Positions 1 through 64,000 of a stretch of 64,000 bases of DNA are shown here, one piece after another. This DNA comes from a bacterium (GTDB lineage: Bacteria > UBA8248): the NCBI GenBank assembly GCA_965213685.1, contig CBDBZY010000012.1:76593-140592 (forward strand). Direction: 5' to 3'. The position numbers and the translations under genes are program-made. The notes beneath the pieces are model-generated. The model had not been told where the DNA came from and ran no database searches. It saw only the letters and a program-made list of their open reading frames with translations. Each line of letters opens with the position of its first letter. The first letter of the stretch is position 1.

Positions 1-753
1 GCGATGGCGGCGGCGGGAGCGACAATCGACGTGCTTGTCGATGTGGACGTGGGCCAGGGGCGGTGCGGCGTGGCGCCGGGCGCGGCGGCGGTGGAACTGG
101 CCAGGCTCGTGGACAGGACGCGGGGGCTTGCCTTGCGGGGGATTCAGGCCTACCAGGGCGCGGCCCAGCACGTGGATGGATTCATCGAGCGGCGCGAGGC
201 GTATGGCGAGGCGATAGCGCTCATGCGGGAGACCATCACCGCGTTCGACGCCGCGGGCCTTCCGGCGGAGGTCAGGAGCGGCGGCGGCACGGGCTCCTGG
301 CGCTGGGATGCGGAATCAGGCGCGCTGAACGAGCTGCAGGCGGGCAGCTATCTTTTCATGGATTCCCACTATTGCGGCATCGGGGGGGAGGGTTCGGAAA
401 CCTATGACGATTTCCGGCCCAGCCTCTTCGTGCTGACGACCGTGGTGAGCGCGCCCGCGCCGGGTCGCGTGATCATGGACGCCGGCCACAAGGCGCTTGC
501 CTCCGACAGCGGGCTGGCCCCTTGTCTCGAACTCGAGGGCACCACGCACGCGAGAGCCTCCGACGAGCATGGCGTCCTGGAGCTCTCCGCCTCCTCCAGG
601 CGCCCGGAAATTGGCGAGACGCTCCTGTTCCAGCCCAGCCACTGCGACCCGACGATCAACCTCTATGACGTCTACCACGGGATTCGCGGAGGCATGGAGG
701 AGGGCGTTCTCGAGGCGGTGGTTCCCGTGGCGGCGCGCGGCTGCGTCTGGTAA
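1..753 (+). CDS. PLP-dependent DSD1/D-threonine aldolase-family enzyme (5'-truncated by window edge)
   Basis: Motifs VLVDVDVGQGRCGV, GIQAYQG, SGGGTG, ELQAGSYLFMD, DAGHKA, SDEHG and PSHCDPTINLYD are typical of the alanine-racemase-fold DSD1/D-TA family. The N-terminal PLP Lys lies outside the window. Confidence 0.85.
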   Translation, partial: AMAAAGATIDVLVDVDVGQGRCGVAPGAAAVELARLVDRTRGLALRGIQAYQGAAQHVDGFIERREAYGEAIALMRETITAFDAAGLPAEVRSGGGTGSWRWDAESGALNELQAGSYLFMDSHYCGIGGEGSETYDDFRPSLFVLTTVVSAPAPGRVIMDAGHKALASDSGLAPCLELEGTTHARASDEHGVLELSASSRRPEIGETLLFQPSHCDPTINLYDVYHGIRGGMEEGVLEAVVPVAARGCVW

Positions 754-784
754 GGGAGGCCGCGCCTCCCGCCCATGCGCGCCC

Positions 785-1309
785 TTATGCGGGTTTCCCG
801 AACGTGGCGACCCGATCCACGCGGCACTCGAACAGGACGCGCTTCTCGTCGATCACGGGGTCCCGGAGCGCATAGGGCGGGTCCTGGCCCGTGTATTTCG
901 TCCAGATGCGGTCGAGTTGCGCGCCAGCCTTCTCGCCCCCCGGCCCGTCCTCCCGTATCTCGTTGACCACCGTGCACTTGATGCTCATCCAGTGGTAGGG
1001 GTTCTCGGGGTTCACGAGCAGGATCGTCAGCTGCGGATTTTTCCGTATCCACCCGCATTTCGCCCGGTGTGCCGCCGTGTTCACCAGAATCGTGTCGCCC
1101 TCGTAGTCGAACCACATGGGCGTCATGTTCACCCGCCCGTCCGGGCCGATGAGTCCCAGCGTAACCGTGATCGGCATGTCCAGCAGCTGTTTGTAGATGG
1201 GGTCCAGGTCCGCCAGGCCGCCGGCCCTCCTCCTCTCGCCCACGGCGAACTGGCCTTCCTGCAGTCCCTCGGACACGTCCCGGAAATGGGCAACGGTGAA
1301 TCCCGCCAT
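785..1309 (-). CDS. Pyridoxamine 5'-phosphate oxidase-like (PPOX, split-barrel flavin/F420-binding) protein
   Basis: TLGLIGPDGRVNMTPMWF, NTAAHRAK..IRKNPQLTIL, NPENPY; AGGAG RBS upstream. Confidence 0.8.
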   Translation of the reverse strand: MAGFTVAHFRDVSEGLQEGQFAVGERRRAGGLADLDPIYKQLLDMPITVTLGLIGPDGRVNMTPMWFDYEGDTILVNTAAHRAKCGWIRKNPQLTILLVNPENPYHWMSIKCTVVNEIREDGPGGEKAGAQLDRIWTKYTGQDPPYALRDPVIDEKRVLFECRVDRVATFGKPA

Positions 1310-1348
1310 CGCGCGCTTCCTCCTGAAAAAAGAAAAGGGTTGCGTCAG

Positions 1349-1377
1349 ACGCTAGCAAAGGGGGCGCGGCGTGGCAA
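1349..1377 (-). promoter_or_regulatory. Putative sigma70 promoter for the PPOX gene
   Basis: Minus strand TTGCCA-N17-TAGCGT, about 40 nt upstream of the ATG. Confidence 0.45.
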
Positions 1378-1413
1378 GGGAGGCCGCACATCCGTCTATC
1401 CCGCCACGCCTCT

Positions 1414-2232
1414 CTATCTTCTCTTCCTGGGTTTCGCGTTGATGAAGGCTTCCCGAACGTAGCGGACGACCGACCAGATTTTCCTGTCGTCCAGCAGGTG
1501 GCCATACGCCTGCATATCGTCGTATTTTTTCACCTCGGTGGCGTCGATGCGACCGAGCCGGATGAGCCAGAACAGGAACGCATCGTCAAAGCGCGCCATC
1601 TGCTCCTTGCGCAGATAGTTCATCGGCGGCGGCTGAATGTGGCTGACGAATGGCTGGCCCGGGTCCTGGTCCTCGACCGGCCGGGGCCCGTTTCCCGCCC
1701 CCTTCTTGCCGTGGCAGGGGGAGCAGGCGTCCAGAAAGATTTCTCTCGTCTCCTCCGCATCCTGCGCCTGCTCTCCGCTCGTGAAGCCGCGCGCCCACTG
1801 GATGAGCCGCCGAATCTGCCCATCCTCCAGCGCCTCGCCGAACGAGGGCATGGCCGTGGGAACGCCGTTTTGTACCTTGTGGCCCTTCATCGTGTTTTTC
1901 AGGACGTTCATCTTGCCGAATTTCACGATGGCGAAGATGTAGTCATCCGTCATGCGCTTCATGTAGGGGCTGGTGAATATCTGCGGCCTCGGTCTCGTGG
2001 TTCGCCATTTCGGGCCTTTTCCGTCGCCTTTGACCCCGTGGCAGGAGAAGCAGATTTCTTCGTATATTTCCTTGCCCAGCCAGTAGTCCCCGCCGTGAAG
2101 TTTCGCCGTCTCCGGCTGGGGGGGCACTCTCCGTGCCGCGGAGGCGGCGGGTGCGGCGAGGCTCCACGCGAGCACCAGGACGATCCAGAAGCGTCTTCTC
2201 GTTGCGCTCCGCACGATTCCGTTCTCTCTCAT
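1414..2232 (-). CDS. Periplasmic di-heme c-type cytochrome
   Basis: Signal peptide ending AASA. Two CxxCH motifs (CFSCH, CSPCH), each followed by GxxGxGxGP and a distal Met (AMPSF, DMQAY). Confidence 0.85.
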   Translation of the reverse strand: MRENGIVRSATRRRFWIVLVLAWSLAAPAASAARRVPPQPETAKLHGGDYWLGKEIYEEICFSCHGVKGDGKGPKWRTTRPRPQIFTSPYMKRMTDDYIFAIVKFGKMNVLKNTMKGHKVQNGVPTAMPSFGEALEDGQIRRLIQWARGFTSGEQAQDAEETREIFLDACSPCHGKKGAGNGPRPVEDQDPGQPFVSHIQPPPMNYLRKEQMARFDDAFLFWLIRLGRIDATEVKKYDDMQAYGHLLDDRKIWSVVRYVREAFINAKPRKRR

Positions 2233-2328
2233 CGGTCTGGACTTCCGGCGTCGCCCGCCTGGGGTTTTTTCGGGTTTTTCGCGCGCGCGGGCGTTTCTCG
2301 CCCCGGGGAGTCTATCAGCATCCGGCCG

Positions 2329-2751
2329 CTAGGGGAGCAGGCGCATCCCCAGAAAAGAGACGAACAGGGAGACGAAGATGGCGAGAAATCCGCAATACGA
2401 GTGAATTTGCCGCAGGTCGTCGTTTCGCAGGTCTTTTTTCAGCCGCCGGCCCAGATAGGCCGTCCCCCACAAAAGGCCCAGGGCCAGGGTGGCGAAATAG
2501 CTGTGGGCCGTCTCGTAGACGGGCGATTCGAGGGCGAAGCGCATGCCGCCTAGGCCGAGGGCGTAGCCGGCGGAAAAAAAAGCGGTGAGCCATCGTCCGC
2601 TCCGCATGTGCAGCCGGGCGATTCGCGCCGTCTCGGACCCCGCGCGCCCCCTTCGGCTCCGCCGGACCCGCAATCCGTTCGCCAGAACGAAGAGACCGAG
2701 GGAGAGCGTGGCGATTTGAAGCGCCGGATGAATGTACGCCCCGAAATTCAT
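2329..2751 (-). CDS. Small membrane protein, DUF4079/cytochrome b561-like
   Basis: Four hydrophobic segments, each with a His near its start (YIHP, RLHM, TAHS, QIHS). Confidence 0.6.
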   Translation of the reverse strand: MNFGAYIHPALQIATLSLGLFVLANGLRVRRSRRGRAGSETARIARLHMRSGRWLTAFFSAGYALGLGGMRFALESPVYETAHSYFATLALGLLWGTAYLGRRLKKDLRNDDLRQIHSYCGFLAIFVSLFVSFLGMRLLP

Positions 2752-2884
2752 GCGCCGCCGTTTCGGAAAATGTGGACGGGATGCGCGCCCCTCCCCGCCA
2801 TGGGTATGTACCTTGTCGGGGGGCGGGACGCAAATCTATAATGGGGAGACGCGAGCCGGGCCGTCCGTTTTTCCTGGAGGGACG

Positions 2885-3679
2885 ATGAACATAGAGGATG
2901 TGCGCGCCATCGCGCGCGGCAGCAGGGTGTTCGACCTGGGCGTTGAGCTTTTCCCGGGGATGCCCCATGTCCCGCTCCATGGCCCGTTCGGCTATTCCAT
3001 GATCCGAGAACACGGCGATTTCATGTACGCGGGCGGGGCCTGCTCCGCCGTGGACACGTTTTTCTGCACCGGCCACACGGGCACGCACATCGACGCACTC
3101 GGCCATATCGCCCAGGACATGAAGCTCCACGGCGGCGTGGACGCAGCCGCCTCCCAGAGCAAGACGGGGGGGCTGAAGACCCACGGCGTCGAGAGCGTGG
3201 CGCCCGTGGTGCGGCGCGGCGTGATGCTCGACATGGCGGCGCACCTCCGCAAGGACGTGCTCGAGGCGGGGCGTCCCGTCACGAGGGAGGAGCTCGAGGC
3301 GGCCGCCGCCGCCCAGGGGGTCCGGATTGAGGCGGGCGACGTCGTCCTGGTGCGCACCGCGCATATGCGCCACTGGCCGGGCCGGAATTATTATTTTCAA
3401 AAGGGGGGCGTGCCCGGAATCGACCTGGGCGCGGCGAGGTGGCTCTCCGAGCAGGGCGTCTTCATGGTCGGAGGCGACACCTTCGCGGTCGAGGTTCTGC
3501 CCGCCCCCTCCCTGCCGGTGCACTGCCACATGCTCGTGGAGAGGGGAATCCACCTGCTCGAGGTGGCGGTGCTGGAGGAGTTGAGCGCGTCGCGGACGTA
3601 TGAGTTTCTCTTTCTCTGCCTGCCGCTCAAGATACGCGGCGGCACCGGCTCGCCCGTTCGCCCCGTGGCCATCCTGTAG
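2885..3679 (+). CDS. Cyclase family (kynurenine formamidase-like) metal-dependent hydrolase
   Basis: HTGTHIDALGH metal motif, GDVVLVRT, GGDTFAVE, PLKIRGGTGSPVRP; GGAGG RBS before ATG 2885. Confidence 0.9.
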   Translation: MNIEDVRAIARGSRVFDLGVELFPGMPHVPLHGPFGYSMIREHGDFMYAGGACSAVDTFFCTGHTGTHIDALGHIAQDMKLHGGVDAAASQSKTGGLKTHGVESVAPVVRRGVMLDMAAHLRKDVLEAGRPVTREELEAAAAAQGVRIEAGDVVLVRTAHMRHWPGRNYYFQKGGVPGIDLGAARWLSEQGVFMVGGDTFAVEVLPAPSLPVHCHMLVERGIHLLEVAVLEELSASRTYEFLFLCLPLKIRGGTGSPVRPVAIL

Positions 3680-3710
3680 GAACGTCCCCTTCCCGTTTTG
3701 GTGAGGCGTC

Positions 3711-4961
3711 ATGCCCCGCGTGCTGGAGGACAAGGCGAAAGCGCTTCTGGGCGATGCGGGCGTTCCCGTTCCCCGCGGCCGCTCTGCGCGTACGCCCGCC
3801 GAGGCGGAGAAGGCGGCGCGCGCGGTGGGCCGTCCCGTCATGGTGAAGGCGCTGATCCCCGCGGGAAAGCGCGGCAAGGCGGGGGCGATCCTCCCGGCGG
3901 ACACGCCCGATGACGCACGGGGGGCGGCCCGGAAACTGCTGGGCGGCGTGGTGCATCATTTCCCCGTCCGGCGCGTTTTGGTGGAGGAGAGGATAGGGAT
4001 CGCCCAGGAGTGGTATCTCTCGATCTCCTTCGACAGCGCGTCGCGCGGGCCGATCGTCATGTTCAGCGCGGAGGGCGGCGTGGAGGTTGAGACGATTCTG
4101 GAGCAAAGCCCCGGCGCGCTGAAGCGGCTGGAGGTCGATGTGCTGGAGGGGCTGAGCGAGGAGGCGTGCATCTCTTTTCTGCGCGCCTGCGGGGTGCACG
4201 GGGAGGCGCTGTTCCGGGCGGCGCCCATCGTCCAGGCCTGCTACGCGCTTTTTTGCCGCACCGAAGCGCGGCTCCTGGAGGTCAACCCGCTCGTCATGAG
4301 CGATGGGGAGAAGGTTCTCGCCGCCGCGTGCGTCCTCGATCTGGACGCGGACGCCCTGTTTCGGCACCCCAACCTCGGAGCGCTGCTCGACGATGGGGGT
4401 TCCGGGGACGGCTGGCGTCCGCCCACCCCGCTGGAGGCGCGGATCGCCGGCATCGACGCCCGGGTGCCGCCGCTGGGCACGACGCGCTTCCGGGAAATCG
4501 ACGGCGGGGAGATCGCCCTGCTCTGGAGCGGGGGCGGGGGCGGCCTGTATCTCCTCGATACGATGGCGCGCCTGGGCGGGAAGCCGGCGACGGCCTTTGA
4601 CATTACGCCGGGCCCTCTGGAGGAGAAGTATTTCCGGATCGCCAAAGAGATTCTGCGGATGCCGCACCTCAGGGGGGCGCTCGCGGGGAGCAACATCACG
4701 AGTTTCTCGCGCGTGCAGCTCAAGGTGCGCGCCATCGTCCGGGCGGTGGAGGAGACGGGGGTCGACCTCGCCCGATTCCCCTTCGTCGTCCGCTTCGCGG
4801 GCGCGGGCGGGGAGGAGGCCAGGCGGATCGCCCGGACGTGCCCGGGCCTGCAGTATCTGGGCGCGGAGGCGACGCTCGAGGAGGCGGCCGAGCGCATCGT
4901 CGCCCAGGTCGAGGCGGTGAAGCGCGGAGAGTCCTGGGCGGACGCGGGAGGTGCGCGTTGA
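3711..4961 (+). CDS. Succinyl-CoA synthetase beta-subunit-like ATP-grasp protein (divergent paralog)
   Basis: KAKALL..GVPVPRG, VKALIPAGKRGKAGAI, VLVEE, EWYLSI, SAEGGVEVE, LLEVNPL, DADALFRHP. The C-terminal ligase domain diverges from canonical SucC. Confidence 0.8.
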   Translation: MPRVLEDKAKALLGDAGVPVPRGRSARTPAEAEKAARAVGRPVMVKALIPAGKRGKAGAILPADTPDDARGAARKLLGGVVHHFPVRRVLVEERIGIAQEWYLSISFDSASRGPIVMFSAEGGVEVETILEQSPGALKRLEVDVLEGLSEEACISFLRACGVHGEALFRAAPIVQACYALFCRTEARLLEVNPLVMSDGEKVLAAACVLDLDADALFRHPNLGALLDDGGSGDGWRPPTPLEARIAGIDARVPPLGTTRFREIDGGEIALLWSGGGGGLYLLDTMARLGGKPATAFDITPGPLEEKYFRIAKEILRMPHLRGALAGSNITSFSRVQLKVRAIVRAVEETGVDLARFPFVVRFAGAGGEEARRIARTCPGLQYLGAEATLEEAAERIVAQVEAVKRGESWADAGGAR

Positions 4962-5860
4962 GCATCCTGATCGACGAGAGCAGCCGCGTCGTCGTGGCCG
5001 GCATCACCGGCTGGCAGGCGCGCGCCCACACCGGTTTCATGCGGAAATACGGCACCCGGGTGGTGGCCGGCGTGGTGCCGGGGCGCGCCGGCGAGGATTG
5101 CGACGGCGTGCCTGTCTACGGCTCGTTCGCCTCCGCGATGGGCGCGCATCCCGCGGACGCCGCCGTCTTGTTCGTGCCCGCCGTCGCGGCGGCGGATTCG
5201 GCCATCGAGGCGGTCAGGGCGGGCGTTCCCCTGGTGCTCGTGTGCGCCGAGGGCCTGCCCCGACACGACGTGGCGCGGATGATCGCCCACGCCCGGCGCG
5301 CGGGTGCCCGTCTGGTGGGTCCCAACAGCCAGGGCGTCATCAGTCCCGGGCGCGCGAAGATGGGAGGCACCGGCGGCGATTTGCCCATCACGAATCTCCT
5401 GTTTCAAAGGGGGCCGGTGGGCGTGTTGAGCAGAAGCGGGGGGATGGGCAGCGAGACCTGCTGGCTTCTGAGCCGCGAGGGAATCGGCCAGAGCACCTAT
5501 GTGAGCGTGGGCGGGGACGCGATGGTGGGCGCCCCGTTTTCGGAACTCCTCCCCTTGTTTGCGGAGGATCCCGAGACGGAGTGCGTCGTTTTGTTCGGCG
5601 AGCCGGGCTCGTCCGCCGAGGAGGAGGCGGCGCGCCTGATAGGAGAGGGCGGGTTCACGAAGCCGGCGGTCGCCTTCATCGCGGGGATGATTCACGAGTC
5701 CGCCCCGCGCGGGGTGAGCTTCGGCCACGCGGCGGCCATCATCGAGCGGGGCGAGGGTTCGCCGGCGCGAAAAAAGGCGCTGCTCGCAGAGGCGGGCGTC
5801 GCCGTGGTCGACGACATGCGCGAGATTCCGGCCGCCGTGCGGGACGCCATGGCCTGCTAG
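4958..5860 (+). CDS. Succinyl-CoA synthetase alpha-subunit-like protein
   Basis: TTG start overlapping the upstream stop (TTGA). SILIDESSRVVVAGITG, LVGPNSQGVI, SRSGG, VSVGGD, FGEPG and the phospho-His motif SFGHAAAI. Confidence 0.85.
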   Translation: MSILIDESSRVVVAGITGWQARAHTGFMRKYGTRVVAGVVPGRAGEDCDGVPVYGSFASAMGAHPADAAVLFVPAVAAADSAIEAVRAGVPLVLVCAEGLPRHDVARMIAHARRAGARLVGPNSQGVISPGRAKMGGTGGDLPITNLLFQRGPVGVLSRSGGMGSETCWLLSREGIGQSTYVSVGGDAMVGAPFSELLPLFAEDPETECVVLFGEPGSSAEEEAARLIGEGGFTKPAVAFIAGMIHESAPRGVSFGHAAAIIERGEGSPARKKALLAEAGVAVVDDMREIPAAVRDAMAC

Positions 5861-5956
5861 ATTTTCTCCCCCCCAGCTGATAATCCTGTCCGGAATTTCC
5901 GCGCAACCGGACGGTTCGGTGTTGTATCCATCTCTCGGGACAAGGAGATATTGCGA

Positions 5957-7636
5957 ATGCCCAAGATGACTGGCGCCCAGGTCATGGCCGAGATGCTCAA
6001 GGGCTATGGCGTGACCCACACCTTTCTGGTTCCCGCCGTTCTCCGGCGCTCGATGGCCGAGATGGAGGAGCGCACGAACATCGCCCGCATCCAGACGCAC
6101 GGCGAGAAATCCGCCGCCTACATGGCGGACGGCTACGCGCGCGCGGGCAAGAAGCCGGGCGTCTGCATGGCGCAGGTCATCGGCGCGCTGAACCTGGCGG
6201 CGGGCTTGCGGGACGCCTATCTGGCGAAATCGCCCGTCCTCGCCTTCACGGGCGGCCGCGTGCCCCGGACGAAGTTCCGGAAGGTCTATCAGGAGGTGGA
6301 CGACGTTCCCGCCTTCGAGCCGGTGACGAAGTTCAACGCCACGGTGGACGACGTCTCGCGCTTCCCGGACATGCTGCGCCAGGCCTTCCGCGCGGCGACC
6401 TCGGGCTGTCCGGGGCCCGTGCACCTGCAATTTGCCGGAAACGAGGGACAGCTCGACGTCGAGGAAGCCGAGATGGAGGTGATCATCGAGGAGGATTTCA
6501 AGGAGCTGCCCCCCTATCGGCCAGAGCCCGAGATGGCGCGCGTCCAGGCGGCGGTCGGGCTGCTGGAGAAGGCGCGGCGCCCCGTCATCGTCGCGGGCGG
6601 CGGCGTCCGCTCGTCAGGCGCCTCCAGGGAGCTCGTCGCCCTCGCGGAGAAGATGGGCATACCGGTGGCCACGTCGCTCAACGGCAAGGACAACATTCCG
6701 GGGAATCATCCGCTCTCCGTGGGCGTGGCGGGCACCTACTCGAGAAAAAGCGCAAACCGGGTCGTGAACGCAGCGGACCTGGTTTTTTTCGTCGGCACCG
6801 AGACGGGGGGCATGACGACGCACTTTTGGGCCGTGCCGCCCATCGGCACGCCCGCCATCCAGCTGGACATCGAGCCCGAGGCGCTGGCGCGGAACTATCC
6901 CTTGCAGGCGGCGATTCTGGGCGACGCCAAGGTGAGCCTGCAAAAGATGGCGGACGCCGCGAGCGGGGAGTCCGCCGCGTCGCGGGCCGGCTGGGTGGAG
7001 AGGGCGCAAGGATTCGTCCGGGGATGGCGCGAGGAGTTTCGCGAATATCTCGCGTCCGACGCCGCGCCCATGCGCCCCGAGCGCATCTGCGAGGAGCTGA
7101 CGGACTCCCTGCCGTCTGACTGCATCGTGCTGGCCGATACGGGCCACTCGGGCATGTGGATGGGCGGCATGTATGATCTCTCGCATCCGGATCAGAGCTA
7201 CATGCGAAGTGCCGGGCACCTGGGCTGGGCCTTCTCGGCGGGCCTCGGTGCCAAATGCGCTGTGCCCGACAGGCCGGTTCTCGCGTTCAACGGCGATTCG
7301 GGCTTCTGGTATCACCTCTCCGAGATCGAGACCGCCGTGCGCTGGAAGATCAACGCGGTGACCCTGGTGAACAACAACGCCTCGGGGAATCAGTCCAAGC
7401 GCGGCTTCGATCGCGCCTATGGGGGGGAGCAGACCAGGCAGGCGTATGAGCTGTGGACCCTCAACGAGGTGAATTTCGCCGAAATCGCCGAAACGATGGG
7501 CGCACTCGGCATTCGGGTGGAAAAGCCCGGGGAGCTGAAGGGCGCGCTCGACCGGGCGTTCAGCGCGAACAGGCCCGTCGTGATCGACTGCGTGAGCGAC
7601 ATCGAGGCCATGGCGCCCCTGGCGGTGACGGAGTGA
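5957..7636 (+). CDS. Thiamine-diphosphate-dependent enzyme (acetolactate synthase-like family)
   Basis: MTGAQVMAEML, HGEKSAAYMADGYAR, GPVHL, RPVIVAGGG, and the ThDP motif GDSG..NN; AAGGAG RBS. Confidence 0.9.
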   Translation: MPKMTGAQVMAEMLKGYGVTHTFLVPAVLRRSMAEMEERTNIARIQTHGEKSAAYMADGYARAGKKPGVCMAQVIGALNLAAGLRDAYLAKSPVLAFTGGRVPRTKFRKVYQEVDDVPAFEPVTKFNATVDDVSRFPDMLRQAFRAATSGCPGPVHLQFAGNEGQLDVEEAEMEVIIEEDFKELPPYRPEPEMARVQAAVGLLEKARRPVIVAGGGVRSSGASRELVALAEKMGIPVATSLNGKDNIPGNHPLSVGVAGTYSRKSANRVVNAADLVFFVGTETGGMTTHFWAVPPIGTPAIQLDIEPEALARNYPLQAAILGDAKVSLQKMADAASGESAASRAGWVERAQGFVRGWREEFREYLASDAAPMRPERICEELTDSLPSDCIVLADTGHSGMWMGGMYDLSHPDQSYMRSAGHLGWAFSAGLGAKCAVPDRPVLAFNGDSGFWYHLSEIETAVRWKINAVTLVNNNASGNQSKRGFDRAYGGEQTRQAYELWTLNEVNFAEIAETMGALGIRVEKPGELKGALDRAFSANRPVVIDCVSDIEAMAPLAVTE

Positions 7637-7783
7637 GGCGGGCGCTTCGCACCGGAGTCGACGGCGCGGCGCAGGCCGACGGATTGCCGGGGAAGCTGCG
7701 GACCTGGCCGCTTCTTGCGCAGGAGAAGGTCTGAGACGCCCGATGAATGCGCTGCGTGCGGATGCGCCCTTTCTGCGTGTTTC

Positions 7784-8638
7784 TTATGCAGGGGCGCCTG
7801 CGGAGGCCATCGTCTTTTTCAGAAACTCCCGCGTCACGCGGATGAACTCGCCGGGAGCGTCCATATAGACGTGGTGGTGCGCGCCCCGAATCACGGCGAC
7901 CTCGACGCGGGGCGCCTCCCGCCGCACCCAATCGAGAGAGTCCGCTCCCAGCCGGTCGGACAATTCGCCCGCCACCAGCAGGGCGGGCACGTTCACCTTC
8001 CGCCAGCCGGGGCGCTGGTCGGTCTCGGGACGGGCCGCGTGAAAGCGCCTGTCCGCCTTCACCGTCCACGCCCCGTCGCCGTCCGGCCGCACGGCATGGC
8101 GCGCGATGTGGGCGAGGGTCTGCGGGTCCACCCTGTCCGATGAGGGCAGGAGCCGGAATTTCTCCACGAAAAGCGATTGCGACGCCCAGGGCCTGGCGGG
8201 CCTTTTGCCGAACGCGCGCACCTCGGCGAGGATTCGGTCCGTCGTCCTCAGCGGAGAGTCCACGATGATGAGTCCCGCGACCTCGGGAGGCTCCAGGTCG
8301 AAGAGGTTGAGGGCGATGACGCCTCCCATCGAGTGGGCCATCACATAGGGTTTTCTCCCGCTCGCCTCCCTGGCCCATCGCACCCAACCGGCGACGTCGC
8401 GCAGCAGGTCCTCGAAGCGGTATGCGTCCAGCCATTCGTTGTCTCCGTGGCCTCGGTGATCCGGCGCCACCGGCCGGAGCATGTCCTTGTAGTGCGGGGC
8501 AATGTGGTCCCACCAGCGCGCGTGGGCGGCTGCGCCATGCAGCATCAGGAGGACGGGCGTTGCCCCCGCACCCCCGTGGTCCAGGGCGTGAAGCCGCACC
8601 CCGCCCCTTTCGATGAATACGCTCCTCGGTTCACCCAT
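7784..8638 (-). CDS. Alpha/beta hydrolase
   Basis: LHGAAAH, DHRGHG, nucleophile elbow AHSMGG, C-terminal GAHHHV. Start chosen at MGEPR; the ORF extends to 8725. Confidence 0.85.
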   Translation of the reverse strand: MGEPRSVFIERGGVRLHALDHGGAGATPVLLMLHGAAAHARWWDHIAPHYKDMLRPVAPDHRGHGDNEWLDAYRFEDLLRDVAGWVRWAREASGRKPYVMAHSMGGVIALNLFDLEPPEVAGLIIVDSPLRTTDRILAEVRAFGKRPARPWASQSLFVEKFRLLPSSDRVDPQTLAHIARHAVRPDGDGAWTVKADRRFHAARPETDQRPGWRKVNVPALLVAGELSDRLGADSLDWVRREAPRVEVAVIRGAHHHVYMDAPGEFIRVTREFLKKTMASAGAPA

Positions 8639-8780
8639 TTGCTCTCGCTCCGCGCGACGATTCAGAATTTCGGGGGGAGAATCCATGATCGGGGCGGGAA
8701 TGGCAAGCCTGCCGAGCCTTCCCAAGGGAGGGGCGTTCCCCCATGGCCGGAGCCGCCCCCGGTGCGCCAGCCCGGCCGCC

Positions 8781-9863
8781 TCAGCGCGTCAGGAGGCGGA
8801 CCGCCTCGGCGCCCAGGCCAACGACGACCTCCTCGCCGACGGCGAAAGCGCGGCGGCCCGGGTGGTGGGTGTCGTCGACCAGCAGCATGGCGTCGCCGAC
8901 CTCTACGGCGTAGCGGAGGAGGTGGCCGAGGAACTCACGGTGTCGCACCCGACCGGCGAAGGCGATGCCCTCCGCCGTCTCGGCCGGTGCGGCGATGGTC
9001 ACGTCCTGCGGTCGGAACATGGCGGTTTGGGCACCGCCCGGTGCGTGAGCACCGCCCGCCAGCGGCAAGACCATGCCGTTGGCCGCCACGAAGCGCGCTC
9101 CGTCGGCGGCTGCCTCGACCCGTCCGTCGATGAGATTTGCGGTGCCCAGGAAGTCGGCGACGAAGCGATTGACCGGCTTGTCATAGAGTTCGATGGGCAG
9201 CCCCACCTGCTGGAGGACGCCGGCGTCGAGCACCGCCATCCGATCCGAGATGGTGTTGGCCTCGTCCTGGTCGTGGGTGACGAAGATGGTGGTCAACCGG
9301 AGTTTCCGCTGCAGATCCAGAATCTCGCGGCGCATTTGCACGCGCAGGCTCGCGTCTAGGTTGGAGAGCGGCTCGTCGAGTAAAAGCACCCGGGGCTCGA
9401 CGACGATGGTGCGCGCCAGCGCGACCCGTTGCTGCTGCCCGCCGGAGAGTTGCGACGGACGTCGGTCCCCCAGCTCCAGAAGCCCGACCATATCCAGTGC
9501 GGCGTCGACCCGCTTCGGAATCTCGGCTGCCGGCATCTTGCGCTCCTCGAGGCCGAAAGCGACGTTCCTGCGCACCGTCATGTGCGGCCACAGCGCATAG
9601 GATTGAAAGACCATGCCGACGTTGCGCCGCCACGGCGGCAGGCGGGTCACGTCGTCGCCGGCGATCAAAATACGCCCGCGGGGAGCCGGGCCGAAGCCGG
9701 CGATGGCGCGCAACAAGGTCGATTTGCCGGACCCGGACGGCCCCAGGAAGGTGAACAACTCGCCTGGCTCGATGCGCAGGTCGACGTCCCGGAGCACATC
9801 GGTCGTATCGTAGGCGAGGCTCAACCGCTCGATGACGACGCTGGCGGCGGTTTCCGACGTCAT
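8781..9863 (-). CDS. ABC transporter ATP-binding subunit (FbpC/PotA type, C-terminal TOBE domain)
   Basis: Walker A GPSGSGKS, FQSYALWPH, LSGGQQQR, LLLDEP, VTHDQ. Confidence 0.92.
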   Translation of the reverse strand: MTSETAASVVIERLSLAYDTTDVLRDVDLRIEPGELFTFLGPSGSGKSTLLRAIAGFGPAPRGRILIAGDDVTRLPPWRRNVGMVFQSYALWPHMTVRRNVAFGLEERKMPAAEIPKRVDAALDMVGLLELGDRRPSQLSGGQQQRVALARTIVVEPRVLLLDEPLSNLDASLRVQMRREILDLQRKLRLTTIFVTHDQDEANTISDRMAVLDAGVLQQVGLPIELYDKPVNRFVADFLGTANLIDGRVEAAADGARFVAANGMVLPLAGGAHAPGGAQTAMFRPQDVTIAAPAETAEGIAFAGRVRHREFLGHLLRYAVEVGDAMLLVDDTHHPGRRAFAVGEEVVVGLGAEAVRLLTR

Positions 9864-9865
9864 GG

Positions 9866-11581
9866 TCAAACTCCCGCGACGGCAGCCATATCGGGCGTTC
9901 GCTGGATGTCTTTGCGTTGGATGATGCGATGCGAGGCGTAGGTGGCGACTCCGACGATGACCACGGCGATGACGCCGAGAGCCGCGCCGGGACCACGGCC
10001 CGCCGCCGATTGCATGAACTCGTAGATGCCGAAGGCGAGCGGAGCGTCGGATTCCTGCGACACCAGCATGATGGTCGTCGACAACTCGACCGCCGCGGTG
10101 GCGAAGCTGGTGACGAAGCCGGCGACGATGCCGCCGGACATCAGCGGCACGACGATGCGATAAATGGTGCGGCCCTTGGTCGCCCCCAGGTTCTCGGCCG
10201 CCTCTTCGAGCATCACGCTGATCTGTTGCAGGGTCGCGACGCAGGCGCGCAGGGCGTAGGGCAGCCGCCGGATGGAGAGGGCGACGACGATGATCACCCA
10301 CCAGGACGCCAGGGGCTTGTCGATGATCGGCACGTTAAACTCATAGAAGGTGCGCAGGTAGCCGATGCCCAGAACCACGCCGGGAACCGCCACCGCCCCC
10401 ATGGCGGCGTAGTCGAGCCATTGGCGGCCGACGAGCCGGGTGCGCCAGACGACGTAGGCGATCGCCGTGCCGAAGACGACGTCAACGGCGGCGGCGAGGC
10501 CCGCGTAGATGAGCGTGTTGGTGATGAACTCGGAGGAAGTCGAGAGCACCCGCAGATAGTGCGCGAGGGTGTAGGCGTCGGGCAACACGCTGAACGACCA
10601 GACCGTGCCGAAGGACAGGATGAGGAGGCCAAAGTGCGGCGACAGCACCACCAGCAGGATGAAGATGACGACGCCGTTGCAGGCGACCTTCTCCCAGGGC
10701 CGCAGGTCGCGTTTCATCAGCCCTCCCCCGCCCTTCTGCACAGTGGCGTAATCCTTGCCCCGCAGCACCAGAAACGAGGTCCACAGCGACAGGAGAGAGA
10801 ATACGACCAGGATTACCGAGATCACGTAGCCCATCGGGTCCGAGATGCCGATGGAGGAGATGCGCAGGTAGGCCTGCGGTGCCAGCATGTTGTTGATGTT
10901 AAGCAACAGGGGCGTGCCGATGTCGTCGAACACTTTCAGGAATACCAGGGATGCGCCGGCGACGTAGCCGGGCATGGCCAGCGGAAACACGATGCGGCGG
11001 AACAGGCGCGTGCCGCTGGCGCCCAGGTTCTGGGCCGACTCCTCCATCGCCCGGTCGATGTTGTGGAGCGAGGCCGAGAGATTGATGAGGATGAACGGGA
11101 AGTAGTGGATGCTTTCGACCAGGATGACGCCGTTGAGCCCTTCCATGAACGGGATGGTGAAGCCGAACCACTCGTCCAACAGCAGGTTGAGCGATCCGTT
11201 CTCGCCGAGTAGCAGGAGCATCGCCACGGCGCCGACGAAGGGCGGCATGATCAGCGGGAGAACGCCGAGGGTCTGAATCAGGAGGGTGCCGCCGAAGTGG
11301 AAGCGGGTCGTGAAATAGGCGAGCGGTATGGCGAAGCACGACGCCACCACCACCGACATGCAGGCGACATAGAGCGAATTGATGAAGGATTCCTGAAACA
11401 GGCTGGTGCGGAAGAAGTCGAAAAAGTTGATCAGCGTCAGCGCGCCCGTGTTGGGATCCTGGAACGCGACGTAGATCACCTTGATGACCGGCACGACCAG
11501 GAAAGCGAACAAAAAGAGGCCGACGAGCATAGCCACCGCCGCCGGCCCCCACTGGCCGCGCGCCATCGCGTCCAGAGACAT
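9866..11581 (-). CDS. ABC transporter permease, FbpB-type with two fused TM domains
   Basis: About 12 TM segments; two EAA motifs (MEESAQNLGA, LEEAAENLGA). Confidence 0.9.
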   Translation of the reverse strand: MSLDAMARGQWGPAAVAMLVGLFLFAFLVVPVIKVIYVAFQDPNTGALTLINFFDFFRTSLFQESFINSLYVACMSVVVASCFAIPLAYFTTRFHFGGTLLIQTLGVLPLIMPPFVGAVAMLLLLGENGSLNLLLDEWFGFTIPFMEGLNGVILVESIHYFPFILINLSASLHNIDRAMEESAQNLGASGTRLFRRIVFPLAMPGYVAGASLVFLKVFDDIGTPLLLNINNMLAPQAYLRISSIGISDPMGYVISVILVVFSLLSLWTSFLVLRGKDYATVQKGGGGLMKRDLRPWEKVACNGVVIFILLVVLSPHFGLLILSFGTVWSFSVLPDAYTLAHYLRVLSTSSEFITNTLIYAGLAAAVDVVFGTAIAYVVWRTRLVGRQWLDYAAMGAVAVPGVVLGIGYLRTFYEFNVPIIDKPLASWWVIIVVALSIRRLPYALRACVATLQQISVMLEEAAENLGATKGRTIYRIVVPLMSGGIVAGFVTSFATAAVELSTTIMLVSQESDAPLAFGIYEFMQSAAGRGPGAALGVIAVVIVGVATYASHRIIQRKDIQRTPDMAAVAGV

Positions 11582-11620
11582 TCTTCCCCTCTTTCTCTCT
11601 CCCCGCGCCCGCAACGCGGG

Positions 11621-12973
11621 TTAGAGCATGGACGCCGCCCTCTCGGCCAGCGCCTTGGCCTTGGCGTAGTTGGCCTTGACCTGGGTGTCCCAGCCCTGCT
11701 CGACCTCGGCCTGGCGGCCGGTCACCTTGGTGGTCGCCTTCTTGCGCTTCTTCCTGAATATCCGGTTGAAGTCTTTCTGGCTCGCCCGGGCGGCGTCAAT
11801 GGGCACTTTGGCGACCAGCGCCTTGGCCTGGGCGAGCAGTTTCCGCGCCTCGGCGTGGGGCTTCTTGCCGTCCATCTTCGCCTCGGCGTCCTGGATCGCC
11901 TTGGTCGCCGCGCGCAGATCCCTGAGGCGGTAAGTGACCATCACGTCGAACAGGGAGTTGATCACGTTGTAACGGCTCTTCGAGAGTTGGAGGTCAAACT
12001 TGACCGCGGCGCCGATGGATTTGTCCTTGAACGGGTTGGGAAAGTCGGCGGGCGCTTTGGCGTAGCTCGCCGGATTGACGGGCAGGCGCCGGATCTTCGG
12101 GTCGAGCAGTACCTCCTGGCCTTCGGGCGACAGGAGGAATTCGATGAAGGCCGCTGCCGCCTTCGGATGCGGCGCGTTGCTCACGATGGCGATGTTCGCC
12201 GGCACCAGGGTCGTCACCGGCGGGTAGATGAACTTGACCGGGAACCCCGAAGCCTCCGACGACAGGCCGAAAAAATCAATCACGATGCCCAGGCCGAACT
12301 GTCCCGAGTTGACGCCGTCGGGCACGCCGAAGCTGCGCTCGGTGACGGTCTTGAAGTTGCCCGCGATGGCTTTCCACATCGCCCAGCCCTCGGCCCATCC
12401 TTTTCCCTGCAACAGGGTCTCAACGGTCAGATGGGTGGTGCCGGAGCGCGACGGCGCGCTCATGCCGACGTGGCCGTGATAGACGGGTTTGGCCAGGTCG
12501 GCCCAGGTCGTGGGCACCGGCAACTTCTTGGCCTTGAGGTAGCGGGTGTTCCACATGATGCCGTAGCCGGACGCCGCGAACCCCTTGTAGTAACCCTCCG
12601 GGTCGTTGATCGGGAAAGCGCCCACCTTCTGGGGGATGCCGGCGACCTTGACCTCGTATTTCTGCAGAAGGCCGTCGCCCTTCAGCACCTCGAAAGCGTC
12701 GGGGGCGGAAGCCCAGAACATGTCCGACTTGTTGTTGCCAGCCGTCTCCTGCAGATACTTGATGCCGGCCGTGGTCTTCTTCTTCAGCATCTCGACCTTG
12801 ACGCCGGGATGCTTCTTCTCGAAAGCCGCCTTGACCGTGGTCGTGGTATCCGGCGGGTAGGACGTGACGATGACGAGTTTGTTCTCCAGTGCGCTCGCAC
12901 CGAACGGCACCGCCAGGAAGGACAAGGCAAGGCCGACGGCAACGGTGCGGAAAGTCGTTCTCATAATAGCCAT
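11621..12973 (-). CDS. ABC transporter substrate-binding protein (Fe3+/polyamine class, PgtC-like)
   Basis: Signal peptide; LVIVTSYP, DMFWASAP, SGYGIMWN, MSAPSRSGTTHL, IVIDFFG, FIEFLLSPEGQ. Confidence 0.85.
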   Translation of the reverse strand: MAIMRTTFRTVAVGLALSFLAVPFGASALENKLVIVTSYPPDTTTTVKAAFEKKHPGVKVEMLKKKTTAGIKYLQETAGNNKSDMFWASAPDAFEVLKGDGLLQKYEVKVAGIPQKVGAFPINDPEGYYKGFAASGYGIMWNTRYLKAKKLPVPTTWADLAKPVYHGHVGMSAPSRSGTTHLTVETLLQGKGWAEGWAMWKAIAGNFKTVTERSFGVPDGVNSGQFGLGIVIDFFGLSSEASGFPVKFIYPPVTTLVPANIAIVSNAPHPKAAAAFIEFLLSPEGQEVLLDPKIRRLPVNPASYAKAPADFPNPFKDKSIGAAVKFDLQLSKSRYNVINSLFDVMVTYRLRDLRAATKAIQDAEAKMDGKKPHAEARKLLAQAKALVAKVPIDAARASQKDFNRIFRKKRKKATTKVTGRQAEVEQGWDTQVKANYAKAKALAERAASML

Positions 12974-13067
12974 TGTCTCTGTTCTCCTCCTCGTTTTCTT
13001 GTCTGGCGGGTTCGTCGTCATGACGTGCCGGTTGCGCCCGGCGGGTCGAACGTTCCAGTCAACCGTC

Positions 13068-13096
13068 AATATGATGAAGAACGTCCAGGCTGTCAA
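13068..13096 (-). promoter_or_regulatory. Sigma70 promoter of the ABC operon
   Basis: Minus strand TTGACA-N17-CATATT upstream of the SBP gene. Confidence 0.6.
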
Positions 13097-13193
13097 ATGC
13101 GCGGCGTCCCCGGAAAGTCGGGCGAGCGGTCGAGGCGTAGGCGCGCGACCGGGGAGGGATGCGCGATGGGCGGGCGGGCGCCTTCAGCGCCCG

Positions 13194-13553
13194 TCAGCCG
13201 TCCCCGTCCTCGGGTGCGGCCCCGCGCTTCTCGAGATATTCCCCGTACTCGTCGTGCGTGGTCTCGGGACAAAGGTCGGGGCCGCGCTTGTAGGCGGCCC
13301 GGGAGATGAGGTGCGCGGCGACGGGGGCGGTCAGGAACAGGAAGCAGACGGCGAGTACGGCCTGCGTCGTGACGGTGGGGCTCTGAAAGACGAGGCTGGT
13401 GCCGAGGAGGATGCCGCCCATGCCGAAGGTGGTGGCCTTGGTGGCGGCGTGCATCCGGCAGTAGACGTCCGGCAGGCGCAGAAGCCCGATGCTCGCGACC
13501 AGCATGAAGAACGCGCCGATCAGCAGCAGGGCGGCGGCGAGGGCGTCACTCAA
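13194..13553 (-). CDS. mrpG: Na+/H+ antiporter subunit G
   Basis: GLLRLPDVYCRMHAATKATT, FLFLTAPVAAHLI. Confidence 0.93.
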   Translation of the reverse strand: MSDALAAALLLIGAFFMLVASIGLLRLPDVYCRMHAATKATTFGMGGILLGTSLVFQSPTVTTQAVLAVCFLFLTAPVAAHLISRAAYKRGPDLCPETTHDEYGEYLEKRGAAPEDGDG

Positions 13554-13815
13554 TGATTCTCCCCCTCTCGAGAAACTTCGCGTAGACCGTGGCGCCCACG
13601 AAGCTCAGGATCGCCAGGGCGAGCACGGCGATGATGAAGAGCTTGTTGCCCGTCTGGATCGCGTAGAGGGCGATGACGCCCAGCACGTTCGTGGCGATGG
13701 CGTCGGCCGCCACGACACGGTCGGACGTCGTGGGTCCCTTGACGAGGCGGGCGAACGCCAGGATGAGGGAGAGGCCCAACATGATCAGGCTGGCCTGGAC
13801 GGCCCACGAAATCAT
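13546..13815 (-). CDS. mrpF: Na+/H+ antiporter subunit F
   Basis: RLVKGPTTSDRVVAAD, LSFVGATVYAKFL. Confidence 0.93.
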   Translation of the reverse strand: MISWAVQASLIMLGLSLILAFARLVKGPTTSDRVVAADAIATNVLGVIALYAIQTGNKLFIIAVLALAILSFVGATVYAKFLERGRIIE

Positions 13816-14285
13816 TCCACGGCCCCCACGATGGGCTGCTCCAGTCCCTTGCGGATGCTGGCGATCACCTCGTCGGGGTGGTCGATGTCCAGCGTATGGA
13901 CGAAAATCGTCTCATGATCCTCCGACACGTCCACGCTCAGCGTCCCGGGCGTGAGGGTGATGGAGTTGGCCAGCATCGTCACCCCCAGGGGCGTCTTGCA
14001 GGCCGTCTTGTAGGGGATGATGCCCGGGCGAATCGCTATCCTGGGCGCCAGCACGATTTTCAGCACCTGGAGATTGGCGACGAGCAGCTCCCAGGTAAAG
14101 CTTCTCAGATACCGGAAATAGCTGCCGATGCGGAAAAACGTTCTGTCCTGGTAGTAGGATTTCTTCAGGAAACGGATGATGAGGATGGCCATGACGAGGC
14201 CGACGAAGAAATGCCCGGGCGTGGCGCTGCCGTGCAGGAGTATCCATATGGCGGCGATGGTGAATGCGAGCGTGGCGAGCGGCAT
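13812..14285 (-). CDS. mrpE: Na+/H+ antiporter subunit E
   Basis: ELLVANLQV, LANSITLTPGTL. Confidence 0.93.
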   Translation of the reverse strand: MPLATLAFTIAAIWILLHGSATPGHFFVGLVMAILIIRFLKKSYYQDRTFFRIGSYFRYLRSFTWELLVANLQVLKIVLAPRIAIRPGIIPYKTACKTPLGVTMLANSITLTPGTLSVDVSEDHETIFVHTLDIDHPDEVIASIRKGLEQPIVGAVE

Positions 14286-14300
14286 ACTGCGGGCCTCCCC

Positions 14301-15777
14301 TTATCCGGTTCTCTGCATGGCGGCGATGTATAGCTCAGGCCTCGTGATCTGGGCGGCCACGAGCTGCGCCCACTCAAAGAGCCAGAAGGCGCCCAGGCCG
14401 AAGAGAATCGCGAAAGCGGAGAGGAAGGCGACGGCCCCGTAGAGGCCCGCGCCCGCCGCGCCGACCTCGCCGCCGCCCGTTCCCCAGGCGTAGCGCTGAT
14501 ACGTCGTGAAGTTATAGTAGAGCGATATGACGCCGAATCCCAGGGCGACGCCCGTCGCGAGGGTCGCGCCCTGGGCGAATCCCGCCTGGAGCACGAAGAG
14601 CTTGGCGAAGAAGCCCGTGAATGGCGGAAAGCCCGCGAGGGACAGGAATCCCACCAGCATCAGGAGGCTGGCGAAGGGCGCCTTGCCCATCATCCCGCCC
14701 ATCCGCTCGAGGTCCACCGTGCCGGTCAGCTTCTGGTTGAGGCCGGCTCCGAGCAGCATCGCGCTTTTGAGATATGCGTGGCCCACGATGTAGAAGACCG
14801 CCGCCGCGAGTCCCGCCTGCGAGAGGAGGGCGACGCCGAAGATGATGTAGCCGAGCTGGTTGATGGTGCTGTAGGCGAGAATGCGCTTCAGGCTGGTCTG
14901 GGGCAGGGTGCCGAGGGCGCCCATGGCGATGGTGCACAGCCCCATGAGGATGAGGCCTGGCTGGAGCTGCAGGAACGCGGCCGGGAAGATGAGCGTGGCG
15001 CAGCGGATGATGGCGTAGATGCCCACCTTGACGAGGACGCCCGCGAGGATGGCGCTGATGGGGGTGGGCGATATCGAATGCGCCGAGGGGAGCCACAGGT
15101 GCATGGGGAAGATCGCCGCCTTGACGCTGAACACGAAGACGAAGACGAGGGCGGTCACCACGAGGAGGGGCGAGGGGCCGAGGAGCCGGATTTTCACGGC
15201 GAGGTCCGCCATGTTCACCGTGCCGGTCTGGGCGTAGAGAAAGGCGACGCCGAGCAGGAAAAAGGCGGACGCGATGAGGTTCAGGCAGGTGTATTTGAAC
15301 GCCGTCTCGAGCTGGTCGAGGTTGTGGTAGAAGCCGAGCAGCGCGTAGGTGGCCATGAGCATGACCTCGAAGAAGACGAACAGGTTGAACAGGTCGCCCG
15401 TGATGAAGCAGCCTTGTATCCCCATCAGCAGGAAATGCAGCAGCGGATGGAACGCCTCTTTGCGCTGCTCCTCCGAGAGGTAGCTTCTGGCGAAGACGGC
15501 GCACGCGCCCACGATGGACGCCGAGAGGCACAGGAGCGTGGCGGTGAGCCTGTCGGCGGCCAGGACGATGGCGTAGGGGAAGGGCCAAAGTCCCATCCTG
15601 TGCGTGAATATCGCGCCCCTCCGCCGTCGCGCTCAAAAGCGCGGCGGCCAGTACCAGGTTCACCAGCAGCGAGAGGATGCTCACCGATTCCTGGAGGCCG
15701 CGGCTTCTGCGCACCATGAAGAGCGCCGTGCCCGTGGCCAGCGGCCAGATGACGAACAGGGGGAAGATGGCGCTCAT
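14301..15777 (-). CDS. mrpD: Na+/H+ antiporter subunit D, split by an apparent +1 frameshift at 15626-15629
   Basis: The N-terminus MSAIFPLFVIWPL..ATAEG is in one frame and AIFTHRMGLWPFPYAIVLAADRL..TGDLFNLFVFFEVML..WLPSAH..KVGIY is in another. Removing one base of the C4 run restores a single ORF. Confidence 0.9.
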
Positions 15778-16124
15778 CCTCTCAGCCTCCGGATCTCGTC
15801 GATGTCGTCCGTCCGGAACTTGCGGTAGGCGAAAAACGCCAGGACGAGCAAGAACGCCGTCACCGCGAAGCTGATCACGATGGCGGTCAGCACCATGGCC
15901 TGGGGCAGGGGGTCCACGTAGGCGAGGGGATCGATCGGGCCTCCCTCCTTGGGAACGATGGGCGCCCTGCCGTCTCCCACCCAGCCGGAGGCGACTATCA
16001 TGAGGTTCGTGGCGTGGCTGAGCACCGCCATGCCGAGCACCACCTGGATGATTTTGCGCTGCATGATGAGATAGGAGGCGACCGTGACCAGCACCCCTAT
16101 CGTCATCGCCATGATCCAGAGCAC
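15774..16124 (-). CDS. mrpC: Na+/H+ antiporter subunit C
   Basis: GTG start; LSHATNL, DPLPQAMVLTAIVISFA. Confidence 0.93.
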   Translation of the reverse strand: MLWIMAMTIGVLVTVASYLIMQRKIIQVVLGMAVLSHATNLMIVASGWVGDGRAPIVPKEGGPIDPLAYVDPLPQAMVLTAIVISFAVTAFLLVLAFFAYRKFRTDDIDEIRRLRG

Positions 16125-16138
16125 TTTGGTTTCTTCCC

Positions 16139-16564
16139 CTATCGGTTTGTCGGACGCTGTCCGCACAGGTTCGTGAATATCGACATCGCCACGCCGACCA
16201 CCACCCCGTACACCCCGACGTCGAACAGAAAAGCGGTGAACAGCTCGACGTCGCCGACGAACGGCAGCGCGAAGTGGTACACCGCGCTTTTCAGATACGC
16301 CCCCTTGATGTAGCCCCATGCGCCCGTGATGGTGGAGAGAGCCAGCCCGAGGAGGAAGATGTTCTCATAGGGCCAGTTGAACCGCCGCCAGCCCTCCTCG
16401 GCGTCCACCGCCACCCATTGGAGCACGATGCCCACCGACGTCATCAGTCCCGCGATGAAGCCGCCCCCCGGCTGGTTGTGGCCGTAGATGAGCAGAAAAA
16501 AGGAGAACAGCAGCGTGAGGTGCAGGACGACGGGGGCGGTCGTTTGCAGAATCAGTGATCCCAT
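16139..16564 (-). CDS. mrpB: Na+/H+ antiporter subunit B
   Basis: GHNQPGGGFIAGL, FDVGVY. A separate MrpB indicates a group 1 mrp operon. Confidence 0.92.
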   Translation of the reverse strand: MGSLILQTTAPVVLHLTLLFSFFLLIYGHNQPGGGFIAGLMTSVGIVLQWVAVDAEEGWRRFNWPYENIFLLGLALSTITGAWGYIKGAYLKSAVYHFALPFVGDVELFTAFLFDVGVYGVVVGVAMSIFTNLCGQRPTNR

Positions 16565-18897
16565 TTGGCGTCTCCCGCCAGCCGAACGATGGCGTAGATG
16601 GCGATTCCCGCGATGACCAGCACGGTGATCTCGCCCAGGGTGTCGTATCCGCGGTAATCGACGATGATCGCGTTGACCACGTTCTTGAAGCCGGCCACCG
16701 GCTTGCTCGTGCGCATGAAGTAGTCCGCGATGGTCCGGAACTGGTGCGTGTTCATGACGGCGGCCATGCCGAGTGCCGCGCATGCGCCCAGGGCGACCGC
16801 GATTCCCCAGTCCCGCATTTTTCGGGCGGGAGAGAGGCGGGCGGGCTGCAGCTCGGGCAGGTAGTGGAAAACGAGCAGGAACAGCACCACGGAGGCCGAT
16901 TCGATCATGATTTGGGTCAGCGCCAGATCCGGAGCCTTCAGGAGCAGATACAGCCCGGAGATGGAGTAGCCCATGGTGCCCAGGGCGAGAATCGCCGGGA
17001 TTCTCCGCCGGAAGAGCGCGGTGGCGAGCGCCGCGCCCATCGTCATCAGCGAGATGACGACGAGGAGGAGCGACGCGCCCGCGAACGTTCCGGGGAAGAC
17101 GTCCTCCCCCCATTTCATCGACGAGACGGCATACAGGATGACGGCGGTGGGCACCACCAGCATCCAGCGCATGTATCTTCGGAGGTTTCCGTCCTGGATG
17201 AGGAGGAGCACCTCCCAGGTGCCGTGGCGCAGCCAGTCGATGAAGCCGTTATACGCCTTCTCGGGGGTGGGCGCGTTCCCCCATGCGCGGGCGATCGCGT
17301 CGAGGGCGGCCCGCACGCGGGCGAAGCGGAGGTAGAGCCCCACCCCCAGCGCCATGGTGACGATCGACATGATCAGGGGCGCGTTCACCCCGTGCCAAAG
17401 CCCCAGGTGGAGTTCGAGGCGCTCGCCGCCGCCCAGCGTGGCCGCAGCGGCGGGCGCTACGACGGCGTTTTCGATGACGCCCGGCGCCAGGCCGAACAGG
17501 AGCGCCAGGAGCACCAGGATGGCGGGCGCCGCGAGCATCCCCCAGGGCGGGTCGTGGGGATGCCTGGGCGCTTCTCCCTCGGCCGCCTTCCAGTAGGGCT
17601 CCCCCAGAAACCGCAGGTGGTAGAGTGCCGTGAACACGCCCGCGAAAAGGGTGAGCCAGGGCCAGAACCAGCCCCAGCTCCCGGGGCCTCCGGGGCGGAG
17701 ACTCGCCTCGTAGAGCATTTCCTTGGTGATGAAGCCGCCCAGGGGCGGGACGCCGATCAGGCTGAGGGCGGCGAGGAGCGCGAGGATGTGGGTCCGGGGC
17801 ATCAGCCTTCGCAGGTTTCCCAGGAGCCTGACGTCCCGCGTGCCCGCCTCGTGATCGATGATGCCGACCGTCATGAACATCGCCGCCTTGGCGGCCGCGT
17901 GGTTATAGAGGTGAAGGGTGGCGCCGACGATGGCCCCCCTGCCGCCATAGCCCAGGAAGGTGACGATGAGTCCCAGCTGGCTGATCGTCCCATACGCCAG
18001 GATGGCCTTGAGGTCGTGGGCGCGCAGGGAGAGCAGGCCGCCGGCGATCATCGTCGTCATGCCGAGGCCGGTGACGACGTAGCCCCAGGCCGGGTGGGCG
18101 CCCAGAATCGGATAAAAGCGCGAGAGCAGGTAGATGCCCGCCTTCACCATGGTGGCCGAATGGAGAAAGGCGCTGATGGGCGTGGGCGCCTCCATGGCGT
18201 TCGGCAGCCAGATGTGGAAGGGCCACTGCGCGCTCTTGGTGGCCGCGCCGAGGATGATCAGCACGAAAACGCCCAGGGATACGTGCCGGGCGGGCTCCGG
18301 TGCCAGCACCAGTTGGGAGAGGCGCCATTCGCCCGTCGCGTCGCCGAGGAGCAGGAAGCCTCCCAGCATGGCGAGGCCTCCGCTTCCGGTGATGAGAATC
18401 GCCTTGGTGGCGCCGTAGTTGGACGCCTTTTTCTCTGACCAGAAGCCGATCAGGAAAAACGAGGTGATGCTCGTCAGCTCCCAGAAGATGAAGAGCGAGA
18501 TGAGATGGTTCGAGAAGACCACGCCCAGCATCGAGCCCATGAAGGCGATCAGAAAAGCGTAATAGCGCCCGAGTGCCTCGCCCGCGTGGAGGTACCAGTG
18601 CGAATACAGGACGATGAGCGCGCCCACGCCGGCGACCAGAAAGCCCCACATCAGGCTCAGGCCGTCCACCATGAAGGATATTTCCACGTTGGCCGCCGGC
18701 ACCCAGGGGATGACGCGCGTGATGGTCCTCTGCCCCGCCGCCGCCCATTCCCGGTAAAGCCCGCAGAGTGCCCACGCGCTCACGAGGGGCGCCGCCATGG
18801 CGAACCAGGCGGCGCCCTTGCGGAACCGGTTCGCGAGGAGGGGAACGACGAGGGCGGCGAGGAACGGGAAGAAAACGATGATGAGGGTATTGTCCAA
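16552..18897 (-). CDS. mrpA: Na+/H+ antiporter subunit A
   Basis: FWELTSITSFFLIG, KSAQWPFHIWLPNAMEAPTPISAFLHSATMVKAG, APDLALTQ, NVVNAIIVDYRGYDTLGE; TTG start inferred. Confidence 0.95.
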   Translation of the reverse strand: MDNTLIIVFFPFLAALVVPLLANRFRKGAAWFAMAAPLVSAWALCGLYREWAAAGQRTITRVIPWVPAANVEISFMVDGLSLMWGFLVAGVGALIVLYSHWYLHAGEALGRYYAFLIAFMGSMLGVVFSNHLISLFIFWELTSITSFFLIGFWSEKKASNYGATKAILITGSGGLAMLGGFLLLGDATGEWRLSQLVLAPEPARHVSLGVFVLIILGAATKSAQWPFHIWLPNAMEAPTPISAFLHSATMVKAGIYLLSRFYPILGAHPAWGYVVTGLGMTTMIAGGLLSLRAHDLKAILAYGTISQLGLIVTFLGYGGRGAIVGATLHLYNHAAAKAAMFMTVGIIDHEAGTRDVRLLGNLRRLMPRTHILALLAALSLIGVPPLGGFITKEMLYEASLRPGGPGSWGWFWPWLTLFAGVFTALYHLRFLGEPYWKAAEGEAPRHPHDPPWGMLAAPAILVLLALLFGLAPGVIENAVVAPAAAATLGGGERLELHLGLWHGVNAPLIMSIVTMALGVGLYLRFARVRAALDAIARAWGNAPTPEKAYNGFIDWLRHGTWEVLLLIQDGNLRRYMRWMLVVPTAVILYAVSSMKWGEDVFPGTFAGASLLLVVISLMTMGAALATALFRRRIPAILALGTMGYSISGLYLLLKAPDLALTQIMIESASVVLFLLVFHYLPELQPARLSPARKMRDWGIAVALGACAALGMAAVMNTHQFRTIADYFMRTSKPVAGFKNVVNAIIVDYRGYDTLGEITVLVIAGIAIYAIVRLAGDAKWDH

Positions 18898-19150
18898 GGC
18901 GCGACCCTTCGAGGGTGGTTCTCGCATATGAAAAGCAGGTCTTGAAAAATAATGGCATAATTGATGAAATCGGACAAGAAAAGAACAGCCTCGCTTCCTG
19001 GACGCGCCGTCTGCGGCGAGGGATGGCGCGCGCGTGCGGCCGTCTCCGGCGGGATGGCGTTGCGGACCGAGGAGCCGGAACGGGGGGGAGGAGAGGCGCG
19101 TCCCGCATGTTCCGGTTCTTTCCGTTGTGCCATAGGGGGGTGCTCAGTCC

Positions 19151-19921
19151 TTGGGGGAGACGACCTACCGCCTCTACGCCCTGTGCCAGGGGACGCGCGC
19201 GTGCGACGCCTCCTGGCTGCTGTATCTGAGCGAGTCGGGGCGCGTGCGGGAGCTGCCCTATTTCTTCTGGCTGCTGGTGCCCGAGGCCGGAGGTGCGCCC
19301 ATCGCCGTGGACACCGGCTTCAGCGAGGCGGCCCAGAAGGCGCGCAATCCCGTCTATGCGGGCTACCGCCAGCAGCGGGAGCTTCTGGGACATTTCGGCG
19401 TCAAGCCGTCCGACGTCCAGACCCTCATCGTGAGCCACCTGCACTGGGATCACTTCTCCTCGGCGCGGCTGTTCTCCTCCGCGCGGTTTTATCTGCAGAG
19501 GGCGGAGCTGGATTTCTGGCGGAGCGACGCGGCGGGGTATCATTTCCTCAACCATTTTCTGGGCGACCTCCCCGAGGCGGAGAGGCTGGAGGAGGCGGGC
19601 CGCCTCGTGCTGGTGGAGGGCGAGGCGGAGATCGCCGACGGCGTGCGCGTCCACCGGGTGGGGGGGCACACGCCGGGCCTGCAGATCGTCCGCTTCCGCG
19701 CGCAGGAGGGCTGGGCGGTGCTGGCCGTGGACGCGGCCTACGTCTACCGGAGCCTGGAGTCCATGATTCCGCCCGGCATCCACGTGCACGTGGACGACGC
19801 GCTGCGCGCCCTCGACGCCATCAAGGACCTGGCCGATTCCCCGCGCCTCATTTTCGCGGGCCACGACGCGCGCGACCTGAAAATCCGGGAGGCGTTCCCC
19901 GGCGTGCGGCGGCTGGCGTGA
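19151..19921 (+). CDS. Metallo-beta-lactamase fold, N-acyl-homoserine lactonase-like family
   Basis: VDTGF, SHLHWDH, GGHTPG, AVDA, FAGHD. Confidence 0.85.
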   Translation: MGETTYRLYALCQGTRACDASWLLYLSESGRVRELPYFFWLLVPEAGGAPIAVDTGFSEAAQKARNPVYAGYRQQRELLGHFGVKPSDVQTLIVSHLHWDHFSSARLFSSARFYLQRAELDFWRSDAAGYHFLNHFLGDLPEAERLEEAGRLVLVEGEAEIADGVRVHRVGGHTPGLQIVRFRAQEGWAVLAVDAAYVYRSLESMIPPGIHVHVDDALRALDAIKDLADSPRLIFAGHDARDLKIREAFPGVRRLA

Positions 19922-19993
19922 GGGGTGCATCCCGCTCATGACTGGCGCCTCGACCCCCATCCATCAACAACTTTTATAATTGATAAGGAAAAC

Positions 19994-22900
19994 ATGATGC
20001 CGCCGAATGGAGATTGGGCTGGGCCGGGCGGAGAGTTGGGCGACTACATTGCCGAGGAGTCGCAGAAGACTCTTAACGCCTATCGTGAACAACCCAACTC
20101 GGTGGATGAGCACGCCAATCACGAGGCGGACACGGCGCGCGGCGGTTATGCGCGCCGCCAGCTGTTCGAACTGGTCCAGAACAGCGCCGACGCTTTGATC
20201 GGGGTACAAGGCGGCGGACGCATCACGATTCGCCTGACAGAGACTTATCTGTATTGCGCCGATGATGGGAAGCGGATCGACCGGGATGGCGTAAAGGCGC
20301 TCATGTTTTCGCACTTGTCCCCAAAGAGAGGGACCAGCGAGATCGGAAGGTTCGGCCTCGGCTTCAAGTCTGTTCTCGGAGTTACCGACGCGCCGGAATT
20401 TTTCAGCCGCTCCGGCTCGTTCCGCTTTGATCGCGACCGCTCACGCGACCGCATACGGGAAGTCGCCCCGAATGCCGAACGCTATCCGGCGTTGCGCCTG
20501 CCTGACCCTATCCACCCCCGCGAGAACCGGGATGAGGACAACATTCTCCGCGAACTTATGGGCTGGGCGACGAACATCGTGCGGTTGCCGCTGAAGCACA
20601 ATGCCCGGGACAACCTTGAACAGCAGATGCGCGACTTCCCGCCGGAGTTTCTTCTGTTCGTCGAGCACGTCGGCAAACTCACGCTTCGTGATGAAACCCC
20701 TGAAACCAGCCGCACATTTGAGCTGCAAAAGGTTGAGGAACCTAACGTATATCTTCTTGGGGAAGACAAGCAGGATAGCGGATGGAAACTGTTCAAGCGC
20801 ACGCATTCCCTGTCAAGTGATGCCCGGGATGACAAGAGAGCGCTCGACGATGGCGACGAGGTGCCAATATGGTGGGCTGCGCCTCTTGATCGATTGAATG
20901 TTCCCGGCTATTTCTGGGCGTTTTTCCCGACGCAAAGCGCAAGCCTCGTCGCCGGCATCCTGAACGCGCCGTGGAAAACAAACGAAGATCGGCAAAATCT
21001 TCTGCCGGGGAAATACAACGAGGAGCTGATCGACGCCGCGGTGGAGATGGTCGCCGACGCGCTGCCCGATCTCGCAACGGACGAGGACCCCGCCAGACAT
21101 CTGGACGCGCTGCCGCGCAGGGGGGAACCCGGAGATACCGAGCACATCAACAGGATCCGTGAGGGCTTGTATTCGACGCTTGGCAGTCGCGCCATCGTCC
21201 CTGACCAGGACGGGGAGCTGCGCCGCGTCGGAGAAATCTCCTATCCCCCGGGAGAATTGACGGAGCACCGACTGGTCATGGAGCCGCTCAAACGATGGGC
21301 GGAGTATCCGGGCCGGCCACGGAATTGGCTTCATCACGAGGCACTCCCGCGCAACCGGATTTCCAGGATCGACCGGTTGTTTTCCTCCGCTTTTCCGTAT
21401 CATCCAGGGAAGGCTCCCAGGAAGGCGCTCAGTGATTGGCTGGCGGTGCTTGTTGCGGAAGGTGAGGAGTCGAACGACGCCGTCCGAGCCTCCATGGCCG
21501 CTATCCAGACAGCCGCGCTCATACCGCCTGACATTCGACGAACGCAGAACAGCCTCGGCAGTATCGTCCGGACGGCAAGCGATGCATGGCGGGAACCGGA
21601 CCCGGAGCGTCTGTTCCTGCCTGAGGAGTCGGGGAATGGCTGGCGCGTCCCGGATTCCGGGGAGTCATGCGTCCACCCGAAGCTGGCGGCAGACGGAGAG
21701 ACCCTCTCGGCGTTAAAAGAACTGGGGATCAAGCCGCCGTCGCCGGAAAGCATATTCAGACTTGCCGCGAAAGAGGTGCTGGATAGCACGTCGCCGCCAA
21801 GCGATGATCTTTTGAGGAAATTCTGGTTACAGGCCCGGAAGGTCGGGGACGCAGCCCGCGACATCATCGTTGAAAGCCTCAAGGACCGGAGATCGGAGCT
21901 GGAGTCGAGACTTCGCATCCGGACGCGGTCTGGCGACTGGCGACTTTCTTGTGAGGTGTTGCTGCCTGGCAGCATCGTTCCCGGCGACGGGAGTCGGGAT
22001 GACTGCGTCACCGTGGATATGGATTTCCACGCGCCGGATTCCGGGCTACTGCGCGCTCTTGGGGTGGTGGATGCGCCACAGCCTGATCGTTGTCTGGCGT
22101 CGGAGCCTCGCTTCCCGGATTTCCTGGACAGATGCCGCAGGCGCTTCCAGGATAGCATAGAAAAAAATCCGCGGCTGGATCTACTGAATTTTGCATCAAG
22201 CAAGGGGAGCGGCCCGCTAGAGGTATTCCGCACTCTCTCTGACGAAGCCAAGGTTCGTTACACGCATGCCTTGTTGTTTCTTGACGCCACTTTTGAGGAG
22301 TGGGAGATGAAGCACGACAACCCGGGCTATCCGAAACGGTCATACAAGTCGCCGGCCGTTAGCATGCTGCGCGAACACGGGCGAGTTCGAACCTGCGAAA
22401 GCATCGTTCCGTTCAAGGATGGGCTTGGCGCGCAGCCGAAAAACCAGGCGGCACTGCACGCCCTGCTGGCACACTCGGAGGCGGACAGGATCAAGAAAGT
22501 GTTCGATCTTTCGGAACCGAGCCCGGAATTTATCGGGGAGGAGGACGCGATTCCTCTGACCGATGTATGGCCAGGTTTGAAGGAGCGTCTTCCGGCGGAG
22601 CGGCAAGCATGCGAACTCATACGCTGCGAACGAATCCTGGTTGCTGGAAAGACGAAGGAGGCCCTTTTTCACGCTCCGAACGTTTATCTCACCCACACGG
22701 CGGATGATGACGAAAGTCATGAGCTGCGGCTCGTCTGCGAGAGTCTGGAGCTTCGGCTGAGTGCGGCACAGCTGGAGGGTATACGGCAATACAGGACGCG
22801 ACAGGAAATCGAGAAGCGGCGCGCGACTGTCAGGGAATGCTCGACGGACGCCGAGCGACTTCTGGCTGCAGTGGGCGAATCCGCCCTCCGCCGAGACTTG

Positions 22901-24400
22901 CCCGATTCGTTGCTCGCCATACGTGAGTCGGACGACGGTGTTGTGGCGGACATTCAGCTCGCCAAAGACGCCATCGCCATCTACCATTCGGACGCTCTCA
23001 GACGGTTTCGGGGGGCGTTGGGCGCCTTGGACCCGCCGCAGCAATGGGCTGGTCGCCGGCCCGCCGTCGAATTTGTTCGTTCGCTCGGATTTTCAGCCGA
23101 ATGGGCAGGAAAGGGGGGGAACCGCCGAGACCCGTTTCTCGAAATCGAAGGCCCTTACTCGCTGCCAGGACTCCATGACTACCAGAAAAAAATCGTCGCC
23201 AACGTGCGGAGGATGTTCCGCAACGGGGGCGTGGACGGCACCGGAAGGCGCGGGATGATCAGTCTGCCGACCGGATCGGGCAAGACGCGCGTCGCCGTGC
23301 AGGCGATTGTCGATGCAATGCGTGAAGATGGCTTTGAGGGCGGAATTCTCTGGGTCGCGGACCGCGACGAGTTGTGCGAACAGGCTGTTGAGGCGTGGCG
23401 GCAGGCTTGGTCGAGCATTGGCGCGGCCGGGGCGCAGTTGCGCATCTCCAGGATGTGGGGCAGTCAGTCCAGACCTGAGCCAACGAGCGACCTCCATGTC
23501 GTCGTCGCGACGATTCAGACGCTGGACGCCAGGTTTAAGAGGCAGACCGGCGAATACGAGTTTCTCTCAGACTTCAAACTCGTCGTTTTCGATGAGGCGC
23601 ATCGCTCGATTGCTCGGACCTTTACTTCCGTGATGCGGGAAATCGGACTGACCCAACGGAATAAAGCGGACGATCCGTTTCTGCTTGGTCTCACCGCTAC
23701 GCCCTATCGTGGATACGATGAGGCGGAAACCAGGCGGCTGAGAAATCGTTACGGTCGCAAGCGGTTTGATTTCGGAGCATTTGAGAGGGACGACCCGGAG
23801 CATGTCATCGGCGAGCTGCAAGAGATGTGCGTGCTCGCGCGGGCAGAGCACGAAACCATCGAAGGTGGCGAGTTCCGGCTGAACGATAGCGAACGGCAGG
23901 AAGCGGAATCCGCCCCCTGGCTTCCGGAGAGCGTGGAGAAACGCATCGCGGCGGACGCCGATCGCACCAAGCGCATCATTGAAGCGTATGAAAAACACGT
24001 CGATGGGGATTGGCCCACCCTCGTATTCGCGACGTCGGTCGCGCACGCCAAGACGGTAGCGGCGCTCCTGAATGAGAGAGGGATTACATCGAGAGCCGTT
24101 AGCGCAGAAACAGAGATATCGACGCGCCGAAGGATAGTCGAGGAATTCCGGCGCGGCGAGGTCAAGGCGCTCGTGAACTACGGCGTATTTCGAGAGGGCT
24201 TCGACGCGCCCAGGACGCGCGCCATCATTGTGGCCCGGCCGGTCTATAGTCCGAATCTCTATTTTCAGATGATCGGCAGGGGCCTGCGAGGCGTCCTCAA
24301 CGGCGGCAACGACCGATGCCTCATCCTCAACGTTCGCGACAACATCCAGAACTTCGAGGGCGCGCTCGCATTCTCGGACCTGGACTGGCTTTGGGCTTGA
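19994..24400 (+). CDS. Large fusion protein: N-terminal sacsin/NOV-like GHKL ATPase plus C-terminal SF2 (ResIII-type DEAH) helicase
   Basis: GHKL motifs ELVQNSADA, DDGKRID and IGRFGLGFKS. Helicase motifs LPTGSGKT, FDEAH, LGLTATP, FREGFDAP and QMIGRGLR. AAGGA RBS before ATG 19994; more AT-rich than the flanks. Confidence 0.88.
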   Translation: MMPPNGDWAGPGGELGDYIAEESQKTLNAYREQPNSVDEHANHEADTARGGYARRQLFELVQNSADALIGVQGGGRITIRLTETYLYCADDGKRIDRDGVKALMFSHLSPKRGTSEIGRFGLGFKSVLGVTDAPEFFSRSGSFRFDRDRSRDRIREVAPNAERYPALRLPDPIHPRENRDEDNILRELMGWATNIVRLPLKHNARDNLEQQMRDFPPEFLLFVEHVGKLTLRDETPETSRTFELQKVEEPNVYLLGEDKQDSGWKLFKRTHSLSSDARDDKRALDDGDEVPIWWAAPLDRLNVPGYFWAFFPTQSASLVAGILNAPWKTNEDRQNLLPGKYNEELIDAAVEMVADALPDLATDEDPARHLDALPRRGEPGDTEHINRIREGLYSTLGSRAIVPDQDGELRRVGEISYPPGELTEHRLVMEPLKRWAEYPGRPRNWLHHEALPRNRISRIDRLFSSAFPYHPGKAPRKALSDWLAVLVAEGEESNDAVRASMAAIQTAALIPPDIRRTQNSLGSIVRTASDAWREPDPERLFLPEESGNGWRVPDSGESCVHPKLAADGETLSALKELGIKPPSPESIFRLAAKEVLDSTSPPSDDLLRKFWLQARKVGDAARDIIVESLKDRRSELESRLRIRTRSGDWRLSCEVLLPGSIVPGDGSRDDCVTVDMDFHAPDSGLLRALGVVDAPQPDRCLASEPRFPDFLDRCRRRFQDSIEKNPRLDLLNFASSKGSGPLEVFRTLSDEAKVRYTHALLFLDATFEEWEMKHDNPGYPKRSYKSPAVSMLREHGRVRTCESIVPFKDGLGAQPKNQAALHALLAHSEADRIKKVFDLSEPSPEFIGEEDAIPLTDVWPGLKERLPAERQACELIRCERILVAGKTKEALFHAPNVYLTHTADDDESHELRLVCESLELRLSAAQLEGIRQYRTRQEIEKRRATVRECSTDAERLLAAVGESALRRDLPDSLLAIRESDDGVVADIQLAKDAIAIYHSDALRRFRGALGALDPPQQWAGRRPAVEFVRSLGFSAEWAGKGGNRRDPFLEIEGPYSLPGLHDYQKKIVANVRRMFRNGGVDGTGRRGMISLPTGSGKTRVAVQAIVDAMREDGFEGGILWVADRDELCEQAVEAWRQAWSSIGAAGAQLRISRMWGSQSRPEPTSDLHVVVATIQTLDARFKRQTGEYEFLSDFKLVVFDEAHRSIARTFTSVMREIGLTQRNKADDPFLLGLTATPYRGYDEAETRRLRNRYGRKRFDFGAFERDDPEHVIGELQEMCVLARAEHETIEGGEFRLNDSERQEAESAPWLPESVEKRIAADADRTKRIIEAYEKHVDGDWPTLVFATSVAHAKTVAALLNERGITSRAVSAETEISTRRRIVEEFRRGEVKALVNYGVFREGFDAPRTRAIIVARPVYSPNLYFQMIGRGLRGVLNGGNDRCLILNVRDNIQNFEGALAFSDLDWLWA

Positions 24401-24513
24401 GTCCCCCCCCCTCCCTTCATCTGTCGTGGCCGTCTCATCCCCCCGCGTGGAAGCGTCAGCGGGTTTGCGGTATGGTGTCCCCCATCGAATCGCCCCGCGC
24501 ATAGGAACCTGAC

Positions 24514-25527
24514 ATGAAAGTCGGCCTTTTCATCACCAACCAGCAGCATCTCGCAACCGATATGGTCAGCGCCCTGGACGAGCAATACGCGATGGTGCGC
24601 CTCGCGCGCGACAGGGGCTGGGATTCGGTGTTCACCGGCCAGCACTACCTGAACGAGGGGAACAACAAGCAGCTGCAAATCGTCCCCTTCCTCGCGCGCC
24701 TCCAGGCGGAGGCCGGGGAGATGACCCTGGGCCTGGGCGTTCTGCTGATCAACCTCCACAACCCCGTGTATGTCGCGGAGACGGTCGCGTCGCTCGACGT
24801 GATCTGCCGCGGGAACTTCGTGTTCGGCATCGGCCTGGGATACCGCCAGGCGGAGTTCGACGCCTTTCGGGTGCCGAGGGGACACCGCGTCCGCAGGTTC
24901 GAGGAATGCCTGGAGCTGGTGAAGCGGTTGTGGACGGCGGAGGAGGTCGCCTGGGAGGGCGACGTCTGCAAGCTCGAGGGGGTGCGCATGAACATCCGCC
25001 CCGTCCAGAAGCCCTGCCCGCCGATCTGGGTCGCGGCGAACAACGACCGCGCCATCGAGCGCGCGGCACGCATCGGGGACGCCTGGTTCATCAATCCCCA
25101 TTCCACCACCGCGACGATCCAGCGCCAGATGAGCCTGTATCGGGCGGAGTTGGACAGATGCGGGAAGCCGTTCCCGAACGCGCTGCCCTGCATCAAGGAG
25201 GTTTTTTGCGCCCGCGACAGAAAAACCGCCCTGGAGATGGCGGGCCCCTATCTGCTCGGCAAATACAGGGACTACGCCAAATGGGGGCAGGACGACGCGA
25301 TGCCGGAGGATGAATCGTTCGACCAGGAATTCGCCGACCTCCTGAAGGATCGCTTCGTCATCGGCTCGCCCGGGGAGTGCTACGAGCAGCTTCGTCCCTA
25401 CTGGGAGGAAGTCGGGGTGAATCACCTGGTCATCCGGACGCACTGGGCGGGAATGCCGCTCTCGACCGCCCTCCACAGCATGCGGATGATCTCCGAGGAG
25501 CTCCTGCCCGCCCTGAGGAGGGTTTAG
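24514..25527 (+). CDS. LLM-class flavin-dependent oxidoreductase (luciferase-like)
   Basis: GWDSVFTGQH, HNPVYVAETVASLD, GIGLGYRQAEF, PVQKPCPPIWVAA, IGSPGEC. Confidence 0.9.
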   Translation: MKVGLFITNQQHLATDMVSALDEQYAMVRLARDRGWDSVFTGQHYLNEGNNKQLQIVPFLARLQAEAGEMTLGLGVLLINLHNPVYVAETVASLDVICRGNFVFGIGLGYRQAEFDAFRVPRGHRVRRFEECLELVKRLWTAEEVAWEGDVCKLEGVRMNIRPVQKPCPPIWVAANNDRAIERAARIGDAWFINPHSTTATIQRQMSLYRAELDRCGKPFPNALPCIKEVFCARDRKTALEMAGPYLLGKYRDYAKWGQDDAMPEDESFDQEFADLLKDRFVIGSPGECYEQLRPYWEEVGVNHLVIRTHWAGMPLSTALHSMRMISEELLPALRRV

Positions 25528-25725
25528 GGTTTGACGACGACGCATCCCCACGGACGCCGGGTTCCTCCAAGGGGGGAAAACCCCGCTCTCCCCGGGCCGG
25601 TCGGCGGCCCCTGTGCCGGAAAATTTCGGGAGAGCATGAAAATCCTTCGTGCATAACCCAGTTCGGCATGGTATATTGGAAGAAACGACAATCCAGCGTA
25701 TGCGCCGCAAAAACGGGGGGCCGAC

Positions 25726-26250
25726 ATGCCTGAGAAAAGAATGATCTCTTTTGTCCTGAACGGGGAGTCCGTCGAGGCCCTGGTGCCCGTCAACCGCTAT
25801 CTGGTGGATTTCATCCGGGAGGACCTCGGGATGATGGGCACCAAGCGCTCCTGCGACCAGGGCGTGTGCGGCTCCTGTGCCGTCATCATGGACGACGCCC
25901 TCATCAGCGCGTGCCTCACCCTCGCCGTTCGCGCCGATGGCGCGCGGGTCGAGACGATAGAGGGCGTGGGCAGCATGGAGGGGGGCCTCCACCCCCTGCA
26001 GGCCGCCTTCGCCTCGCACGGCGCCACCCAGTGCGGCTACTGCACGCCGGGGATGATCGTCTCCGCCAAAAAGCTGCTCGAGGAGAATCCCGACCCCTCC
26101 GAGGCGGAAATCCAGCACTGGCTCACCGGGAATCTTTGCCGCTGCACGGGCTATCGCAAGATCATCGAGGCGATTCGCGCCGTGGCCGAGGGCAGAACCG
26201 AACCCGATCCCCCCATCACGGTGCCCACGGTAAAGGCCTACGACGACTAG
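25726..26250 (+). CDS. (2Fe-2S)-binding small subunit of xanthine/CO dehydrogenase-type molybdoenzymes (CoxS-like)
   Basis: GTKRSCDQGVCGSC..AC, QCGYCTPG, GNLCRCTGY. Confidence 0.92.
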   Translation: MPEKRMISFVLNGESVEALVPVNRYLVDFIREDLGMMGTKRSCDQGVCGSCAVIMDDALISACLTLAVRADGARVETIEGVGSMEGGLHPLQAAFASHGATQCGYCTPGMIVSAKKLLEENPDPSEAEIQHWLTGNLCRCTGYRKIIEAIRAVAEGRTEPDPPITVPTVKAYDD

Positions 26251-26345
26251 CCCCTCTCCTTCCCACACAGCCCGCGCGGCGGGGAAGCGCGGGAAGCGGG
26301 AGCAGCAAGCGCGCCCCCCGTCGGGACGGGCAAACGGAGGCCGCC

Positions 26346-26798
26346 ATGAAGCGCATGATCGAGCACGTCGCCCTGCGCGTCACGAATCTGGAGCGTTCGA
26401 TAGCCTTCTACCGCGACGTGATGGGACTCGCGCCGGTGGGCCGGCGGGCGATTCACGACGGCGCGATAGAGCAGGTCGTGTTCCGCGTGGGGGAGGACGT
26501 CCTCGTCCTCTTCCATTCCGATGCGTTCGTGCCCGAGGACGTCGAGGTCAGGGGCGGGGTGGATCACGTCGCCTTCTGCTTCGACGACGCCGGCTACCAC
26601 GCCGTCATCGAGCGCCTGCGCGCGGCCGGCCGGGAGCCGCACCGCGGCGAGGAGAAGAACCTGGGCGCCTTCGGCGTGGGCTACGCCACCTATTTCCACG
26701 ACCCCGACAACATCGAGATCGAGATCAAGCGCTACGACGATCCCCCCGAGCAGCCGGGCCCCGAGTGGTATGAGAGCGGCCGGGAGATGAGCGCCTGA
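26346..26798 (+). CDS. VOC (glyoxalase-like) family protein
   Basis: IEHVALRVTNLERSIAFY, VDHVAF, YFHDPDNIEIE; GGAGG RBS. Confidence 0.85.
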   Translation: MKRMIEHVALRVTNLERSIAFYRDVMGLAPVGRRAIHDGAIEQVVFRVGEDVLVLFHSDAFVPEDVEVRGGVDHVAFCFDDAGYHAVIERLRAAGREPHRGEEKNLGAFGVGYATYFHDPDNIEIEIKRYDDPPEQPGPEWYESGREMSA

Positions 26799-26832
26799 TC
26801 CCCCGTTTTTTCGTGTATTCCTCCCTCCGTAC

Positions 26833-27285
26833 TCATCCCTCCCGCTTCTTGATGGAGAGGAACTTGAGCACCACGCCGTCGGGGTCTTTGCAGAAAAATA
26901 TCCTGGAGCCCTGAATGGGGCCGCTCGGCACCGTGGCGGGGGAGGGCGAGCACATGGACGCACCGGCCGCCTGGAGCCTCTCGTAGAGGGCGTCGGCGTC
27001 ATCCGCCACGAAGCCGATTTGCAGGCAGCCGGGGTTGTTCGGGTCGGTGTCCACCGGCGCGCCGGGCGCGCCCGTGTACTCCATCAGCTCGAGGTGCAGC
27101 CCGTGGCCGCCCATGTGCACGACGCGGAGGCGGGCGCCCGGCACGCCCGTCACCTGCGCGGAGAATTCCGGCGTCCGCTCGGAGTCCGACTCCACCTCGA
27201 AGCCCAGGTTCTCGGCATACCACCGGGCGGAGGCGCCCGCGTCCCGCACCGTCAGGGACACGTTGTGAAAACGCTCGATGCGCAT
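26833..27285 (-). CDS. VOC (glyoxalase-like) family protein
   Basis: FHNVSLTVRD..WY..LGF, LELMEY, FCKDPDG. Confidence 0.8.
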   Translation of the reverse strand: MRIERFHNVSLTVRDAGASARWYAENLGFEVESDSERTPEFSAQVTGVPGARLRVVHMGGHGLHLELMEYTGAPGAPVDTDPNNPGCLQIGFVADDADALYERLQAAGASMCSPSPATVPSGPIQGSRIFFCKDPDGVVLKFLSIKKREG

Positions 27286-27324
27286 ACGATCGCTCCTTCT
27301 GTCAGCCTGTGAAGGCGACGATTT

Positions 27325-27720
27325 TCAGGACGACGCCCTGGGCCGGAGCTCCAGAGACGCCGAGTTCATGCAGTAGCGCTGCCCGGTGGGCGGCGGGCCG
27401 TCGGGAAACACGTGGCCCAGGTGCGCGTCGCAGGCCGCGCACACCACCTCCACGCGGCGCATCCACAAGGAGTTGTCCTCCACCTCGCGCACGCTGTCCG
27501 CTCCCAGGGGTTGGAAGAAGCTCGGCCACCCTGTCCCCGATTCGAACTTGGTCGCGGCGTCGAACAGCTCCCTCCCGCAGCAGACGCACGCATAGACGCC
27601 ATCCTCGTGGCAATCCCAGTATTTTCCGCTGAAGGCGCGCTCCGTTCCCGCCCGCCGCGTGACGCGGTACTGCTCCCTCGTGAGTTGTTTCCGCCATTCT
27701 GCATCCGTTTTCTTCACCAT
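27325..27720 (-). CDS. msrB: Peptide-methionine (R)-S-oxide reductase
   Basis: [33 protein letters not shown]; two Zn-binding CxxC motifs. Confidence 0.96.
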
Positions 27721-27943
27721 CTCCGCTCTCTCCTCCTCTGCCTGCCGCCCAGGGGATGATGGCGCGCGTGGAATGCGCGTCTTTCTCCGCTCCGGATGCG
27801 CGCGCTTCTCCTCAAACAGCATCATCAAAAAAATCGCAAAAGACAAGGACGGGCGGATGGAAGGCGGCGCCCCGCCCGCTCTGCTCCCCCCGGGCGGGCG
27901 GCGTTCGTGAGCACCCCTTGTGGCGGCGCCCGCAGCCTCCTCT

Positions 27944-29119
27944 TCACAGGTGGGGGAGGGCCTTCAGGATGTTGACCTGGTTCGTGTTTCCCATGTGAAA
28001 GAGCTGAATCGCGTCGCGGTAGACCTTCTCCACCGGCGCGTCCTTCATCACGCCCATGCCTCCCCAAATCTCCACCGCCTTGGCGGCGAGGTGGTTCAGC
28101 GTCTCGGTGGCGAGCACCTTCGTCGCGCGCGCGAGCCGGGGGTCGCCCCTGCCGTGGTCGATCCTCCAGGCGACGCGCCAGAGCAGCGTTCGCGCGGCTT
28201 CGAGCCGGGTGTACATATCGAGCAGGAGGGCGCCGATGAGGTCGTGCCCGATGATGGGTCTGCCGCCCTGCACGCGCACGCGGGCGTGGCCCAGCGCCAG
28301 GTCATAGGCGCGCTGGGCGATCCCCAGGGCTGTCGCCGTGGCCTCCACGGTGCCGACGCTGGTCACGCTCCTCCGGCTGGCCTGGAACGCGTCTTCCGCG
28401 CCCAGGCGGTTTTCGGCCGGCAGCCGGACGTCGCGGAATATCAGATCGTGCTGGGGATAGCACCGGAGGCCCACCTTCTCGTGCAGCCTGCCGACCTCAA
28501 AGCCCTCCTGCGGCGGGAAGAGCAGGAATCCCGTCGTCCCCCGCGTCCAGGGAACCGTCCTGTCGGTTCGGGCGAACACGGTGACGCACTTCGCCTGCGC
28601 GCCCATGGCGATGAACTGCTTCGCCCCGTTCAGAACGTAGGAATCGCCCTCGCGCACGGCGCCCAGGGCCGGGCCGGCGGCGGGGTCCGCGTCGAAGGGG
28701 AGGGCGTTGTCGCTGCCGGCGCCCGGCTCCGTGATGGCGATGCCGATGCAGTAGAGCGGGTCTGCGAGATAGTCGGGAATCACCCGCCGGAGCTGCGCCT
28801 CCGTCGCCACGGCGAGGAGACCCGCTATCGCCTTCCAGTTGTGGCTGAACACCTTGGAGACGGCGGGCGCGCCCGCGGAGAGCTCCGCCACCACGAGGCA
28901 CTGGGTGAGGACGTCGGCCCCATCGCCGCCGTGCGCCTCCGGCACCCCGAGGGAGTGGAGGCCCAGGGCGAAGCCGCGCTTCACCAGTGCATAGGGAAAC
29001 TTGTCCTCCCCGTCAGGGCGGGCCTCCAGCTCCGCGACGGCGGGGAGCATTTCCTCCTGCGCGAACCTTCGCGCCAGAAGCTGCAAGCCCCTCTGCGACT
29101 CGCTCAGCTCAAAATCCAT
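27944..29119 (-). CDS. Acyl-CoA dehydrogenase family protein
   Basis: [56 protein letters not shown]. Confidence 0.9.
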
Positions 29120-29192
29120 GCGTCAGCCCGGCCTTTCCCGCTAAAATCGACGACGGCGCCGCCGGGGAGCGCGCCCGTTTCGCTCCCGGGCC

Positions 29193-30461
29193 TCATGGGG
29201 CGCTCCTCCGGGCGCAGAGCGTCAGCGCGGCGGCGAGATAGACCTGCGCCGCGGTCGCCACGTCCTCGACCCATACGTGCTCGCCCACGGCGTGCATCAT
29301 CCCTTTCTTCCCGGCCTCCGGGTGCATCCGCCCGCCGGGGCCATAGCAGACGCACGGAATGCCGTAGCGATTGAAGTGCGTGGAATCGGACGCGGGCCTC
29401 CGGATGATGGGGGTCGAAGTCTCGCCCGTGATCTCCTCGTGCGCACTCAGTGCCGCCCGCACGAGGGGGGCGCCCTCCTCGAGGCGCGTGGGCGGGTCGT
29501 TCACGCAGAATGAGAGCGCGGGCGGATTCGCGCCATCCGCCGCCTCCCGGAGGACGCCGCGCAACCCGCGCTTGATGTCCTCCGTGCTTTGCCCCGGCAC
29601 GGTGCGGATGTCCAGATACAGGCTGGCCTCGACGGGGTTTCGGGAAAGACGCCAGGGCCAGCCGCCCCGTATGGCGGCTATCGTCACGTTCGGACGCTCT
29701 CCCATGCAACAATGGTTGGATTCGTAATCCTCTATCCACCGCTCGACGGCGGTCTGTATCCTGTGGATGGCGCGCACGGCGTTGGCGACCCCCGGGCGGT
29801 TCGAGAGTGCGCTGTGGCTCATCGTGCCGGTTGCGGTGATCTTCGCCCACACGACGCCCATGTTCGCGTTCGAGACCCGCAGCCCCGTCGGTTCGGCCAG
29901 GATGGCGCCGTCCGCCGTCACGCCGTGGAGAATGAGGTGGCGGGTGCCCGTGCCGTAGCCGGCGAAGGACGCGCCCGAGAACTCATCGACCGGCGCTTTT
30001 TCTATCTCGCCCACCACGCCCGCCATCGAGACGTCCCCGCGCAGGGCGACGCCCTCGCGGCAGATGGCCTCGACGGCCGCCAGCGCGGCCGCCAGCCCGC
30101 TTTTCATGTTGTTGGCGCCGAGGCCCCACACCCAGCCGTCCCGGTGAACCGCCCTGGGCTGAAAGCCCTCGCCCGAGAGATACTCCTCGTCTCCACCGTA
30201 GGAGGTGTCCATGTGGCCGGTGAGCAGGAGGTTCCAGCCATCCCCTGAGCCTTCCCGCACGCCGACGGCGTTCGGCCTGCCGGTGCCGACCTCCTGGAGC
30301 TGCGTCCGCATGCCCGCCCGCGCCATGCGCTCCTCCAGGTAGCGGGCCATCTCCGCCTCCCCGCCCGTGGGACTCGGGATGTTCACCATCTCCGCCAGCG
30401 TCGCGCGCAGGGCGTCCGTGGTGATGTGGCGGGCGCAACGATCAAAATCGGGGTGCGGCAT
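29193..30461 (-). CDS. M20/ArgE-like metallopeptidase/deacylase
   Basis: IPSPTGGE, TGHMDT, GLGANNMKSG, AEPTG, DSTHF, YGPG, MHAVGE. Confidence 0.85.
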   Translation of the reverse strand: MPHPDFDRCARHITTDALRATLAEMVNIPSPTGGEAEMARYLEERMARAGMRTQLQEVGTGRPNAVGVREGSGDGWNLLLTGHMDTSYGGDEEYLSGEGFQPRAVHRDGWVWGLGANNMKSGLAAALAAVEAICREGVALRGDVSMAGVVGEIEKAPVDEFSGASFAGYGTGTRHLILHGVTADGAILAEPTGLRVSNANMGVVWAKITATGTMSHSALSNRPGVANAVRAIHRIQTAVERWIEDYESNHCCMGERPNVTIAAIRGGWPWRLSRNPVEASLYLDIRTVPGQSTEDIKRGLRGVLREAADGANPPALSFCVNDPPTRLEEGAPLVRAALSAHEEITGETSTPIIRRPASDSTHFNRYGIPCVCYGPGGRMHPEAGKKGMMHAVGEHVWVEDVATAAQVYLAAALTLCARRSAP

Positions 30462-30506
30462 CCAACCCTCTCCCGTGCTTCGCGCGTCGGTTGTTTCTAT
30501 CGTATC

Positions 30507-31931
30507 ATGTTGGCGTCGTTTTCCGGTATCTCCGCCTTCCTCGAGGTTCGCATTCTGAGGCGCTCGAAGAGCACGCCCGGGTATGACTACACCCGAGGGT
30601 CGGTCGGCTGGGCGATCACGCGCCTATCGGTTCCCATATGCGGCGAGCGCATCCTGCGCAACCTCGATGGCCTGCTGGAAATATACTGGCTCGGCGTCAT
30701 GGGCCCCCGGTTTCTGGCGGCCGCCTCCCTCGGATTCATCGTCTTGCTGTTCATTCGCTCGATCTCCTTCGGGCTGCGAATCGCCGGCCAGGCGCTCGTG
30801 GCCCAGCGCGTCGGCGCGGACGATGGGGCGGGGGCGGCGATCATGGCGGGCCAGGCCATCTTTCTCGTCGGCGCATTCTCCCTCGCCGCCGCGTTCCTGG
30901 GGTTCTTTCTCGCCCCGTTCCTGATGGGACTGATGACGCGGGAGACGCAGATCGCCGCCCTGGGCGTCGCCTACATCCGCGCGGGGTTCGCGGTTCTGCC
31001 CGCCGTGGAGGGGATGTTCGTCATCGGCCAGATTCTGAGGGGGACGGGCGAGCCCGGCATCACCATCGCGGGCGTCATCGCGTCCACCGCCCTGACGCTC
31101 GTTTTTGTCCCGCTCCTCATGTTCGGCCTGGGGCCGATTCCCGCCCTGGGCATCGTGGGCGCCTTCCTGGGGGTCGGCGTGGGGAGGCTGGGCGGCCTGT
31201 TGACGATGCTCGGCTGCATCGCCAGGGGAAAATCACGGCTCGCGCTGTGCCGGGGGGATTTGCGCCCGCGCCGTGCGCACCTCTCCCGCGTCGTGCGCCT
31301 CGCCTGGCCCGCCATGGCGCAAAATCTGCTGGAGCGCGGCGCCCATGTGCTCATGGTGCGGATGCTCTCGCCATTTGGCGCGGGCGCGCTGGCGGCCTGG
31401 AGCGTCGGCAACCGCGTGACGATGATCGCCCGGATGCCTGGCTTCGGGCTGCAAAGCGCGGTGCGCACGCTGGTGGGGCAGAACCTGGGGGCGGGCAAGC
31501 CCGAGCGCGTGGCGCGCACGGTGTGGCTCGCCGCCGGCGCCCTCCTCGTCGTGATGACGATGGCGAGCCTCGCCCTGTTCGTCTGGGCGGGGGAGGTCGT
31601 CTCGTTTTTCGGGATGGAGGGTGACGCCACGGGCGTCATGGCGCTCAGAATCCTGTGCGCAGGCCTGCTGATGGAGTCCGTTCGCCGGGTGATGGCGGGC
31701 GCGTTCCAGGGCGCCTCCCGCTCGAAACCGCCCATGACGGTGGAGGGGGTCGTTCGCTGGGGCGTCCAGATTCCGGCCGCCTATCTCCTCTCCTTCGTGT
31801 TCGCCACGGGCGCCGGCGGCGTCTGGTGGGCGCTGAGCGGGAGCCAGATTCTCAGCGGCGCGGTGCTGTCCGCATGGTTTTTCCTGTGGATGAGGAGCGG
31901 GGGCGTCTGCGCGTCCCGCACCGGGGCTTGA
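30507..31931 (+). CDS. MATE family efflux transporter
   Basis: About 12 TM segments; VAQRVGA, LRGTGE, LVGQNLGAGKPER. Start codon uncertain (30426-30555). Confidence 0.85.
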   Translation: MLASFSGISAFLEVRILRRSKSTPGYDYTRGSVGWAITRLSVPICGERILRNLDGLLEIYWLGVMGPRFLAAASLGFIVLLFIRSISFGLRIAGQALVAQRVGADDGAGAAIMAGQAIFLVGAFSLAAAFLGFFLAPFLMGLMTRETQIAALGVAYIRAGFAVLPAVEGMFVIGQILRGTGEPGITIAGVIASTALTLVFVPLLMFGLGPIPALGIVGAFLGVGVGRLGGLLTMLGCIARGKSRLALCRGDLRPRRAHLSRVVRLAWPAMAQNLLERGAHVLMVRMLSPFGAGALAAWSVGNRVTMIARMPGFGLQSAVRTLVGQNLGAGKPERVARTVWLAAGALLVVMTMASLALFVWAGEVVSFFGMEGDATGVMALRILCAGLLMESVRRVMAGAFQGASRSKPPMTVEGVVRWGVQIPAAYLLSFVFATGAGGVWWALSGSQILSGAVLSAWFFLWMRSGGVCASRTGA

Positions 31932-32060
31932 AATGAGCGGGAGAACCTCCTTAGGATGTCTGGTCGTTTTCTCGGGAGCCCGGACAGGGGAGCGGTCGAT
32001 GGCGATTTCGGTGGCGGGGTGCTCTTGCGGCGCATCGGGCGGGCCGGGGAGGTCCGCGCC

Positions 32061-32456
32061 GTGAGCCGGGCGCTGGTGGCGGGGTTTGTCCTGGTGGCGG
32101 GCTTCTCCCTCCTCGTGATGCTGACGAGGCGGCCAGCCCCTCCGGAGCGGGCGCGGCCGCCCGCCTCCGAGGACATGGCGCAGGTGAGCCAGGGCAAGGC
32201 GCTGTTCGCGCGCCACTGCATGCGTTGTCACGGGCCGGAAGCCCGGGGCTCGCGGATCGGCCCGCCGCTCGTCCACCGGATTTACGAGCCTTCCCATCAC
32301 TCCGACGCCGCCTTCCACCTCGCGGTGGCGCGCGGGGTGAAGAGCCACCACTGGGAGTTCGGGGACATGGCGCCCGTCCCGGGCGTCAGGCCGGCCGAGG
32401 TGCGGCTGATCGTGAAATACGTGCGCCGGCTGCAGAGGGCGGCCGGAATTTTCTAG
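32061..32456 (+). CDS. Membrane-anchored monoheme cytochrome c
   Basis: N-terminal TM, CMRCH, GPPL, HHWEFGDM; GTG start after GGAGG. Confidence 0.85.
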   Translation: MSRALVAGFVLVAGFSLLVMLTRRPAPPERARPPASEDMAQVSQGKALFARHCMRCHGPEARGSRIGPPLVHRIYEPSHHSDAAFHLAVARGVKSHHWEFGDMAPVPGVRPAEVRLIVKYVRRLQRAAGIF

Positions 32457-32485
32457 GGGCCGTGGAGGCAGGAGGGCGAGACCGG

Positions 32486-33820
32486 ATGGACGAGGCGGAA
32501 GCGCTGCGCGAGCTGAGGACGAAGCGCCTGAGGCGCATGGTCGCCCTGTGCGGGCGGGCGCACCCGTTCTACAAGCGCCGCTTCGCCGAGGCGAACCTGA
32601 TTCCCGAGGCGATACGCGACCTCGACGACCTCGAAAGGCTCCCGCTCACGCGAAAAGAGGATTTCATGGCGGCGCCGGAGGATTTCAGCCTCGACCCCGC
32701 CTGGCTGCCCGAGCTCCCCTTCGAGGAGCGGACGATGTGGAACGTGGCCTACACCACGGGCACCACGAGCGGGCGTCCGTCCCCGTTCTTCAACACCACG
32801 CACGATCAGTATCACATCATGCTCCAGGCGCGGGCCTGCAACGAGGCGGAGGGCCTGCGGGCGGGAGACCTCATAGCGAACCTCTACCCGCTCTCGCCCA
32901 TGCCGCTGGGCGGGTTTCTCTGCTGCGTGCGCTCCGCCGAGGTGATGGGGCTTCCGGTGGTGAGCGCGCTGACGGGCAGTCCCCACCCCGAATATCCCGT
33001 GCGCCGGTCGCTGGATCAGGCCATCGACGTGGCTTCGGAGGCCACGGTCCTCTGGGGGGTGCCGAGCTTCGTCCGCCGGTTTTTGAGGAGGGCGCGCGAG
33101 CGCGGCGTCAGGCTCTCCCGCGCGCGCATGGTGCTCACCACGGGCGAGGCCGTGAGCGACGCCCTGTGCGAGGAGTATATGGAGCATCTTCGGCACTTCG
33201 GGGCGAAGGACCCGCAGGTGCGGGTGCGCTATGCGGCGACGGAGATGCAGGGCGGCCTCGTTCAGTGCGCGAACGGGGCGATGCCGCACAACGTGGTGCC
33301 CGAGCTGTACCTGCTCGAGGTGGTGAACCCCGAGACGGGCCTGCGCGTGGGGGAGGGGGAGGAGGGGGCGATTGCGCTCACGCACCTGCACCGCCGGGGG
33401 ACGGTGCTGCTCCGCTACCTCATCGGGGACGTCATCGCCTTGCGGTGGGAGCGTTGTCCGGATTGCGGGCGGCTGGGCGAGCGCGTAGCGCGCCTCCCGA
33501 GGAGAACGGGCGACTTGCTCAAGGTGCGGGGGATGCTGATGAACCCGGAGATCGCGTTCGACCTTCTGGCGAGAGATCGGGCGATTCGGGAGTTTCAGAT
33601 CCGGATCCGGAAATCAGCGCCCGGCGACGCCGATTCCATGGACGAGATGGTCATTCGCCTGGAAGCCGATGATGCGGAGCGGGGGAGGATCGCCGCCTCC
33701 CTGCCGGCCCGGGTGAGAGAGGCGGTGATGATCCGCCCCGTCCTCGAGTTCGTGGCCCCGGGCGTGATCCACGACCCGATGGAGGACGTGAAGGCGCGCC
33801 GCCTGGTGGATGAGCGCTGA
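32486..33820 (+). CDS. Phenylacetate-CoA ligase (PaaK)-like adenylate-forming enzyme
   Basis: LERLPLTRKED, YTTGTTSGRP, TTGEA, YAATEM, LLRYLIGD, RTGDLLKVRGM. Confidence 0.85.
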   Translation: MDEAEALRELRTKRLRRMVALCGRAHPFYKRRFAEANLIPEAIRDLDDLERLPLTRKEDFMAAPEDFSLDPAWLPELPFEERTMWNVAYTTGTTSGRPSPFFNTTHDQYHIMLQARACNEAEGLRAGDLIANLYPLSPMPLGGFLCCVRSAEVMGLPVVSALTGSPHPEYPVRRSLDQAIDVASEATVLWGVPSFVRRFLRRARERGVRLSRARMVLTTGEAVSDALCEEYMEHLRHFGAKDPQVRVRYAATEMQGGLVQCANGAMPHNVVPELYLLEVVNPETGLRVGEGEEGAIALTHLHRRGTVLLRYLIGDVIALRWERCPDCGRLGERVARLPRRTGDLLKVRGMLMNPEIAFDLLARDRAIREFQIRIRKSAPGDADSMDEMVIRLEADDAERGRIAASLPARVREAVMIRPVLEFVAPGVIHDPMEDVKARRLVDER

Positions 33821-33848
33821 GCCGTCCGCCGCACTCGGCGCTCGCCGG

Positions 33849-34556
33849 CTAGACGCCGAGATACCGCATGCGCGTTTCCTGGTCCTCGAGGAGGTCCGCA
33901 GAAGCCCCCTCCCACTGGATGACGCCTTTCTCTATCAGATAGGCGCGCCTGGTGATGCTGAGCGCCATGCGGAAGTTCTGCTCCACGAGGAGGATGGCGA
34001 TGCCTTTCTTCTGAATCTCCACCAGGACGTTTTCGATGGTTTCCACATAGGCGGGCATCAGACCCTCGGTGGGCTCGTCCACCATGATGAGCCTGGGTTC
34101 GGTGCCGAGGCCCCGCGCCATGGTGAGCATCTGCTGCTCGCCGCCGCTCAGCTGGTTCCCCTTGTTGTTGATGCGCTCCTTGAGGCGCGGGAAGAGGGAG
34201 AAAATCCAGTCGAGGTGGTCGTCGAGATTCCTGGCGCCGTCAATGGGGATGCGGCTGATCTTGAGGTTCTCAAAGACGGTGAGGTTGGTGAACACCTGGC
34301 GGTCCTCGGGAATCCATGAAATCCCCGCGAGCGAGACGGTGTGCGCCTCCGCCTCGGTGATGTCGTTTCCCTCCATCGTGATCCGGCCGCTTCGAGGCGT
34401 CAACAACCCCATGATCGTCTTCATGGTGGTGGATTTGCCCGCCCCGTTCCTCCCGAGAAAGGCCACCGCCTCGCCTTCGCCCACCCGCAGGCTGAGGTCG
34501 TGGAGCACGTGGCTCAGGCCGTAGAACGTGTTGATGGAATCTACCTCTAGCATCAT
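33849..34556 (-). CDS. Branched-chain amino acid-type ABC ATPase (LivF-like)
   Basis: GRNGAGKS, LSGGEQQML, DEPTEGL, LVEQN. Confidence 0.92.
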   Translation of the reverse strand: MMLEVDSINTFYGLSHVLHDLSLRVGEGEAVAFLGRNGAGKSTTMKTIMGLLTPRSGRITMEGNDITEAEAHTVSLAGISWIPEDRQVFTNLTVFENLKISRIPIDGARNLDDHLDWIFSLFPRLKERINNKGNQLSGGEQQMLTMARGLGTEPRLIMVDEPTEGLMPAYVETIENVLVEIQKKGIAILLVEQNFRMALSITRRAYLIEKGVIQWEGASADLLEDQETRMRYLGV

Positions 34557-35287
34557 TCCCTCAGATATACGCGCTGCACCTCGGCGTTCGCGCGCACTTC
34601 CTCGACGGTGCCCTCGGCCAGGAAGCCGCCGTTGTGCAGCACGGTGATTTTGTCCGAAATGCCCAGCACCACATCCATGTCGTGCTCCACGAGCACGACG
34701 GTCAGCGGGTCAACCAGGCTCTTGATGAACGCGCCCGTTTGAATCGTCTCCTCGGGGCTCATGCCCGCGGTGGGCTCGTCGAGCAGGAGCAGCTGGGGGT
34801 CGGTGGCGAGCGCGATCCCGATCTCCAGGTAGCGCTGCTCGCCGTGCGCGAGCGTGCCGGCCAGCTCGCCGCGCTTGCCCGTCATGTTGATGCGCTCGAG
34901 TATCTCGTCCGCTTTCTCGATCAGCCCCTTGTGGCTCCCGATGGCCGACCACAGGTTGAAGGTCGTCTTGCGCGACTGCGCGGCGATGCGGATGTTCTCC
35001 AGCACGCTCAGCTTGGGAAATATGTTGGTGATCTGGTAGGTGCGGGCGATGCCCAGGTGGGAGCGTTCATGCGCGGGCACCTCCGAGACATCCCTCCCAT
35101 CGAAGATCACCTGTCCCGACGTAGGCGCCAGGTCGCCCGCGATCATGTTGAAAAAAGTCGTTTTGCCGGCGCCGTTCGGTCCGATGATGGAGCGCAACTC
35201 GGCGGCTTCGACCGAATAGTCCACGCCGTCGACGGCGACGAGGGCGCCGAAGTGCTTGCTCAGGTTTTTCGTTTCCAGGATGGGCAT
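34553..35287 (-). CDS. Branched-chain amino acid-type ABC ATPase (LivG-like)
   Basis: GPNGAGKT, LLLDEPTAGM, VEHDM. Confidence 0.92.
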   Translation of the reverse strand: MPILETKNLSKHFGALVAVDGVDYSVEAAELRSIIGPNGAGKTTFFNMIAGDLAPTSGQVIFDGRDVSEVPAHERSHLGIARTYQITNIFPKLSVLENIRIAAQSRKTTFNLWSAIGSHKGLIEKADEILERINMTGKRGELAGTLAHGEQRYLEIGIALATDPQLLLLDEPTAGMSPEETIQTGAFIKSLVDPLTVVLVEHDMDVVLGISDKITVLHNGGFLAEGTVEEVRANAEVQRVYLRE

Positions 35288-35299
35288 GGGACGTTTCCG

Positions 35300-36502
35300 C
35301 TATTCTGAGTCGGCGGCCGCATCGGCCGCGCCGGTTTTCGCGAGGTATTTCTTCTCGCGATACTCGAGCGTCATGTTCCGGATGGTGCCCAGAATGCCCG
35401 AGGGCACGAAGAGCACTATCAGCACGAAGATGCCGCCCACCCACGCTTCCCAATACTGGAAGATGGCCAGATATTTTACGAACTCCACGCTCATCAGCTG
35501 TCTCAGGTACCAGTAGATGAACGAGCCCACCGCGGGGCCCAGGAAGGTGCCGGCGCCTCCGAACAGGGTGATGATGACGATTTGCCCCGAGGTGATGAAG
35601 TGGATGTTCTCGATGGGCACGGTCTCGCCGTAGATGATGGCCAGTGCGCCCGCGACTCCCGAGATGGCCCCGCTCATGGTGAATGCGATGAGCCGGACCT
35701 TCGCCACGTCGTAGCCGCAGATGCGCGCGCGGTTTTCGTTCTCCCGGATTGCGCGCAGCACGTGGCCGAACGGCGAGCGCAGCACCTGCCAGATGAGGGC
35801 GATGAACAGGACGCTGACGATGTAGACGAAATAGTAGGTGATGTTGGCGTCCATGATGCCCACGCGCAAGTCGATGGAGCCGAGCCGCATGTTCTCCAGG
35901 CCGCCCAGCCCGTCCGTCCCGCCCGTGAGGTCGTCGAACGTCTGGGCGGAATAGTAGAAGATCATGCTGATCGAGAGGGTGACCATGGCGAAATACACGC
36001 CGCGCTTGGAGCTGCAAATCGTGCCGATGAGCCAGGCGACGAGGGTGGAGACGACGATGCAGGTGAGCAGGGATATCTCCAGGGGCAGCACCCGGAAGGC
36101 GCTGACCATCCAGTCGGGGGCGTAGGTGTCGGGCTTGATCCAGGCGTGCATGATGCCCACGGTGTAGCCGCCCACGCCGAAGAACGCGCAATGGCCCAGG
36201 CTGAGCATCCCGGTGTTGCCGAGCAGGATGTTGAAGGCGATGCCGAACAGCGTGTAGATGAGGATCTGGATCATCAGGGGCGTGCTCGGCACGAAGCCGC
36301 GAATCTCCGCGAGAATCTCGGCCGACGCCTCCCAGTCGTTGTCCTCGAGCCAGATGATGGAGTCGTTGAGCGCGTCGAAGAGCGGGGGGTAGAGCAGGAG
36401 CAGGGCGGCGAGTATCAGCATCCCGTAGTTGTCGAAGATTTCGCTGATCCAGGCCCAGAACTCCCGGGGCGTGAACCTGTTCTTCGGGGCTGCGGTGTCC
36501 AC
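35300..36502 (-). CDS. Branched-chain amino acid-type ABC permease (LivM-like)
   Basis: GNTGMLSLGH, GVYFAMVTL, AIRENE, FGGAGTFLGP. Confidence 0.9.
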   Translation of the reverse strand: MDTAAPKNRFTPREFWAWISEIFDNYGMLILAALLLLYPPLFDALNDSIIWLEDNDWEASAEILAEIRGFVPSTPLMIQILIYTLFGIAFNILLGNTGMLSLGHCAFFGVGGYTVGIMHAWIKPDTYAPDWMVSAFRVLPLEISLLTCIVVSTLVAWLIGTICSSKRGVYFAMVTLSISMIFYYSAQTFDDLTGGTDGLGGLENMRLGSIDLRVGIMDANITYYFVYIVSVLFIALIWQVLRSPFGHVLRAIRENENRARICGYDVAKVRLIAFTMSGAISGVAGALAIIYGETVPIENIHFITSGQIVIITLFGGAGTFLGPAVGSFIYWYLRQLMSVEFVKYLAIFQYWEAWVGGIFVLIVLFVPSGILGTIRNMTLEYREKKYLAKTGAADAAADSE

Positions 36503-36534
36503 GTTAGGAATTTCTCCCGAGACGAATCGGATGC

Positions 36535-37533
36535 TTAGTCAAAGGCGCCTTCCTGGCCGAACAACCCTCTTGGTCTCAGGAGAAGGATTACCGCCATCAC
36601 GAGGAAAAGCAGGATGTCGGACGCTTTTTCCCAGAAATCCGGGCCAATCACCGTGCCCGTCCAGTTTTGCACCACATACTGCGTCCTGCCCACCAGGGGG
36701 GTGAGCGCCCAGAGCTGCCCCAGAATCAGCCCGCCGATCACGGGGCCGATGAAGCTGCCCATGCCGCCGACGACGACGACGATGAAGGTCTGCACCAGAA
36801 TCAGCTCGCCCATCGTGGCGTCCACCGCGAACAGGGGGGCTATCATGACGCCGGAGAATCCCGCCAGGGCGATGCCGAGGCCGAACGTGAGCCGCCATAT
36901 CCGCGACACGTTGATGCCCAGCACCTTCACCATCGTGTTGTTGTTGGTTCCGGCGCGAATCATCATGCCGAGGTTGGTCTTGTAGATGAGCAGCCAGAGC
37001 AGGGCGACGAGGAGGGCTGCGGTGATGACGGTGAAGCTCCTGTAGGCCGAGATGTCGAGCGTGCCCGTCTTGAGGAGGGAGAGCTGGAACATGGGCGGGA
37101 TGTTGAAGGGCTTGCCCGGCCTCCCCCAGATGAAGCGGACGAAGTCGGGCAGGAAAATCGACATGCCGAACATGATCAGGACGCCCGAGAAGCGCTCGTT
37201 CTCCGTGTTGTAGATGTTGCTGATGACGTATTTCTCGAACACCATCCCGATGCCGAACATGACCACCGGCACAAGGGCGAGCGCGATGATGAAGCCCAGG
37301 TTCGGGCCCAGCAGCGGCGCGAACATGAGGTTCGAGATGGTGAACCCCACATACGCTCCCAGCATGTAGAAGGCGCCGTGGCCGAAGTTGATGATGCCCA
37401 TCAGCCCGAAGATGATGGAGAGGCCGAGGGCCAGGAGCACCCAGAAGGAGCCCTGCACCAGACCGAGGAACAGGTGCTGCACGAACTCCGAGAATTCGAT
37501 ACCGCCGCCGCCTGGCAAAACGCGCTCCTTCAA
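36535..37533 (-). CDS. Branched-chain amino acid-type ABC permease (LivH-like)
   Basis: ALGLSIIFGLMGIINFGHG, VVVGGMGS, RPRGLFG; start uncertain. Confidence 0.9.
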   Translation of the reverse strand: MKERVLPGGGGIEFSEFVQHLFLGLVQGSFWVLLALGLSIIFGLMGIINFGHGAFYMLGAYVGFTISNLMFAPLLGPNLGFIIALALVPVVMFGIGMVFEKYVISNIYNTENERFSGVLIMFGMSIFLPDFVRFIWGRPGKPFNIPPMFQLSLLKTGTLDISAYRSFTVITAALLVALLWLLIYKTNLGMMIRAGTNNNTMVKVLGINVSRIWRLTFGLGIALAGFSGVMIAPLFAVDATMGELILVQTFIVVVVGGMGSFIGPVIGGLILGQLWALTPLVGRTQYVVQNWTGTVIGPDFWEKASDILLFLVMAVILLLRPRGLFGQEGAFD

Positions 37534-37607
37534 ACATGAGGGGGGGAAGCGTACGAACCTGATTAAGACGAAAACGGCGGGTTTGTCAAACGCGCCGGGG
37601 CGAGCGG

Positions 37608-37655
37608 GGCCAGGGCGATCGGGAGTCCGCGCCGGATTTTCCGATCGCCCCGGCC
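37608..37655 (-). terminator. Strong intercistronic hairpin downstream of the SBP gene (attenuator or mRNA stabiliser)
   Basis: Minus strand GGCCGGGGCGATCGG-AAAA-TCCG-GCG-CGGA-CTC-CCGATCGCCCTGGCC; no U-tract. Confidence 0.55.
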
Positions 37656-37673
37656 GTCACACTTCAGGAAGCG

Positions 37674-38960
37674 CTACGCCGACCTCTCGCTGGCGGCCTC
37701 CTTGAGGCCTTTCGCCTCGCAGGAGACGGTGTTGCCCTCGCCGGTGGAGGATCCGATGACCTCGATGTGATCGAACTTGTTCTTCATCTCGGCCTTGGAC
37801 TTGCCGCGCATGACGAACACCTCCGAGATGCAGACGTGGTCGCAGGGGCGAATCTGGCACTCTCCCTTGCTGTACTGGAACTTCTTGCCTTCCAGGACGC
37901 GGGCCAGCTTGAAGTGGTCGCGGCGCTTGTAGAGCTTCGTCTCCTTCGCCGTGTCGAGAATCAGGCGCGTGAGGTCGTGGGCGAGCATTCCGTAGCTCGA
38001 GCACGGACGCTTGCGGCGCGCCAGAAACTTCTTGTTGAGCACGTCGGAGGCCGGGTATTTGCTGGCGAGGGAGGGATGCCACATCATCGCCGCGTTGAAT
38101 CCGTCATAGGAGCCGGGGCCGACCGCCTCCGGTATGGTGATCTCGGTCGCGCCGATGACGATCTTCACCTTCTTGTCGAGACCGGCCTCGCGCGCCTGCT
38201 TGACGAAGGCGACCTGCCGCTGTCCCCAGTTCAGCACGTAGAGGACGTCGGGCTTTTCCTTGAGGATTTTCGGGAACGCCGCGGAGAAGTCCATCGAGGT
38301 CGGGAAGGGCACCCAGGAGATGGAGCGGTTCTCGTCCCAGGAGAGGTTGAAGTCCTTCGCCAGCTTCTTGAACGCGGGCACGAACATCTTGGGCCAGATG
38401 TAGTCATCGAAGAGGCAGTGAATCTTCTTGCCGATATTGTTTTTGGCGATGTAGGTGATCGAACTCGCCGCGAGCTGGTATGGCGTGGTGTTCGCCGTGA
38501 AGAACAGCGGCGACATCTTCTTCGCGTTCCCCGGCGTGGCGAGAATGTGCTGGGGATAGTTCGCGTAGATGATCTTGCGCTTGCGGGAGAACTCGTTGAG
38601 CCGGATTTCCTCGGGGCCCACCATGGAGCCGGCGATGAAATCGACCCGGTGGTTGTCGATGAGGTCGAGGGCGTGCGTGGTGGTCTGGTCCCACTTGAAC
38701 TGGTCGTCGCGGAACAGCAGCTTGACCTCGCGCCCGTCCACGCCGCCCTCCTTGTTGACGTCCTCGATGGCGATGCGGACGCCCTCCACCTGGTCGAAGG
38801 CCTCGGTGGAGTAGGGGCCCGTCGTCGGGTGGATGGAGCCCCACTTGATCGGACGCGCGCCGAGACCCTCCTTCAGGAAGGGGGGTGCGGTCTGCGCGGC
38901 GACGATGCCGCCGATGAGTCCGGCGCCTTTCAGGAATTTTCTTCGGTCCAAACGGCTCAT
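37674..38960 (-). CDS. Liv-type ABC substrate-binding protein with Tat signal
   Basis: MSRLDRRKFLKG twin-arginine signal; PTTGPYS, GGVDGREVKLLFRDD, DFSAAFPKILKEKPDV. Confidence 0.9.
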   Translation of the reverse strand: MSRLDRRKFLKGAGLIGGIVAAQTAPPFLKEGLGARPIKWGSIHPTTGPYSTEAFDQVEGVRIAIEDVNKEGGVDGREVKLLFRDDQFKWDQTTTHALDLIDNHRVDFIAGSMVGPEEIRLNEFSRKRKIIYANYPQHILATPGNAKKMSPLFFTANTTPYQLAASSITYIAKNNIGKKIHCLFDDYIWPKMFVPAFKKLAKDFNLSWDENRSISWVPFPTSMDFSAAFPKILKEKPDVLYVLNWGQRQVAFVKQAREAGLDKKVKIVIGATEITIPEAVGPGSYDGFNAAMMWHPSLASKYPASDVLNKKFLARRKRPCSSYGMLAHDLTRLILDTAKETKLYKRRDHFKLARVLEGKKFQYSKGECQIRPCDHVCISEVFVMRGKSKAEMKNKFDHIEVIGSSTGEGNTVSCEAKGLKEAASERSA

Positions 38961-39138
38961 GCGATGTTCCTCCCTGGTGGTGGCTGAATGGCATGAATAC
39001 GGCCTTCGGGCTTCGCTGTTCAGGCTGAATGATGACGCAAAAAAGTTTCCTCTGGCTCTGCTCCAAAAGGGCGCGCGCAGGAAAGCGGGCGCCCGCCTCG
39101 CCGATTCCCGCCCGATTCTAAAAAGATGATCCCGAAAG

Positions 39139-39167
39139 AGCATAAAATTTCGCCAGCCCGATGTCAA
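39139..39167 (-). promoter_or_regulatory. Sigma70 promoter of the first Liv-type operon
   Basis: Minus strand TTGACA-N17-TATGCT. Confidence 0.65.
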
Positions 39168-39358
39168 GGAGCGAAAACGAGGGAGCCGGAAGAGGATATT
39201 CCCCCGGACCGGACGGCGCGCCGCGCGCGAGGGGGAGGGGCAGAGCCGGCGGCGGCCTTATCTTTTTGACACCGGAGAAGGGGTGTGTCTTGTATGACGT
39301 CGGCGTCATGCGGCGGATGCGTTTCCCCGAAACCCCTGTCTCGTAGAGGAGTCATGCG

Positions 39359-39790
39359 ATGTTCCGGAAGATTCATCATGTGGGACTGATTACCGACGAC
39401 ATGGAGCGCACGGCGAAGATGTTTCAGGAGAAGCTGGGCTGTGCGCCGAACCGGGTGCAGGTGGCCGACACCGGCTGGGCACACGCCACGTTCCTGCGCC
39501 TGGGCGACGTGGAAATCGAGATCATGCAGCCCTACGATCCGGACAACCACTATACGAAGATGCTCGAGCGCAACGGCGGGCCGTGCCTCTCGCACATCGC
39601 GCTCTCCACGCCCGACACGGGCGCCGCCGGCCGCCGCTTCGTGGACGGCGGCGTCAAGTTCCTCGAGGGGTTCGGCCCGGGCACCTATACGCCCCGGGGG
39701 TATGAAATCCTTTTCCTCGACCCCGAGGAGACCGAGGGCATCGTCATACAGATCGCCTCGGACGTCCCCGCCAGGGATATGGGATACTGA
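39359..39790 (+). CDS. VOC family protein, methylmalonyl-CoA epimerase-like
   Basis: KIHHVGL, EIEIMQP, GPCLSHIAL, FLDPEETEGIVIQ; GAGGAG RBS. Confidence 0.8.
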   Translation: MFRKIHHVGLITDDMERTAKMFQEKLGCAPNRVQVADTGWAHATFLRLGDVEIEIMQPYDPDNHYTKMLERNGGPCLSHIALSTPDTGAAGRRFVDGGVKFLEGFGPGTYTPRGYEILFLDPEETEGIVIQIASDVPARDMGY

Positions 39791-39853
39791 CGGGGGGTTT
39801 CCGGGAGCGGGAGGCGCGCGCGTCGGGAGGCGGGAGGGGAGGGAGGGAGCCCC

Positions 39854-40585
39854 TCACACGCCGAGGTAGTATTTCTTCACCAGTTCGTGGCCGACGAGTG
39901 CCTCGGTGTTCTCGCCCTCGAAGGCGATCTCGCCGTGGACGATGATGTAGCCCCTGTCGGCTATCTTGACCGCCTGGTTGAAGTTCTGCTCGGCCATGAG
40001 GACGGTGAGCTGGTATCGCTCCTTGAGCTCGCGGATCTTGGCGATCACCCGGCTCACGAGGATGGGCGCGAGGCCCACCGAGGGCTCGTCCACGAGGAGC
40101 ACCCGGGGGGCGGACATGAGGGCGCGGGCCACGGCCAGCATCTGCTGCTCGCCCCCGCTCATGCTGCCGGCGAGCTGGGACTTGCGCTCCTCGAGTATCG
40201 GGAACGCCTCGAAGGCGAAGGCGAGGTTGCGGTCGATCTGGCGGCGGGCGACCTCACGGTAGGCCCCCAGGAGGAGGTTCTCCTCCACCGTGAGGCGGGG
40301 GAAGAGGCGCCGGCCTTCGGGCACGAGCGCGACGCCCAGGTTGACGACCTCCTCCGGGCGTCGGCCCGCCAGGTCGATGCGCTCGCCGTCGGCCTCGAGG
40401 TATATCTCGCCCGCATCGGGCCGGACCATGCCCATGATGCACTTGATCAGGGTGCTCTTGCCGTTGCCGTTGGTGCCGAGAAGCACGACGGTCTCGCCGT
40501 CGTTCACCTCGATGGAGACCCCGTGGAGCACGCGGACGGCGCCGTAGCCGGCCGAGACGTTGTCGACGACGATCCTATGCGCCAA
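39854..40585 (-). CDS. LivF-like ABC ATPase
   Basis: GTNGNGKS, VPEGRRLF, MSGGEQQML, DEPSVGL. Confidence 0.92.
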   Translation of the reverse strand: MAHRIVVDNVSAGYGAVRVLHGVSIEVNDGETVVLLGTNGNGKSTLIKCIMGMVRPDAGEIYLEADGERIDLAGRRPEEVVNLGVALVPEGRRLFPRLTVEENLLLGAYREVARRQIDRNLAFAFEAFPILEERKSQLAGSMSGGEQQMLAVARALMSAPRVLLVDEPSVGLAPILVSRVIAKIRELKERYQLTVLMAEQNFNQAVKIADRGYIIVHGEIAFEGENTEALVGHELVKKYYLGV

Positions 40586-41303
40586 GGTAGGCCCTTTCCA
40601 CGTCCTTGTTGTTGATGATCTCCTCGGGCACCCCTTCGGCGATCTTCTCGCCCGCGTCGAGGACGACGATGCGCTCGGAGAAGCTCATGACCGCCCGCAT
40701 GATGTGCTCGATCATGATGATGGTGAGGCCCTCCCCGTTCAGGCGGACGAGGATGTCGAGAATGTCGTCCACCTCGGAGTTGGAGAGGCCGGCCATGGCC
40801 TCGTCCGAGATGAGCAGCCGCGGCTTGGCCGCCATGGCGCGGGCGAGTTCGAGCTTGCGCAGCTCGATCTGGGTCAGCCCCCCGGTTCGCACGTCGGCCT
40901 TGTCCGCCAGGCCCATCACCTGGAGGATGTCCATCGCCTCGCCGCGCAGGTTCTCCCCGTGCGCGTGCTGGTGGGCGGCGTATTCCAGCGGGATGCACAG
41001 GTTCTCGATGATGCTCATGCTGACGAACGGCTTGGGGATCTGGAAGCTGCGGGAGATGCCCAGGCGGGTGCGCTTGTAGGCGGGGGTGGCGGTGATGTCC
41101 TGACCGCTGAACACGATGGCGCCCTCGTCGTTGGCGAGTGCCCCCGAGATGCAGTTGATCAGCGTGGTCTTGCCCGAGCCGTTCGGGCCGATGAGGCCGA
41201 AGCGCTCGTGCTCGTTGACGTGGAGGTCCACGCTGGAGAGCGCGCTGAAGCCGCCGAAGCGCTTGGTGACGCCCCGCACCTCCAGAAGTTTCTGGCCGGT
41301 CAT
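40575..41303 (-). CDS. LivG-like ABC ATPase
   Basis: GPNGSGKT, SDEAMAGL, IEHIM. Confidence 0.92.
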   Translation of the reverse strand: MTGQKLLEVRGVTKRFGGFSALSSVDLHVNEHERFGLIGPNGSGKTTLINCISGALANDEGAIVFSGQDITATPAYKRTRLGISRSFQIPKPFVSMSIIENLCIPLEYAAHQHAHGENLRGEAMDILQVMGLADKADVRTGGLTQIELRKLELARAMAAKPRLLISDEAMAGLSNSEVDDILDILVRLNGEGLTIIMIEHIMRAVMSFSERIVVLDAGEKIAEGVPEEIINNKDVERAYLGA

Positions 41304-42268
41304 GACGTCGCCCTCCCCGCGATTCTCTCGCGTATTTTGCCGAACAGTCCCACGAGGCCGTCCGGGGCGAACACCACGAAGGCCACGAGCAGGCTGCCCA
41401 CGATGAGCAGGTTCATCTCCGCCGACAGGGTGACGGTGGCGATTTGCTGGGCCGTGCCGACGAGGACGGCGCCGATCAGCGGGCCGAGCCAGGTGGTGGT
41501 GCCGCCGATCATGGGCATGGCCAGGCTGTTCACGGCGTAGTCCAGGTGGAAGGCCGAGGTGGGCTCGATGTAGACCACGAAATAGGAAAACGGCGCGCCC
41601 GCGATTCCCATGAGGGCGCCGCTCACCGTGGTGGCGAACAGCTTGATCCGGAGGATGGGCACCCCCATGCACTCGGCCGCATCCTCGTTGTCGCGGATGG
41701 CGGCCATCCCCCGCCCGACCCAGGAGTTCTCGATGAGCCAGGCGACCGACACGGCGACCACGGCGATAGCCGCCATGACGAAGAAGAGGAACTCGTCGTA
41801 GTTCGAGAACAGCGGCACGCTCCTCGGCTTGAGGATGGCCGTGCCCGCGCCCCCGCCCACGTAGTCCCAGTTGGAGACGATCATCTGGAGCACGACGGCG
41901 AGCGCGAGGGTGGCGATGGAGAAGAATACGCCCTTGAGCCGCAGGGTGAGGTAGCCGATTCCCAGCCCCAGGAGGCCCGAGACGAGGCCGCCGGCGGCGA
42001 GCAGGGCGTAGAGGGGCGGCTTCCACGTCTTGATGAGCGCGACGGCGGTGTAGGCGCCCATGGCGAAAAACGCCGCCGTGCCGAAGTTCACGTAGCCGGT
42101 GTAGCCGCCCAGGATGTTCCAGGCGGTGGCGAGGACGACGTACTGCAAGACGACGTAGGCCGCCTTGTAGTAGAAGCGGTTCTCCATCTGGATGGTGAGG
42201 AGGAACGCCCCGAGAATGAGCGCCGCGGCCACGATGAGGAAAAGCCCCTTCCCGTTTCCGTTGTTCAA
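41300..42268 (-). CDS. LivM-like ABC permease
   Basis: WNILGGYTGYVNFG, LRLKGVFFSIATL, AIRDNEDAAE; TTG start inferred. Confidence 0.9.
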   Translation of the reverse strand: MNNGNGKGLFLIVAAALILGAFLLTIQMENRFYYKAAYVVLQYVVLATAWNILGGYTGYVNFGTAAFFAMGAYTAVALIKTWKPPLYALLAAGGLVSGLLGLGIGYLTLRLKGVFFSIATLALAVVLQMIVSNWDYVGGGAGTAILKPRSVPLFSNYDEFLFFVMAAIAVVAVSVAWLIENSWVGRGMAAIRDNEDAAECMGVPILRIKLFATTVSGALMGIAGAPFSYFVVYIEPTSAFHLDYAVNSLAMPMIGGTTTWLGPLIGAVLVGTAQQIATVTLSAEMNLLIVGSLLVAFVVFAPDGLVGLFGKIRERIAGRATS

Positions 42269-42270
42269 GG

Positions 42271-43143
42271 CTATCTCCCGAACAGCCCGGACGGCCGGAC
42301 CGCCAGGCAGATGAGCAGGATGCCGAACGACACGGCGAGTGCCCACGAGGGGCCGAAGAACGAGGAGGTGAAGCTCTCCGCTATCCCCAGGATGAGTGCG
42401 CCCACGAGGGTGCCCGTCATGCTCCCCAGACCGCCCAGGACGGTCACCGCGAACACCCGGCCGATGTACTCCCGTCCGATGGTCGGCTCCACCGGGCCGA
42501 TGATGATGAGCAGCGAGCCGGCGATGACGGCGGTGGCGATGCCGATGCCGAAGGCGACCGTCTTGATCCGGATGGGGTCCACCCCCATGAGCTGGACGGC
42601 GAGGCTGTCCTGTGCCACGCCCATGATCGCGCGTCCGAAGAACGTTCTGGAGAGAAACAGATAGAGGACGGCGGTGAGTGTCCCGCCCAGGAGGAAGGGT
42701 ACGAAAAGCCGGTAGGCGATCCCCACCGGACCGATGGACGTGGACTTGCCGATGTAGAACGCCTGGACGAGGCGGTAGTCCACCCCGAAGGTGATGATGA
42801 GGATGACCTCGATCAGGAAAAAGAGTCCAAAGAAGAACACCAGCCCGCGCAGGGACTCGGCCCCCGTCTTCTCGAAGCTGTTGTAGTAGATACGGTAGAC
42901 CGCGACGCCCAGGAAGTAGGCGGGCGCCGCGAAGGCGAGGCCGGCGAGTACCGGGTCGACCCCGAAGTGCTCGTTGACGTAGAAGGTCAGGTAGGAGCCG
43001 AAGAGGATGAACGCCGGGTGTGCGATGTTCACGACGTCGAGCAGGCCGAAGGAAAGGGAGAGGCCTGCGCTTATCGCGGCGTAGAAGCCGCCGAGCAGGA
43101 TGCCCGCGACGAGGGCGTTCAGGAAAAAATCAAAACTGAGCAT
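42271..43143 (-). CDS. LivH-like ABC permease
   Basis: GLSLSFGLLDVVNIAH, VLGGLGS, RPSGLFG. Confidence 0.9.
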   Translation of the reverse strand: MLSFDFFLNALVAGILLGGFYAAISAGLSLSFGLLDVVNIAHPAFILFGSYLTFYVNEHFGVDPVLAGLAFAAPAYFLGVAVYRIYYNSFEKTGAESLRGLVFFFGLFFLIEVILIITFGVDYRLVQAFYIGKSTSIGPVGIAYRLFVPFLLGGTLTAVLYLFLSRTFFGRAIMGVAQDSLAVQLMGVDPIRIKTVAFGIGIATAVIAGSLLIIIGPVEPTIGREYIGRVFAVTVLGGLGSMTGTLVGALILGIAESFTSSFFGPSWALAVSFGILLICLAVRPSGLFGR

Positions 43144-43169
43144 GGATGCTCCCGTGGAAATCGGGCGCG

Positions 43170-43208
43170 GGCCGGAGGGGGGGAGGGATGCCCCCCCTCC
43201 CCCCGGCC
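43170..43208 (-). terminator. G/C-rich imperfect hairpin between the SBP and permease genes
   Basis: Plus strand GGCCGGAGGGGGGGAGGG-ATG-CCCCCCCTCCCCCCGGCC. Confidence 0.4.
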
Positions 43209-43229
43209 GCCAGAATCAGGCCCGGTCCG

Positions 43230-44492
43230 CTACTTGGCTTTCGCGTAAGGGTAGATCAGGTTGCCGGACTTGAACTCCTCCGGATACAGCACCACCATCT
43301 TGCCCGGCTTGGTGAACTCGCTCATCTCGTTGCTCTGGATGTTCTGGAGCTGCACCTGGAACGTCCGGGAGGCGGCCCACTCGCCATTCTTGCCGAACTT
43401 CACCTTGCCGACCACGGTGGAGTGGGTGTTCTTGCGAATGTAGTCGCCAATCTTCTTCTGGTCGAAGCCCTTGGTGGCCTCGATGGCCTGCTCGAGCACC
43501 TGCACGTAGGCGTAGGCGAACGGCGGCAGGTAGTAGCCCAGCGGGTCGAGCTTCTGGGCGGGTGCCTTTTTCTGGTATTTCGCCAGGAAGGCCTCGATTC
43601 CCGGGAACTTCAGGGTTTTCTCGGGCGCCCAGAACCAGTAGTTCGTGATGCCGTTGAGCAGTTTGCCGAGGTTCATCTGAATCGCGGTGTACTGGAGGCC
43701 GACCATGCCGCCGCCGAAGAGCTTGGGCTGGAGGCCTATCTCGTGGGCGGCCTTGACGATTCCCACCGATCCGCCCGGGTAGGAGCCCACGTAGAACATG
43801 TCGGGGTTCGTGGCCTTGACGGCGCGGAGAATCGGCGTGAAGTCGGTCGTTCCCGGGAAGGGGTAGCGCTTGTCGTAGACGATCTTCAGGCCGTATTTCT
43901 TCGCGTTCCTCCGCGCGCCGGCCACGGCGTTGCGCGCGAACTCCGAATCCGCCGAGAGCAGCGCGATGGTCTTGGGCTGGGGCTTTTGCTTCGCGGCCAG
44001 CTCGAAGAAGCCGCGCGACCAGTCCACTATCGGGTCGGGGCCGGCCGGCATGATCTGGAAGTAGTTGTCGTATTGGAATTTCGCGTTCGCGTCGAGACCG
44101 AACAGGCCCATGAACGTCATGCCCCGCTCCATCACGATCGGCAGGGCGGGGACGATGAGGTTCGTCCCGTAGCCCGAGACGACGAAGTCCACCTTGTCCA
44201 CGTCGAGCAGCTTGGCGTAGATGCCCGGAACGTTGGCCGGCTTGGTCTGGTCGTCGTAGTAGACCAGCTTGACCTGGCGCCCCAGCAGCCCGCCCCTGGC
44301 GTTCACGTCGTCGCGCCAGATCTGGATGGCCAGCAGCGCCGCCTTGCCGGCGGGGCCGAGCGGTCCGGTGAGCGCCATGCTGAAGCCGATCTTGACCTCT
44401 TTCTGGGCCGCCCGCGCCGCGGGGGCGAGGGCGACGGCGACTGCGGCGAACAGCAAGAACCCGAAGATGACGTGCCTGATTATCCTGCGCAT
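43230..44492 (-). CDS. Liv-type ABC substrate-binding protein
   Basis: Sec-pathway signal peptide ending ARA; KIGFSMALTG, GGLLGRQVKLVYYDDQ, DFTPILRAVKA. Confidence 0.92.
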   Translation of the reverse strand: MRRIIRHVIFGFLLFAAVAVALAPAARAAQKEVKIGFSMALTGPLGPAGKAALLAIQIWRDDVNARGGLLGRQVKLVYYDDQTKPANVPGIYAKLLDVDKVDFVVSGYGTNLIVPALPIVMERGMTFMGLFGLDANAKFQYDNYFQIMPAGPDPIVDWSRGFFELAAKQKPQPKTIALLSADSEFARNAVAGARRNAKKYGLKIVYDKRYPFPGTTDFTPILRAVKATNPDMFYVGSYPGGSVGIVKAAHEIGLQPKLFGGGMVGLQYTAIQMNLGKLLNGITNYWFWAPEKTLKFPGIEAFLAKYQKKAPAQKLDPLGYYLPPFAYAYVQVLEQAIEATKGFDQKKIGDYIRKNTHSTVVGKVKFGKNGEWAASRTFQVQLQNIQSNEMSEFTKPGKMVVLYPEEFKSGNLIYPYAKAK

Positions 44493-44753
44493 TTTTTTTC
44501 TCCCTCTCGGTTTCACCTGCCGGATTTCCGAGTTTCGAGATGCCACGTCCTGCCCGCGTGGCGACAACAAACCCGCATATTCATCTGACTCAAAGAGAAG
44601 CCAGCCTACCAGAAAACGGCGCGTTTCACAAATAGGCACGTTTTACAAACACAAACAGCGCGGGCGGGAGCGACGGCGGATCGCGCGCGACCAAGTCCGC
44701 GTCCGATCCCGTCCGGGAATCCCTGCGCGCCGCTTCCCCCGGCTTCCCCCGCC

Positions 44754-46031
44754 TCACGCCCGCGCCTTCGCATCGGCGAGGCGCCAGACGGCGGAGGCGA
44801 GGACTTCCGCGCCCCGCACCATGTCCTCAAAGTGGGTGAACTCCTCCGGCGTGTGCGAGAGCCCCCCCACCGAGGGGATGAACACCATGCCCATCGGACA
44901 TATCGCCGCCATGCGGCAGGCGTCGTGCACCCCGCCGCTGGACAGGGCGAGGGCCGCGTGTCCCGTCTCCTCCGAGGCGCGGCGGAGCGCTTCTTGAATC
45001 CGGGCGGAGGCGGGGCATACGTCCAGCGTCCGGACGTCGGCGAGGCGTCCGCGCACGCCCCGCTCCTCCTCGATGTCGGCGAGCGCTTCTCTCATGCGCC
45101 CGAGGGCGCGCGTCATCGCCGCCCCGCTCCTGCTCCTGAGGTCGAAGGAGAGCCTGGCGCCTCCGGGCACGATGGACACCCACCCGGGGATGGCGGCCAT
45201 CTCGCCGAAGGTGATCGTCAGCCGCTGGGAGTCGGGCGCGCGCCTCGCCATGCGCTCCATCCGCACCATGAAGTCGGCCGCCGCCATGCCGGCGTCTTTG
45301 CGGTAGGGCATGGGCTGTCCGCCGGAGTGTGCCGCGACGCCCTCGAAGCGCACCTCGCCCCGCGTGTATCCCACCACCCTGTCCACGATGCCGATGGGCG
45401 TCTTGCGGGATTCGAGAACCGGGCCCTGCTCGATGTGCAGCTCCACGAACGCCTTGAGCGCACCCTCCGGAATGCGGCAGGAGCGCACGCGCGCTGGGTT
45501 TCCGCCCGCTTGCTCGATGGCCTCGTAGAGGGATTTCCCCGTGGGCGGATGAAGCGTTTTCCGCAAATCCCGCACGCCCAAGACGCCCGTGGCGGCGCTG
45601 CTGCCGAAGACCGTCATCCCGCAGGCGGATTCCTCCCCCACGAAGGCCGCCACCTCGACGGGGTGGTCGTGGGCGAGTCCCGCCTCGCCGATGCGCCGAA
45701 CCGCCTCGAGGGCGGTGAGAACGCCCGCCGCGCCGTCGAATCGTCCGCCCGGACTCTGGGAGTCGAGGTGCGAGCCGACCATCACGGCGGGCAGCCCCCG
45801 CGAGCGGCCCTCCTTTCGGCCATAGAGGTTGCCCACGGCGTCGACGCGCGTTTTCAGTCCCGCCGCCTTCATCCACCCCTCGACGAGGTCGCGCACCTCG
45901 TTGTAGGCCGGCGTGAACGCCACGCGGTCGAGCCCCGTCCTTCCGTATTGGCCGATTCGCGCCTGGGCGCGGAACTCGCGCCGCATGCGGGCGCGCCTCA
46001 CGCGCAGGGGCAACGCGCTCCGGGAGGGCAT
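44754..46031 (-). CDS. Zn-dependent amidohydrolase (allantoate amidohydrolase / N-carbamoyl-L-amino acid hydrolase, M20 family)
   Basis: DAVGNL, GSHLDS, GGRFDGAAGV, GEES, ELHIEQGPVLE, AHSGGQPM, SGGVHDA, SHTPEE. Confidence 0.9.
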   Translation of the reverse strand: MPSRSALPLRVRRARMRREFRAQARIGQYGRTGLDRVAFTPAYNEVRDLVEGWMKAAGLKTRVDAVGNLYGRKEGRSRGLPAVMVGSHLDSQSPGGRFDGAAGVLTALEAVRRIGEAGLAHDHPVEVAAFVGEESACGMTVFGSSAATGVLGVRDLRKTLHPPTGKSLYEAIEQAGGNPARVRSCRIPEGALKAFVELHIEQGPVLESRKTPIGIVDRVVGYTRGEVRFEGVAAHSGGQPMPYRKDAGMAAADFMVRMERMARRAPDSQRLTITFGEMAAIPGWVSIVPGGARLSFDLRSRSGAAMTRALGRMREALADIEEERGVRGRLADVRTLDVCPASARIQEALRRASEETGHAALALSSGGVHDACRMAAICPMGMVFIPSVGGLSHTPEEFTHFEDMVRGAEVLASAVWRLADAKARA

Positions 46032-46033
46032 GG

Positions 46034-46786
46034 CTAGAAGAGGTCCTTCGGCACGGGCACTTCCGCGTAGTCCTCGGGCCGCAGGGGATTGTCCGGCGAA
46101 ATCTCCAGCATGCCGAAATAGTGATAGGTTTGCCGCAAGTGCTGGAAGGCGTGCCCCAGGGCGAGGAGCATCAGCTCGTGCACGGTGATGGGGCCCATGT
46201 AGCTCGACACCTTGCGGGAGAGCGCGCCGCGGCCTTCGGCGAGAAAACCCGTGAGCCTGGCCTGTATCTCGTCGCCATAGGCGCAAATGTCCTCCGGGGT
46301 GCGGTAGTCGTTGGCCGTCGTTTCATACTGCCGCACCATCTGCTCGGTGTACTCTCCCGACTCGTGGGCCCGCATCACCAGCGCCGGGCGTTCGAAACTG
46401 TGCCAGGTGAGCTGGCGCAGCGTGCGGGGCCTGCCGGGGGAGACCCAGTCGAGCGTCTCCTGCGGAATCTGGCGAACCGCGCGGCGCAGGGCGTCAAACG
46501 CCATCTCGAAGTAGCGCCGCATCTGCTCTGCGGACAGCGGCCCAGCACCCCCCTCCGCAATGTCGAACGCGCGGCGCAGCGCGTCCACGTCATAGCCCAC
46601 GACGACGTCCCCGCCCCGCACGGAGACGGGCAGGGATTTGAGGCCCAGCGCCTGGAGCTCCGCCCGGGCGCCGGCGTCGTTCGTGCAGTCCCTGTTGATG
46701 ACCTCCAGGCCGTTCGACGAGAGAAACTCTCTCGTGAGGGCGCAGGTGTATCAGCCGTGCCGCGTATAGACTTTGACAGCTTCCAT
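46034..46786 (-). CDS. Predicted selenoprotein: glutaredoxin/NrdH-like domain (U-Y-T-C) fused to a DinB-superfamily domain, 250 aa
   Basis: RBS GGGGAGAG, then ATG at 46786 reading MEAVKVYTRHG-TGA(46753-46751)-YTCALTREFLSSNGLEVINRDC..ELQALGLKSLPVSVRGGDVVVGYD. This continues in frame into the DinB-like ORF (LTWH..GHAFQH). A SECIS-like hairpin follows the TGA. Confidence 0.8.
46717..46735 (-). promoter_or_regulatory. Putative bacterial SECIS element
   Basis: mRNA ACGAGAGA-GUU-UCUCUCGU, a perfect 8-bp stem. The loop starts with GU, 23 nt downstream of the in-frame UGA. Confidence 0.7.
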
Positions 46787-46953
46787 GGCTTCTCTCCCCG
46801 GTGAAGGACGGTGGTTGGGCGCATCATATCAAAGCGCCGGGTGCGGGGGAAACGGCGGGAGGCTATGGCAAACGGGGTGCGCGTGTTTTACTATCGCAGG
46901 CTGTCCGGCAATGGCGGCGCGCTCCGGCCCATTTCGCATAGCGAGGATTCTGG

Positions 46954-48480
46954 ATGCCCCGGTGGTTCGTGAAAGGCGACGTCGACGGCTTCTTCGGCCT
47001 GTGGATGGACAACCTCATCAACCTTCTTCTGATCGTGAGCCTCCTCAAAGGGGTGCTGGGCTTTCCCGATTCGCTTATTTTCGGGCGCGTGCTGCCCGCC
47101 GCCGCCCTGAGCATCCTGGGCGGCAACCTCTTCTACGCCTGGCAGGCGCGGCGCCTGGCCGCGCGCGAGGGTCGCGACGACGTGACGGCCGTGCCATACG
47201 GCATCAACACGGTGACGCTTTTCGCCTTCATCTTCTTCGTCATGCTGCCCGTCAAGCTCCAGACCGGAAGCGCCGAGGCGGCCTGGCGGGCGGGTCTGGC
47301 GGCCTGCTTCGTGAGCGGGGCGATCGAGACCATCGGCTCGCTGGTGGGAGAGCGGATCCGCCGGCTCGCCCCCAGAGCCGCCCTGCTCTCGGCGCTGGGC
47401 GGCATCGCGCTCACCTTCCTCGCCATGGATTTCGCCTTCCGCATATGGGAGAGGCCGCTCCTCTCTATGGTGCCGCTGGCCATCATCCTGCTCCAGTATT
47501 TTGGCGGATTCCGGCTGCCCCTCGGCCTGCCGGGCGGTCTCGTGGCGGTGGCGACGGGGGTGCTTCTCTCTCTCCTCATCGAGGGGGTTCCGGGCGACGT
47601 TCCCGCCCCCCTGGGCCTCGCACTCCCATCCCTGGCCACCGGCCCCTTGCTGGGCGCTCTTTTCGGCCCGCTCTCCCGGGATTTTCTCGCGATCTCCGTC
47701 CCCATGGGCCTCATGACGCTCGTGGGCAGCCTGATGGTCCTCGAGAGCGCGGCCGCGGCCGGGGACAGGTTCGAGGCGGGCAGCTCCCTGGCGGTGAACG
47801 GCGCGGGCTCCCTCCTCGCGGCCTGTCTGGGCAGCTGCTTTCCCACCACCCTGTATATCGGGCATCCGGGCTGGAAGGCCATGGGCGCGCGCGCCGGCTA
47901 CAGCGCCCTCAACGGGGCGGTGGTGACGCTCCTTTGCTGCACCGGCTCGATTGCGTCGCTCTCGAAGATCATTCCGGGCGAGGCGCTGTTCGCCCTCATG
48001 CTGTGGATAGGGCTGATGATGGTCACCCAGACGTTCCAGGCGGTTCCGGCGCGCCACGGCACGGCCGTGGCCATCGGGTTCATGCCCGCCATCGCCGCGT
48101 GGGGTCTTTTGATGGTGCAATCCTCCCTGCGGGCCGCGGGGACGAGCTTGTGGAAGGTGGGGGAGGAGGCCTTCGCCAGGGGGGGCTTTCACCTGAAGGG
48201 GATGATCGTCCTGGAGCGCGGCTTTATCTTCACGTCCATCCTCATCACGTCCATGGTGGCGAAGCTGGTGGACGGGGAGCCGAAGCAGGCGGCGGGCTGG
48301 GCGCTGGCCGCAGCGGCGCTGAGCTGGTTCGGGGTCATTCACGCCTGGCGCATCACGCCGGCGGGCGTCGTCAACTCCCTCGGCTGGGGGACGGCGCCCG
48401 GCATGGCGGCCGGTTATCTGCTCGTCGCGGGACTGTTCTTCGCGTTCTCGCTCACCTCGTTCGAGAAAAGGGCGCCTTAG
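46954..48480 (+). CDS. NCS2-like (nucleobase:cation symporter-related) permease
   Basis: GDVDGFFGL..DNL, TAVPYGIN, PRAALLSALGG, ESAAAAGD, FPTTLYIGHPGWKAMGARAGYS; many TM segments. Confidence 0.8.
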   Translation: MPRWFVKGDVDGFFGLWMDNLINLLLIVSLLKGVLGFPDSLIFGRVLPAAALSILGGNLFYAWQARRLAAREGRDDVTAVPYGINTVTLFAFIFFVMLPVKLQTGSAEAAWRAGLAACFVSGAIETIGSLVGERIRRLAPRAALLSALGGIALTFLAMDFAFRIWERPLLSMVPLAIILLQYFGGFRLPLGLPGGLVAVATGVLLSLLIEGVPGDVPAPLGLALPSLATGPLLGALFGPLSRDFLAISVPMGLMTLVGSLMVLESAAAAGDRFEAGSSLAVNGAGSLLAACLGSCFPTTLYIGHPGWKAMGARAGYSALNGAVVTLLCCTGSIASLSKIIPGEALFALMLWIGLMMVTQTFQAVPARHGTAVAIGFMPAIAAWGLLMVQSSLRAAGTSLWKVGEEAFARGGFHLKGMIVLERGFIFTSILITSMVAKLVDGEPKQAAGWALAAAALSWFGVIHAWRITPAGVVNSLGWGTAPGMAAGYLLVAGLFFAFSLTSFEKRAP

Positions 48481-48762
48481 ATCCCCGCCGCGCCCATAAC
48501 GCGCCCATACGCCCGTCATTAAAACGTCCGGCGGCGGGAGCGGGGGGAGACGCGCGAGGAGGAGGATGGGCGCACCGGTCGGGCGCGCGCGCCGGCCGGC
48601 TCTCGGGGGACGCCGCTTGCGCATTCCCCCGGCGTGTGTGTTTTGATGGTTGTCCGGGAAAGAAACCGGTTTCCGGAGGTTTGGGGAGGGGGAGGGGGCG
48701 CCCCATGGACGAGGCGGCGCGTCTGCCGGGAGGCGGGCGTTTTCCGCCTTCTGGGAAAGGGC

Positions 48763-50292
48763 ATGGACATGCGGAATGACTCCACGTTTGATCTGGTGGC
48801 CATCGGCGGCGGCGTCGGGGGCCTGGTGGCCTCGGTGGGCGCCGCGCAGCTGGGCGCCAGGGTCGCGCTCGTCGAGAAGACGAAGCTGGGCGGGGATTGC
48901 CTCAACTACGGGTGCGTGCCCTCGAAGGGGCTGATCCGCGCGGCGCGGCTGGCCGCGCAGGCGCGCTCGATGTCCGCCTTCGGGATTGACGCCGGGGAGG
49001 TGCGGGTCGATTTCCCGCGCGTCATGCGGCGGATGAAGGCCGCCCAGGCCCACATCGGCGCGCACGACGCGCCCGAGCGGTTCGAGGGCATGGGCATCGA
49101 GGTGATCTTCGGGGACGGGGCCTTCACCGGCCCGGACACGTTTCAGGCGGGGGGCAGGACCCTTCGCTCCCGGCGGTTTCTGCTGGCCACGGGAAGCTCG
49201 CCCTTCGTGCCGCCCATCGCCGGTCTCGAGGACGTGCCCTACCTCACGAACGAGACCGTTTTTGATCTGGAGCGGCTGCCCGGGCGCCTGGCGGTGCTGG
49301 GGGCGGGGCCCATCGGCCTGGAGTTGTCCCAGGCGTTTCAGCAGCTGGGCGCCGAGGTGGACGTGCTGCAAAGCGCGCCGAAGCTCCTGCCGAGGCTCGA
49401 CGCCGAGATGGCGGCGATTCTGGCCGAATCCCTGGGCGCGTCCGGCCTCAGGCTCCACTTCAACGTGAAGACGCAAAGGGTCGGGAGGCGCGGCGAGGAG
49501 ATTCTCATCGAGGCCGATACGCCGTCGGGCAGGAGGGAATGGGCGTGCGACCAGCTGCTCATCGCGACCGGCCGCTCGCCCAACGTGGGCGGCATGGACC
49601 TGGAGAAGGCGGGCGTGCGCTACACCCCGCGCGGCGTGGAGACGGACGCCTATCTCCAGACCGCGAATCCGCGCGTCTTCGCCGCCGGCGACGTCCGGGG
49701 GCAGTATCTGTTCACGCACATGGCGGAGTATGAAGCGGGCGTGGCGCTGCGCAACATGCTCTTTCGCGCCCCGTTCGGGGTGCCGCTGCCGTTTCTCCGG
49801 AAGAAGACGAACTATGACGCCGTGCCCTGGACGATCTACACGACGCCCGAGGCGGCCCACGTCGGCCTCGGCGAGGCGGAGGCCAGGGCGGCTTTGGGGG
49901 AGAACCGCGCGCAGGTGTTCCGCTTTCCGATGAACCGGGTGGATCGCGCCGTCCTCGACGGCGAGACGGAGGGCTGCTGCAAGGTGGTGTGCGACGAGAG
50001 GGGCAGGCTCGTGGGGGCCGACCTGGTCGGGCCCGCAGCGGGGGAGATACTGCACGAGTTCGCGCTGGCCGTCCGCAAGAAGATGCACGTCAGGGAGGTG
50101 GTGGACACGGTGCACGTGTACCCCACCCTGGCGCAGGTGAACAAGAGGGCGGCGGGCCGCTTCTACGCCGAGAAGCTCTTCACGCCCGCCTTCCGGAAGA
50201 AGATGCAGCGCCTGTTCGGTCTCCGGGGAAGCGTGGAGGTGGTGGACCCGGCCGACCTGGGCGGGCACGGCGCGGGGGAGCGGGGCCGCTAG
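48763..50292 (+). CDS. Class I pyridine nucleotide-disulfide oxidoreductase (dihydrolipoamide dehydrogenase/MerA-like)
   Basis: IGGGVGG, GGDCLNYGCVPSK, ATGS, GAGPIGLE, AAGDV, FTHMA, HVYPT; no C-terminal Cys-Cys. Confidence 0.88.
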   Translation: MDMRNDSTFDLVAIGGGVGGLVASVGAAQLGARVALVEKTKLGGDCLNYGCVPSKGLIRAARLAAQARSMSAFGIDAGEVRVDFPRVMRRMKAAQAHIGAHDAPERFEGMGIEVIFGDGAFTGPDTFQAGGRTLRSRRFLLATGSSPFVPPIAGLEDVPYLTNETVFDLERLPGRLAVLGAGPIGLELSQAFQQLGAEVDVLQSAPKLLPRLDAEMAAILAESLGASGLRLHFNVKTQRVGRRGEEILIEADTPSGRREWACDQLLIATGRSPNVGGMDLEKAGVRYTPRGVETDAYLQTANPRVFAAGDVRGQYLFTHMAEYEAGVALRNMLFRAPFGVPLPFLRKKTNYDAVPWTIYTTPEAAHVGLGEAEARAALGENRAQVFRFPMNRVDRAVLDGETEGCCKVVCDERGRLVGADLVGPAAGEILHEFALAVRKKMHVREVVDTVHVYPTLAQVNKRAAGRFYAEKLFTPAFRKKMQRLFGLRGSVEVVDPADLGGHGAGERGR

Positions 50293-50882
50293 ACGCCGAA
50301 ATCCTTGATCTTCGGTTCATCCAGCCCCAGGGCGTGGGCGATCTCGTGCAGGAGCAATTCGCCCATCTTCTCCCTGTAGCGGCGCGCGTCCCGCCGGCAT
50401 TCGTGCTGGACGACCGCCGCGTATATCTCTATCGCGTTCAGGCGAGGTATCCATGCGGCCACGGGGTAGCTCCCCGCCGCGCGCACGATTTCGGGGGGCG
50501 GGAGCGCCAGCAGCCGGACGGGTATGCCCCGCTCCCGGATTTCCCGCGCCATCTCCGGATGGATGTCCTCTTCGACGACGTCCTCGAGGATGCGCTCCAT
50601 CAGGAGAATCTCCTCCTCCGACACCTCCGGGAAGAAAGACTCCATGAATTCGGCGAGCGCCTCCTCATCGGCGGGCACCTCGGGCTCCCTGGAGGGGAGG
50701 ATGGCCTCTCTGTATTCGGACAGCCTAGCGCTTCCCGTGATGGCGAAGAACACGAGCGCGCCCAGGGCGATGACGCCCGCGAACGAGGCGAGGGCGACGA
50801 GCGGGGTGACGTAGGGCTTCCACCACCAGTATTGCAGAAAGTCCCAATCGCCCAGGAGGTTCGCCATCGGAAAAGCGCCCAA
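50289..50882 (-). CDS. Membrane-anchored minimal zincin (Zincin_1-like) metalloprotease
   Basis: N-terminal TM; C-terminal IEIY..LLHEIAHALGLDE. Start uncertain. Confidence 0.65.
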   Translation of the reverse strand: MGAFPMANLLGDWDFLQYWWWKPYVTPLVALASFAGVIALGALVFFAITGSARLSEYREAILPSREPEVPADEEALAEFMESFFPEVSEEEILLMERILEDVVEEDIHPEMAREIRERGIPVRLLALPPPEIVRAAGSYPVAAWIPRLNAIEIYAAVVQHECRRDARRYREKMGELLLHEIAHALGLDEPKIKDFGV

Positions 50883-50921
50883 CGAATGCGGCGGGTAAGG
50901 AGCCTCCCGGCGCGCGCGCGC

Positions 50922-52193
50922 TCAGCCCTCGAGGCTCATGAGGATGGGCTCCTCCAGCGCCTGGGCGACCCACCGCAGGAACCGGATGCCCTCCGCCCCG
51001 TCGATGGCGCGGTGATCGTAGGAGACCATGAGGGGGAGCATGAGGCGCGGCTGGAACTTCTCCTCCCTCCAGACCGGCTCGATCCGCGCCCGCGACACGC
51101 CCAGGATGGCGACCTCGGGCCAGTTCACGATCGGGGTGAAATAGGTGCCGCCGAAGCCGCCGAGGTTCGTGATGGTGATGGAGCCGCCCTGCATGTCGTC
51201 CGGCCCGAGCTTTCGGGCGCGGGCGCGCTCGGCGGCCGCGCGCAGCTCCGCCGAGAGCTCGATGATGTTCTTCTTGTCCGCGTCGCGGATAACCGGGACG
51301 AGCAGGCCGTTTTCGGTGTCCACGGCGACGCCCACGCTGACGTAGCTCTTGTAGACGATTTCCCCCACCGCCGCGTCGACGCTCGCGTTGAACTGCGGGA
51401 AGACCTTGAGCGCCGAGGCGACGACCTTCATCAAGATGGCGGTGATGGTGAGCTTTCCGCCGGCATCGGCCGCCTTGGGGGCGAATTTTTTCCGCAAGGC
51501 CTCGAGCTGCGTGATGTCCGCCTTCTCGCATTGGGTGACGTGGGGAATGCTCGTCCACGCGCGGGCGAGGTGGGCGGACGTCGCGCGGCGCACCCCCGAC
51601 ATCGGCGTGCGCCTGACCTCCCCCCAGCGGGCGAGGTCGGGCAGCGCGACGGGCGCGTGCAGCTGCGCCGGAGCGGGCGCCTCCGATACGGCGCCCCCGC
51701 CCTGGGCCGCGACGAACTCCCGGACGTCCTGGAGGGATATTCTGCCGCCGGCGCCGCTGCCCGGCACGTCTCTGATGTCGACGCCCGCCTCGCGCGCGAT
51801 TCTGTGCGCTAGGGGTGCTGCGGGCGCGGCCTCCTTTTTGGGAGAGGGCGCGCCGGGCGCCGTCCATGCGGGCGGGGCTTCTTCTCCTTCTGCGGGGGCT
51901 GCGGGGGCGCCTGCCCCGGGCGGGGCGGCCTCCGCGCTCGCGCCGGCCTTCTCGCCCGCCTCCTCGATGAGGAGAATGGTCTGCCCCACCTTGACCTCCT
52001 CGCCGGGGCGGAGGTGGATTTCCGTTACCTTGCCCCCGACGGAGGAGGGGACTTCTATGAGCGCCTTGTCGGTTTCCACCTCGATGACGGACGCATCCAC
52101 CGCTATGGTGTCTCCCACGCTCACCAAAACGGCGATCACCTTTCCAAACTCGATGTTTTCCCCCAGCTCGGGAAGTTTGAATTCGATGGCCAT
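50922..52193 (-). CDS. aceF: Pyruvate dehydrogenase E2, dihydrolipoamide acetyltransferase
   Basis: Single lipoyl domain (ETDKA), E3-binding domain GSGAGGRI, catalytic SYDHRAIDG. Confidence 0.93.
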   Translation of the reverse strand: MAIEFKLPELGENIEFGKVIAVLVSVGDTIAVDASVIEVETDKALIEVPSSVGGKVTEIHLRPGEEVKVGQTILLIEEAGEKAGASAEAAPPGAGAPAAPAEGEEAPPAWTAPGAPSPKKEAAPAAPLAHRIAREAGVDIRDVPGSGAGGRISLQDVREFVAAQGGGAVSEAPAPAQLHAPVALPDLARWGEVRRTPMSGVRRATSAHLARAWTSIPHVTQCEKADITQLEALRKKFAPKAADAGGKLTITAILMKVVASALKVFPQFNASVDAAVGEIVYKSYVSVGVAVDTENGLLVPVIRDADKKNIIELSAELRAAAERARARKLGPDDMQGGSITITNLGGFGGTYFTPIVNWPEVAILGVSRARIEPVWREEKFQPRLMLPLMVSYDHRAIDGAEGIRFLRWVAQALEEPILMSLEG

Positions 52194-52216
52194 GCAGCTC
52201 CCTCGGCGTTGGTCCG

Positions 52217-55012
52217 TTACGAGATCATCGGGTTGGCTTTTTCGGGGTCGATGTCGAGGTCTTTCAGCGCCTTGCTCACGAGATCGGGGCGCACCTTCTT
52301 CTCGCGCGAGAGGCCATACAAGGTGGCGAGCGTGATGTAGCGCGCGTCGATTTCAAAAAAATCTCTCAGGGACGCTCTCGATTCGCTGCGGCCAAACCCC
52401 TCGGTTCCCAGCGAGATCATGGGTCTCGGCACCCATTTGGAAATCGAGTCGGGCGTGGCTTTCACGTAGTCCGAAACCGCCACGCAGGCCCCGTCCGCCT
52501 GCGCGAGGCGCCGCGTCACGTATGGAACCCTGGGCGGACGATCCGGGTGCAGCATGTTCCACCGCTCGGCTTCGAGGGCGTCCCGCCGCAGCTCCTTGTA
52601 GCTCGTGACGCTCCAGACGTCCGCGGCGACCGCATAGCGCTCCTCCAGCATCTCCTGCGCCTTGAGCACCTCGTTCATGATGGTGCCGCTGCCCATCAGC
52701 TGCGCCCTGATGCCCTGTTTCATCCCCGATCTCCGGAAAAGATACATGCCCTTCAATATGCCGCTTTCCACTCCCTCCGGCATCGCCGGCATGGGGTAGT
52801 TCTCGTTGTAGGCGGTGAGGTAGTAGAAGATTTTCTCCTGCTCCTCGTACATTCGGCGAATCCCGTCCTGGATGATGATCGCCATCTCGAAGGCGAAGGC
52901 AGGGTCGTAGGCGAGCAGGTTGGGCACGGTATACGCGAGGTGGTGGCTGTTGCCGTCCTGGTGCTGGAGTCCCTCTCCGTTCAGGGTGGTGCGGCCCGCC
53001 GTTCCGCCGATCAGAAAGCCTCGCGCGCACATGTCGGCCGCGGCCCATATGAGGTCGCCGATGCGCTGGAAGCCGAACATCGAATAGTAGATGTAGAAGG
53101 GGATGGTGTTGACGTCATGGGTGGCGTAGGCGGTTCCGGCGGCGATGAACGAGGCCATCGAACCCGCCTCGGTGATTCCCTCCTCGAGAATCTGTCCGTC
53201 CTGCGCTTCCTTGTAGTAGAGGAGGCTGTCGCGGTCGACGGGTTCGTACAGCTGGCCGGCGTGGGAGTAGATTCCGATCTGGCGGAACAGGGACTCCATG
53301 CCGAACGTTCTGGCCTCGTCCGGCACGATGGGGACGATGAGCCGGCCCAGCCCCTCGTCGCGGAGGAGTTTGCTCAGGATTCTGACGAACACCATGGTCG
53401 TGGATACCGCGCGCCCCTCCGTGCCCCGGAAGAACTCGTCGAACAGGTCGAGGGACGGCGCCCGGAGCGGCGTGGAGACGGTGCGCCTCGTGGGGACGTA
53501 CCCGCCGAGTGCCTCTCGTTTTTTCCGCAGGTAGCGGATTTCGGGGCTGTCGTCCGCGGGCCGGTAAAACGGTGCCTCGGCGACTTTCTCGTCGGAGATG
53601 GGAATCTCGAAGCGCGTCCGGAACTCCTTGAGCTCGTCCTCGTTCAGCTTCTTTTGCTGGTGGGTGACGTTCCTGCCCTCGCCGCCTTCTCCCAGCCCGT
53701 AGCCCTTCACCGTTTTGGCGAGGATGACCGTGGGACGCCCCTCGCACTCCATGGCGGCCTGATAGGCGGCGAACACTTTTTCGGGGTCGTGTCCCCCCCG
53801 GCGCATGCGGTTGAGGCGGTCCTCGGAGAGGGTGTCGGCCATCGCCTGCAGCCGCTCGTCGTTGCCGAAGAAATGCTCGCGCACGTAGCCGCCCTTCTTG
53901 AGCTCCTCGACGCTGTATTTCTGGTATTGGCCATCGACCGTCTCGCTCATCCGCCGGAGCAGCGCGCCCTCGTGGTCCATCGCCACGAGCGGATCCCAGT
54001 CGTCTCCCCAGATGACCTTGATGACGTTCCACCTCGCGCCCCGGAACGCGGCCTCGAGCTCCTGGATGATTTTGCCGTTGCCGCGAACCGGGCCGTCGAG
54101 ACGTTGCAGATTGCAGTTGATGACGAAGATCAGGTTGTCGAGCTTCTCCCGCGCGGCCAGCGTGATGGCGCCGAGGGATTCGGGCTCGTCCATCTCGCCG
54201 TCGCCCAGGAACGCCCACACCTTCTGGCCCGTCGCGGGCTTGAGGCCGCGGTCCTCGAGGTAGTGCAGATACCGCGCCTGGTATATCGCCATGAGGGGGG
54301 AGAGTCCCATCGACACCGTGGGATACTCCCAGAAGTCGGGCATCAGCCAGGGGTGCGGGTAGGAGGAGAGGCCGCCTGCGCTGCGCTCCCGCCGGAAATT
54401 CTCCAGGTTGGTCTCCGTCAGGCGCCCCTCCAGGAACGCCCGGGCGTATATGCCGGGCGCGCAGTGGCCCTGGAAGTATATGATGTCGCCGCCGCAGGGG
54501 TGGTTTTTCCCCCGGAAAAAGTGGTTGAAACCGATTTCCAGCAGCGTGGCGGCCGAGGCGTATGTGGAGATGTGCCCGCCGATGGAGGCGTCCTCCGCGT
54601 TGGCGCGGACCACCATGGCCATCGCGTTCCAGCGGACGAGGCTCTTGATTCGCCGCTCAATGCCCCTGTCCCCCGGGAACGGGGGCTGCTTCTCCAGGGG
54701 GATGGTGTTGATGTAGGGGGTGTTCGCGGAAAACGGGCGCACGACGCCCGAGCGGACGGCGTGGACCTGCAGGTGGCGGAGCAGGGTTTTCGCCTGCTCG
54801 GCGCCCCTGGTTTGCAACACGTAATCGAGCGACTCCAGCCATTCGTCCCTCTCCGTCTTGTCGAGTTCCGCTTCATCGCCCGCAGAGGGGGGGGGTGCGG
54901 GTTCCGGCAGATACTTCGCGTCGTTGCGCGCGGTCCGGTTCGGCCCGTTGCGACATACGGACGCCCCCTCTCCCCGGGACGGGTTTTGCGCTTTCGCAGG
55001 ATGCGTGCCCAT
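52217..55012 (-). CDS. aceE: Pyruvate dehydrogenase E1, homodimeric type
   Basis: TPYINTI, RWNAMAMV, GGHISTYAS, SSYPHP, PTVSMGL, GDGEMDE, PDEARTFG, GEGLQHQDG. Start uncertain (55012, or 54956 with a frameshift). Confidence 0.96.
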   Translation of the reverse strand: MGTHPAKAQNPSRGEGASVCRNGPNRTARNDAKYLPEPAPPPSAGDEAELDKTERDEWLESLDYVLQTRGAEQAKTLLRHLQVHAVRSGVVRPFSANTPYINTIPLEKQPPFPGDRGIERRIKSLVRWNAMAMVVRANAEDASIGGHISTYASAATLLEIGFNHFFRGKNHPCGGDIIYFQGHCAPGIYARAFLEGRLTETNLENFRRERSAGGLSSYPHPWLMPDFWEYPTVSMGLSPLMAIYQARYLHYLEDRGLKPATGQKVWAFLGDGEMDEPESLGAITLAAREKLDNLIFVINCNLQRLDGPVRGNGKIIQELEAAFRGARWNVIKVIWGDDWDPLVAMDHEGALLRRMSETVDGQYQKYSVEELKKGGYVREHFFGNDERLQAMADTLSEDRLNRMRRGGHDPEKVFAAYQAAMECEGRPTVILAKTVKGYGLGEGGEGRNVTHQQKKLNEDELKEFRTRFEIPISDEKVAEAPFYRPADDSPEIRYLRKKREALGGYVPTRRTVSTPLRAPSLDLFDEFFRGTEGRAVSTTMVFVRILSKLLRDEGLGRLIVPIVPDEARTFGMESLFRQIGIYSHAGQLYEPVDRDSLLYYKEAQDGQILEEGITEAGSMASFIAAGTAYATHDVNTIPFYIYYSMFGFQRIGDLIWAAADMCARGFLIGGTAGRTTLNGEGLQHQDGNSHHLAYTVPNLLAYDPAFAFEMAIIIQDGIRRMYEEQEKIFYYLTAYNENYPMPAMPEGVESGILKGMYLFRRSGMKQGIRAQLMGSGTIMNEVLKAQEMLEERYAVAADVWSVTSYKELRRDALEAERWNMLHPDRPPRVPYVTRRLAQADGACVAVSDYVKATPDSISKWVPRPMISLGTEGFGRSESRASLRDFFEIDARYITLATLYGLSREKKVRPDLVSKALKDLDIDPEKANPMIS

Positions 55013-55281
55013 GTTCGATGCGCCTCCCCCCAAACCGCCTGATAGGGCCGGAAATGACCCGAATCATATCACGCCCGCCCGGAAACGGGAAACCTCCTCC
55101 GCCGAACGCCGGGGACGGCGGCCGGGCGGTCGCGCAGTCCGCGCCGCCGCCGTCTCGGGCTTGAACTTCGCGCAGCGCGCATAGTAGGTTGGCGGCATGC
55201 GATTCGGGAGGCGTCCTACCCATAGCGGTGCCGTTTGGACGGGCGGTGCCATCTTTTCTGCATGACCAGGGGGGTGCGGTG

Positions 55282-56847
55282 ATGATGAGAATGACGAAGC
55301 GGGAATTTCTGCAATCCGTCGGGGCGGTGGCGGGAGCGGGTGCTGTCTATCGGACCATGAAGGCGATGGGGATTGCGGGAATCGACGTGGCGCGCGCGGC
55401 CCCTCCCGATTTGCCCGGGGGCTCGGGCAAGGGGAGGAGCGTCGCCATTCTGGGGGCCGGCATCTCCGGCATGACGGCCGCCTATGAGTTGTCCAGAGCG
55501 GGCTACCGCTGCACGATACTGGAGGCCACCGAGCGCGCCGGCGGGCGCAGCCTGACGGCGCGGGGCGGAGATGTGCTCCAAGAGGAGGGGAGCAGCCAGC
55601 GGGTGGGCTTCGAGGCCGGCGCGCACATGTACGCGAACATGGGTCCGGCGCGCATCCCCTACCACCATACCGCCCTCCTCGGCTACTGCAGGAAGTTCGG
55701 CGTCCCGCTCGAGGTCTTCACGAACGACAACCGCGCGGCCTTTTTTCACAACCGGGAGCGTTTTGGCGGCAAGCCCGTGACGGGCCGCCAGGTGCATACC
55801 GACACGCGCGGATACATCGCCGAGCTGCTCGCCAAGGCGGTGAACCGCAACGCCCTCGACAAGGAGCTGACCAAGGAGGAGAAGGAGCGCATTCTCGCCA
55901 TGCTCACCGAATTCGGCGGGCTGAACCCCGACCGCCTCTACAAGGGCACGAATCGCGGCGGTTATCAGGGCGCCCAGATCCACGCGGGCGTCAAGGCCGG
56001 CGAGCCGAACGACCCCCTGGATTTCAGCGAGCTTCTGCGCTCGGAGTTCTGGGAGTACAAGCTGCACTTCAGCCAGTTCCTCGACCAGAATCCCACCCTG
56101 CTCCAGCCCGTCGGCGGGATGGACGCCATCGCAAGCGCCTTCGAGAAGCGCGTGCGGTCGCAGATACGCTACCGGAGCGTCGTGCAGGAAATTCGCAAGA
56201 CGCCCAAGGGGGTGCGCATCGTCTACAGGGGCGCCTCCGACAACGCGGGAAAGGCACTCGACGCCGATTTCGCGATCTGCTCCATCCCCGCCCCCGTCCT
56301 CCAGGACATCCCCAACGATTTCGCGCCCCAGACGCGGGCGGTGCTCCCGAAGATGAAGTTCGTCCCGGCCGTCAAGATCGGCTTTCAGGCACGCCGCCGC
56401 TTCTGGGAGGAGGAGCACGCCATCTACGGCGGCATCTCCTGGACGGACCTGGACATCACGCAAATCTGGTATCCGGCGTATGGCTATCACCAGGCCAAGG
56501 GCATCGTCATGGGCGCCTATACCTGGGACGACAGGCAGTGCCTGCGCTACACCGCGATGACCCCGGCGGAGCGGCTGCGGGCCGCCCTCGCCGAGGGCGG
56601 GCAAATCCACCCCGGATATGAGAAGGAGATGGAGAACGGCGTCAGCCGCGCCTGGTTGAAGGTGCCCTTCCAGAAGGGCGGCTGGCCCGAGTCCTACAAG
56701 GCGCCGGAGGAGATGCAAAAGCCCGACGGCGCCGTCTATTTCGCCGGCGACCAGGCCACCGCGCTGCCCGGCTGGCAGGAGGGGGCCGTTCTCGCGGCGC
56801 ACGCGGCGGTGAACGCCATCGGCAAGCGGGTCGCGGCGGGGGGGTAG
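55282..56847 (+). CDS. Flavin-dependent L-amino acid oxidase / monoamine oxidase family protein with Tat-like signal
   Basis: MTKREFL signal, ILGAGISGMTAAYEL, EATERAGGR, GPARIP, QPVGGMD, YFAGD, WQEGA. Confidence 0.9.
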   Translation: MMRMTKREFLQSVGAVAGAGAVYRTMKAMGIAGIDVARAAPPDLPGGSGKGRSVAILGAGISGMTAAYELSRAGYRCTILEATERAGGRSLTARGGDVLQEEGSSQRVGFEAGAHMYANMGPARIPYHHTALLGYCRKFGVPLEVFTNDNRAAFFHNRERFGGKPVTGRQVHTDTRGYIAELLAKAVNRNALDKELTKEEKERILAMLTEFGGLNPDRLYKGTNRGGYQGAQIHAGVKAGEPNDPLDFSELLRSEFWEYKLHFSQFLDQNPTLLQPVGGMDAIASAFEKRVRSQIRYRSVVQEIRKTPKGVRIVYRGASDNAGKALDADFAICSIPAPVLQDIPNDFAPQTRAVLPKMKFVPAVKIGFQARRRFWEEEHAIYGGISWTDLDITQIWYPAYGYHQAKGIVMGAYTWDDRQCLRYTAMTPAERLRAALAEGGQIHPGYEKEMENGVSRAWLKVPFQKGGWPESYKAPEEMQKPDGAVYFAGDQATALPGWQEGAVLAAHAAVNAIGKRVAAGG

Positions 56848-56901
56848 GGCGGCGCGCGCGGCGGGAGGCTCTCCCTGGGCGCCGGGCGGATGTGCCGGCG
56901 C

Positions 56902-57828
56902 TCAGCGCCCGCGCCCTTCCTCCTCCCGATGCTCGAACACCTTGTAGACGGCGGCGCTGTCGAGGGAGCCCAGGCCCAGCCTTTGTCCCTCCTCGAAGAA
57001 GGGGAGGCACACCGCACCGAGCGGGGTGCGGGCGTCCGCGCTCTGCGCGAGTTTGAGTCCGAGCCGGATGTCTTTCGTCAGGACGTCGAGGGTGCTCACG
57101 GGGTCCGTGAACCGCCCGCTCACCATTCTGGGCCCCCGGTTTCGCAGCTGCCTGCTGTCGGCGGCGCTGCGCTGGAGCGCGTCCAGGAGCAGCGCGCCCC
57201 CCGCGCCGGATTTGAGTCCCATGCGGATGGTCTCGGCGATGGCGCACCGCTGCAGGCAGGTGAGGTAGTTGATGAGCACCTTGAGGGTCGCGCCCATGCC
57301 CGCCGCCCCGCAGTGCATCTGGTCGGAGAGCAGGCGCGCGAGCATGGCCTCCACGAGGCGGTGGGTTTCCTCCGCACCGCCCACGAGGAAAAGCCCCACC
57401 CTGTTCCGGACGTTCTCGCTGTTGCCGCTGACGCACGCCTCCATGAAGTCAAACCCCCGCTCCGCGCACAGGCGGGCTATCTCGCGCGTGTCCTCGGGGT
57501 CCGCCGTCGTGGTGTCGATGACGGCTTTCGGTTTTTTCCCGGGATCGGCGAGCAGATAGCCTTCCGCACCCGTGGCGCATTCCAGGGAGATGCGGGAGTT
57601 GGGCACAGATATGAAGACGAAATCCGCCGCTTCGGCCACCTCCTTTGCCGAGGCCAGCGCCTCGCCGCCCATGTCCCGGAATTTCGCCTGGGCGGATTCG
57701 GCGGGGTCCGTCCCGACCAGCCGATGGCCATCCTCCATGAGGTTCCGGGAAAACGCCTGGCCCATGAGGCCCAGGCCGATGAAGCCGATGGTTTCCTGTT
57801 TCCTTTCCATATCTGTGTTGCTTGTCAT
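56902..57828 (-). CDS. NAD(P)-dependent beta-hydroxyacid dehydrogenase family
   Basis: IGFIGLGLMG, IDTTT, EACVSG, GMGATLKVLINY, KDIRLG. Confidence 0.88.
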   Translation of the reverse strand: MTSNTDMERKQETIGFIGLGLMGQAFSRNLMEDGHRLVGTDPAESAQAKFRDMGGEALASAKEVAEAADFVFISVPNSRISLECATGAEGYLLADPGKKPKAVIDTTTADPEDTREIARLCAERGFDFMEACVSGNSENVRNRVGLFLVGGAEETHRLVEAMLARLLSDQMHCGAAGMGATLKVLINYLTCLQRCAIAETIRMGLKSGAGGALLLDALQRSAADSRQLRNRGPRMVSGRFTDPVSTLDVLTKDIRLGLKLAQSADARTPLGAVCLPFFEEGQRLGLGSLDSAAVYKVFEHREEEGRGR

Positions 57829-57919
57829 GTGTCGACGCCCTTTTGTGATGATGGGAATTTGTGAATGACGGGAACCGGATGCGGGTTTCGCGGGCAAGGG
57901 AGGAGCGCGGAAATTCCGT

Positions 57920-58969
57920 CTAGTTTTCCGGGTGGGGGATGAGCACGACCTTGATGGCGCCGTCCTTTCTCCCGCGCATCATGTCGACCCCGCTGTGCAC
58001 CAGGGACAGCGGAATTTGATGCGTGATCATGGGCCGGACGTTCAAATCCCCCCGGGCGGCCAGATCGATGCAGACCCCGAACGTGTCCGGGTGGCCGCGC
58101 GAGCCGATAATCTCCTTCTCCAGGTGCTGGAGGCGTTCGATCGGCAGGGGCACGTCCTTCGAGAACGCGCCCACGACCACGATGCGCCCGCCCTTGCGCG
58201 CCATGTCGATCCCCTGTGCCAGCGTCTTGCCCTGCGCCCCGCCCACGACCTCCAGAACGGCGTCCGCCCCGTGCCCGCCGGTGAGGGCGCGCACGCCGGA
58301 AACCACGTCGCCGGCAGTGGCGTCTATCGTCTCGTCCGCCCCCATCTCGCGGGCCGCCTCGAGTCTCTCCGCCACCGGGTCGATGGCGATGACGCGGGCC
58401 TTCGCGTATTTCGCGGCCGCCAGGGCGCACATGCCCACGGGACCCATCCCGATGATGGCGACGCTCTCGCCCGCCTCCAGGCGCGCGCGGTTCATGACGA
58501 CGTGATAGCCCGTGCCCAGCGTCTGCATGACGGAGGCCGTGGCGTCGTCTAGCGCGTCCGGCAGGGGCAGCACGCACTTCGCCGGGACGACGGCGTGCTG
58601 GCTGTAGCCGCCGTCCGCGTTCATCCCGATGGAGCGCGAATCGTCGCACAGGTTCACCCTGCCCATCCGGCAGAAATAGCACTCCCCGCAATGCACGTGG
58701 TTCTCGACGCAGGCGCGCGTTCCGAGCGGCACGTCCTCGACGCCGCGCCCGATGGCGCGCACCACGCCCATGAACTCGTGGCCGGGGACGACGGGATATC
58801 TGGCGCGCCGCACGTGGCCGTCCATGAGGTGGAAATCGCTGCCGCATATCGCGCAGGCGCCGACCTCGACCAGCACTTCGCCCGGCCCCGGTTGCGGAAT
58901 CGGGCGCTCCACGAGCTCGAGGCGTCCGGGCGCTCGCAGAAGCGCCGCGAGGGAATGTGGGGTGCGCAA
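57920..58969 (-). CDS. Zn-dependent medium-chain alcohol dehydrogenase (threonine/sorbitol dehydrogenase-like)
   Basis: ICGSD, GHEFMG, CGECYFC..NLC, GMGPVG. Confidence 0.92.
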   Translation of the reverse strand: MRTPHSLAALLRAPGRLELVERPIPQPGPGEVLVEVGACAICGSDFHLMDGHVRRARYPVVPGHEFMGVVRAIGRGVEDVPLGTRACVENHVHCGECYFCRMGRVNLCDDSRSIGMNADGGYSQHAVVPAKCVLPLPDALDDATASVMQTLGTGYHVVMNRARLEAGESVAIIGMGPVGMCALAAAKYAKARVIAIDPVAERLEAAREMGADETIDATAGDVVSGVRALTGGHGADAVLEVVGGAQGKTLAQGIDMARKGGRIVVVGAFSKDVPLPIERLQHLEKEIIGSRGHPDTFGVCIDLAARGDLNVRPMITHQIPLSLVHSGVDMMRGRKDGAIKVVLIPHPEN

Positions 58970-59012
58970 GCGGGAATCCTCCGAGTCGGGTGGAGTTTGG
59001 GGCCATCATAGT

Positions 59013-59117
59013 AAGGTTTTCTGAATGGCTTCGCCAGGGCGGTTCGAGTGTTCGAGAGATCAGGGCGCGGGCATGGCGCATAGCAAGAAGGTTTTCTGAG
59101 GGACTTCGCCAGAGCGG
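59013..59117. repeat. Two imperfect 30-bp direct repeats, 75-nt period, in a divergent intergenic region
   Basis: AAGGTTTTCTGAATGGCTTCGCCAGGGCGG (59013-59042) and AAGGTTTTCTGAGGGACTTCGCCAGAGCGG (59088-59117), 26/30 identical. Confidence 0.8.
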
Positions 59118-59265
59118 GTGCTTGCGCGTTTTCTCCGCGCCCTTCCTCCTCCCCCGCTCCCGCGGACGCCCGCCCAACGGCTCTCCCGGGAGGGGAGTCC
59201 CCCGCGCGTCTTGCGGAGCCTCGCCCCGGGTTGTAGGATTCGCCCATCCGGAGAGGGAGAGAACG

Positions 59266-60366
59266 ATGGTGATCGAGAAAAAAGAGGTGGGCGTCGGGCT
59301 GATCGGCGCGGGCAAGATCGGGTCGTTGCGCGCGCATCTGGCGGCGACGTCGCCGGTGGTGAATTTTTTCGCCATATCCGACGTCGACGCGGAGCGGGCG
59401 CGGGCCGTCGCCCAGCAGAACGAGGCGGCTTTTCATACCTCCGACAACCGCGAGGTCATCGAGCATCCCCGGGTGGACGCGCTCATCGTCTCGACGCCCG
59501 AGGGCGAGCATACCGAGGCGATTTGCATGGCACTGGAGCTGGGCAAGCCGGTTCTGGTGGAAAAGCCCATCGCGCTCACCCTCCCGGACGCCGACAGGAT
59601 TCTGGAGGCGAAATCGAGGGGCGGCGCGGAGCTGTTCATCGGCTACACGCAGCGGCTGCGCCGAAAATTCCTGGCGATCAAGGAGCACATCGACGCGGGA
59701 CGGCTCGGCGAGGTCATGACCGCCCGGATGACGATATACAACACGCGCCCCACGGCGCGGCAGGTCTATCTGCGCGCCCCGCACGCCAACCCCTTCACCG
59801 ACGAGATCACCTACATGGCCGATATGGCGCTGTGGTTCTTCGAGCCGAGAAAACCGGTTCGCGTGTATGCGCAGGCGGGCAGCGAGGTGTTCCACGAGCA
59901 CCCGGACCAGATGGGGGATTACGGCTGGGCGGTCGTCACCTTCGACGACGGGGCGGCGGCCTGTCTGGGCGGAAACTGGGCGCTGCCGGAGTACTGGCCC
60001 GCCACGGTGGCGACGATCAGCATGGACATTTTCGGGAGCGCGGGGGCGATCCGCATTGATGACGGCCACAAGGACGTGATGATGGTGGGCAACGAGCGCA
60101 TCCCCTCGCCCTATGCGCCCGACTCCTCGGTGGAGGTCGCTTTTCTGGGCTCCGCCATGCCGGGCGACTGGGCCGTGGGGGATTTTGTGGGGCCGATGCG
60201 CGATGAGACCAGGCTCTTCCTCGAGCGCGTCACCACCGGAAAAAGCGTGCCGCTGTGCGACGCGCAGACGGCGCGCGCGGTTCTGGAGCTCACCCTGGCG
60301 ATGGAGGAGAGCGTCCGCCGGGGCGGCGAGGTCGTCGAACTGCCGCTGGAGGGGAGGAACGGGTGA
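59266..60366 (+). CDS. Gfo/Idh/MocA family oxidoreductase
   Basis: GLIGAGKIG, VSTPEGEH, GKPVLVEKPIA, IGYTQR. Confidence 0.9.
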   Translation: MVIEKKEVGVGLIGAGKIGSLRAHLAATSPVVNFFAISDVDAERARAVAQQNEAAFHTSDNREVIEHPRVDALIVSTPEGEHTEAICMALELGKPVLVEKPIALTLPDADRILEAKSRGGAELFIGYTQRLRRKFLAIKEHIDAGRLGEVMTARMTIYNTRPTARQVYLRAPHANPFTDEITYMADMALWFFEPRKPVRVYAQAGSEVFHEHPDQMGDYGWAVVTFDDGAAACLGGNWALPEYWPATVATISMDIFGSAGAIRIDDGHKDVMMVGNERIPSPYAPDSSVEVAFLGSAMPGDWAVGDFVGPMRDETRLFLERVTTGKSVPLCDAQTARAVLELTLAMEESVRRGGEVVELPLEGRNG

Positions 60367-61445
60367 GGCAAATCGGGCTGGGCATCGTGGGTTCGGGGCG
60401 CATGGGGAGGCTGCGCGCGCATCTGGCCTCCGGCGCGCCGGAGGTGAAATTCCTGGCGCTCTCGGACAAGGACCCCGAACGGGCGGAGCGCCTCGCCGGC
60501 GAGGTGCGGGCCGATTTCCACTCCGGCGATAACGAGGCGGTGCTCTCCCACCCCGAGGTGGACGCCCTCATCGTCTCCACGCCCGAGTTCGACCACGCCG
60601 ACGCCGTCTGCCGCGCCCTCGAGCTGGGCAAGCCGGTGCTTTGCGAGAAGCCGATTTCCTTGTCGCTCGAGGATGCGGACAGGATTCTGGCGGCGCATGA
60701 AAAATCAAGGGCCGAGCTGTTCATCGGCTACACGCAGCGGCAAAGGCGCCGTTTCCTGAACGCGAAGGAGCAGATTCAAAGGGGACGGCTCGGGCGCCTG
60801 CAGACGGCGCGCGCCACGCTATACAACGTGACGACGAACGGCGCCGAGATATACAAGCGCGCCCCCCACGCGGGCCCCGTCACCGATACGCTCACCTACA
60901 TGGTGGACATCTGTCTGTGGTATTTCGAGGGCAGAAAGCCCGCCCGCGTCTACGCCCAGGGGGGGAGCAAGGTGTTTCCGCATCACCCCATGGGCTGCGG
61001 GGATTGGGCCTGGGCGATTCTCACGTTCGAGGACGGCGGCACCGTGAACTTCGGCTGCTCCTGGATACTGCCGGACAACTGGCCGGCGAACATCACGTCC
61101 ATCGACCTGGAGGTCATGGGCACGGAGGGGGCCATCGCGATCGATGATTCGCACAAAAACGCCATCATGGCGACGAGGGAGGGCGTGCCGTCGCCCTATG
61201 TGGAGGGCATGTCCTCGGACGTCGTCTTCCTCGAGTCGATGATGGCGGGCGACTGGCTGGTGGGCGATTTCTGGGGGCCGATGCGCGACGAGACCAGGCT
61301 CTTCCTCGAGCGGGTGACGATGGGTCGGGGCGTTTCGCTCGCACTGCCCGGCCACGCCCGATCCGTGCTGGAGGTGACGCTGGCGATTGAGCGAAGCGCG
61401 AAGGAGAACAGGCCGGTCGATTTCCCGCTCCTAAGCGCGGGCTGA
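60363..61445 (+). CDS. Gfo/Idh/MocA family oxidoreductase (paralog of the upstream gene)
   Basis: GTG start overlapping the upstream stop; GIVGSGRMG, VSTPEFDH, GKPVLCEKPIS, IGYTQR. Confidence 0.9.
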   Translation: MRQIGLGIVGSGRMGRLRAHLASGAPEVKFLALSDKDPERAERLAGEVRADFHSGDNEAVLSHPEVDALIVSTPEFDHADAVCRALELGKPVLCEKPISLSLEDADRILAAHEKSRAELFIGYTQRQRRRFLNAKEQIQRGRLGRLQTARATLYNVTTNGAEIYKRAPHAGPVTDTLTYMVDICLWYFEGRKPARVYAQGGSKVFPHHPMGCGDWAWAILTFEDGGTVNFGCSWILPDNWPANITSIDLEVMGTEGAIAIDDSHKNAIMATREGVPSPYVEGMSSDVVFLESMMAGDWLVGDFWGPMRDETRLFLERVTMGRGVSLALPGHARSVLEVTLAIERSAKENRPVDFPLLSAG

Positions 61446-61455
61446 GCCCGCCTCC

Positions 61456-61839
61456 GTGGGGCGCCCCGAGCCGGACGTGCTGCTGTCGCATCCCCGGTAT
61501 GCGCTGCGAAAGGACGCCTCGCGCGAAGGGGCGCGCTTCATCCTCTCGGGCGATGTGGACGCCCGGGACGCCGGCCTTCTTCTCGACGCCATGGAGAAGG
61601 AGACCCTCGAGGGCGCGCGCCTCGCGATCCTGCACCTGGGGGAGCTGGAGCTGAGCGATGGCGTCGCCGTCGCCCGCATGGTGGACCTCGTCCGTCTCCT
61701 TCTGGGCGGTGCGCGGCGGGTGCGGGTGGTTCAGTCCCCGCAGGTGCTGGCGCATGTCCTCTACCGGGCGGGCATGCTGGCGGGGGATGCGCGGCTCGAG
61801 CTCGTCGACCCCCGGCAGGAGGAAGGCATCGCCAACTGA
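61456..61839 (+). CDS. Small STAS-like domain protein
   Basis: Pattern FILSGDVD..LHLGELELSDGVAV..L....RVVQSPQVLAHVLYRAG resembles STAS/anti-anti-sigma folds. Confidence 0.55.
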   Translation: MGRPEPDVLLSHPRYALRKDASREGARFILSGDVDARDAGLLLDAMEKETLEGARLAILHLGELELSDGVAVARMVDLVRLLLGGARRVRVVQSPQVLAHVLYRAGMLAGDARLELVDPRQEEGIAN

Positions 61840-61896
61840 TTCGGACGCGCACCCCCCTTCGCGCTGTCCTCGGACATCGTTTGCGGGAGCTACGGG

Positions 61897-62782
61897 ATGA
61901 GTCCCGTTTCGGCGAAAGACCCATACGAGAGAAAGCGCGTCCGGGTGCGCGACGCGGAGATGGCCTACGTCGAGGCCGGCGAGGGCGCGCCCCATCGTGT
62001 TGCTTCACGGCAACCCGGCCACCTCCTATATTTGGAGAAACGTCATCCCCCACCTCGAGGGGCTGGGGCGGTGCCTCGCGCCGGACCTGATGAACAGCGG
62101 CGCTTCGGACAACATTCCGGGCGGGGGCTGCCGCTATCGGGATCACATTCCCTACATGGATGCGTGGTTCGAGGCGGTGGGGGCCACGGACAACGTGTTC
62201 CTGGTGCTGCACGACTGGGGAGCGGCGCTCGGGTTCCACCGCACCTGCCGGCACCCGGAGCATATTGTCGGCCTCTCCTACATGGAGGCGATGGTGCGGC
62301 CCCGTCTCTGGTCGGACATGCCCGCCGACCGGGTCGGGCAGTTCCGGAAGATGCGCGGCGCGGGTGGACTCGACATGATCGCGAAGACGAATTTTTTCGT
62401 GGAGACCATGCTGTTCGAGCGCGGCGTCGTGCGGGGGCTGGGCGCGGAGGAGAAGCGGGCCTATCGCCAACCCACCGAAGACCCCCGGAAGAGGAGGCAG
62501 ACCCACCAGTGGGCCTGCGAGATTCCGTTCGAGGGAGAGCCCGCCGACAACTACGCGCTGGTGAAGGAATACAGCGATTTTCTTTGCGCGAGCGAGAATT
62601 TGCCCAAGCTCTTCATCAACTGCGCGCACGGCCATGCCCTCGCGGGCGCCGCGCGCGCGTTTTGCCGGGAATGGCCGAACCAGGAGGAAATCACGATTCC
62701 GGCGCGCCACTACGGCCAGGAGGATTGCCCGGACGAGATCGGCCGGGCGGTGGCGCGGTTCATCCGGAAGGTGCGGGGCTGA
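61897..62782 (+). CDS. Haloalkane dehalogenase (HLD-II, LinB/DhaA-like), split by an apparent +1 frameshift at 61990-61993
   Basis: MSPVSAKDPYERKRVRV..MAYVEAGEGAP in one frame, then IVLLHGNPATSYIWRNVIPHL, APDL, LHDWG, YMEA, LPKLFIN, HYGQED in the next. Confidence 0.88.
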
Positions 62783-62841
62783 GTCCCGGACGACGCCCGG
62801 AGCATCAGGGGCGAGGCCTCTCAAACTGAGGGAGCGTGAGA

Positions 62842-63222
62842 ATGCCCGTCTACCGGTTTGAAAACTTGAGGGACGTGCGGCAAAACCCCGGGCTCTCATC
62901 GGGTCATGGCGAGAGCATCAAGGGGGAGAGGATGTATTTTTGTCACCGCATCTGGGAGGCGGGCACGGAGGCGAAGCCGCATTACCACGCCTGCGAGCAG
63001 TTCATCTACATCCTGCGGGGGCGGCAGAGGTTCACGATGGGGGGAGAGGAGTACGACGCGGGCCCCGGCGACGTCATCCACGTGCCGGCCAACGAGGTGC
63101 ACGCGGCGGAAATTCTGGAGGAGGTGGAGGCCATCTACGTGAAGGATACGACCTGGAGCCTCAAGGGGGTGGCCGCGGGCGACCCGGCACCGCAGACGCC
63201 GCCTGCGGATGACCCCTTCTAG
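62842..63222 (+). CDS. Cupin domain protein
   Basis: PHYHACEQFIYILRG, GDVIHVPANEVHA. Confidence 0.88.
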   Translation: MPVYRFENLRDVRQNPGLSSGHGESIKGERMYFCHRIWEAGTEAKPHYHACEQFIYILRGRQRFTMGGEEYDAGPGDVIHVPANEVHAAEILEEVEAIYVKDTTWSLKGVAAGDPAPQTPPADDPF

Positions 63223-63304
63223 GGCGCTCCTCGCGCAGGCTCCCGGTGCGCATGATGGGCGCGGCGGGCCCCGAACCCTTGACGGATGAGAGAGGAGAGA
63301 GCGC

Positions 63305-64000
63305 ATGGTCGTCCAGGCGGTACGCAAGACTCCGTGGTTCGCATATTTTCCCGACAACTATCGCTGGTCGTTCATCACCTCCATCGGCTTGATGCGCGTG
63401 GCGGGCGGGGGCGCCGATACGGCGGAGATTTTTGAGGTTTGCAGGCGCCTGGAGGAGAACGTCGGCAGCGACGCGCACTGGTTCGAGGAGTGGCGCCGCA
63501 TGGGGGATCGGACGCGGGCGATGGGCATGGCGGCGGCCAGGCGCGGGCGGGGGCTCACCGCCGCGGGACATTTTTGCCGCGCCGCCACGTATTACCAGAT
63601 AGCGGACAGGTTTCGCTTCCCGAAAGACAGGGCGTCGCAGGACGCCTATCGCAAGTCCATCGACAGCTTCCAGCGCTTCGTTCGCCTGAACGACAGACCG
63701 CGGACGGAGATCGTCGACATCCCCTATGAGGGGAAGAAGAGCCTGCCCGCCTATTTCGTTCACGCGGAGAACACGCGGAAGTCGAAGCCGCCCGTGGTCG
63801 CCCTCTACACCGGCTTCGACGGCACGAAGGAGACGCCCATGATCCTGGCGGCGCGCGAACTCGCCCGGCGCGGCATGAGCGTGGTGGTGCCCGACACCCC
63901 GGGGGTGGGCGAGGCCATCCGGTTCCGGAAGATATACCTGCGGCACGACTACGAGGTGGCCGGCTCCGCCATTCTCGACTGGCTGGAGAGGCGCGGGGAC
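63305..64000 (+). CDS. Alpha/beta hydrolase, 2,6-dihydroxypseudooxynicotine hydrolase/FrsA-like (3'-truncated by window edge; absent from the ORF track)
   Basis: AGGAG RBS; MVVQAVRKTPWFAYFPDNYRWS, WFEEW, RAATYY, VDIPYEG, TGFDGTKE, DTPGVGEA; open to the window end. Confidence 0.82.
   Translation, partial: MVVQAVRKTPWFAYFPDNYRWSFITSIGLMRVAGGGADTAEIFEVCRRLEENVGSDAHWFEEWRRMGDRTRAMGMAAARRGRGLTAAGHFCRAATYYQIADRFRFPKDRASQDAYRKSIDSFQRFVRLNDRPRTEIVDIPYEGKKSLPAYFVHAENTRKSKPPVVALYTGFDGTKETPMILAARELARRGMSVVVPDTPGVGEAIRFRKIYLRHDYEVAGSAILDWLERRGD

What the first reader, a model, noticed from the sequence alone, without database searches (positions are those of the whole stretch)
46034..46786. Hidden selenoprotein: UxxC glutaredoxin fused to a DinB-superfamily metalloenzyme
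Seen: the ORF track starts this gene at an internal GTG (46621). The frame actually stays open upstream to a single TGA at 46751-46753, and 11 codons beyond that lies an ATG with a good RBS. Reading through gives MEAVKVYTRHG-U-YTC-ALTREFL..ELQALGLKSLPV..VVVGYD. This is a complete glutaredoxin/NrdH pattern, with the TGA exactly at the first Cys of CxxC, the cis-Pro motif (LPV) and the GYD motif. The C-terminal half has the DinB/YfiT His triad pattern (LTWH ... GHAFQH). Established: Sec replaces the attacking Cys in UxxC thioredoxin-fold proteins, and characterised DinB-superfamily members include bacillithiol/mycothiol S-transferases and thiol-dependent isomerases. Inference: a single-chain enzyme that couples a selenol redox centre to thiol-conjugate chemistry. 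Standard gene callers would truncate it. I do not know of a characterised Sec-containing Grx-DinB fusion.
Basis: partly seen in the sequence, partly recalled or inferred. Interest (0 to 1): 0.88.

Follow-up and report, generated by a model that had tools for sequence, protein, structure and literature searches.

The report
Hidden glutaredoxin–DinB fusion selenoprotein gene
This gene really does encode a selenocysteine-containing enzyme, a glutaredoxin-like redox domain fused to a DinB-type metal-binding domain, and it belongs to a widespread family that gene callers routinely cut short because they read its selenocysteine codon as a stop.

Summary
Window 46034-46786 (-) reads ATG, 10 codons, TGA (46753-46751), then 238 codons: a 250-aa Grx-like domain (U12-x-x-C15, cis-Pro53) fused to a DinB_2 four-helix bundle (His129/212/216). 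TGA stands at codon 12 in 30 of 30 related genome loci and in all 39 full-length matches in the phylum. The 11 codons before it vary only synonymously. A hairpin after the TGA meets all four published bacterial SECIS constraints. The genome has tRNA-Sec, selA, selB and a Sec-type selD, though selD is fragmented by homopolymer indels. Distant relatives have Cys there: 52 of the 53 representatives covering the column, and 13 of 80 metagenome loci against 67 with TGA. A stem of at least 7 bp follows the codon in 65 of 67 Sec forms and 0 of 13 Cys forms. Contigs of an independent variant strain keep the TGA. No Grx-DinB selenoprotein appears in the 119-family 2026 inventory, in NCBIfam, or in my literature searches; databases hold truncated "DinB family protein" entries. 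Biochemical function is inferred only: selenol/thiol redox chemistry coupled to a DinB metal site, in this clade beside a carbamoylase-family amidase.

The parts
46034..46786 (-). Complete coding sequence of the selenoprotein (250 aa plus TAG stop), with Sec at codon 12
   Evidence: Translation with TGA=U. The same layout occurs in 30 of 30 related loci and in 39 of 39 full-length matches in the phylum.
46794..46797 (-). Ribosome-binding site GGAG, 7 nt before the ATG
   Evidence: Sequence. A GGAG or GAGG purine block stands before the ATG in the aligned upstream regions of the 31 sequences.
46784..46786 (-). Start codon ATG
   Evidence: ATG in 31 of 31 sequences. Codons 4, 5, 7, 8, 9 and 11 vary only synonymously, so this stretch is translated in this frame.
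46751..46753 (-). Sec codon UGA (U12), the first position of the U-x-x-C redox motif
   Evidence: TGA in 31 of 31 sequences. Cys stands at this column in 52 distant representatives and in 13 of 80 distant loci. A variant-strain contig is unchanged here.
46742..46744 (-). Cys15 (TGC), the resolving cysteine of UxxC
   Evidence: Invariant: 31 of 31 and 54 of 54 representatives that cover the column.
46717..46735 (-). SECIS-type hairpin: 8-bp stem and GUU loop, with the loop starting 23 nt after the UGA
   Evidence: MFE -10.2 kcal/mol, z -2.74. It meets the four constraints of the published bSECIS model. At least 6 of 7 core pairs form in 31 of 31 clade members; the equivalent hairpin is present in distant Sec forms and absent from Cys forms.
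46562..46786 (-). Grx-like thioredoxin-fold domain (residues 1 to about 75) with cis-Pro53 (46628-46630)
   Evidence: Pfam PF00462 above its cut-off. Foldseek matches cGrx1 7c10 (TM 0.88 on the target) and BC3987 3zit. The PDB profile search gives 7c10 at E 1.7e-14, with its CPHC aligned to U-Y-T-C. P53 is present in 139 of 140 representatives.
46037..46531 (-). DinB/YfiT-type four-helix-bundle domain (residues about 86-250) with the His triad H129 (46400-46402), H212 (46151-46153) and H216 (46139-46141)
   Evidence: Pfam PF12867 above its cut-off. Foldseek matches 6iz2 (TM 0.83 on the target), 1rxq YfiT, 2nsf MDMPI and 8f5v MST. His is conserved in 137 of 143, 118 of 126 and 122 of 126 representatives.
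44754..46031 (-). Co-oriented downstream gene, 2 nt after the stop: a hydantoinase/carbamoylase-family (M20) amidase, the constant neighbour within the window's clade
   Evidence: TIGR01879 scores 344.8 bits against a cut-off of 204. It lies downstream in 26 of 31 loci and in 6 of 6 longer regions.

Best explanation
The gene encodes a genuine 250-residue selenoprotein. Shown or strongly supported: UGA at codon 12 is recoded to selenocysteine by the bacterial Sec system (tRNA-Sec, SelA, SelB, SelD). Recoding is directed by an 8-bp hairpin with a GUU loop that starts 23 nt after the UGA, inside the coding sequence. The product has two domains. The N-terminal domain is a glutaredoxin-like thioredoxin fold, with Sec12-x-x-Cys15 at the start of helix 1 and a cis-proline at position 53. 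The C-terminal domain is a DinB/YfiT-type four-helix bundle with the metal-binding triad His129/His212/His216. The gene belongs to a large family in which Sec and Cys alternate at the first position of the redox motif. Inferred, not shown: the selenolate is the attacking nucleophile and forms a selenenylsulfide with Cys15 during turnover. The DinB metal site holds and activates the partner substrate, a thiol, thiol conjugate or other sulfur compound, as in the DinB-superfamily thiol S-transferases. In the window's clade the enzyme acts in the same pathway as the carbamoylase-family amidase and ABC importer transcribed with it. I put about 0.93 on the selenoprotein and architecture claim and about 0.35 on the thiol-transfer or reductase chemistry.
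For: Recoding:
- TGA stands at codon 12 in 30 of 30 full-length loci, in 39 of 39 full-length matches in 38 of the 51 genomes of the phylum, and in 67 of 80 distant metagenome loci.
- Codons 4, 5, 7, 8, 9 and 11 upstream of the TGA change only synonymously, including CGN to AGR for Arg9.
- Cys stands at the same column in 52 of the 53 listed representatives that cover it; the other has W, a TGA read by code 4. TGC or TGT stands there in 13 of 80 loci.
- The hairpin meets all four constraints of the bSECIS model quoted in PMC13188914.
- An uninterrupted stem of at least 7 bp lies within 60 nt after the codon in 65 of 67 Sec forms and 0 of 13 Cys forms. Codons in the stem are frozen in Sec forms and free in Cys forms.
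- Machinery: tRNA-Sec 78.6 bits (cut-off 47) with anticodon TCA; selB 369.8 bits (cut-off 242); selA 564 bits (cut-off 268), adjacent to selB; a Sec-type selD. All 20 relatives have an intact selD with one TGA.
- TGA ends 13 of 26 long high-GC3 frames in the window, so it is a stop codon here and not Trp.
- A variant-strain contig keeps the TGA.

Architecture:
- Both Pfam domains score above their cut-offs.
- The AlphaFold2 model has pLDDT 90.1 and pTM 0.83.
- Foldseek and PDB sequence searches match Grx/NrdH chains and DinB/YfiT, MDMPI and MST chains.
- C15, P53 and the His triad are conserved across the family.

Chemistry (analogy only):
- DinB/STL enzymes are metal-dependent low-molecular-weight-thiol transferases that hold the metal with conserved His residues (PMC10950700, passages read).
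- The amidase is the constant neighbour in this clade.
Against: - No protein-level evidence exists: selenium incorporation, metal content and activity are all untested.
- selD in this assembly is broken into at least three frames. All gaps against a same-genus copy are extra bases at G/C homopolymer runs, which points to assembly error but does not prove it.
- Covariation in the hairpin is modest: one double-sided change shared by 4 related sequences, with 17 and 32 of 500 shuffles reaching the observed values. The stem overlaps conserved codons (R/K-E-F-L-S), so conservation alone is confounded.
- The 71-nt region as a whole does not fold better than shuffles (z -0.93).
- Rfam has no match.
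- The Sec-versus-Cys hairpin contrast uses related, non-independent sequences, and the 80 loci were fetched with a query built from probable Sec forms.
- For function, no conserved neighbour exists outside the window's clade (at most 11 of 80 loci), and I could not measure the distance from Sec12 to the metal site.
Confidence: 0.9

Rival explanations
1. The TGA is an ordinary stop. The real gene is the 195-aa DinB-only protein from the internal GTG at 46621, as current annotation has it, and the upstream frame is untranslated leader.
For: The mechanical ORF list and the public protein collections give exactly this. Among the 38 hits, the window's own 195-aa entry and 36 others are 147-233 aa and start after the TGA; some are named 'DinB family protein'.
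Against: A GTG start would leave a thioredoxin fold without its first strand and its redox motif. The 11 codons before the TGA are under protein-level selection. ATG and the ribosome-binding site are conserved. Cys homologs read straight through the same column. The truncated database proteins start at many different columns, 13 to 50, which is what arbitrary start picking after a stop would give.
Confidence: 0.02
2. The TGA is a sequencing or assembly error, or a recent nonsense mutation (pseudogene) of an original TGC/TGT.
For: The same assembly carries homopolymer indels in selD, so it is not error-free.
Against: The TGA is conserved in 30 of 30 loci and 39 of 39 matches from different assemblies. 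It is kept in a variant strain's contig. The rest of the frame is intact with one TGA only. A SECIS-type hairpin accompanies it.
Confidence: 0.01
3. UGA12 is read through, but not as selenocysteine. It could be decoded by a near-cognate Trp or Cys tRNA, or by a lineage-specific code change.
For: One database entry translates the codon as W (P0017 and P0053), which shows that some pipelines applied code 4.
Against: TGA terminates 13 of 26 long high-GC3 frames in the window. The column holds Cys, never Trp, in natural full-length homologs. A complete Sec system is present in the lineage. The hairpin fits the SelB-type model.
Confidence: 0.03
4. Functional rival: Sec12 is not a free redox nucleophile. 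It docks into the DinB domain as a fourth ligand of the His3 metal, giving a metal-selenolate centre as in Sec-containing formate dehydrogenases and [NiFeSe] hydrogenases. Alternatively, the Grx domain is only a redox switch or electron donor for an otherwise ordinary DinB thiol transferase.
For: The high pTM (0.83) for a two-domain chain with a linker of about 10 residues implies a fixed domain interface. The His triad and U/CxxC are co-conserved across the family. According to the 2026 review, Sec coordinates the Mo/W cofactor in FdhA and is proposed to coordinate Ni in [NiFeSe] hydrogenases.
Against: The U-x-x-C plus cis-Pro arrangement is the standard dithiol-type redox layout, and Cys15 is invariant, which argues for selenenylsulfide cycling. 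No geometry could be measured.
Confidence: 0.15

Closest known systems
Sec-containing glutaredoxin (UxxC Grx, e.g. the clostridial Grx1 whose Cys form is PDB 7c10)
   Same: Same fold and same position of the redox motif. The PDB profile search gives 7c10 at E 1.7e-14, with its C-P-H-C aligned to U-Y-T-C, and Foldseek gives TM 0.88 on the target. 'Glutaredoxin (Grx) PF00462 UxxC' is a listed, experimentally verified selenoprotein family.
   Different: Those are single-domain proteins of about 80 aa. This one carries a 165-residue DinB domain on the same chain. That 7c10's natural form contains Sec is my recollection, not a tool result.
DinB/YfiT (S-transferase-like, STL) superfamily: BstA, mycothiol S-transferase, mycothiol-dependent maleylpyruvate isomerase
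   Same: Four-helix bundle with a His metal triad in the H...HxxxH arrangement. Pfam DinB_2 scores above its cut-off. Foldseek matches 6iz2, 1rxq, 2nsf and 8f5v. The review describes metal-dependent thiol transfer.
   Different: Sequence identity to solved members is only 12-18%. None of the matched structures has a fused thioredoxin-fold domain: the best query-normalised TM is 0.50, meaning one domain at a time. No selenocysteine is reported for the superfamily in the papers I searched.
Cys-form Grx-DinB_2 fusion proteins in databases ('DinB family protein', 'glutaredoxin domain-containing protein')
   Same: Same two-domain architecture and the same conserved residues. 52 representatives have C-(S/T)-S-C at the motif. 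Atlas clusters carry Glutaredoxin in 91-100% of members and DinB_2 in 28-66%.
   Different: They have Cys instead of Sec and lack the downstream hairpin (0 of 13 with a stem of at least 7 bp). They share about 25-30% identity or less with the window's clade, which sits on a long branch. None has a functional name.
NCBIfam Grx-like (seleno)protein families (Uxx-star NF041212, UXX-star 1-3, HUGP/GUXX-star, ArsC_rel_Se_1)
   Same: Distant similarity of the Grx-like domain (E 1e-8 to 0.07).
   Different: All score below their curated cut-offs (35 against 66, 19.7 against 97, 18.4 against 325 bits, and so on). Those are small proteins whose Sec lies near the C-terminus, a point taken from the family names and not tested.
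Glutathione S-transferases with a catalytic Cys (thioredoxin-fold N-domain plus helical C-domain)
   Same: The general layout is the same: a thioredoxin fold carrying the nucleophile, followed by an all-helical domain. Foldseek lists several GSTs over the whole chain.
   Different: TM-scores are only about 0.3 with rmsd 10-16 A. The helical domain here is a DinB bundle with a metal site, so this is an analogy and not homology.

Membership tests
Bacterial selenoprotein gene (SelB/SECIS-dependent UGA recoding) | In-frame UGA conserved among orthologs, with coding conservation on both sides | tested here: met
   30 of 30 loci and 39 of 39 full-length matches. Only synonymous variation in codons 4, 5, 7, 8, 9 and 11.
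Bacterial selenoprotein gene (SelB/SECIS-dependent UGA recoding) | Cys-containing homologs with Cys aligned to the UGA (Sec/Cys pair) | tested here: met
   52 representatives have Cys at column 12 and none has any other residue except one W. TGC or TGT in 13 of 80 loci.
Bacterial selenoprotein gene (SelB/SECIS-dependent UGA recoding) | bSECIS hairpin: loop of 3-9 nt, stem of 4-16 bp, G in the first two loop positions, 16-37 nt from the UGA, MFE <= -7.5 kcal/mol (model quoted in PMC13188914) | tested here: met
   8-bp stem, GUU loop, 23 nt from the UGA, -10.2 kcal/mol. The hairpin tracks the TGA: 65 of 67 Sec forms against 0 of 13 Cys forms. Covariation statistics alone are modest.
Bacterial selenoprotein gene (SelB/SECIS-dependent UGA recoding) | selA, selB, selC and selD present in the genome | tested here: met
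   All four are found above their cut-offs. selD is fragmented by homopolymer indels in this assembly but intact in 20 of 20 relatives.
Bacterial selenoprotein gene (SelB/SECIS-dependent UGA recoding) | Selenium shown in the protein (75Se labelling or mass spectrometry) | not testable with these tools
   No proteomic data are available. No RNA run is listed.
Glutaredoxin / thioredoxin-fold redox domain (Pfam PF00462) | Profile match above the gathering score, CxxC-type motif at the helix-1 N-terminus, cis-Pro | tested here: met
   31.6 bits against 22.9. U12-x-x-C15 precedes helix 13-24 in the model. P53 is present in 139 of 140 representatives. Foldseek TM is 0.82-0.89 on Grx/NrdH targets.
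NrdH-redoxin (TIGR02194) / YruB family (TIGR02196) | Score above the curated NCBIfam cut-off | tested here: not met
   33.5 against 85.75 and 41.9 against 88.55 bits. 'Grx-like' is the correct label, not NrdH or YruB.
DinB/YfiT (STL) superfamily (Pfam PF12867 DinB_2) | Profile match above the gathering score and a four-helix-bundle fold | tested here: met
   34.8 bits against 24.8. Foldseek 6iz2 at E 6.8e-5 with TM 0.83 on the target, also 1rxq, 2p1a and 3dka.
DinB/YfiT (STL) superfamily (Pfam PF12867 DinB_2) | Conserved metal-binding His triad | tested here: met
   H129 in 137 of 143, H212 in 118 of 126 and H216 in 122 of 126 representatives. All three are invariant in the window's clade. That three His hold the metal is taken from PMC10950700.
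DinB/YfiT (STL) superfamily (Pfam PF12867 DinB_2) | Metal-dependent low-molecular-weight-thiol transferase or isomerase activity | not testable with these tools
   Needs purified protein.
NCBIfam Uxx-star / UXX-star (seleno)protein families | Score above the curated cut-off | tested here: not met
   35 against 66, 19.7 against 97, 17.2 against 100 and 13.4 against 72 bits.

The most novel reading that the evidence does not exclude
This is the first selenocysteine-dependent branch of the DinB/STL thiol-transferase superfamily. A protein-borne selenolate on a fused Grx domain takes the place of, or works on, the low-molecular-weight thiol at the His3 metal site. On this reading the family is also one of the more widespread bacterial selenoprotein families still missing from curated inventories, found in soil, freshwater, marine and sponge-associated bacteria, with repeated Sec/Cys switching and two SECIS types. 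In the window's clade it would act with the adjacent carbamoylase-type amidase on an imported sulfur-bearing ureido or hydantoin compound.
Probability: 0.15. Interest if true: 0.8.

Novelty: new variant of a known kind. Interest (0 to 1): 0.62.

Why it matters
First, annotation. In the public collections I searched, this family's Sec forms appear as N-terminally truncated "DinB family" or hypothetical proteins that lack their catalytic motif. Neither NCBIfam release 20 nor the 119-family inventory of 2026 has a Grx-DinB entry, so selenoproteome counts that rely on known families miss or mislabel it. Second, biochemistry. DinB/STL enzymes are known as metal-dependent thiol transferases that use free low-molecular-weight thiols. 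A version with a built-in selenol/thiol redox domain suggests a different way of running that chemistry, and it offers natural Sec/Cys pairs for comparing the two. Third, evolution. At least 10 Sec/Cys changes on a 147-sequence tree, and two different hairpin solutions, make it a compact system for studying how SECIS elements arise inside coding sequence.

Tried and rejected
Rfam scan of 46500-46900 at E <= 10: four matches, all E >= 1.2 and far below gathering scores, none a SECIS family.

Folding the whole 71 nt after the TGA: z -0.93, not distinguishable from shuffles. Only the 23-nt hairpin itself stands out.

Formal covariation count on 19 sequences: 80% of cells paired, against 79.1% in shuffles. 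The outer two pairs I proposed (columns 20-43 and 21-42) are mostly unpaired, so I dropped them. Only pair 26-36 has a clean double change.

MFE comparison of Sec and Cys forms over 55 nt: -14.6 against -11.6 kcal/mol, p 0.006. This is weaker than the stem-length test and confounded by composition.

Neighbour survey of the 80 distant loci (600-nt flanks): no flanking gene is shared by more than 11 loci, so no family-wide pathway can be read from context.

The flavoprotein disulfide reductase at 48634-50292 as a dedicated partner: it is syntenic in 3 of 3 same-genus regions but in 0 of 3 regions from other genera, and it scores below every NCBIfam cut-off. I rejected it as a family-level partner.

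ErtE (ergothioneine catabolism) identity of the amidase: 369.6 bits against a cut-off of 520, not met.

The look-up of sequencing runs: no RNA holder listed.

Read laying: run X5 covers only 46000-46208, so it says nothing about the TGA. X1 and X2 are identical to the window and may be its source.

Distance between Sec12 and the His triad: the model's coordinates are not exposed to scripts, so this was not measured.

They (BSepDB Table S2, GOS datasets) could list this family under 'Grx' or 'Grx-like'. The GOS paper's 'Grx-like, pfam00462 (e-value>0.001), UxxC, 42 sequences' might overlap with it, and I could not tell.
Full report
OBSERVATION. On the minus strand of the window the frame of the annotated 195-aa ORF (46034..46621, GTG start) stays open upstream. 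It passes a single TGA at 46753-46751 and reaches an ATG at 46786-46784, which is preceded by GGAG at 46797-46794. Read with TGA=U, the product is 250 residues beginning MEAVKVYTRHG-U-YTC. Pfam places a Glutaredoxin domain at residues 4-59 (31.6 bits, cut-off 22.9) and a DinB_2 domain at 93-219 (34.8 bits, cut-off 24.8). NCBIfam gives only sub-threshold matches to Grx-like families, several of them '(seleno)protein' families.

IS THE TGA TRANSLATED? A word-indexed search of 5.8 billion proteins returned 38 hits. One is the window's own 195-aa entry. Thirty-six others are 147-233 aa long and begin after the TGA column. The only full-length one (P0017, 250 aa) has W at that column, the signature of a gene caller using code 4.

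I fetched 31 homologous loci from species-representative genomes, labelled Nitrospinota, Tectomicrobia or unclassified MAGs. One (L049) is cut by a contig end. All 30 others have ATG, ten codons, TGA, and then an open frame to the normal stop. Across the window plus these 30 sequences, codons 4, 5, 7, 8, 9 and 11 vary only synonymously; Arg9 uses CGG, CGC, CGT, AGA and AGG. So the peptide ahead of the TGA is under purifying selection in this frame.

In the 51 genomes held for the window's phylum, 43 have a match. All 39 full-length matches, in 38 genomes, contain exactly one TGA and no other stop. TGA is a normal terminator in this genome: 13 of 26 long high-GC3 frames in the window end with it.

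Contigs from three samples of one study span the region. Two are identical to the window and may be its source. The third is a variant with 11 substitutions over 901 bases, none in the TGA. Sequencing error, pseudogenisation and a Trp code are thereby excluded.

SEC/CYS PAIRS. A profile of 18 full-length sequences was searched against 1.84 billion cluster representatives. It found 1361 proteins at E <= 1e-3 and 270 at E <= 1e-10. I aligned the 150 listed to the profile, with this result at column 12:
- 52 have Cys.
- 1 has W.
- 85 have no residue there because they start at columns 13-50.
- 12 are fragments that start later.
- No other residue occurs.

The full-length ones read ...VYWQPG-C-(S/T)-S-C-L-R-T-K-E-F-L.... 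Cys15 is present in 54 of 54, Pro53 in 139 of 140, His129 in 137 of 143, His212 in 118 of 126 and His216 in 122 of 126.

To learn what the distant 'truncated' clusters are, I fetched 80 metagenome loci with an alignment of six of them. The first position of the motif is TGA in 67, TGC in 11 and TGT in 2. This sample leans towards Sec forms, because the query was built from probable Sec forms.

I built a quick maximum-likelihood tree of 147 rows (97 Sec, 50 Cys) with the Sec/Cys column masked. Left out were L049, one distant locus shorter than 200 aa, and 15 of the 52 Cys representatives that were not full length. The tree needs at least 10 Sec/Cys changes, at least 4 of them forced by well-supported branches; shuffled labels need 42 on average. 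The window's 31-member clade is all Sec and monophyletic (SH-aLRT 100) on a long branch.

SECIS. Fifteen nucleotides after the UGA begins the hairpin ACGAGAGA-GUU-UCUCUCGU (46735-46717). It has an 8-bp stem and a 3-nt loop that starts 23 nt after the UGA, with MFE -10.2 kcal/mol, z -2.74 and 2 of 200 shuffles as stable. This meets all four constraints of the consensus bacterial SECIS model as quoted in the 2026 review: loop of 3-9 nt, stem of 4-16 bp, G in the first two loop positions (mostly followed by G or U), 16-37 nt spacing, and MFE <= -7.5 kcal/mol (PMC13188914, passages read).

Within the window's clade, at least 6 of the 7 core pairs form in 31 of 31 sequences. One pair changes G-C to A-U in the four most divergent members, and another becomes G-U in seven. 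The formal covariation measures are only modest, with 17 and 32 of 500 shuffles as high, and the stem lies over conserved codons.

The stronger test is the natural contrast between forms:
- **Distant Sec forms:** 65 of 67 have an uninterrupted stem of at least 7 bp within 60 nt after the codon.
- **Distant Cys forms:** 0 of 13 do; their longest stems are 3-6 bp. The Mann-Whitney p is 1.9e-9, but the sequences are not independent.

Two hairpin types occur. Type 1 sits in the same place as the window's (CGAAAGA-GUU-UCUUUCG) and forms 7 of 7 pairs in 48 loci. Type 2 sits about 14 nt further on (CUCGGUCC-GUG-GGAUCGAG) in about 15 loci. In Sec forms the stem codons are almost frozen (AAA 49 of 67, GAG 65, TTT 51, CTT 49, TCG 63), while Cys forms use mixed codons and other residues. 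Rfam has no model that matches.

MACHINERY. The genome (7.97 Mb, 71 contigs) holds:
- tRNA-Sec at 78.6 bits (cut-off 47), with ARAGORN calling anticodon TCA.
- selA (564 bits) next to selB (369.8 bits), both above their cut-offs and with open frames.
- selD at 172 bits over part of its length.

selD is itself a selenoprotein (KAGG-U-GSKLG), but it changes frame several times. Against a same-genus copy (85% identical), every gap is an extra base at a G/C homopolymer run. All 20 relatives searched have an intact selD with one TGA. I read this as assembly error, and it remains the one blemish in the machinery. BSepDB (passages read) lists three genomes of the GTDB phylum UBA8248, NCBI-labelled Nitrospinota, Nitrospinae or Nitrospinaceae, among the ten bacteria richest in selenoprotein genes (54, 50 and 48). 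One of them is the source of my locus L039. This fits a selenium-rich lineage.

STRUCTURE AND WHAT IT RESEMBLES. AlphaFold2 on the 18-row alignment gives pLDDT 90.1 and pTM 0.83. It shows a beta-alpha-beta-alpha-beta-beta-alpha thioredoxin fold (residues 4-73), a short linker and a helical bundle (residues 86-226). Foldseek against the PDB matches each domain separately:
- DinB/YfiT DR0053 (6iz2, TM 0.83 on the target), YfiT (1rxq), mycothiol-dependent maleylpyruvate isomerase (2nsf) and M. tuberculosis mycothiol S-transferase (8f5v).
- cGrx1 (7c10, TM 0.88), BC3987 (3zit) and NrdH (4fiw, 4hs1, 1h75).

No entry covers both domains; the best query-normalised TM is 0.50. By sequence profile the best solved relative is 7c10 (E 1.7e-14), with its C-P-H-C aligned to U-Y-T-C. 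According to a 2024 review (PMC10950700, passages read), DinB/STL enzymes such as BstA and MST are homodimeric four-helix-bundle metalloenzymes. They hold the metal with conserved His residues (MST uses two His and one Asp) and transfer bacillithiol or mycothiol to electrophiles.

HOW IT MOST LIKELY WORKS. Shown: the recoding signals and the two-domain architecture with its conserved catalytic residues. Inferred: Sec12 sits at the N-terminus of helix 1 and is the attacking selenolate. Cys15 resolves the intermediate as a selenenylsulfide, which the cell's thiol system re-reduces. The His129/His212/His216 site binds a divalent metal that positions or activates the second substrate. I favour a thiol-conjugate or disulfide-type transferase/reductase reaction run between the two domains (about 0.35). 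The main functional rival is that Sec binds the metal directly, or that the Grx domain is merely a redox switch (about 0.15). I could not measure the geometry, because model coordinates are not exposed.

CONTEXT. Two nucleotides after the stop begins a hydantoinase/carbamoylase-family M20 amidase (TIGR01879, 344.8 bits against 204; the ErtE and allantoate amidohydrolase equivalogs are not met). It is followed by a branched-chain-type ABC importer: a binding protein, two permeases and two ATPases. The amidase follows the selenoprotein gene in 26 of 31 loci and in 6 of 6 longer regions from relatives, including the most divergent genus. A divergent 508-aa membrane protein with no family match is present in 20 of 31 loci. 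A class-I flavoprotein disulfide reductase beyond it is syntenic only within the genus, in 3 of 3 against 0 of 3 regions. Outside this clade no neighbour is conserved. The amidase link is therefore clade-specific and hints at a ureido or hydantoin substrate, but it does not define the family's chemistry.

IS IT KNOWN? Full-text searches returned 4, 9 and 2 papers respectively, none relevant: selenoprotein + DinB, selenocysteine + DinB and selenoprotein + maleylpyruvate isomerase. The 2026 review's Table 1, which I read in full in section 7 parts 1-2, lists 119 prokaryotic selenoprotein families and subfamilies, including several fusions. It has only the generic single-domain 'Glutaredoxin (Grx) PF00462 UxxC' and no DinB entry, and 'DinB' occurs 0 times in its text. 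The GOS survey has a 'Grx-like ... UxxC' family of 42 sequences that I cannot map, and also no mention of DinB. BSepDB searches only previously reported families, and its text does not mention Grx or DinB. NCBIfam release 20 has no model that either the Sec or the Cys forms pass. The Cys-form architecture exists in databases under generic names. Supplementary tables were closed, so a listing there cannot be excluded. I therefore rate it a new variant of a known kind: ordinary Sec recoding and a familiar UxxC thioredoxin fold, in an undescribed fusion with a DinB metalloenzyme domain that forms a large, widely distributed and systematically mis-annotated family.

VERDICT. Observation confirmed. 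Confidence that this is a real Sec-containing Grx-DinB protein is about 0.93. Interest is 0.62. It is a solid, useful discovery for selenoprotein annotation and a testable lead for DinB-superfamily enzymology, but it is not a new principle.

Noticed in passing
own genome G000:C31:about 101000-102300 (-), outside the window: selD is a Sec-type gene (KAGG-TGA-GSKLG) but switches reading frame several times. Every gap against a same-genus copy is an extra base at a G/C homopolymer run, so this is probably assembly indel error. All 20 relatives have an intact selD with one TGA.
   Followed up: partly
whole genome G000: The assembly is 7.97 Mb in 71 contigs, while the 22 same-genus genomes listed are about 2.9-4.6 Mb. 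Despite 3.68% estimated contamination it may be a composite or partly duplicated bin. The selenoprotein gene itself occurs once.
   Followed up: no
window 46685-46687 (Cys34) and 46283-46285 (Cys168), minus strand: Two further cysteines, one in each domain, are invariant in the window's clade (18 of 18). In the wider family these columns hold mostly V/I and A, with Cys in only 2 and 7 of the 150 representatives. They could form a clade-specific inter-domain disulfide or extra metal ligands.
   Followed up: no
relatives' genomes, e.g. G014:C5:123022-123267, G018:C6:972379-972618, G011:C1:3482570-3482812: Small stand-alone Grx-like frames (66-101 aa) with one or two in-frame TGA codons match the N-terminal domain of the profile in many genomes of the phylum. 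They are probably the small Grx-like/UXX-star type selenoproteins.
   Followed up: no
loci L057-L136 (metagenome contigs): Two different SECIS-type hairpins serve the same Sec position in different branches of one family. One lies over the K-E-F-L-S codons and one about 14 nt further downstream, both with a G-first triloop (GUU or GUG).
   Followed up: partly
window 48634-50292 (+): A class-I flavoprotein disulfide oxidoreductase (Pyr_redox_2 plus dimerisation domain). Its best NCBIfam match is 'FAD-containing oxidoreductase' at 493.6 bits against 620, and it is MerA-like at 365.8 against 454, so no cut-off is met. It is syntenic with the selenoprotein gene in 3 of 3 same-genus regions but in 0 of 3 from other genera.
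   Followed up: partly
window 46954-48480 (+): A 508-aa hydrophobic protein, divergently transcribed from the selenoprotein gene, has no Pfam or NCBIfam match at the thresholds used (E <= 0.01 and 1e-5). It is conserved at 70-87% identity in 20 of 31 related loci.
   Followed up: partly
relative genome G047:C20:672-1436: One genome of the family carries a second, more divergent full-length copy (319.7 bits), also with exactly one TGA.
   Followed up: no
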